A stretch of DNA of 32,000 bases, taken from the NCBI RefSeq assembly GCF_045310525.1, contig NZ_JBJHZY010000001.1:1922671-1954670 (forward strand). Direction: 5' to 3'. Numbering within the stretch: the stretch's first letter is position 1; each line of letters begins with the position of its first letter. This DNA comes from Candidatus Clostridium radicumherbarum. Lineage in GTDB: Bacteria; Bacillota; Clostridia; Clostridiales; Clostridiaceae. Under the pieces are notes generated by a model. The model worked only from the letters and a program-made list of their open reading frames with translations, was not told where the DNA came from and did no database searches. Shown in pieces: positions 1 to 32,000 of the stretch. The position numbers and the translations under genes are program-made.

Positions 1-1534
1 CAAGGATTTTATCTTCCATTTCTTTTAGCTCAGGTGTTATATATCTTTCTGCATTTGACAAGGTCTGTTTTCTAATATATCTGCCTTCTGGAATAAGCCC
101 TTTATTGGCATTAGTTATTTCTATATAATAACCAAAGACCTTGTTAAAGCCTACCTTTAAAGACTTGATTCCAGTTTGTTCCCTCTCGCTATTTTCAAGC
201 TGCGCGATCCATTCTTTTCCCTTAAATTTAGCTTCCCTAAGCTCATCTATTATGGAATTATAACCTTCTTTAATTATATTTCCCTCTTTAATTGAAAGAC
301 CTGGATTCTCAATTAATGCTAAATTAAGCAGTTCATATACATCTCTTAGTTCATCTAAGTTTTCATATATTTCAAGAAGCTTACTTGATTTTACGTTACT
401 TATGATTTCTTTTATAGCTGGAATATTGCCAAGTGAGTTTTTAAGGGCAACAAGTTCCTTTGCATTTACACTTTTATTAGAGACCTTTCCAACAATTCTT
501 TCCATGTCATAAATGTTTTTAAGCTCTATTTTTAAATCCTCTAATATAGATAAATTCTCTGTCAGCTCCTTAACTGAGTCTAACCTATTTTCAATGGTAA
601 TCCTATTTAATAGAGGCTGTTCTACCCATTTTCTTAAAGTCCTGCTTCCCATTGAGGTATGAGTCTTATCGATTACCCATAAAAGTGAACCTTTTTTTGT
701 TTTATCTCTTAGTGTTTCAGTTAATTCTAGATTTCTTCTAGTATTAATATCTATATTAAGATAATCACAGACATCATAATACTCTATTTTGTTAATATTG
801 GTTAAATTAAGCTTTTGTGTTTCTTGTATATAGCTAAGCAGCCCATTTGCTGCAAATTTTGAAACCAAGCTAACATTTTTATCATTTGAATTACTAAATT
901 GTTTTAGCTTCTCATGGTACCCTGCTTTAAAATACTCTTCATTTTTTTCAGAAAATATTATGCTAAATCTTTCTTCTATTTTATTTTTAAGCTGTTTGTC
1001 CATTTTTTCATCTGCTAAAATTTCTTTAGGAGAATATTTAGAAAGCTCATCTAGTACCAAGTCATAATTTTTATTAAATTCTGTGCTATAAAAGTCACCT
1101 GTAGATATATCAGCAAAACAAATTCCAATTTTATCTTCATGGACGAAAATACTCATTAGGTAATTATTTGTATTTTCTTCAAGAAAAGTTGAATCAGTAT
1201 AAGTTCCAGGGGTAACTATTTTAATTATATCTCTTTTAACTATGCCTTTAGCTAAACTTGGATCTTCTAATTGTTCACAAATAGCAACTTTAAACCCTCT
1301 ATTGACAAGTCTTCCTATATAAGAATCAGCCGCATGAAATGGAATTCCGCACATTGGAGCTCTGTTTTCAAGTCCGCAGTCTCTTCCAGTTAGTACTAGC
1401 TCCAGTTCTCTAGATGCTATTTCTGCATCTTCAAAGAACATTTCATAAAAATCACCTAATCTAAAAAATAATATACAATCCTTACATTTTTCTTTTACGA
1501 GCATATATTGCTGCATCATAGGAGTTAAAGACAT
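1..1534 (-). CDS. mutS: DNA mismatch repair protein MutS, N-terminal ~511 codons; the gene continues beyond the left edge of the window
   Basis: Absent from the ORF track because it runs off the edge. Reverse-strand translation from the ATG at 1534-1532 reads [52 protein letters not shown]...[31 protein letters not shown], the conserved MutS mismatch-binding N-terminus. AAGGAGA lies 7 nt upstream of the ATG. The frame stays open to position 1. Confidence 0.9.
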
Positions 1535-1650
1535 CTTCGCATCTCCTTTTATATTACTTAAGTTACTATATTTTAAAAAAGCATCTTAAAAAATCAAAGT
1601 ATAATGAAAGTAAGCGAAAATATATAAAATATGTGAAATGAGCATAAAGT

Positions 1651-1783
1651 GATAGCTAGAAGTTCTTAGTGAAAGAATAGCCACAAAGTCTTAGTGTTGT
1701 TCGTTTGTTTGAACGATAGTGAGTTTTACGAAAACACTTGGCTTTGAGGCTATTCTGAACTTAGAACTTCTTTCGTAGCGATC
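1651..1783. repeat. Long imperfect inverted repeat (extended hairpin, ~45 paired positions) in the miaB-mutS intergenic region; function unknown
   Basis: Hand-paired arms: 1651-1658/1776-1783 (7 of 8), 1659-1666/1763-1770 (8 of 8), 1668-1670/1759-1761, 1674-1682/1748-1756 (9 of 9), 1684-1688/1742-1746 (5 of 5), 1693-1698/1733-1738 (6 of 6). There is a 5-nt bulge at 1771-1775. The apical region contains a small hairpin, tcgtt(1701-1705)/aacga(1712-1716). Confidence 0.6.
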
Positions 1784-1850
1784 AGCTCATGGAACGTATT
1801 TTATATATTGTAGCAAATATTCATTATCATTTATTATTAAGATTTACTTA

Positions 1851-3182
1851 TTATATTTGCTTTCCATTTAGTGAAAAGGATAAAGCTTCTGTTATTTCTA
1901 CATTTACAAGCTTTCCTATACTATTAAAGTCCCCAGTAAAGTTCACCAATTTACTAGTTCTAGTTCTGCCCATTAGCTTTGTACTGTCATTTTTACTAGT
2001 TCCTTCTACTAATACCTCCACTACTTTGCCAAGGTATTCCTTATTTTTCTTTGCACTAATTTCATTAACTACACTTACCAGCCTATTAAATCTATCATGC
2101 TTAATATCATCAGGAATTTGTTCCTCCATTTCATCCGCAGGAGTTCCCTTTCTCTTAGAATAAATAAAGGTAAAGGCTGAATCATATTCAACTTTTTTAA
2201 CTAAATCCAATGTCTCCAGAAAATCTTCTTCTGTTTCACCTGGGAAGCCAATAATTATATCAGTAGATAAAGCAACATTTGGTATAGCCTTTTTAATTCT
2301 ATTTACTAAGTTAAAGTATTGTGCTTTATCATACCGTCTATTCATTTTTTTAAGTATATTAGTGGAACCAGATTGTACAGGAAGATGTATATGCTCACAG
2401 ATCTTTTTAGACTTAGCAATAGTATTTATAACTTCCTCTGATAGGTCCTTTGGATGTGAGGTCATAAATCTTATTCTCTCTAAACCTTCAATCTTATCAA
2501 GTCTCTCAAGTAGTTTTGCAAAGCTAATATCTTCTCCCTGACCCTTACCATAAGAATTTACATTTTGACCAAGAAGGGTGATTTCCTTGTAACCTTTAGA
2601 AACCATGTCTTTAATTTCATTTTCGATGTCAGCTGCTTCCCTGCTTCTTTCTCTGCCCCTTACAAAAGGTACAATACAATAGGTACAAAAATTGTTGCAG
2701 CCATACATTATTGTTACAAAGCCTTTTATACTGCTTTCTCTGTCTACTGGTATACCTTCAACTATTTTTTCTTCCTTATTAACTATTTCTATTATGGACT
2801 TCCCTTCCTGCTTTACTCTATTTAAATACTCTGGAAACTTATATGCATTATGAGTCCCAAAAATAATATCTACAAATGGATATTTTTTAATAACGTTATC
2901 TGCAATTCCCTCCTGCTGCATCATACATCCACATACCGCTATTATTAGTCCAGGGTTTTTCTTTTTTAAATTTTTAAGTGCGCCTAGATTACCATATACC
3001 TTTAGTTCAGCATTTTCTCTAACACAGCAGGTATTAAATATTATAACGGAAGCTTCTTCCTTAATATCTGTTCTAACATAGCCTTGAGACTTTAACATAC
3101 CTGATAGCTTTTCTGAATCCTCTTCATTCATCTGGCAGCCCCAAGTTTCTATAAAATATTTTAATTTAATTATATCATTCAT
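1851..3182 (-). CDS. miaB: tRNA-2-methylthio-N6-dimethylallyladenosine synthase (radical SAM methylthiotransferase MiaB)
   Basis: 443-aa ORF. It has the N-terminal UPF0004 motif ([15 protein letters not shown]), the radical-SAM CxxxCxxC motif ([12 protein letters not shown]) and a C-terminal TRAM-like segment. The miaB-mutS order is conserved in Firmicutes. Confidence 0.93.
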
Positions 3183-3423
3183 CCTCTATCTCCTCAAAAA
3201 TTTATGCATTTACAATATATTTTGATAAATTTATTTATATATATTGATTATATCATTAATATTATATATAATCTGAATAACTTTTTAAAGTATTTTTTAT
3301 CCTCCTGGAAGTTCAATAAATAATGTTTAATTGGTAAATATTGTGAAGGATTTATTTCAAGAATTGTTAGAAATATAATTAATTTTTTAACAATTGAAAT
3401 TTTAAAAACATTCTAAATTATTA

Positions 3424-3452
3424 TTGAAACTATAACTTCATATTTGATATAA
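3424..3452 (+). promoter_or_regulatory. Putative sigma-A promoter for the aminotransferase gene (TTGAAA, 17-nt spacer, extended -10 TGaTATAAT)
   Basis: ttgaaa at 3424-3429 and tataat at 3447-3452, preceded by tg at 3444-3445. It lies ~60 nt upstream of the ATG at 3513. Confidence 0.5.
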
Positions 3453-3512
3453 TGATTGTAAGGGGATTAAACTAAATAAATTTTAACATACTAAACTTTG
3501 GGGGGTACCAAT

Positions 3513-4697
3513 ATGAATTTATGCTATGCAGAAAGAACTTCAAGTATAAAAGCTTCAGAAATTAGAGAACTCTTAAAATTAACAGAAATGCCTGATATCA
3601 TTTCATTTGCTGGTGGACTTCCAGCACCAGAATTGTTCCCTATTGAGAAACTTGAAAGCATTACAACTAGAGTGCTTAGAGAAGATGGCCGCGCAGCACT
3701 GCAATACAGCACTACTGAAGGTTATGCTCCATTAAGAGAAATAATTGCAAAGCAAAGAATGCCAAAGGCAAGAGTAAAAGCTACACTAGATAATATAATG
3801 ATTACTAGTGGTTCACAACAGGGTTTGGAATTTTCAGCAAAGATCTTTATTAATGAAGGTGACGTTATTATTTGTGAAAGTCCAAGTTATTTAGGAGCTT
3901 TAAATGCATTTAAGGCTTATCAGCCTAAATTTGTTGAAATTCCAATGGATGATGACGGCATGATTGTTACTGAACTTGAAAAGGCTTTAGAAGAAAATCC
4001 TAAAGCTAAAATGATTTATACAATACCTGATTTTCAAAACCCTAGTGGCAAAACAATGTCTATTGAGCGAAGAAAGCGTGTTGCTGAGCTTGCTAAGATA
4101 TATAATATTCCCGTTATTGAAGATTGTCCTTATGGAGAACTTACCTTTGAAGGAGAACAATATCCATCTATAAAGAGTTTTGATGAAGATGGGTATGTAA
4201 TATATTTAGGAACTTTTTCTAAAACTTTCTGTCCAGGGCTTAGAATTGGCTGGGTTTGTGCAGATATTGAAATTCTACAAAAATATATAATAGTAAAGCA
4301 AGGAGCAGATCTTCAATGCAGCAGCATAGCTCAAAGAGAAACTGCACTTTATATGCAGACTTATGATTTAGATGAGCATATAGCAAATATTAGGTCAATC
4401 TATAAAACAAGAAGAGATGTTATGCTTGATTCTATTGAAAAATACTTCCCAAAGGATGTAATTTTCACAAGACCTAAAGGCGGATTATTTACATGGGTTG
4501 AATTAAGAGAGGATTTAGACGCTGCAATAATATTAAAAGACGCCTTAGAAGAAAAGGTAGCTTATGTACCTGGCAGTTCATTCTATGCAAATGGTGACAG
4601 AGCAAATCATTTTAGATTAAATTACTCCTGCATGAACGAGAATCTCACCCTTGAAGGTATAAAAAGATTAGGTAGTGTCTTGAAAAAACATTATTAA
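3513..4697 (+). CDS. PLP-dependent class I/II aminotransferase (ARO8/LysN/2-aminoadipate-type family)
   Basis: ORF-track entry 3498..4697 starts at a TTG. I prefer the ATG at 3513, which follows a GGGGGG Shine-Dalgarno (SD) sequence. Motifs: SFAGGLPAPELFP near the N-terminus, ITSGSQQG, and the PLP-lysine context GTFSKTFCPGLRIGW. Confidence 0.85.
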   Translation: MNLCYAERTSSIKASEIRELLKLTEMPDIISFAGGLPAPELFPIEKLESITTRVLREDGRAALQYSTTEGYAPLREIIAKQRMPKARVKATLDNIMITSGSQQGLEFSAKIFINEGDVIICESPSYLGALNAFKAYQPKFVEIPMDDDGMIVTELEKALEENPKAKMIYTIPDFQNPSGKTMSIERRKRVAELAKIYNIPVIEDCPYGELTFEGEQYPSIKSFDEDGYVIYLGTFSKTFCPGLRIGWVCADIEILQKYIIVKQGADLQCSSIAQRETALYMQTYDLDEHIANIRSIYKTRRDVMLDSIEKYFPKDVIFTRPKGGLFTWVELREDLDAAIILKDALEEKVAYVPGSSFYANGDRANHFRLNYSCMNENLTLEGIKRLGSVLKKHY

Positions 4698-4714
4698 GCA
4701 TTATTTATTAAAAG

Positions 4715-4762
4715 GCCACCCCAGTAACAAAGATTAAATTTATCTAATGTCACTAGGGTGGC
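4715..4762. terminator. Bidirectional rho-independent terminator between the convergent aminotransferase and GNAT genes
   Basis: gccaccc (4715-4721) pairs with gggtggc (4756-4762), with further inner pairs (agt/act, aca/tgt). The hairpin has T-rich tracts on both sides. Confidence 0.55.
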
Positions 4763-4766
4763 TCAT

Positions 4767-5636
4767 TTATTTATTATATTCCCAGGTAAAAGTCTCGCCT
4801 ATTACTTCAAAACCAAGCTTACTGTACATTTTTATAGCTGTTAAATTATCAGAAGATACCTTTAAGTTTACTTCCTTATATCCATTTTTTATTAATAAGT
4901 TCAATAAATACTTCATTAATAAGCTGCCTAGCCCTTTTCCCCTAAACTCTTTTAATATTCCTACATTCACAATTGTTGGCACATTATCGATTAATATAAT
5001 TTGTCCATAACCTGCATATTCCTTATTGTATTTAGCAAATACTGCACCTTCTTCATAATAATAGCTCTGATATTCATCATACAGCATGTCATCAATGGTT
5101 AAAGGCATTCTATCATCATTTCTAAATACATCATTTTGAATATTACATCTTAATTCTTCTTGTTTTCCTTTTCGTAAAGCTTCAAATTCCACTTGTTTTT
5201 CAGGAAAGGTGTAGTTTAAATTATTAAGAGACATTTTCATATTTAAGGTACCCTTGCTTTTTTTAAAACCGATTTCAGTTAACACTTCAAAGTTATTTAT
5301 GTTTTTTCTGCAATTATATATAAATTTATTACCCTTAAAAGAATTAAGAAGCAATCTATACTTATTTATTATATCCTCATTTCCATATACATACATAGAA
5401 TTAATTATAAGTCTTCCATCTTCATTTTTAAAGGCCCATAAATAACCGTGTACCTTATTATTTTCTCTAATTATCCTCACCTTATTATGTATTAAAAGTT
5501 GTTTAAAAAAATTTAGCTCTTTGTAGTAATCCATAAAGTCTTCATTTAGTAAGTTAAATCTTAGTCTGTTGTCATTTATAAAAGTAAGATCTTTTAAGTA
5601 TGTTTTATTAAATCCAATACATTCATACATATACAA
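4767..5636 (-). CDS. GNAT-family N-acetyltransferase, apparently two-domain (degenerate N-terminal GNAT-like half plus canonical C-terminal GNAT)
   Basis: 289 aa. The C-terminal half carries the acetyl-CoA motif ILKEFRGKGLGSLLMKYLL and the ...MYSKLGFEV signature. The N-terminal half has a GNAT-like beta/alpha pattern but no R/QxxGxG/A motif. Confidence 0.75.
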   Translation of the reverse strand: MYMYECIGFNKTYLKDLTFINDNRLRFNLLNEDFMDYYKELNFFKQLLIHNKVRIIRENNKVHGYLWAFKNEDGRLIINSMYVYGNEDIINKYRLLLNSFKGNKFIYNCRKNINNFEVLTEIGFKKSKGTLNMKMSLNNLNYTFPEKQVEFEALRKGKQEELRCNIQNDVFRNDDRMPLTIDDMLYDEYQSYYYEEGAVFAKYNKEYAGYGQIILIDNVPTIVNVGILKEFRGKGLGSLLMKYLLNLLIKNGYKEVNLKVSSDNLTAIKMYSKLGFEVIGETFTWEYNK

Positions 5637-5718
5637 ATCCTCTTTAACTTCACTACTTCTTATTAATAATTAATTATATTATTTTTTAATTTAGTTATGC
5701 TTCAATTTTTAACATATT

Positions 5719-5785
5719 AAAAATAATGTTGATTGACAGTTTATTAGAAATTTTTCAGAGTAAACTGTATATCAACATTATTTTT
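5719..5785 (-). terminator. Rho-independent terminator downstream of the ispH::S1 gene
   Basis: aaaaataatgttgat (5719-5733) is perfectly complementary to atcaacattattttt (5771-5785). An inner stem pairs acagttta (5736-5743) with taaactgt (5761-5768). A/T runs flank both sides. Confidence 0.7.
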
Positions 5786-5811
5786 AGATAACTATAGCCT
5801 AAGTTAAAATT

Positions 5812-7722
5812 TTAAACTTCTTCAGCTTCTTTAATGCTTAAGCCTATTTTTCTTGTTTCTTTATCTACATCTACAATTTTAGCTTTAATTTGTTCTCCAA
5901 TTTTTAATACATCAGAAGGCTTATTAATTCTATCATGACTAATTTGGGATATATGTACTAAGGCATCAACTCCTGGTTCTAGTTCCACAAAAGCTCCAAA
6001 ATTAGCAAATCTAACTACCTTCCCTAACACTATAGTTCCTACTGGATATTTTTCTTCAACGTTTTCCCAAGGATTTTCAGTAAGTTTTTTAATACTTAAG
6101 GATAACTTCTTTTCTTCTTTATTAGCATCTACAATTAATACTTCTACCTTCTGTCCAACCTTAAGAACATTAGCTGGTTTATCTACCTTTCCCCATGAAA
6201 TTTCAGAAACATGAAGCAAACCATCTATTCCATTAACATCAATGAAAGCTCCAAATTGAGTTAGTCTTTTTACTTCACCAACTACTTTATCTCCTACGTT
6301 AATTGTTTTCCAAGCTTCTTCTTCCATTATATTTCGTTGAACTTTTAATATTTCACGTCTTGAACCAACAATTCTAGTATTTCTTCTTTCAGTTTTTAAT
6401 TCTATTATCTTTATTTCGATTTCATTACCTATAAAACGCTCTAAATTATCTACATGGAATAATTCAATATGTGAAGCTGGTATAAATATTCTTACACCTT
6501 TATAACTTCCTATTAATCCACCAGTAACAGCTGATTTTACAATTACTTTTAGATTTGATCCATCTTCAAAAGCTTGTTTAACATCTTTAAAAGATTGTTC
6601 TCTTTCTATTTCAGTTTTAGATAAAACTACATATCCATCTGAATTATTTCTATTAATGACCTTTACTTCCACTTCATCTCCAGCCTTTAATACATCAATT
6701 AGGCTTACATTGCTTTCCTTAGTAACTTCTTCCTTTGGAAGTAAACCATCTGATTTATAGCCTATATTAACATAAGCTTCTTTTTCATTCACTGAAATAA
6801 TAGTTCCTTTTACAACCTTTCCTACATAAATATGATTTTCATTTTGCTGCATAAATGCTAATTGTTCATTTACCTCATTATTCATTTCACTCATTTTATT
6901 AATTGCCTCCTTTATTATCCAATCAGGTGTTGAAGCTCCTGCTGTAACACCTATAGTATTGATATTTTTCCCAAGAAAATATTCCTTAGGTATTTCATTC
7001 CAATTCTCAACATGTATTGTATTGACGCAATATTTCTTGCATATTTCATAAAGCTTTGTAGTATTAGAACTATTATAGCCACCAAGTACAACCATCATGT
7101 CTACTTTCTTCGATAATTCTTCTACACTTTTTTGTCTCTCTTCTGTAGCATTACAAATTGTGTTGAAAGCCATAATTTCTTTACAATTCTTAAGTATATA
7201 CTCTATTACATTCTCCCAATTCTCTTGTTTTTCTGTAGTTTGTGATACTACACAAACCTTTCTTGGAAGCTTACCTAGTTCCTCTTTAGTTTTAGCAATA
7301 ATAGCTGTATTATTACACCAACCATTTATACCTATAACTTCAGGATGATTCTTATCTCCTACAATTACAATCGTAAAGCCTTTATCATAATATTCCTTAA
7401 CTTTAAGTTGAATATTTGATACATAAGGACAAGTAGCATTAATTATATGTAGTCCTATTTCTTCAAGCTTTTTAAAGGTTTCAGGCGAAACACCATGTGA
7501 ACGGATTATAATTACATCACCATTTTTTAACTCATTAATAGTATTTTCATCTACTGAATATATATCATTTTCTTCTAAAAACTTCACAACATCATTGTTA
7601 TGAATTAACGGTCCTAAAGTGAATATTCTCTTATTATATTCCTTTTTGACCTTAATGGCCTCATCCACTGCCCTTTTAACTCCAAAGCAAAAGCCTGCCT
7701 TTTCTGCTAAAATAACTTTCAT
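5812..7722 (-). CDS. ispH: Bifunctional 4-hydroxy-3-methylbut-2-enyl diphosphate reductase (IspH/LytB) fused to a four-repeat S1 RNA-binding (ribosomal protein S1-like) domain
   Basis: 636 aa. The N-terminal ~285 aa are IspH-like (MKVILAEKAGFCFGVKRAV, SHGV, CPYV, VVSQTT, GASTPDW). The C-terminal ~350 aa contain four S1 repeats, for example GDKVVGEVKRLTQFGAFIDV and GTIVLGKVVRFANFGAFVEL. The gene sits directly downstream of cmk, the usual rpsA position. Confidence 0.9.
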   Translation of the reverse strand: MKVILAEKAGFCFGVKRAVDEAIKVKKEYNKRIFTLGPLIHNNDVVKFLEENDIYSVDENTINELKNGDVIIIRSHGVSPETFKKLEEIGLHIINATCPYVSNIQLKVKEYYDKGFTIVIVGDKNHPEVIGINGWCNNTAIIAKTKEELGKLPRKVCVVSQTTEKQENWENVIEYILKNCKEIMAFNTICNATEERQKSVEELSKKVDMMVVLGGYNSSNTTKLYEICKKYCVNTIHVENWNEIPKEYFLGKNINTIGVTAGASTPDWIIKEAINKMSEMNNEVNEQLAFMQQNENHIYVGKVVKGTIISVNEKEAYVNIGYKSDGLLPKEEVTKESNVSLIDVLKAGDEVEVKVINRNNSDGYVVLSKTEIEREQSFKDVKQAFEDGSNLKVIVKSAVTGGLIGSYKGVRIFIPASHIELFHVDNLERFIGNEIEIKIIELKTERRNTRIVGSRREILKVQRNIMEEEAWKTINVGDKVVGEVKRLTQFGAFIDVNGIDGLLHVSEISWGKVDKPANVLKVGQKVEVLIVDANKEEKKLSLSIKKLTENPWENVEEKYPVGTIVLGKVVRFANFGAFVELEPGVDALVHISQISHDRINKPSDVLKIGEQIKAKIVDVDKETRKIGLSIKEAEEV

Positions 7723-7730
7723 ATTATTAC

Positions 7731-8408
7731 TTAACTCTCCTCCTTTTTATTTCCTTCCAAAAAGCTTACAATATATTGTGACATTTTATCAACTACTTCA
7801 TCAATACACATAAAAGAAGAATCTATTTCAATTGCATCCTCTGCTTTTCTTAAGGGATCAGTTTCTCTATGTGAATCTATGTAATCTCTTTTAATTATAT
7901 CATTTAATATTTCATTAAAATCTACAATTATATCTTTCTCCATGAGTTCAGAGTACCTTCTCTTAGCTCTTTCTTCTGCAGAAGCAGTCAAAAAGAACTT
8001 AATGGGAGCATTTTTTAAAACCACTGTTCCAATGTCTCTTCCATCCATTACTACTGAGTACTTTTCTGCTATTTTTTGCTGAAGAGCTACAAGCTTGTGC
8101 CTAACTTCTGGAATAGCAGCATAGTTAGAAACGTTCTTGCTTATTAAAGGCAGATTTATTTCACTGTTTATATTTTCTCCATTGAGAATCAAGCTTTCAT
8201 TTTGAAAATGCATTTCTAAATTATTCATTAGCTCCACTAAACTATCTTTTTCCTTGTAAGAAATGTTTTCATCTAAGGCTTTAAAAGTAACTGCTCTATA
8301 CATAGCTCCAGTATTTATATACATTAAGCCAAATTTGTGAGCAACAATTTTAGCAATTGTACTCTTTCCTGCACCTGCTGGACCATCTATAGCTACTGAG
8401 AAATTCAA
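7731..8408 (-). CDS. cmk: Cytidylate kinase (TTG start)
   Basis: 225 aa. P-loop AIDGPAGAGKST, followed by the MDGRDIGT motif. AGAGGT SD sequence 7 nt upstream of the TTG start. Confidence 0.92.
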   Translation of the reverse strand: MNFSVAIDGPAGAGKSTIAKIVAHKFGLMYINTGAMYRAVTFKALDENISYKEKDSLVELMNNLEMHFQNESLILNGENINSEINLPLISKNVSNYAAIPEVRHKLVALQQKIAEKYSVVMDGRDIGTVVLKNAPIKFFLTASAEERAKRRYSELMEKDIIVDFNEILNDIIKRDYIDSHRETDPLRKAEDAIEIDSSFMCIDEVVDKMSQYIVSFLEGNKKEES

Positions 8409-8486
8409 TATTACGACCTCTTTTCAAAAATTAAATTAAGCCACTTTATTATATTCTATAAAAGATATTAAAATCCTTTAAGATTT

Positions 8487-8843
8487 TTAATTTATCAAAT
8501 CTTGTCTAAGGATTTTTGCATTGTTTAAATATATATATTTTATTTCCTTATTCTTATCAATGTTAACATGTAGCATCACCCTAATGCATTTTTTTAGACT
8601 ATTATTAACATCCATCTCATTAAAATGCATTATTGCAACTTTATTGAGCTCAAAGTGCTCTCTTATATATTTCCCTGGATAGGTGCTTTTAATATCCCCT
8701 GTACAGGAAAATATAATAGAAATAATATCTTTTGTTTCTATATCATTTTCTTTAATAATTTCATTAAATAATTCTATAGCAGCTTCTCTTACTTCATCTA
8801 TATTGTCCTCATTTATCGTAGTTGCGCCTCTTATAGCGATCAT
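8487..8843 (-). CDS. aroH: Chorismate mutase, AroH class
   Basis: 118 aa. IRGATT near the N-terminus and the LKKCIRVM motif closely parallel Bacillus subtilis AroH. The start overlaps the upstream stop codon (TAATG). Confidence 0.9.
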   Translation of the reverse strand: MIAIRGATTINEDNIDEVREAAIELFNEIIKENDIETKDIISIIFSCTGDIKSTYPGKYIREHFELNKVAIMHFNEMDVNNSLKKCIRVMLHVNIDKNKEIKYIYLNNAKILRQDLIN

Positions 8844-10072
8844 TAATTCTCACCTACCTTGCTGCCTGCTATATATCCAGTTGACAAGGCTATTTGTATA
8901 TTATAGCCCCCTGTGTAAGCATCCACGTCTATTACCTCACCAGCAAAATACATGTTATCAACTAATTTAGATTTCATAGTTGAAGGATCAATTTGCTTAG
9001 TATCAACTCCCCCAGCAGTGACAATTGCTTCCTCAATAGGTCTTAGTCCAAATATTTGCATTGAGAAATTTTGAAGTAAGAAAACAAGTCCTTTTCTTTC
9101 TTCCCTGGTAATTAGGTTTACCTTCTTTTCACCATCGATGCCCGCTAACTTAACTACTACGTTTATAAGCTTACTTGGCAATAAGTCATTTAGAGCATTT
9201 TTAAAGGCCTTATTAGTATACAGCATGAAATCCTTTTGAACTCTTTTATCAAGTTCTTCCTCACTTAATGCTGGCTTAAGATTAATAGAAGCACTTAAAC
9301 TTAACTTATTGTTAATTGTACTGCTTGCACTAAGTACAAGTGGCCCAGAAATTCCATAATGGGTAAATAGCATTTCGCCAAATTCCTTAAAGATAACCTT
9401 TTTGTTTTTATTATTGATAATTTTAAGTTCCACATTCTTTAAAGATAAACCCTGCAGCTCCTTTACCCACTCATTTTCAATTACTATAGGTACTAATGAA
9501 GGCTTCGGCTCAATAATTTTATGTCCAAGCCTTTTTGCAAATAAAAGTCCATCTCCTGTGGAACCCGTTCTTGGATACGATAAGCCTCCTGTACAGAAAA
9601 TAAAATAGTCTCCTTCAATAATAGAGCCGTCTTGAAGTTCTATGTGTATTATGACATTATCTTTTGCAAAAACACTTTTAACAGGAGAATTTAACTTTAA
9701 GGTAACTCCTTCTTTTATTAACTCATCTCTTAAAGCATTTATAATATCTGAAGACTTATCAGATTCAGGAAAAACCCTATCTCCTCTTTCAATTTTAAGT
9801 TTAACTCCAAGCCTTTTAAATAGATTCATAGTGTCTTCATTTGTAAAAGTATATAATGCACTATATAAAAAGTTGGGGTTACCAGGAATATAATCAAAAA
9901 ATTCACTTATATCTTTTGCATTAGTAATATTACATCTTCCCTTGCCTGTAATAAAAAGCTTCTTGCCGATTTTTTCATTTTTTTCTACTAATATAACCTC
10001 ATGCTTTTTAGCAGCTGTAATAGCAGCCATTATTCCTGCTGGTCCTCCACCAATTATAACTACTTTTGGCAT
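8843..10072 (-). CDS. NAD(P)/FAD-dependent oxidoreductase, HI0933/YhiN (BaiN-like) flavoprotein family
   Basis: 409 aa. Dinucleotide-binding motif VVIIGGGPAGIMAA, then GKGRCNITN, and the C-terminal GGVDTKQIDPSTMKSKLVDNMYFAGEVIDVDAYTGGYN that is typical of this family. Confidence 0.85.
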   Translation of the reverse strand: MPKVVIIGGGPAGIMAAITAAKKHEVILVEKNEKIGKKLFITGKGRCNITNAKDISEFFDYIPGNPNFLYSALYTFTNEDTMNLFKRLGVKLKIERGDRVFPESDKSSDIINALRDELIKEGVTLKLNSPVKSVFAKDNVIIHIELQDGSIIEGDYFIFCTGGLSYPRTGSTGDGLLFAKRLGHKIIEPKPSLVPIVIENEWVKELQGLSLKNVELKIINNKNKKVIFKEFGEMLFTHYGISGPLVLSASSTINNKLSLSASINLKPALSEEELDKRVQKDFMLYTNKAFKNALNDLLPSKLINVVVKLAGIDGEKKVNLITREERKGLVFLLQNFSMQIFGLRPIEEAIVTAGGVDTKQIDPSTMKSKLVDNMYFAGEVIDVDAYTGGYNIQIALSTGYIAGSKVGEN

Positions 10073-10233
10073 TTTATCACCACCAATATACTTGTGGACT
10101 TATAATTAATAAATTTCTTTATGTTTATTCTATTTAAATATTTATCAAGGAAAATAAATATAAGCCCTATATTATAATGTAATATATTAAAGCGATTAAT
10201 TCAATAACAATTGTTAAAACCAATAAACTAAAA

Positions 10234-10254
10234 AGAGAACCCATTGGGTTCTCT
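10234..10254 (-). terminator. Rho-independent terminator of gdhA
   Basis: agagaaccc (10234-10242), att loop, gggttctct (10246-10254). On the minus strand it is followed by a TTTTT run. It lies 15 nt downstream of the gdhA stop codon. Confidence 0.8.
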
Positions 10255-10268
10255 TTAAAAAGTTAATT

Positions 10269-11705
<1,437 letters not shown>

Positions 11706-11777
11706 TTATATACTATTCTATACGAATTGCAATATTCCTTCTTTTTTTTGAAAATATTTTAAAATTAAAAAGGAATT

Positions 11778-12665
11778 TTAAAGACCATTACTTTCTTCTT
11801 TATCAACATAAGAATATACCTGATATTCTTCCCAAATATTTTCTAAATCATTAAAGGTTTTTGATATTTTTTCTTTTTCCCTTAGTCCCACAGCAATTAT
11901 TAAGGCATTAATAACGCTTAATGGAGCTACTAAGGAGTCTACAAAGGACGCCATATTACTTTGTGCTATTAAGGTATAATCTGCTTTAGAAGCAAGTGGT
12001 GATAAAAGACTATCTGTAATTGCAACAACCTTTGTTCCTCTATTGTGAGCGAAGTTTAAAGCTTCAATAGTCCTTGAGGCATATCTAGGAAATCCTATAC
12101 CTATTACTAAATCATCTTCAGATACATTTAGTATTTGCTCAAATATATCACTTATACCATAGCCAACAACCTTTACGTTATCTAATATTAAATTTAAATA
12201 GAACCCAAGAAATTCTGCAATTGCTGTAGAACTTCTAAGTCCGATTATATATATCTTTTTAGCTTTAAAAATATTGTTTACCACTTCTTCAAAGGTTCTA
12301 TTGTTTATTTTCTCTAAAGTAGCTCTTATATTTTCCATATCTGATTTTAATACACCCTTTAGAGCACTTTCTTCACTAACATAGTCATTAGATAATTCAA
12401 TTCTCTGCACAGTTGTTAAACGTGTTTTAATAAGTTCCTGCAGCGCTTTTTGAAGCTTTGGATATCCACTAAATCCAAGTTCATTTGCAAATCTAACCAC
12501 TGTTGATTCACTAACACCAACACTAATGCCTAGTTTTGCTGCTGTCATAAAGGCAGCCTTATCGTAATGTTTCAAAATATATTCTGCAATTAATTTTTGG
12601 CCTTTACTTAACCTAGGAAATTTCATTTGTATGGTTCTCATAAGGTCTTGTTTATTTTCTTCCAT
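11778..12665 (-). CDS. MurR/RpiR-family transcriptional regulator (N-terminal HTH plus SIS sugar-phosphate-binding domain)
   Basis: ORF-track entry 11778..12674. I favour the second ATG (MEENKQ...) because AGGAAGGA abuts the first ATG directly. HTH_6 region: AEYILKHYDKAAFMTAAKLGISVGVSESTVVRFANELGFSGYPKL. The SIS domain starts at KIYIIGLRSS. Confidence 0.85.
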   Translation of the reverse strand: MEENKQDLMRTIQMKFPRLSKGQKLIAEYILKHYDKAAFMTAAKLGISVGVSESTVVRFANELGFSGYPKLQKALQELIKTRLTTVQRIELSNDYVSEESALKGVLKSDMENIRATLEKINNRTFEEVVNNIFKAKKIYIIGLRSSTAIAEFLGFYLNLILDNVKVVGYGISDIFEQILNVSEDDLVIGIGFPRYASRTIEALNFAHNRGTKVVAITDSLLSPLASKADYTLIAQSNMASFVDSLVAPLSVINALIIAVGLREKEKISKTFNDLENIWEEYQVYSYVDKEESNGL

Positions 12666-12823
12666 TTTATACATTCCTTCCTTTAAAAATTACATAAAAG
12701 TGCATGATTTATTTCATTTTAACATCTATTGCAAAATATATCAATACAACTTTCAATTGCTTATTATTTTTCCAATAAATTTTCAATTTCAAACTTCAGA
12801 TTTTTCAATAAGCCTGTGCAAAA

Positions 12824-13375
12824 TTATATTTTTTGATTTTTTTCAATTATCAATAACATAGGTGCTTTATTATTCCTATTAATAAAGGTATGAAGCATTG
12901 CACCAAATTCATTTTTAGGAAGTTCATTAACAAATTGCATAATTTTATCTCTTTCTTTTTCTCCTTCCTTATGTCCAATATATATAGATATACTTATAAT
13001 TCCACCAGGTCTTAATATTTTAAGGGCTTGTTTCAAGCTTTCTATTGTAGCATCAGCTTTAGTTGTTATATTTTTATCACCACCAGGCAAATACCCTAGG
13101 TTATATATGACACAGTCAACCTCAACATCTATATATGTCAATATATTCTCATGTGAATCATTTATAATAGTTACATTTTCTTTTTTCCGTGCTCCATAAC
13201 TTTCTGCAGCCGATTTTTGAATTTCAAAGCAAAATACTTGATTAAAGATGGTGCTTAGAAAATCAGTATCATATCCATTTCCTAAAGTTGCATCTACAGC
13301 TATTGCAAATTCAGAGCAATAATTCTTAATAATATTATGTGCTAAATTACTTAAGTCTCCAACATACCTATACAC
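12824..13375 (-). CDS. Small class I SAM-dependent methyltransferase (YtqB/putative RNA methylase family), GTG start
   Basis: 183 aa. SAM motif I: VDATLGNGYDT. Post-I motifs: CFEIQ and YNLGYLPGGD. AAGGAGAG SD sequence 7 nt upstream of the GTG start. Confidence 0.75.
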   Translation of the reverse strand: MYRYVGDLSNLAHNIIKNYCSEFAIAVDATLGNGYDTDFLSTIFNQVFCFEIQKSAAESYGARKKENVTIINDSHENILTYIDVEVDCVIYNLGYLPGGDKNITTKADATIESLKQALKILRPGGIISISIYIGHKEGEKERDKIMQFVNELPKNEFGAMLHTFINRNNKAPMLLIIEKNQKI

Positions 13376-13436
13376 TACCTTACTCTCCTTAAATCTTAAG
13401 TTAAAATTGATAATAAAAGATTTTCTTTCTGGTTCT

Positions 13437-14147
13437 CTATAAACTTTTTAAATACTCCACCTCTGAATTACTTAAATATCTATAGCTTCCAAGCTTTAAT
13501 TCACCAAGCTTAATTTTTCCTATTGATATTCTTTTAAGAGAAATAACAGGATGGTTTATAGCTTCGCACATTTTTCTGACCTGCCTGTTTTTACCCTCAT
13601 GAATAATAATTTCAGCTGTAGAACTAGCCTTATCCCTCTTTATAATTTTAATTTCTGCATCTGCTGTAATATAACCTCCTATATCAACACCACTGCAGAA
13701 CCTTTTTACTTCATCATTAGTAGGGAGGCCATGTATTTCTGCTATATAAACCTTTTTGACCTGCTGTCTGGGATGGATAACCTTATTATAAACCTCACCG
13801 TCATTTGTCAGTAATATTAAGCCTGATGTATCATAATCCAATCTTCCAATAGGGTATATTCTTTCTTTAACTTTAACTAGATCTAATATGGTTTTTCGAC
13901 CTCTTTCATCTTGTACAGAAGAAATATATTTAATTGGCTTATTTAAAGCAATATACATCATATTCTCTTCTTTTTTTACTAACTTATTATCAACATATAT
14001 ATTATCTTTATCAATATCTATCTTATAACCAAGTTCAGTTACTACTACATCATTAACTCTAACTCTTCCGGAAACAATAATTTCCTCACTTTTTCTTCTA
14101 GACGCCACTCCACTTTCAGCCATAAACTTTTGAAGTCTTTCAAGCAT
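13437..14147 (-). CDS. rluB: Pseudouridine synthase, RsuA/RluB family, with N-terminal S4 domain
   Basis: 236 aa. S4 region: RLQKFMAESGVASRRKSEEII. Catalytic motif: GRLDYDTSGLILLTNDG. Also contains GKNRQVRKM. Confidence 0.88.
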   Translation of the reverse strand: MLERLQKFMAESGVASRRKSEEIIVSGRVRVNDVVVTELGYKIDIDKDNIYVDNKLVKKEENMMYIALNKPIKYISSVQDERGRKTILDLVKVKERIYPIGRLDYDTSGLILLTNDGEVYNKVIHPRQQVKKVYIAEIHGLPTNDEVKRFCSGVDIGGYITADAEIKIIKRDKASSTAEIIIHEGKNRQVRKMCEAINHPVISLKRISIGKIKLGELKLGSYRYLSNSEVEYLKSL

Positions 14148-14213
14148 AACATCACCTTCTTCATTTCATAATATTCTCTTCCATATTATAGACTATAAAA
14201 ATAATATATCCAA

Positions 14214-14287
14214 TAAAAAAATTGACACCTTTCTTTGGAATTTATAAAAGGAGTTATCCTTTTAGATTCCATTAATCTAGTGTCAAT
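14214..14287 (-). terminator. Composite long-stem rho-independent terminator ending the fdh/Moco operon
   Basis: On the minus strand: outer stem attgacac/gtgtcaat (14280-14287 with 14221-14228), middle stem ggaat/attcc, inner stem aaaagga/tcctttt. A T7 run follows (plus-strand A7 at 14214-14220). The structure starts 10 nt after the fdhD stop codon. Confidence 0.65.
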
Positions 14288-14297
14288 ACCTTGATCT

Positions 14298-15080
14298 TTA
14301 AATATCAATAATTCTTTCCTTATAAGTATAGAGGTTCATTCGAAGGCCTCGCACAAAACCTATAACTGTAACCCCGGAAGTCTCGGCTATATTTAATGCT
14401 AAATCAGTTGGTGCAGAGTGAGAAGCTACAATTGGTATTCCAGCTTTTACTGCTTTTACTATTATATCAGAAGATATTCTTCCAGTAGTCAATAAAAATT
14501 TATTACTGCTAGCTATATTATTTACTAAGGCTTTCCCTATTACCTTATCTAAGGCATTGTGCCTTCCTATATCTTCTGTAAAAATAACAATTTCATCATT
14601 ACTGCAGAGAGCGCAGCTGTGCACTCCTCCTGTTTGTTTAAAAAGTTCTGAGCTCTTATTAAATTCCTTCATTAATTTTATTATGCTCTTATAAGAAATC
14701 TTATTATTACTTCTAATTTCACTACTTAAGCCTAATTCTAAATATTCTATTTGTGTACTAGCATTGCCGCAGCCAGAGACTTTAGCTTTTATTCCCTCAA
14801 AATTAACTTTAATTTCATCTTTTAAAACAACGCAAACTCTATCTTCAAATTTTTCTTCAATACTTACAATATCATCAGTAGATGTAATTATACCTTCAGA
14901 AAAAAGATAGCCAACAGTAAGTTCCCTTAGGTCCATTGGTGTACACATCAATACTGTATATAGCTCATAATTAATATATATTTTTAGAGGCATTTCACTA
15001 ACTATAAAGTCTAAAGTATCCTCATATAACTTATTACTTATCTGTCTTATTTTTATCTCCTTTTTAATCTGAAGTGCCAT
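14298..15080 (-). CDS. fdhD: Formate dehydrogenase accessory sulfurtransferase FdhD
   Basis: 260 aa with FdhD-like length. It has the cysteine-loop motif SGCGNAS and the GGVHSCAL and TGRISSD..KA motifs. The start codon directly abuts the mobA stop codon. Confidence 0.88.
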   Translation of the reverse strand: MALQIKKEIKIRQISNKLYEDTLDFIVSEMPLKIYINYELYTVLMCTPMDLRELTVGYLFSEGIITSTDDIVSIEEKFEDRVCVVLKDEIKVNFEGIKAKVSGCGNASTQIEYLELGLSSEIRSNNKISYKSIIKLMKEFNKSSELFKQTGGVHSCALCSNDEIVIFTEDIGRHNALDKVIGKALVNNIASSNKFLLTTGRISSDIIVKAVKAGIPIVASHSAPTDLALNIAETSGVTVIGFVRGLRMNLYTYKERIIDI

Positions 15081-15683
15081 TTATCCCTCCATAAAAGAAC
15101 TTTCTAGAAATTCAAGATCTGATTTATAATTTAAATTAGTAAAAATATTCATGTTCTTAGAATATTTTCTTACTTTCTCTTCTTTAACATAATGCAAATT
15201 GCATTTATTAATAACCTGAAAGAGTTTAAAATTATTATTATTAAGTTCTTTTTCAAAAACAGAAAGCATTTCCTTAGAATAAAAGGCATATAATGGTTCA
15301 ATGAGGCCAGAATTATAGGAGGCAACCCCTTTAAAGCTTTGCTTTTTTAATAAACCCATCATATATTTTATATAATCTAAATTTATAACAGGCATATCAC
15401 AGGCAGTTACAAAAACATACTTACTATCAGCATGATTTAAAGCTGTATAAATTCCTCCTAAGGGTCCTGAATTTGGTATTATATCTTCTATTACCTTATA
15501 TCTAATATTTTTAAACTTATTTTTGTCATTAGATATTAAAATTACATTTTCAAAAACCTTATTTAATTGTTCTGAAATAATTTCTATTAATAATTTGCCA
15601 TTAACTCTGACTTCACATTTATCAAAGCCCATTCTGCTGCTTTTTCCACCACATAAAATAGCTGCTGTTCCAAAGTCTTTCAA
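15081..15683 (-). CDS. mobA: Molybdenum cofactor guanylyltransferase MobA (TTG start)
   Basis: 200 aa. N-terminal AAILCGGKSSRMGFDKC is the MobA GTP-binding signature. Later motifs: GPLGG and CDMP. GAGGAGG SD sequence 6 nt upstream of the TTG start. Confidence 0.88.
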   Translation of the reverse strand: MKDFGTAAILCGGKSSRMGFDKCEVRVNGKLLIEIISEQLNKVFENVILISNDKNKFKNIRYKVIEDIIPNSGPLGGIYTALNHADSKYVFVTACDMPVINLDYIKYMMGLLKKQSFKGVASYNSGLIEPLYAFYSKEMLSVFEKELNNNNFKLFQVINKCNLHYVKEEKVRKYSKNMNIFTNLNYKSDLEFLESSFMEG

Positions 15684-15702
15684 AGGTTTACCTCCTCATC
15701 CT

Positions 15703-17607
15703 CTAAAATTCAGGTGGTAATGTAAGCATTTCCTCATAATTAAAAACAGGTCCATCAATACACATATACTTGCTTCCAACTTTACAGTGCCCGCATTTAC
15801 CTATACCACATCGCATGTGGGTCTCTAGAGAGGTATATATATCTGTGCCTTTCATTCCTAAATTTATTAAATCCTTAGCAACAGCTTTAATTCTTCTTGG
15901 AGATGCACAGATTATTGCCGAAGTATTATTCCAATTGAGCCCTAAATCAGGTAGTAAGTCATTAATATAGCCTACATGAGCATTTACCTTGGTTGTAGCA
16001 TTGCTTAAGGCATAAAGTACCTTAACCCCATCTATATTACTCCATGAAATTAAGTCATCTTTATAAACTAAGTCTTCATAGGACATGGCACTCCCTATAA
16101 TAACAACCTTTCCAAAGTCCTGCCTGTTTTCAATTATCCGTAATATCATGGTTCTTACAGGTGCAAGGCCAACACCACTACCGATTATAATTATATCTTT
16201 GCCTTTAAATAAGTCATAATCAAAACCTTTACCAAATGGGCCTCTTAAGCCTACCTTATCTCCTATTTTCATTTCATGTATGGCATTAGTTACTTTACCG
16301 GTTTTTTTAATACAAAAATCAAAATATTCTTCTGAGCTTGGAGAAAATGGAATTGAAATTGCTATTTCTCCCACCCCAAAAACCGTTATTTCAAAAAATT
16401 GTCCTGTAAATTTAAAATTCTCATGCAAAGATTTATCCTCATATTGCATAATAAACCTTTTAATATTCTTAGTTTCTGGAATGATATCTGTAATAACCGC
16501 AACTTGCGGAGTATAAACACTTTCGCAGTTATTATCATGATGCAGTAGATGTTTATCTTCCTCAATTTTTTCAGAAGGTATTTCTATATTGCTTTTTTCA
16601 GCCAAAGTATTAATAATACCAACAATATTTATATTTGCAGGGCAAACATTGATACACCTTCCACAACCTGTGCAGCCCTTCATACTAAACTTTTCCTCAA
16701 TGTATTTCATTTTATCATATATTCTGTATCTTACCCTTGATACCTTATTTCTTGGATTATGCTCACCAGCATTTCTAGTAAAAGAATCACTTTGACAAGA
16801 ATCCCAGTATCTTACCCTGCACCCGCTGCAGCTATCAGTATTTTCTTCAACCACATTAAAGCATGTGCATGTTGGACACATATTTGTGCAGCCTGTACAT
16901 CTTACACAATCCTTCGATATTTCTTCCCACAAAGGATCATTAAAGTTTTCTTCTAAGAGCTTATGAATATTTTTCTTTGTAAGCTTTAGCTTAAATTTCT
17001 TATTTACTTCATTAAGTAATTCAGCCTTTTGGTCAGCATAATTTTCATCAATATTAAAAAATATTGAAGCTCCAAGTTTTATTAATTCTTCTCCCTTATT
17101 GCTGCCTATTTCAACCATATATATATCGTTGATTTCTGTAAAAAGAATATCGTAGCCAGAGCTAGCAAATGGTCCAATACCCATTGATTTGCAAAAGCAG
17201 TTTTCTCCTACTTCAGTACAATTCACAGCAGCAAAATAAGCTGTTTCTCTGTTTTTTTCGTAAGCTTCATCCTTATAACCTTCAAGAAAGAACTTATCCA
17301 TATATGCTATACCATAGGCATCACAGGCTCTAATTCCAAAAAATAATCTTTTCCTTTTATTATTGCTTGTAAAGTTATCAACCTGTATATCTTTACCTTT
17401 AAGCTTCCAATTAAATAATTTCTCCTTTTGTTTAAAAATATATTCTTTTACTGGGAAAGGAAAATTTATATAATCTAAAGTTAGTTTATCTTCATCAAAG
17501 GGTAGAAGCATAACTTGTCCTTCTTCATCTTGCGGTGCATAAACTTCAAATGCATTAGACCAAAGCTTTAATAATTTTTTTATATCTTCTTTTTTTACAG
17601 CAAGCAT
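15703..17607 (-). CDS. Fused iron-sulfur/flavoprotein electron-transfer subunit. The N-terminal half is AsrA/sulfhydrogenase-beta-like with 2x[4Fe-4S]; the C-terminal half is an AsrB/PyrK/sulfhydrogenase-gamma-like FAD/NAD(P)-binding domain with a [2Fe-2S] site.
   Basis: 634 aa. Cluster motifs: CVRCTGCTNMCPTC and CTGCGRCINVCP in the N-terminal half, and CGIGKCGHCKVGSKYMCIDGP at the C-terminus. IIIIGSGVGLAPV is a ferredoxin-reductase-type NAD(P)-binding motif. The ATG directly abuts the fdhA stop codon (TAAATG). Confidence 0.8.
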   Translation of the reverse strand: MLAVKKEDIKKLLKLWSNAFEVYAPQDEEGQVMLLPFDEDKLTLDYINFPFPVKEYIFKQKEKLFNWKLKGKDIQVDNFTSNNKRKRLFFGIRACDAYGIAYMDKFFLEGYKDEAYEKNRETAYFAAVNCTEVGENCFCKSMGIGPFASSGYDILFTEINDIYMVEIGSNKGEELIKLGASIFFNIDENYADQKAELLNEVNKKFKLKLTKKNIHKLLEENFNDPLWEEISKDCVRCTGCTNMCPTCTCFNVVEENTDSCSGCRVRYWDSCQSDSFTRNAGEHNPRNKVSRVRYRIYDKMKYIEEKFSMKGCTGCGRCINVCPANINIVGIINTLAEKSNIEIPSEKIEEDKHLLHHDNNCESVYTPQVAVITDIIPETKNIKRFIMQYEDKSLHENFKFTGQFFEITVFGVGEIAISIPFSPSSEEYFDFCIKKTGKVTNAIHEMKIGDKVGLRGPFGKGFDYDLFKGKDIIIIGSGVGLAPVRTMILRIIENRQDFGKVVIIGSAMSYEDLVYKDDLISWSNIDGVKVLYALSNATTKVNAHVGYINDLLPDLGLNWNNTSAIICASPRRIKAVAKDLINLGMKGTDIYTSLETHMRCGIGKCGHCKVGSKYMCIDGPVFNYEEMLTLPPEF

Positions 17608-19644
17608 TTATTTCACCTCTTCAATTCTCACAGCACAAACTTTAAATTCTGGAATTTGGACAGTTGGGTCTATGTTTTTACCAACTAGCTTGTTAACAGC
17701 TGACTCATAAAAATGAAAGGGAATAAATACTACACCTTCCATAATATTTTCAGTAATTCGAACCTCGATAATAATTTCTCCAATTCTAGAAGTTACCCTT
17801 ACCTTTTTCCTATTTCTTAGTCCAAGCTTTTCAGCATCATTGGGGTTTACTTCCATAAACCCTATTGGATATTCTCTATCTAAAGCCCATGCTCTCCTAG
17901 TCATTGTGCCAGTATGATAGTGATGAAGTAATCTACCCGTTGTTAAAATATAAGGATACTCCTCAGTAGGAAGCTCACTTGATGGAGCGTAATTATTTAT
18001 AGTAAATCTTCCAAGTCCTCTTGAAAACTTGCCTTTATGCAAAAACTTTGTTCCAGGATGATTTATATCAGGGCATGGCCACTGAAGGCCTTCCTTTTCA
18101 AGTCTTTCGTAAGTAATACCTCCATAGCTAGGAACTAACCCTCTCATTTCTTCCATTATGTCCGAAGGAGAAGAATAATCTGCCTGTCCTCCTAAAGCTC
18201 TGATAATTTCACATAGTATTCTCCAGTCCTCTTTACTATCTCCAATTGGGCTTATTGCTTTTCTAACCCTTTGAACTCTTCTTTCAGTGTTTGTAAAAGT
18301 GCCATCCTTTTCCATAAAGCTTGTACCAGGAAGTACAACATGGGCAAGTTTTGCTGTTTCAGTCATAAAAATATCTGAAACTACTAATAGCTCTAAGCTT
18401 TCTAAAGCCTTTTTAACATGATTTATATCTGGATCTGAAAGCATAGGGTTTTCAGCCATAATAAAAAGCGATTTTATACTCCCTTCAATGGCTCCATCCA
18501 TCATTTCCCCAATAGTTCTGCCTGCTTTTGAAGCAAAATCCTTTCCCCAAACTAAAGAAAATTTATCATGAATTTTTTCATCAATTAATGCTTGATAACC
18601 TGGTAAAACATCTGGAAGTGCTCCCATATCACAGGCCCCTTGAACATTATTTTGCCCTCTAAGAGGATTTATTCCTGTCGATTCTCTGCCTATCTGACCG
18701 GTTAGTAAAGATAGATTAGCTAGTGCCCCTACACTTTTGGTACCAGTAATATGCTGAGTTATTCCCATGGCATAAACTATAGAAGCTTTTCCTGCCTTGG
18801 CATATAATCTTGCTATTTCTCTAATAGTTCCTTCGGGAACTCCAGAAATAGCGGCTACCTTCTCAGGTGTGTATTCTTTAATTGATGGCTTAAATTCCTC
18901 AAAGCCTTCAGTTAAATTATTTATAAACTCTTCATTAATTAAATTCTCGTTTACTATTACATTTAAAATTCCATTAATAAAAGCTAAATTGCTTCCTGGA
19001 ATAATTGGTGCATATATATGGGCATATTCTGCTAGAGGTATTTTTCTAGGATCAGCAACAATTAACTTAGCTCCTTTATTTTTAACTGCATTTATTATTC
19101 TCACGCTGATTAAAGGGTGCTGCTCTGTTGTATTAGACCCTATTACAAAAATTACTTCTGCATCTTCCAACTCATCAATTGTATTTGTCATTGCTCCACT
19201 TCCAAATGCTGCAGCTAAACTAGCTACTGTTGGGCTATGTCAGAGGCGGGCACAATGATCAATATTATTACTTTTTATTATTGCACGAGCTAATTTTACC
19301 ATTAGATAATTTTCTTCATTGGTACACCTTGCTGAAGATAACATTCCTATAGCTTCAGGTCCTTTTTTTTCAATAATATTTTTATAGGAATTGCTTATAA
19401 AAGAAATAGCACTATCCCAAGAAACCTCTTTAAAGCTTCCATCAGTTTGTCTAATTAGAGGCTTAGTTAATCTATCCTTGTGATTTACAAAGCTGTAGCC
19501 CTGCCATCCTTTAACGCAAAGTTTACCCTTGCTCACTGGATGATCATTCTTTGGTGTTACCCCAATTATCTCATTATCATCAACGTTTAAATAAAAATTA
19601 CAACCGCAGCCGCAATAACCACATGTAGTAAGGACCTTCTTCAT
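17608..19644 (-). CDS. fdhA: Formate dehydrogenase catalytic subunit (FdhH/FdhA-type molybdo/tungstopterin enzyme), selenocysteine-containing; the in-frame TGA at 19242-19240 is read as Sec
   Basis: ORF-track entries 19240..19668 and 17608..19191 are in the same frame, separated only by a TGA. Across the junction the minus strand reads ...[34 protein letters not shown]..., which is the conserved H-C-A-R-[VL]-U-H-[GS]-P-[ST]-V context of Sec formate dehydrogenases. The N-terminal [4Fe-4S] motif is CGYCGCGC...C(VKGW). The preferred start is the ATG at 19644 (MKKVLTTC) after a GGGGGG SD sequence; the track start at 19668 is possible. Confidence 0.9.
19202..19233 (-). promoter_or_regulatory. SECIS-like hairpin immediately 3' of the fdhA UGA
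   Basis: On the mRNA, the upper stem is CAGUAGCUA/UAGCUGCAG (19229-19221 with 19217-19209; 7 Watson-Crick pairs, one G-U pair, one A-A mismatch) around a GUU apical loop. A lower stem CCAA/UUGG (19233-19230 with 19205-19202) is possible. The structure starts 6-13 nt after the UGA, the position expected for a bacterial SECIS. Confidence 0.6.
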
Positions 19645-19672
19645 TTCACTTCCCCCCAAATAAATCATTTAA

Positions 19673-20107
19673 TTAATCTACAATAATTATTTCATCTCCA
19701 GGTTTTATAAAGCCTTCTGATAAAACTCTTGTAAATATACCCTCTCTCGGCATTATACAATCCCCAATAAGATTACGAATCTCACAGCCAAAGTGGCACT
19801 CCTTGCCTATTTGTGTAACTTCCATAAGTACCTCACCTATCTTTAGCTTGCTGCCAACAGGAAGTTCATAAAGTACAATACCTTCAGTGGTAAGGTTTTC
19901 AGCAAATTTACCTGAGCATAGTCCCTTTGCCCCGAGTTTCTTCATCTTTTCTATACTTTCCATCCCTAAAAGACTTACCTGCCTGTGCCATTTACCTGCA
20001 TGGGCATCACCTTCAAGGCCGAAATCCTCTATAAAATGTCCTTTTTCGATAGGATGTTTTATAACCCCTTTTTTTTCACTAATATTTACTGCTAATACTT
20101 TTGCCAT
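19673..20107 (-). CDS. Stand-alone MOSC-domain protein
   Basis: 144 aa. The sequence VNISEKKGVIKHPIEKGHFIEDFGLEGDAHAGKWHRQVSLL ... GDEIIIV fits the short MOSC beta-barrel proteins encoded in clostridial and archaeal Moco loci. Confidence 0.8.
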   Translation of the reverse strand: MAKVLAVNISEKKGVIKHPIEKGHFIEDFGLEGDAHAGKWHRQVSLLGMESIEKMKKLGAKGLCSGKFAENLTTEGIVLYELPVGSKLKIGEVLMEVTQIGKECHFGCEIRNLIGDCIMPREGIFTRVLSEGFIKPGDEIIIVD

Positions 20108-20120
20108 AGTAACCCTTCTT

Positions 20121-22028
20121 TCATATATTTACTATTTTCCCAATATTGGAGTAATCATATCCGCCTAATTTATCAAGCTCATTTTTAAAACCTTCACTTT
20201 TTATTACTTCTATAAATTCTTTAATACTGTCTGAATTTAGAAACTCCTTTGGCACTGCAAAATCATATTCTTCATTTCCAAGTGGTATGAAATCTAAGCC
20301 CATAAGCTTTGCTGCAGAATATATTCCTAATCCACAATCTGCATCCTTTGCAGCTACAGCTGCTGCAATACTTAAATGTGTGTACTCTTCTCTATCATAG
20401 CCACTAATATCTTTAGAATTAATATTTAATTTCTTTATGTTATAATCAAGAAATAATCTTGTTCCAGAGCCCCTTTGCCTATTAATAAAACGTACCTTCT
20501 TTGATACAATATCTTGAAGGGACTTTAAATTTAAAGGATTATCTTTTAACACCATTATCCCCTGTATTCTGTTAACTCCTTTAATAATGGCAATGTTCTT
20601 GTCTCCTAAATACTTCTTAATATATGAAATATTATATTCTCCGCCTTCCATATCAAGCAGATGTATTGGTGCTATGTGAGCTTCACCAGATTTAAGTGCC
20701 ATGATTCCTCCCATGCTTCCAACGTGAGCAGAAGAAAGAAAATATTTACTTGTTTTTAGATGTAATAAGTCTGCTGCAGTGTCAATTATTGGGTCATGGC
20801 TTCCTATGCAGACAATGGTATTTCTTATGTGTTCTTCTGTTTTTAAAAGCTTTATATTAACCTTTGAACCTGCCTCAATACCTTCTATGTTTTGAGGGAT
20901 CTCTAAAACCCCATCTGCATTTACTAGAGACATAGTAGCCCCTGCACCCCTATTTAATGGAGTTGCTATAATCTTATCTCCAACATATCCTAGCTTTACT
21001 CTTACAAATTCCAAATATTTTAAAGATGACATCACTCTTCTTGAAAGAGTAGCTTGAATTATTTTTATTTCTTCGGATTGTATCCCTAAAAATCCCTTAA
21101 TTACTTTCTTACAGATGTTTTCCATAATAAAATATGCTGAAACAGGAAAACCTGGTATACCAACTATAGGCTTTTCCTTAATGCTTCCTAATATTGCTGG
21201 CTTTCCTGGTTTTATAGCAATACCATGAATATCTACGCTGCCAAGCTCTTTAATGATCTCATAAGTGTAGTCTTCTCTACCTGCAGATGATCCAGCATTT
21301 ATTAAAACCATATCACATTCTTCAATAGCTTTAAGGGCAGCTTTCTTAATTAATTCATAATCATCCTTAACTATATTATATCTTCTTGGGATCCCTCCCC
21401 ATTCCTCAATCATGGATGAGAATACCCTTGAATTAAACTCAATAATATCTCCAACCTTTAAGTCGGTTTTTGGTTCTACTATTTCTGTTCCTGTAGGAAT
21501 AATCCCAATAACTGGCCTTTTATATACTTCAATTTCATTTACACCACCAGCCAGCATAGCACCAATATCAACAGGCCTAATAGTATGTTTTGATGGAATG
21601 ATAAGTTGACCTTCTACTATATCTTCACCTAAAGGCCTTATATTCTGCCATGGAGCAGCACTTTTATAAATCAGCACCTTGTCTTTTGAAATTTTAATAA
21701 GGTCCTCCACCATAATTACTGAGTCATACTCTTTTGGTATGGGATCGCCAGTATCAACAACTAAATAATCCTTTCCCTCAATTAGTTCTATTTGATTTCT
21801 ATCTGATGCCTTAAAAGTTTTACTGCTTAAAGTTGCTATTCCATCCATGGCAGAACTATTATAAAAGGGGGAAGAAATCTTTGAGTAAACAGGTGAGCTT
21901 ACTACCCTTGACCTAGAATCTATAGTATTAATAATCTCTTTTTGACTTTCTAGGTTTCCAAGCTTACTAATATATAATTTTACAGCCTCATCCAGTTCAA
22001 TATTTGTTAAAAAAACCTTCTGCGCCAT
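20121..22028 (-). CDS. Molybdopterin molybdenum/tungsten-transferase MoeA fused to a C-terminal PBP-like (periplasmic-binding-protein-fold) domain
   Basis: 635 aa. Residues ~1-400 are MoeA-like (SPFYNSSAMDGIA, PLGEDI, GIIPTGTEI, INAGSSAGREDY, HGIAIKPGKP, GIPGFPVSA). Residues ~405-635 (roughly nt 20124-20816) resemble the PBP-like domain family (IGSHDP..., SAHVGSMGGIMALKSGEAHIAPIHL, RQRGSGTR). Confidence 0.85.
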   Translation of the reverse strand: MAQKVFLTNIELDEAVKLYISKLGNLESQKEIINTIDSRSRVVSSPVYSKISSPFYNSSAMDGIATLSSKTFKASDRNQIELIEGKDYLVVDTGDPIPKEYDSVIMVEDLIKISKDKVLIYKSAAPWQNIRPLGEDIVEGQLIIPSKHTIRPVDIGAMLAGGVNEIEVYKRPVIGIIPTGTEIVEPKTDLKVGDIIEFNSRVFSSMIEEWGGIPRRYNIVKDDYELIKKAALKAIEECDMVLINAGSSAGREDYTYEIIKELGSVDIHGIAIKPGKPAILGSIKEKPIVGIPGFPVSAYFIMENICKKVIKGFLGIQSEEIKIIQATLSRRVMSSLKYLEFVRVKLGYVGDKIIATPLNRGAGATMSLVNADGVLEIPQNIEGIEAGSKVNIKLLKTEEHIRNTIVCIGSHDPIIDTAADLLHLKTSKYFLSSAHVGSMGGIMALKSGEAHIAPIHLLDMEGGEYNISYIKKYLGDKNIAIIKGVNRIQGIMVLKDNPLNLKSLQDIVSKKVRFINRQRGSGTRLFLDYNIKKLNINSKDISGYDREEYTHLSIAAAVAAKDADCGLGIYSAAKLMGLDFIPLGNEEYDFAVPKEFLNSDSIKEFIEVIKSEGFKNELDKLGGYDYSNIGKIVNI

Positions 22029-22071
22029 GTCTACTCCTCCATTTTTTCTTTTTATCCCTATGTTAGTTGTT

Positions 22072-23298
22072 TTAAAGTTTATACACTTCTATTTTTTCTC
22101 CTTTATATAAGCCTTCCACATCTTTATTAATTCTTATATAACCATAAGCTCTAGAAAAAGCTGTGATTATTCCCGACTTTCCAAATACAGGATATGCTAT
22201 AACTTTATCATTTTCTTTTCTAAGTGAAACTGGTAGATATTCTTCTCTACCCATAGCTTTATGATAGTTAATACTCATTTCAGCAGCAATTCCGTACTCT
22301 TCTTCCTTTAACTTCATTAGTTTATCTATATAGTCTTTAACTAGTATTTTATAGACAACTGAAGCTGCTAGAGGATGCCCCGGAAGGCCAAATACTATTT
22401 TTTCATAAGCTTTCCCAACAATTGTTGGTTTCCCTGGTTTTATGGCCATTCCATGTACCAATACCCCGCCATTATCATAGGAATCTATAACCTTTAAAGT
22501 ATGATCCTTTTTACCTACTGAGCTTCCACCTGAAATTAGAACTATATCACACTCTTTTAAAGCTTTATCTACTATATTCCTTAAAAGCAAAAATTCATCT
22601 TTTACAATTCCATAACTTATTGGAATACCACCATCTTGCTTTATTAAACTGTATAGCATATAAGTATTTATATCTCTAATCTCTCCTAATTTAGGATCAG
22701 TTTCAATTGAAACGATTTCATCACCTGTAGATATTATTGCAACTTTTGGCTTCTTATAAATATTTACTTCCTTTATACCTTGAGCAGCTAATACACCAAT
22801 TTCATAGGGTCTAAGCCTTTGTCCATCTTTTACAACTATATCACCAATGGACACATCCTCACCTATTTGTACAACATTTTCTCCCGGTGCAGATTGTTTG
22901 TTAATAAGAATTGTTTTATCATCTAATCTATCGCAATATTCCAGCATAACTACGCTGTCAGAACCCTGAGGAAGCATACCGCCAGTAGGTACATAGGAAC
23001 ATTCTCCTGCATTATATATTTCACTTTCAGGACTTTTTCCCATAATTATTTCTTCTATTAATTCCATTATGGCCGGCATGGACTCGCTTGCACCAAAAAC
23101 ATCTCTAGAATTTACTGCGAAACCATCTACTGTTGATCTTCTAAAGTTTGGAATGTCTAAGTTAGCTTTTATATCTTTTGAACAGATTCTATTTACCGAA
23201 TCTAAAAGGGAGACGGTTTCTGACTCCAATTTATAGGCAAATTCCCTATTTATTAAAGCTCTTACTTCTTCTGTTGTCCTAACGCTTAAAAGCTCCAT
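22072..23298 (-). CDS. moeA: Molybdopterin molybdenumtransferase MoeA (canonical length)
   Basis: 408 aa. MoeA motifs: RRSTVDGFAV, QIGEDV, IISTGDEI, ISGGSSVGKKDH, HGMAIKPGKPT, GLPGHPLAA. Confidence 0.9.
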   Translation of the reverse strand: MELLSVRTTEEVRALINREFAYKLESETVSLLDSVNRICSKDIKANLDIPNFRRSTVDGFAVNSRDVFGASESMPAIMELIEEIIMGKSPESEIYNAGECSYVPTGGMLPQGSDSVVMLEYCDRLDDKTILINKQSAPGENVVQIGEDVSIGDIVVKDGQRLRPYEIGVLAAQGIKEVNIYKKPKVAIISTGDEIVSIETDPKLGEIRDINTYMLYSLIKQDGGIPISYGIVKDEFLLLRNIVDKALKECDIVLISGGSSVGKKDHTLKVIDSYDNGGVLVHGMAIKPGKPTIVGKAYEKIVFGLPGHPLAASVVYKILVKDYIDKLMKLKEEEYGIAAEMSINYHKAMGREEYLPVSLRKENDKVIAYPVFGKSGIITAFSRAYGYIRINKDVEGLYKGEKIEVYKL

Positions 23299-23353
23299 AA
23301 TTTAACCCCCTATAGCATTAAAAAAGCTTCTATAAGCTGCAAAATATAATTTT

Positions 23354-23391
23354 ATGATACCCCCTAGGCCATATCATGTCAATAATTGACA
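23354..23391 (-). promoter_or_regulatory. Putative sigma-A promoter of the moeA-fdh operon, with a 15-bp perfect palindrome overlapping the -35 box
   Basis: Minus strand: TTGACA (23382-23377), a 17-nt spacer, then TATCAT (23359-23354). The palindrome TGTCAAT-a-ATTGACA spans 23377-23391. The promoter lies ~50 nt upstream of the moeA ATG at 23298. Confidence 0.5.
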
Positions 23392-23450
23392 AAATTTTAA
23401 TTAATCAAACCAAGAAATATTTCCCAGGTAATGGAAATATAAATATAAAA

Positions 23451-23501
23451 TCAGTGCAGCTCCACTTAACCTTACTTACATAATATACAGAGCTGCACTG
23501 A
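23451..23501 (-). terminator. Probable terminator downstream of the DUF3006 gene
   Basis: A 12-bp perfect stem, tcagtgcagctc (23451-23462) with gagctgcactga (23490-23501), encloses a 27-nt loop. On the minus strand it is followed by TTTTATATTT. Confidence 0.6.
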
Positions 23502-23502
23502 C

Positions 23503-23718
23503 TTATTCTTCCCATAGATCTTTAGTTAAAAGCTCAATTCCCTTTTTCTTCTTTAAAGTTTCATTAATACCTATTTGTATATTGTCCCCATCAATAATGA
23601 GTACATCTCCCTCTTTTGCCTCTTTAGGAATTAAGAGCCTTTTGATATTAATCATAGTGCCATCTTCTTTTTCACAGACGGCAAAACCCTCTTCAAATCT
23701 ATCAATTACTGCTTCCAT
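23503..23718 (-). CDS. DUF3006-family small protein
   Basis: 71 aa. MEAVIDRFEEGFAVCEKEDGTMINIKRLLIPKEAKEGDVLIIDG matches the typical DUF3006 pattern. It overlaps the upstream MBL gene by 17 nt. GGGGGA SD sequence 8 nt upstream of the start. Confidence 0.75.
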   Translation of the reverse strand: MEAVIDRFEEGFAVCEKEDGTMINIKRLLIPKEAKEGDVLIIDGDNIQIGINETLKKKKGIELLTKDLWEE

Positions 23719-24682
23719 TTTTATAATCCCCCGGCTTTGTATTAAAACTTATATTTTTACCATCTGACAGGCATATAATCGTACCACTTTCATCAGTTCT
23801 ATAGAGTTTTATATTCTTTGCTTGAAGCCTTTGCATTACTTCTTTATGAGGATGACCATAATCATTTTTTACGCCGCAGCTTACAACTGCATATTTAGGA
23901 TTAACTTTATTTAAAAAATCCAAAGATGTAGAGGTATGGCTTCCATGATGACCAAGTTTAAGGACATCAGCACTTAAATCCAAGCCTTTATTAATCATAT
24001 CCTTTTCATTTGAAACTTGAGCATCTCCTGTAAATAAGAATTTATTATTTCCAAAGGTCACCTTCAAAACTATTGAATAGGTATTCAAATCGCCGCTTAC
24101 TGTATTTATTGGACCTAATATATTACAATTTGCATCTCCAAGCTTGAAATTAGTACCTACTACAGGCACTTTTGCTTTTAAGCCCTTTTTATTCATGGCA
24201 GTAACTACGTCTTTAAAGGTTTTAGTGTTAGTTGTAACCTTTGACATATATATAGTTCCTATATTTAAGCTGTTAATGATAGCATCTGCGCCTCCAATGT
24301 GATCCTCATGGGGATGAGTAAGTATAAAGTAATCCAGCTTTTTAATGTTTTGTGACTTTAGGTAATTTATTAAAGTTTCAGTAGAATCGTTAGTTCCAGC
24401 ATCAATTAACATATTTTGGCTTCCCTGCTGCACTAGTATACTGTCACCTTGCCCCACATTAATATAATGAACCTTTAGTTTGCCATTTACTGTAACCAAG
24501 GATGAAGTTTCTTTTACAGAATTATCATTGCTTTGAGAATCAAGCTTTGAATTAGTGCTGTTAGATACATCTCCACTTATTGCACTTTTTGAATTATTAG
24601 TACTGCAGCCAGATAGCAGTATTAACATAGATAATAGAAGCATTAAAATATGCCTTTTATAGATAAATGTACTTTTATTCAC
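23702..24682 (-). CDS. Secreted lipoprotein with a metallo-beta-lactamase fold (ComEC/Rec2-related MBL domain only), GTG start
   Basis: 326 aa. It has a signal peptide plus lipobox (LILLSGCSTN) and a Ser/Asn-rich linker. MBL motifs: HPHEDHIGG and a later GHHGS. Confidence 0.8.
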   Translation of the reverse strand: MNKSTFIYKRHILMLLLSMLILLSGCSTNNSKSAISGDVSNSTNSKLDSQSNDNSVKETSSLVTVNGKLKVHYINVGQGDSILVQQGSQNMLIDAGTNDSTETLINYLKSQNIKKLDYFILTHPHEDHIGGADAIINSLNIGTIYMSKVTTNTKTFKDVVTAMNKKGLKAKVPVVGTNFKLGDANCNILGPINTVSGDLNTYSIVLKVTFGNNKFLFTGDAQVSNEKDMINKGLDLSADVLKLGHHGSHTSTSLDFLNKVNPKYAVVSCGVKNDYGHPHKEVMQRLQAKNIKLYRTDESGTIICLSDGKNISFNTKPGDYKNGSSN

Positions 24683-24837
24683 TTATTTCCCCCAGCCTTC
24701 TTAATATTATAATAATATCTTACTACAATTCCTTGAAATTGTAACGATTCATTTAGAAGAAAATAAATTACTAAAAAATATATTTTTATGTATGATAGTT
24801 TAAAGGGCATCCCCAAAAGATGAGTTTGCCCTTATAA

Positions 24838-25443
24838 TTAAAAGTTCTTTGCAGTTTTATTTGCTTCTTCTTTTGCTTTTTCTACGATAGCATTAACGTC
24901 TACTCCAATAATATCTAAGCCTTCTGCAGCTATAGTAGTAAAATCAGTAATTCCAAAGAACCCGAATATAGTTCTTAAATATCTGTCGCCCATTTCAAAT
25001 GCAGCTGCTGGTCCTTCCGCATAGCTGCCGCCTCTAGCTACTATATGCACGGCTTTTTTACCAGCACATAAGCCTACTGGGCCATTTGCAGTATATTTAA
25101 AAGTAATTCCTGCAACACATACATAATCTATATAAGCCTTTAATATTGCTGGAATACTTAAATTCCAAAAAGGTGATGCTATTATATATTTATCTGCTTC
25201 TAAAAATTGATAAGCATATTTAAGTACAGGATTATCTTTTCCTTCACCAGGTTTTGGTGCATGAAGTTCCATTAGCTTATCTTGTGGTAAAAAATCAATA
25301 CCTTCCTTATAAAGGTCTAAAGTTATGATTTCATCCTGTGGATTATTTTTCTTATATTCTTCCACGAAACTTTCTGAAATCTTATAAGTTCTTGAAGCCT
25401 CATCTGTTTTTGCATTAGCTTTGATGTAAAGTACTTTGCTCAT
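24838..25443 (-). CDS. azoR: FMN-dependent NADH-azoreductase / quinone reductase
   Basis: 201 aa. MSKVLYIKANAK..., the SPFWNLSIPAILKAYIDYV motif, and overall AzoR/AcpD architecture. Confidence 0.9.
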   Translation of the reverse strand: MSKVLYIKANAKTDEASRTYKISESFVEEYKKNNPQDEIITLDLYKEGIDFLPQDKLMELHAPKPGEGKDNPVLKYAYQFLEADKYIIASPFWNLSIPAILKAYIDYVCVAGITFKYTANGPVGLCAGKKAVHIVARGGSYAEGPAAAFEMGDRYLRTIFGFFGITDFTTIAAEGLDIIGVDVNAIVEKAKEEANKTAKNF

Positions 25444-25499
25444 AATAATTATCCCTCCATATTCTTTTGTGCTCTAAACTACCCTTATTTTGTCTAGAA

Positions 25500-25522
25500 A
25501 ACATACTAATTATTAGTATGTT
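25500..25522. promoter_or_regulatory. 23-bp perfect palindrome; candidate operator for the adjacent HxlR-type regulator
   Basis: aacatactaat-t-attagtatgtt, with 11-nt arms that are exact reverse complements. It lies immediately downstream of the predicted azoR -10 box and 57 nt upstream of the azoR ATG. Confidence 0.5.
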
Positions 25523-25525
25523 ACT

Positions 25526-25554
25526 ATAATAACAACATGATACTTTATTCACAA
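25526..25554 (-). promoter_or_regulatory. Putative azoR sigma-A promoter
   Basis: Minus strand: TTGTGA (25554-25549), a 17-nt spacer, then TATTAT (25531-25526). Confidence 0.45.
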
Positions 25555-25787
25555 GAAGGCACTTTTTTTATACATAGTATACAAAAATATACCATGTATG
25601 TAGAATAGTTTTTACAATTTCTCTTATAATATGATAATTTTCTATAAGTATATGTTATAATATATTTTGTGTATTTATTTTTAGTTAGCAGCTAACCTTT
25701 TTCTAGTTATGTAATAATTCTATTAAGCAGGTGAAAAGATTGATAAATAAAATGCTGTGCAAAGAGCCTCTACACGAGGAATGTTAT

Positions 25788-26153
25788 ATGAAGGATCAAT
25801 GTCTTAAATATGAAATATGTCCTATGGTATTAGTGCAGGATTTGCTTTCTGGCAAATGGAAAATATTAATATTATGGTACTTAAGCCGCAAAAGCTTAAG
25901 ATTTAGTGATATAAAAAAAAGGCTGCCTAATGCTACACAAAAAATGCTTACAATGCAGCTTAGAAGTTTAGAAGAGGACAAGCTTATATATAGAAAAGTA
26001 TATCCTGTAGTTCCACCTAAAGTAGAATACGGCTTAACTGAAGTAGGTAAAAGGATTTTACCTATACTTGAGATGATGCATTCCTTTGGCAGCGGCTATT
26101 TGAATGATGGATTGCTTAAGGAAAATATTTTAAATAAAGATATTTCTGTTTAA
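25788..26153 (+). CDS. HxlR-family (winged-helix, DUF24) transcriptional regulator
   Basis: ORF-track entry 25731..26153 starts at a GTG. I prefer the ATG at 25788, which has a GAGGAA SD sequence 6 nt upstream. The sequence CPMVLVQDLLSGKWKILILWYL...LRFSDIKKRLPNATQKMLTMQLRSLEEDKLIYRKVYPVVPPKVEYGLTEVG is a textbook HxlR domain. Confidence 0.85.
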   Translation: MKDQCLKYEICPMVLVQDLLSGKWKILILWYLSRKSLRFSDIKKRLPNATQKMLTMQLRSLEEDKLIYRKVYPVVPPKVEYGLTEVGKRILPILEMMHSFGSGYLNDGLLKENILNKDISV

Positions 26154-26158
26154 AAAAT

Positions 26159-26190
26159 AAGTAAAGAGGATTAATTTATCCTCTTTACTT
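26159..26190. terminator. Bidirectional rho-independent terminator between hxlR and the AOR/Bfu operon
   Basis: A 12-bp perfect stem, aagtaaagagga (26159-26170) with tcctctttactt (26179-26190), encloses an 8-nt loop. A/T-rich tracts flank it. It overlaps the stop codon of the minus-strand gene. Confidence 0.8.
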
Positions 26191-26934
26191 ATAATCAGTA
26201 TATATTTCTTTAAATTTTTCAGCATTAAATTTTTTCCTGCATTTTCTGCAAATATTCTGGATACTTGTCTCGTTAAGCTTATTAGTACTAAATTCTACTT
26301 CTTCTTTTGTAGCATAATATTCACCGCAGCTTTCGCACTTTATAAGCTGAAATTCCTTTCCCCAAATCCTTCTCCTGCCATCATCTTCAATTATATTTAT
26401 AGCTTTTGTTGGACATACATAAGCACAGGCACCGCAGCCAATACATACTAAAGAAGGTTCATCATAGGGTGTGGAAATTTTTTTTGTAACACCCCTATTA
26501 ACTGCAGATATAGCACTTGTACCCAATTTTTCACAGGCCTTTACACACAGTCCGCATAAGATGCACTGCTCAATATTATCTGTACTAAACCTAGTTAAGT
26601 CCTTGATATCAAACTCTTCTCTTAGTTTACTAACAGTTTCATTATTAGGAACCCGAGCTGATAAGAGCCTGATGATGGTCTTTCTCATATTCATAATCCT
26701 TTTAGAATTTGTAACAACTGTTATTTCTTTCGTGATTGGATATATGCAGGAAGTTACAACCTTCCTATAACCTTTATCGATTACTTCAACTATACATAGC
26801 CTGCAGCTTCCCTCCCCTGGAAGTGCCTCACTGTGACATAGGGTAGGTATGTATATGTTATTTCTTTTTGCCACTTGTAATAAGTACTCACCATAAGAAG
26901 CTTCACATACTTTATCATCAATTAAAACTCTCAT
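26185..26934 (-). CDS. NuoG/HydA N-terminal-like iron-sulfur protein ([2Fe-2S] plus [4Fe-4S] clusters, no catalytic domain); BfuA-like
   Basis: 249 aa. The N-terminal plant-type [2Fe-2S] context is IYIPTLCHSEALPGEGSCRLCIVEV. Later motifs: CILCGLCVKAC and CIGCGACAYVCP. It also has a C-terminal Cys pairs CESCGEY...CRKC. Confidence 0.8.
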   Translation of the reverse strand: MRVLIDDKVCEASYGEYLLQVAKRNNIYIPTLCHSEALPGEGSCRLCIVEVIDKGYRKVVTSCIYPITKEITVVTNSKRIMNMRKTIIRLLSARVPNNETVSKLREEFDIKDLTRFSTDNIEQCILCGLCVKACEKLGTSAISAVNRGVTKKISTPYDEPSLVCIGCGACAYVCPTKAINIIEDDGRRRIWGKEFQLIKCESCGEYYATKEEVEFSTNKLNETSIQNICRKCRKKFNAEKFKEIYTDYK

Positions 26935-26944
26935 GCTTCCACCC

Positions 26945-28756
26945 CTATTTAACCTTTACAGCATCAAAATTACAGGTATTTATACAGCTGCCGCATTTAC
27001 TGCATTTATTTATATCAATTAAATGTACTTTCTTTACTTCTCCAGAAATAGCCTCTGTGGGACAGTTCATCTTGCATAAACCGCAGCCTCTGCACATATC
27101 AGCATCAATGTAAAAAGTAGTTAATTCTTTACATACCCCTGCTCTGCACCTTTTATTTAATATATGTTCCATATATTCCTCTAGAAAATATTTCAAAGTT
27201 GATACTACAGGATTTGGTGCACTCTTTCCAAGGCCACACAAGGATGCCTCGCTTACTGTTTCTGCTATTTCCTTTAATGCTTCAAGATCCTCTTCTCTTC
27301 CTCTGCCTTCGCATATATCATCAATAATTTCCAACATTCTCTTTATCCCTTCTCTGCAGGGAACACATTTACCACAGGATTCTTCAGATAAGAAATTCAA
27401 ATAATATCTTGCTACATCCACCATACATGTTCTATCATCTAATACAATCATTCCTCCAGACCCCATCATAGAATCAGCTTCTGATAGGGAATCATAATCT
27501 ACGCTTAAATCTAAAAATTCTTCAGGAATGCATCCCCCTGAGGGACCTCCTATTTGTACTCCTTTAAACTTTCTATCTCCAATAATTCCACCGCCAATAT
27601 CATAAATAAGTTCTCTAAGGCTTGTACCCATTGGCACTTCCACAAGTCCTGTATTTTTAACCTTACCAACTAGTGAGAACACCTTAGTTCCTTTGCTTTT
27701 ATTTGTTCCAATAGCATTAAACCAATCACTGCCATTTTCAATTATCACAGGAACATTAGCCCAGGTTTCCACATTATTTAAAACTGTAGGCTGACCCCAT
27801 AAGCCCTTTTCTACAGAATGAATATATTTAGCTCTCGGTTCTCCGGTGCTTCCTTCAATAGAGGCCATAAGAGCAGTAGATTCCCCGCACACAAAGGCTC
27901 CACCACCTCTTACAATTTGAATGTCAAAATTAAAACCACTGCCAAGTATATTCTCACCTAAATACCCATTTTCTCTTGCTTCAATAAGAGCCTTTGACAT
28001 ATTCTTTATTGCAAGGGAGTATTCATCTCTAATATATGCAAAGCCTCCTTTTGCACTAATAGTATAGGCACAAATTATCATTCCTTCTATTACGCTATGA
28101 GGATCCCCTTCCATAATACTTCTATCCATAAATGCCCCAGGATCTCCCTCATCTCCATTACAAACTACGTATTTAGGAAAACTCTCAATGCTATCACATT
28201 GTTTCCACTTAGTCCCTGTTGGAAAGCCTGCTCCACCTCTTCCTCTTAATCCTGACTCTGAAATTTCTGTAATGATATCCTTTCTAGACATTTGAAATAT
28301 AGCCTTATTAAGAGCCAAATAGCCCTTATTTCTTTTATAATCTTCAATATTTAAAGGATCAATTTCTCCAATATTTCTTAAGGCTATTTTCATCTGTCTT
28401 TTGTAAAATTCACTTTCCTTATGGGATTTCACCTTTCTTTTTAAAGTCGGTTCATAATATAAAAGCCTATTAATAACTTCTCCCTTTAATATTGTCTTCC
28501 TAACTATTTCTTCCGCATCAGAAGCTTTTACCTTAAAGTAGGAAATACCATCAGGCTCTATTTTTACAACAGGTCCTTTTTCACATAGCCCATTACAGCC
28601 TGTTGCCTTTACAATAGTTTTTACACTTATTTCTATATTTAAATCTTCAATATTTTTAACTATTTCATTAAAAACTTCCATGCTGCCATTTGCAAGACAA
28701 CCTGTACCGCAGCAAACATAAACTACTCTTTCATCATTCATTTTCTTCACCTTCAT
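26945..28756 (-). CDS. NuoF/HydB-like NAD(H)-binding FMN iron-sulfur flavoprotein, with an N-terminal thioredoxin-like [2Fe-2S] domain and a C-terminal 2x[4Fe-4S] ferredoxin domain; BfuB-like
   Basis: 603 aa. FMN site: GLRGRGGAGFPTGTKW. NADH site: CNGDEGDPGAFMDR. N3-type cluster: ESCGKCVPCREG. N-terminal domain: CCGTGC...GCNGLCEKGP. C-terminal domain: CRGCGLCKMNCP and CSKCGSCINTC. An alternative start is the ATG at 28741 (MNDERVV), which has a GAAGGTGA SD sequence 5 nt upstream. Confidence 0.9.
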   Translation of the reverse strand: MKVKKMNDERVVYVCCGTGCLANGSMEVFNEIVKNIEDLNIEISVKTIVKATGCNGLCEKGPVVKIEPDGISYFKVKASDAEEIVRKTILKGEVINRLLYYEPTLKRKVKSHKESEFYKRQMKIALRNIGEIDPLNIEDYKRNKGYLALNKAIFQMSRKDIITEISESGLRGRGGAGFPTGTKWKQCDSIESFPKYVVCNGDEGDPGAFMDRSIMEGDPHSVIEGMIICAYTISAKGGFAYIRDEYSLAIKNMSKALIEARENGYLGENILGSGFNFDIQIVRGGGAFVCGESTALMASIEGSTGEPRAKYIHSVEKGLWGQPTVLNNVETWANVPVIIENGSDWFNAIGTNKSKGTKVFSLVGKVKNTGLVEVPMGTSLRELIYDIGGGIIGDRKFKGVQIGGPSGGCIPEEFLDLSVDYDSLSEADSMMGSGGMIVLDDRTCMVDVARYYLNFLSEESCGKCVPCREGIKRMLEIIDDICEGRGREEDLEALKEIAETVSEASLCGLGKSAPNPVVSTLKYFLEEYMEHILNKRCRAGVCKELTTFYIDADMCRGCGLCKMNCPTEAISGEVKKVHLIDINKCSKCGSCINTCNFDAVKVK

Positions 28757-29201
28757 ACTGCTTGAGAATTTCTTTTATTGCACTTGTGCTTACCTTTCCA
28801 TAATATTTATCATTAATAACCATTACAGGTGCTATTGCACATGATCCAAGGCAATTTACTGTCTGCAAGGTAAATATTCCATCTTCTGTAGTTTCTCCTG
28901 GCTTTATATGTAAGTAATTTTGAATTTCATCTATTAATACTGAAGAAGACCTAACATGACAAGCAGTTCCATCACATACAGTTATAATATTCTTGCCTTT
29001 TGGTGAAAGGCTTAAGGCTTTATAAAAGGTAGCCATGCTGTATAATTTACTAATTGGCGTATTTAAGTATAGGGATAAAGCTATTAAAGCTTCTTTAGGA
29101 ATGTACTTAAAATTTCTTTGAATATCCTGAAGTATAGCTAAAGTATATCTCTTTTCCTTTGGATATTTTTCCATTATATCATTAAAGCTAAGAGTACTCA
29201 T
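28734..29201 (-). CDS. NuoE/HydC-like thioredoxin-fold [2Fe-2S] protein; BfuC-like
   Basis: 155 aa. It carries the characteristic CDGTACHV ... VNCLGSCAIAPVM four-Cys pattern. Confidence 0.9.
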   Translation of the reverse strand: MSTLSFNDIMEKYPKEKRYTLAILQDIQRNFKYIPKEALIALSLYLNTPISKLYSMATFYKALSLSPKGKNIITVCDGTACHVRSSSVLIDEIQNYLHIKPGETTEDGIFTLQTVNCLGSCAIAPVMVINDKYYGKVSTSAIKEILKQYEGEENE

Positions 29202-29225
29202 TTAAATTCACTTCTTTCAATTTAT

Positions 29226-29495
29226 TTAACCACCTGCTACCACAGGAAAAATCGATATTTCATCATTATCCATAAGTTTTGTTTTAAGCCCGTCAAGATG
29301 AACTATATGTCTTCCATTTACCATAATTATTATTTCATTACTTAGATTTTCCCCATCAAAGATAGCTTTTTTTAGTTTTTCTCCAAAAGTATTACATAGC
29401 TCATATAAAAGCTCCTCTAAGGTTTCATAATTTTCAATATCTAAAGACTTAGTATTAGTATAATCACGTAAATAGGCAAAGAATTTCACCTTCAT
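29226..29495 (-). CDS. MoaD/ThiS-family ubiquitin-like sulfur-carrier protein
   Basis: 89 aa ending in ...FPVVAGG, the C-terminal Gly-Gly. The beta-grasp-like pattern is MKVKFFAYLRDY.... Confidence 0.8.
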   Translation of the reverse strand: MKVKFFAYLRDYTNTKSLDIENYETLEELLYELCNTFGEKLKKAIFDGENLSNEIIIMVNGRHIVHLDGLKTKLMDNDEISIFPVVAGG

Positions 29496-29519
29496 AACCT
29501 GCCCCCAAACTTAAAATTC

Positions 29520-29615
29520 TAGGGAAACAATTTAATAAACTTAACTTATAGAGGATAAATGCCTTGGCTTATGACAATTATTTTCTATTAATTAAATGTA
29601 CTCATTGTTTCCCTA
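29520..29615 (-). other. Long-range 12-bp perfect inverted repeat enclosing 72 nt, within the aor-moaD intergenic spacer
   Basis: tagggaaacaat (29520-29531) is the exact reverse complement of attgtttcccta (29604-29615). An inner hairpin lies around gcc-tt-ggc (29561-29567). There is no strong T-run, so it does not look like a classical terminator. Confidence 0.4.
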
Positions 29616-29637
29616 AGAAATTAATATATTTTATTAT

Positions 29638-31443
29638 TTAAATAATACTTAGTTCTTTTAACTTTTCTTCAGTTGGCTCACTATCTTCCTTCCAGCCTCT
29701 TACCTTATAGTATTCACTAAGCATTTCGTCTAACCTTACAACTAACCCCTTACCTGGTCCGTCCTTAAGTGGTTCCGTAAGCAGTCTTGGCGGCAGAGTA
29801 TCATCAGCTTTAGTAAAGCCTGCCTTTAAGTTAAATACCTTTTCAAGGTTCCATATTCTTTCTCCAATCCTTAATACCTCTTCATCAGTGTAATTAACTC
29901 CTACTGCTGTTCTTATCATTTCAGAAATTTCAGGCAGTCCTAGAGCAAAGGTTGTAAATAAGCAAATACCTGCAGAATCTACAACGGCAGTTAAGTCTTG
30001 GAAAATTTTAAGCCACTGTGCCTTATCATCTATTACAAGTGGATCCAGCTTTTGTGGAATCCCAAGTATTTCAGGAGAAGTCATATATCCTCTAACATGG
30101 CAGCCGCCGCGGTTAGAAGTAGCATATTCAAGGCCCATTCCCTGTACTCCACGTCCATCGTAGGCAGGCATTTCCTGCTTCTTAACTGACATGGATAGTT
30201 CAGGATGACCATATTCTTCAGCTAGTCTATAGGAGCCCTTAGCTAATTTGTCACCAAAACCGTCTCTTACAGCAGTCATCTTAGTAAACTCTACTAGGCC
30301 TTCAGCATCTCCAAACCTTAAATCTCTACCTAATTCCTCTTTATTAACCATTCCATTTTCATATAGCTCCATAGCACAGGCAATGGTTGAACCTAAGGTT
30401 ATCGGATCTAAACCATATTCATTACATATAAAATTTGCCTTACAAATAGCAGCCAAATCCTTTACTCCACAGTCAGCCCCAAAAGACCAGCCTGCTTCAT
30501 ATTCAGGGCCCTCGCCCATTCCTTTAAATTTGCCCTCGGAAATCTTAGTAACTCTTCCACAGCCTATTGAGCAGGCAAAACATCCCTTATTCTTTACTAA
30601 ATATTTGTCAGATAGTGCTTCTCCGCTTGTATCTTCAGCATTTTCAAATATTCCACCATCTCTCCAGTTTCTTGTTGGTAGTGCTCCTGATTGATTTAAG
30701 ATGTTTACTAATATTTGAGTCCCATAGGCTGTAAGTCCAGTACCTGTTACAGGATTTGCTCTAAGCTTATTTCTTGCATCTAAACTGGAAGCCATAAATC
30801 CTTTTGGATTTGCAACCTCTACATTTCCAGTGCCCTTAACTACTACTGCCTTTAAATTCTTAAAGCCCATTACTGCACCTAGGCCGGATCTTCCTGCAGC
30901 TCTATGCTTGTCATTCATAATGGTAGCATATAATACACCTTTTTCTCCTGCAGGACCTATGCAGGCAACTCTGGCGCCAGTATTCGTCTCATTAAGAATC
31001 TCATCTGTAGTTTCAAAAACTGTCTTTCCCCACAAATGCATAGCATTTCTTAATTCAACTTTGTCATTATTTATATATAAGTAAACTGGATTTTCTGACC
31101 TGCCTTCAAATATGATTCCATCATACCCTGCAAACTTAAGCTCTGGTCCAAAGTGCCCACCGGAGTTTGATGCTCCTATTGTTCCTGTAAGTGGAGCCTT
31201 AGTTACAACTTCATATCTTCCTGCTGAAGAAGCAAGGGTACCAGTTAATGGACCAGTTAAAAATATTAGTTTATTCTCATCGCTAAGTGGTTCTACCGTT
31301 GGATCCACTTCATCCATAAATATTTTTGTCCCTAGGCCTCTAGCACCTAAATATAGCTTTGCATCCTCAAAATTTAATGCCTCTTCTTTTATGGAGCCAT
31401 TTGAAAGGTTAACTCTTAGTAATTTACCTAACCATCCGTACAT
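29638..31443 (-). CDS. aor: Tungsten-type aldehyde:ferredoxin oxidoreductase (AOR family)
   Basis: 601 aa. The N-terminus [21 protein letters not shown]...[37 protein letters not shown] closely parallels characterised AORs. [4Fe-4S] Cys ligands: [11 protein letters not shown] and DSAGICLF. The start overlaps the upstream stop codon (TAATG). Confidence 0.92.
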
Positions 31444-31940
31444 TAATTATTCACCTCCTGAAATAATTGCATAAACTTATCTGCAACTAATTTTTTCTTA
31501 TTAAGCTCAGTAGGTGTAGCTTCTTTAAATTGTATTGTACCGGAAGGGCATAACTGCGCGCATAGTGGTGATCCATTGCAAAGATCACACTTCACCATAG
31601 TCTTTTCTTCAGAATTAAAGCTCATGTTTCCAAATGGACATGCACTTATACACAGCTTGCAGCCAATACACTTATTCTTATCTACTAGTACTGTTCTATT
31701 TTCATCCTTATAAATTGCCCCTACTGTGCAGACCTTCATACAGGCAGGGTCTTCGCACTGCATACACATAATAGGTACGGAAATTGCAGCCTCATCATAT
31801 TGAAATACTGTTACAGCTGCCTTTTGAGGATTAAAGGTATTAGTTTTCTTAAATGAGCAGGCCATTTCACAGGTTCTACATCCAGTACATTTTTCTGGTG
31901 AAATAATTAAAACTTTCCCCATTTTTATTCTGATATCCAT
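31443..31940 (-). CDS. 4Fe-4S polyferredoxin-like subunit (AorA / DMSO-reductase beta-like)
   Basis: 165 aa with four Cys clusters: [42 protein letters not shown]...CAQLCP. The start is ambiguous: the ATG at 31940 or the ATG at 31922 (MGKVLII). Confidence 0.85.
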
Positions 31941-32000
31941 TTAAATAGATATCAGCGCCACCTCCTTTTATTAATATTAATAAATATAAAAAGAGCTCAT

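Follow-up and report, generated by a model that had tools for sequence, protein, structure and literature searches.

On the minus strand of the window, by which we mean the whole 32-kb stretch of DNA that was analysed, a co-directional cluster comprises moeA, moeA-PBP, a MOSC-domain gene, fdhA, a gene for a 634-amino acid Fe-S/flavin protein, mobA and fdhD, all identified by their Pfam and NCBIfam matches. The fdhA gene is presented by ORF calling as two minus-strand pieces, 19240..19668 (142 aa) and 17608..19191 (527 aa), which lie in the same frame and have one TGA (19242..19240) between them. A sequence-only reading of this DNA, made before the present analysis, had placed both ORFs in a common frame and had given the junction peptide as DHCARL-(TGA); translation confirmed the former and matched the latter exactly. 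When TGA is translated as U, the region 19668..17608 encodes an uninterrupted product with one recoded codon. The features considered here are as follows.

17608..19644, minus strand: fdhA, a single 678-codon gene; start ATG 19644..19642, stop TAA 17610..17608
19240..19242, minus strand: predicted UGA selenocysteine codon, residue 135 of 678 (143 if counted from ATG 19668), aligned to Sec140 of FdhH
19211..19227, minus strand: predicted bacterial SECIS upper stem-loop, GUAGCUA-GUU-UAGCUGC, 7 bp with a 3-nt loop starting G-U, from the MFE fold and RNAalifold
19187..19245, minus strand: match to Rfam SECIS_3 (RF01989), which includes the UGA; 48.3 bits, E 1.6e-10, model positions 1-59 of 59
15703..17607, minus strand: gene for the probable FdhA electron-transfer partner, 634 aa, from Pfam and NCBIfam matches; its start codon (ATG) abuts the fdhA stop

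Gene structure, protein family and the Sec/Cys column

The start of fdhA was assigned to ATG 19644, giving 678 residues with selenocysteine (Sec) as residue 135, because full-length orthologues begin with M[KR][KR]VLTTCGYCGCGC; this ATG is preceded by GGGGGGAAG. The alternative start at ATG 19668 was rejected, as it is without a Shine-Dalgarno sequence and lies only 4 nt past the upstream stop, and the orthologues start at the MKKVLTT position. The proposal of a single selenoprotein of ~678-686 aa, and not a pseudogene, was borne out, with the length now placed at 678 aa. The 16 codons separating the TGA from the following ATG (19191) had been described as open and conserved-looking, and are so, with only 4 synonymous changes compared to the 94%-identical orthologue from Candidatus Clostridium stratigraminis, which also has TGA at this position. 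Comparison with the same orthologue gave dN/dS values of 0.086 upstream of the TGA and 0.103 downstream, ratios of about 0.1 that place the two halves of the gene alike under purifying selection.

The fused protein aligns to the entire TIGR01591 model (1-672 of 672; formate dehydrogenase subunit alpha, FdhH type) with 868.6 bits, and passes the curated cut-off of 666.25 bits solely when the TGA is read through. Its Pfam domains are PF04879 (Fe4S4, residues 9-63), PF00384 (molybdopterin oxidoreductase, residues 66-489) and PF01568 (MGD-binding, residues 573-679). Of the closest known systems, the Escherichia coli enzyme FdhH (FdhF; PDB 1AA6/1FDO) aligns end to end at 589 bits, residues 1-677 of the protein described here against 1-688. 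Counted from ATG 19644, C8, C11, C15 and C43 lie opposite the cluster cysteines of FdhH, and U135-H136 lies opposite X140-H141 of FdhH 1aa6, so that Sec140 corresponds to residue 135. The catalytic arginine motif (R333 in FdhH), which has the form GxNPxRGQNNVQGACD and reads GINPLRGQNNVQGACD here opposite GVNPVRGQNNVQGACD in FdhH, is conserved between the two proteins, as are the N-terminal cluster cysteines. The sequence-only reading had cited the motif CAR[VL]-U-HGP around the recoded residue; its CAR[VL]-U-H part is shared with FdhH but the HGP part is not, the context being CARV-U-HGP in E. coli and CARL-U-HSP here. By homology, Sec135 would be the ligand of Mo or W.

The column occupied by the UGA was followed through 142 distinct homologous sequences from Clostridia and other phyla, among which it is TGA in 85 and TGC or TGT in 57. 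The first set of homologues was drawn from genomes of the same genus, family, order and class, and its 65 distinct sequences of the region comprise 46 with TGA and 19 with TGC/TGT. An independent, cross-phylum set added another 39 distinct sequences with TGA and 38 with Cys, besides a single outlier with Ser. A conserved His directly follows the column. Apart from the Ser outlier, the column is TGA or Cys throughout. The earlier reading had named another sense codon here in close relatives, with the flanking motif not conserved, as evidence against itself, and the homologues do not bear this out; its view of the TGA as a Sec codon is upheld by these counts and by the alignment with Sec140 of E. 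coli FdhH. TGA is found in the 94%-identical orthologue and in orthologues of 77-78% identity, and Cys in others of 69-74% identity. The latter, from Logan assemblies, are true Cys forms, because the gene calls made on these assemblies stop at TGA. Alternation between Sec and Cys is classical for FdhA (PMC1794560), and this column is a further instance of it.

These data bear on a rival reading of the annotation, namely that the UGA stops translation in a pseudogene or a truly split gene, leaving a 134-aa Fe4S4 fragment and possibly a separate 527-aa product made from ATG 19191. Standard ORF calling yields exactly these two pieces, ATG 19191 has a GGAG 2 nt before it, and public gene callers give truncations of the same kind, of 526-540 aa, in 67 of the best 120 database matches. 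That 85 distinct homologous sequences share a TGA at this column, however, is incompatible with independent decay, and the purifying selection on both parts extends to the 16 codons between them, where all 4 differences are synonymous. Both products would lose the metal ligand and the adjacent His, while the GGAG is encoded by a conserved F-G-S-G-A-M peptide and is too near ATG 19191; the genome also holds the full sel machinery, which is described below. We consider termination at the UGA very unlikely and take the split ORF for the artefact that usually arises when a gene caller does not recode UGA.

The hairpin downstream of the UGA

The segment 19227..19211, which codes for V-A-S-L-A-A, folds into a stem of seven contiguous pairs, past which there is an A.A mismatch and then one C-G pair. 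The loop (19220..19218) is 19 nt past the UGA, which ends at 19240. A hairpin with a GUU loop had been proposed 3' of the UGA from the sequence alone, and both the hairpin and its loop are retained here; the nine pairs assigned to it (19209-19229) are not, as such a stem holds the A.A mismatch and the seven pairs alone are contiguous and conserved. The hairpin had also been said to start 6-13 nt after the UGA, of which the lower figure fails, the stem beginning 11-13 nt after it. In terms of stability the hairpin is nothing unusual when compared to dinucleotide shuffles (z = 0.19). A z-score for folding is uninformative for a short SECIS within coding sequence, and the evidence that this hairpin exceeds chance is comparative, not thermodynamic.

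The published model of the bacterial SECIS (the bSECISearch consensus, PMC13188914) specifies an apical loop of 3-9 nt on an upper stem of 4-16 bp, a G within the first two loop positions that is usually followed by G or U, a distance of 16-37 nt from UGA to apical loop, and an MFE of -7.5 kcal/mol or lower. In this gene the loop is GUU (AGUUU if the closing A-U pair opens) on 7 bp, A-GUU-U fits the pattern N1-G[G|U]N-N2, the spacing is 19 nt, and the MFE is -8.0 kcal/mol for 21 nt, -9.7 for 43 nt and -12.1 for 56 nt. The identification of the downstream hairpin as a bacterial SECIS accordingly agrees with all four constraints of the model.

Relationship to the Rfam families is less direct. 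At gathering thresholds the whole window gave zero Rfam matches, and the SECIS_3 match surfaces only when an E-value threshold is applied to the local region; its 48.3 bits do not reach the gathering score of 63, a shortfall due to differences here in the lower stem and in the geometry around the bulged U. In the SECIS_3 alignment the five apical pairs conform to the model, as does the A-GUx-U loop, whereas the lower-stem pairs and two upper-stem pairs beyond the bulged U are flagged as non-canonical; where the model has the bulged U, the stem here continues without a bulge. RNAalifold, applied to 44 Sec homologues, predicted the upper hairpin alone. A longer lower stem (CAU...AUG etc.), suggested by the MFE fold and the Rfam model, was rejected, being unsupported by RNAalifold and non-canonical in Rfam. 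The SECIS of E. coli fdhF is similar in lying directly 3' of the UGA within the coding region and in presenting a G-U in its apical loop, and differs in its bulged U, the hairpin described here being a contiguous 7 bp with a 3-nt loop. On the strength of its sequence, the element is one predicted to work like SECIS_3, yet it falls short of the Rfam membership score.

It is covariation that provides the decisive evidence for the hairpin from sequence comparison. The codons for V-A-[S/G]-L-A-[A/T] form the stem, in which two pairs, 19225/19213 and 19222/19216, link third-codon positions that are free at the protein level. Both of these wobble-wobble pairs are kept in 44 of 46 Sec forms compared to 4 of 19 Cys forms (Fisher p 2e-9, a value inflated by relatedness, as kin are not independent), and the loop G-U is present in 43 of 46 and 8 of 19, respectively. 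Among the Sec forms the pairs at one of the two positions are UA, AU, GC or GU and at the other AU, UA or CG, with compensatory changes at the two wobble pairs in 14 and 17 Sec sequences. All seven pairs are intact in 41/46 Sec and 1/19 Cys sequences of the first set and in 37/39 Sec and 4/38 Cys sequences of the cross-phylum set, i.e. 78/85 against 5/57 over both. The cross-phylum set also holds non-synonymous changes that have been compensated, with V-E-G-L-S-T encoded by GUAGAA/UUUCUAC and V-S-G-L-G-T by GUGUCC/GGGCAC.

Shuffle tests gave the same picture. The proportion of paired cells in Sec forms is 94.5% compared to 81.4% in shuffles, a level reached in 0 of 500 shuffles, while for Cys forms it is 72.2% compared to 69.6%, with 78 of 500 as high. 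The covariation score is 0.391 for Sec forms and 0.167 in their shuffles (0/500 as high), and 0.175 for Cys forms against 0.136 (46/500 as high). Sliding the partners by 1-3 columns in the Sec forms brought pairing down to 11-63%. The conserved V-A-G/S-L-A peptide by itself accounts for some of the potential to pair, with Cys forms still paired in 72% of cells. The pair counts and the shuffle tests agree in showing covariation of the SECIS among Sec forms but not among Cys forms. Two Sec outliers of the first set with about 43% identity, L084 and L086, fail the seven-pair register, although they are not counter-examples: by eye, they contain a perfect 6-bp hairpin, C[UA]GUAG-CGGGU-CUAC[AU]G, shifted by 3 nt, which is a one-codon offset around the same GGU.

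The hairpin further helps to judge whether the TGA could be an assembly or sequencing error for TGC or TGT, in which case the enzyme would be a Cys-type formate dehydrogenase. Close Cys orthologues do exist, as full-length Logan-assembly proteins of 69-74% identity, and speak for this idea. Against it, independently assembled genomes with orthologues of 94% and 77-78% identity have TGA at the same place, the hairpin is intact as in Sec forms and is mostly absent from Cys forms, and the loop GU is typical of Sec forms. We hold an error to be even less probable than a split gene, and a genuine selenocysteine codon to be the better account of the TGA.

Selenium machinery and predicted decoding of the UGA

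A Sec codon implies the genes for its decoding, and the sequence-only reading had predicted selA, selB, selC and selD elsewhere in the genome, citing the absence of the first three as a ground for refutation. All four were found. The genome assembly, of 23 contigs and 100% complete by marker genes, has selD, selA, selB and tRNA-Sec contiguous in one locus (G000:C1:1433529-1438060), all above curated cut-offs. The scores are 398.5 bits for selD, 622.3 bits for selA, 381.8 bits for selB and 65.8 bits for tRNA-Sec (Rfam RF01852), which ARAGORN also calls as tRNA-SeC with anticodon UCA. The selD gene contains one in-frame TGA, in the context ...SRTSG-U-AAKIG..., and on account of this UGA SelD would itself be a selenoprotein.

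Another conceivable explanation is that the UGA is read as a different amino acid, either under a variant code (Trp in table 4, Gly in table 25) or by near-cognate suppression. Nothing specific speaks for it, as any such code opens the frame by construction. Other long ORFs of the window end in TGA, which is therefore not a general sense codon; a six-frame scan of stop-to-stop segments broken only by TGA found no further read-through candidate in the 32-kb window, so that the fdhA codon is the one case. Homologues have Cys and never Trp or Gly at the aligned position, and the genome encodes a dedicated tRNA-Sec (UCA) and SelB. The likelihood of such a reassignment appears negligible, the lowest of the alternatives weighed here.

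Taken from sequence, the TGA at 19242..19240 is almost certainly decoded as Sec, and 19644..17608 is one gene for an FdhH-type formate dehydrogenase catalytic subunit. According to the E. coli paradigm, as the ribosome nears the UGA the downstream mRNA would form the 7-bp hairpin with its G-U apical loop, and SelB, carrying GTP and Sec-tRNA(Sec) with anticodon UCA, would bind this loop and, competing with RF2, bring Sec into the A site. Selenophosphate would be supplied by SelD, and Ser-tRNA(Sec) would be converted to Sec-tRNA(Sec) by SelA. In the folded enzyme, Sec135 would be the selenium ligand of a Mo or W bis-MGD cofactor, beside His136 and the Arg of the GINPLRGQNNVQG motif. The sequence data show the frame, the family, the Sec/Cys column, a conserved and covarying hairpin and a complete set of sel genes; that Sec is in fact inserted, which metal is bound and what accepts the electrons are inferred by analogy.

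Among bacterial selenoproteins, FdhA has the widest distribution (PMC13188914, PMC1794560). Perhaps not surprisingly, the Sec-containing FdhA encoded here and its in-frame bacterial SECIS are both standard, and make a textbook case. The value of the finding is practical, not conceptual: the annotation is corrected to one 678-aa selenoprotein instead of 142-aa and 527-aa ORFs or a pseudogene, and the artefact of truncation is shown to be common in public protein sets, given its frequency among the best 120 matches. The complete selD-selA-selB-selC locus indicates that this Clostridium species uses selenium, and both formate dehydrogenase activity and heterologous expression of the enzyme would need selenium and a SelB compatible with the SECIS.

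Related enzymes and the probable electron-transfer partner

Besides FdhH, two proteins are among the closest of known structure by sequence. The alpha subunit of an F420-dependent formate dehydrogenase (PDB 9T1S chain L; 757 bits) shows its Sec as X in CARL-X-HS, the same context as here, and FdhF of the HDCR of Thermoanaerobacter kivui (PDB 7QV7 chain S; 714 bits) is a Cys form with CARLCHAP. A 'formate dehydrogenase H' of C. homopropionicum DSM 5847 is 76% identical over 678 aa, with the same N-terminus and motifs; its entry is displayed with Cys at the Sec column, and since this display gives any U as C, the NCBI entry could be Sec.

These systems differ from the present one in their partners, which are the hydrogenase-3 complex for E. 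coli FdhH, an F420-binding FdhB for 9T1S and hydrogenase filaments for HDCR. Here, the gene abutting fdhA encodes a fusion of two modules resembling sulfhydrogenase subunits, one beta-like (Fe-S) and one gamma-like (FAD/NAD(P), 2Fe-2S), which match P. furiosus sulfhydrogenase I at 4.8e-46 (PDB 9nez_B, beta) and 7.1e-57 (PDB 9nez_C, gamma). For the chemistry and the cofactor, it is the flanking cofactor genes that suggest formate oxidation or CO2 reduction with a Mo or W bis-MGD cofactor.

A beta/gamma-like module is found directly downstream of fdhA in many lineages, either fused or as two genes, an arrangement which suggests an NAD(P)-linked formate dehydrogenase. It is tempting to propose that Sec-FdhA and the translationally coupled 634-aa fusion form a two-polypeptide NAD(P)+-linked formate dehydrogenase or CO2 reductase, the SECIS then being a lineage variant of the formate dehydrogenase SECIS, though we put this forward tentatively and lean somewhat against it. 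In the literature searched, no biochemical characterisation of an FdhA with a sulfhydrogenase beta/gamma-like architecture was found. Were the two-polypeptide proposal true, the Sec codon of fdhA would still be an ordinary one.

Selenocysteine machinery of the genome and the imprint of the SECIS stem on FdhA

The genome that carries fdhA also encodes the selenocysteine pathway in one compact locus.

G000:C1:1433529-1438060, selD-selA-selB-tRNA-Sec (L010, L009, L001, L014)

An in-frame TGA is likewise present in selD, in the context SRTSG-U-AAKIG; because selD carries its own such codon, the source genome (G000) holds two or more selenoprotein genes. Residues specified by both arms of the SECIS stem co-vary in several Sec-type FdhA genes from the cross-phylum homologue set (L097, L102, L134, L137 and L157), giving peptides such as V-S-G-L-G-T and V-E-G-L-S-T, and in these genes the protein sequence itself, beyond wobble positions, is constrained by the RNA structure.

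Gene callers systematically truncate Sec-FdhA. C-terminal fragments of 526-540 aa make up 67 of the 120 best homologues in a 5.8-billion-protein collection, and these database entries take the next Met downstream of the Sec codon as their start.

The gene downstream of fdhA

The fdhA stop adjoins the gene for a 634-aa fusion protein.

15703-17607, minus strand, sulfhydrogenase-I beta-like + gamma-like fusion, 634 aa (PDB 9nez_B, 4.8e-46; 9nez_C, 7.1e-57)

The same module, as a single fused gene or two separate genes, also lies 3' of fdhA in Clostridium, Gudongella, Nitrospirota, Thermodesulfovibrionia, Omnitrophota and others, and this recurrence across many lineages suggests an NAD(P)-linked FDH architecture, for which a literature search found no characterisation.

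Unusual homologues

One FdhA homologue of 49% identity (L075, G185:C1:3351936-3353957) has a single in-frame TAG, located away from the Sec/Cys column, which is TGT (Cys); the TAG could reflect a pseudogene, an error or recoding. At that column one homologue, L147 (a Thermodesulfobacteriota MAG, JAXHSZ010000220.1), has Ser (TCA) in the context CTRL-S-HSSTE, and may be a non-FDH superfamily member or an inactive copy.
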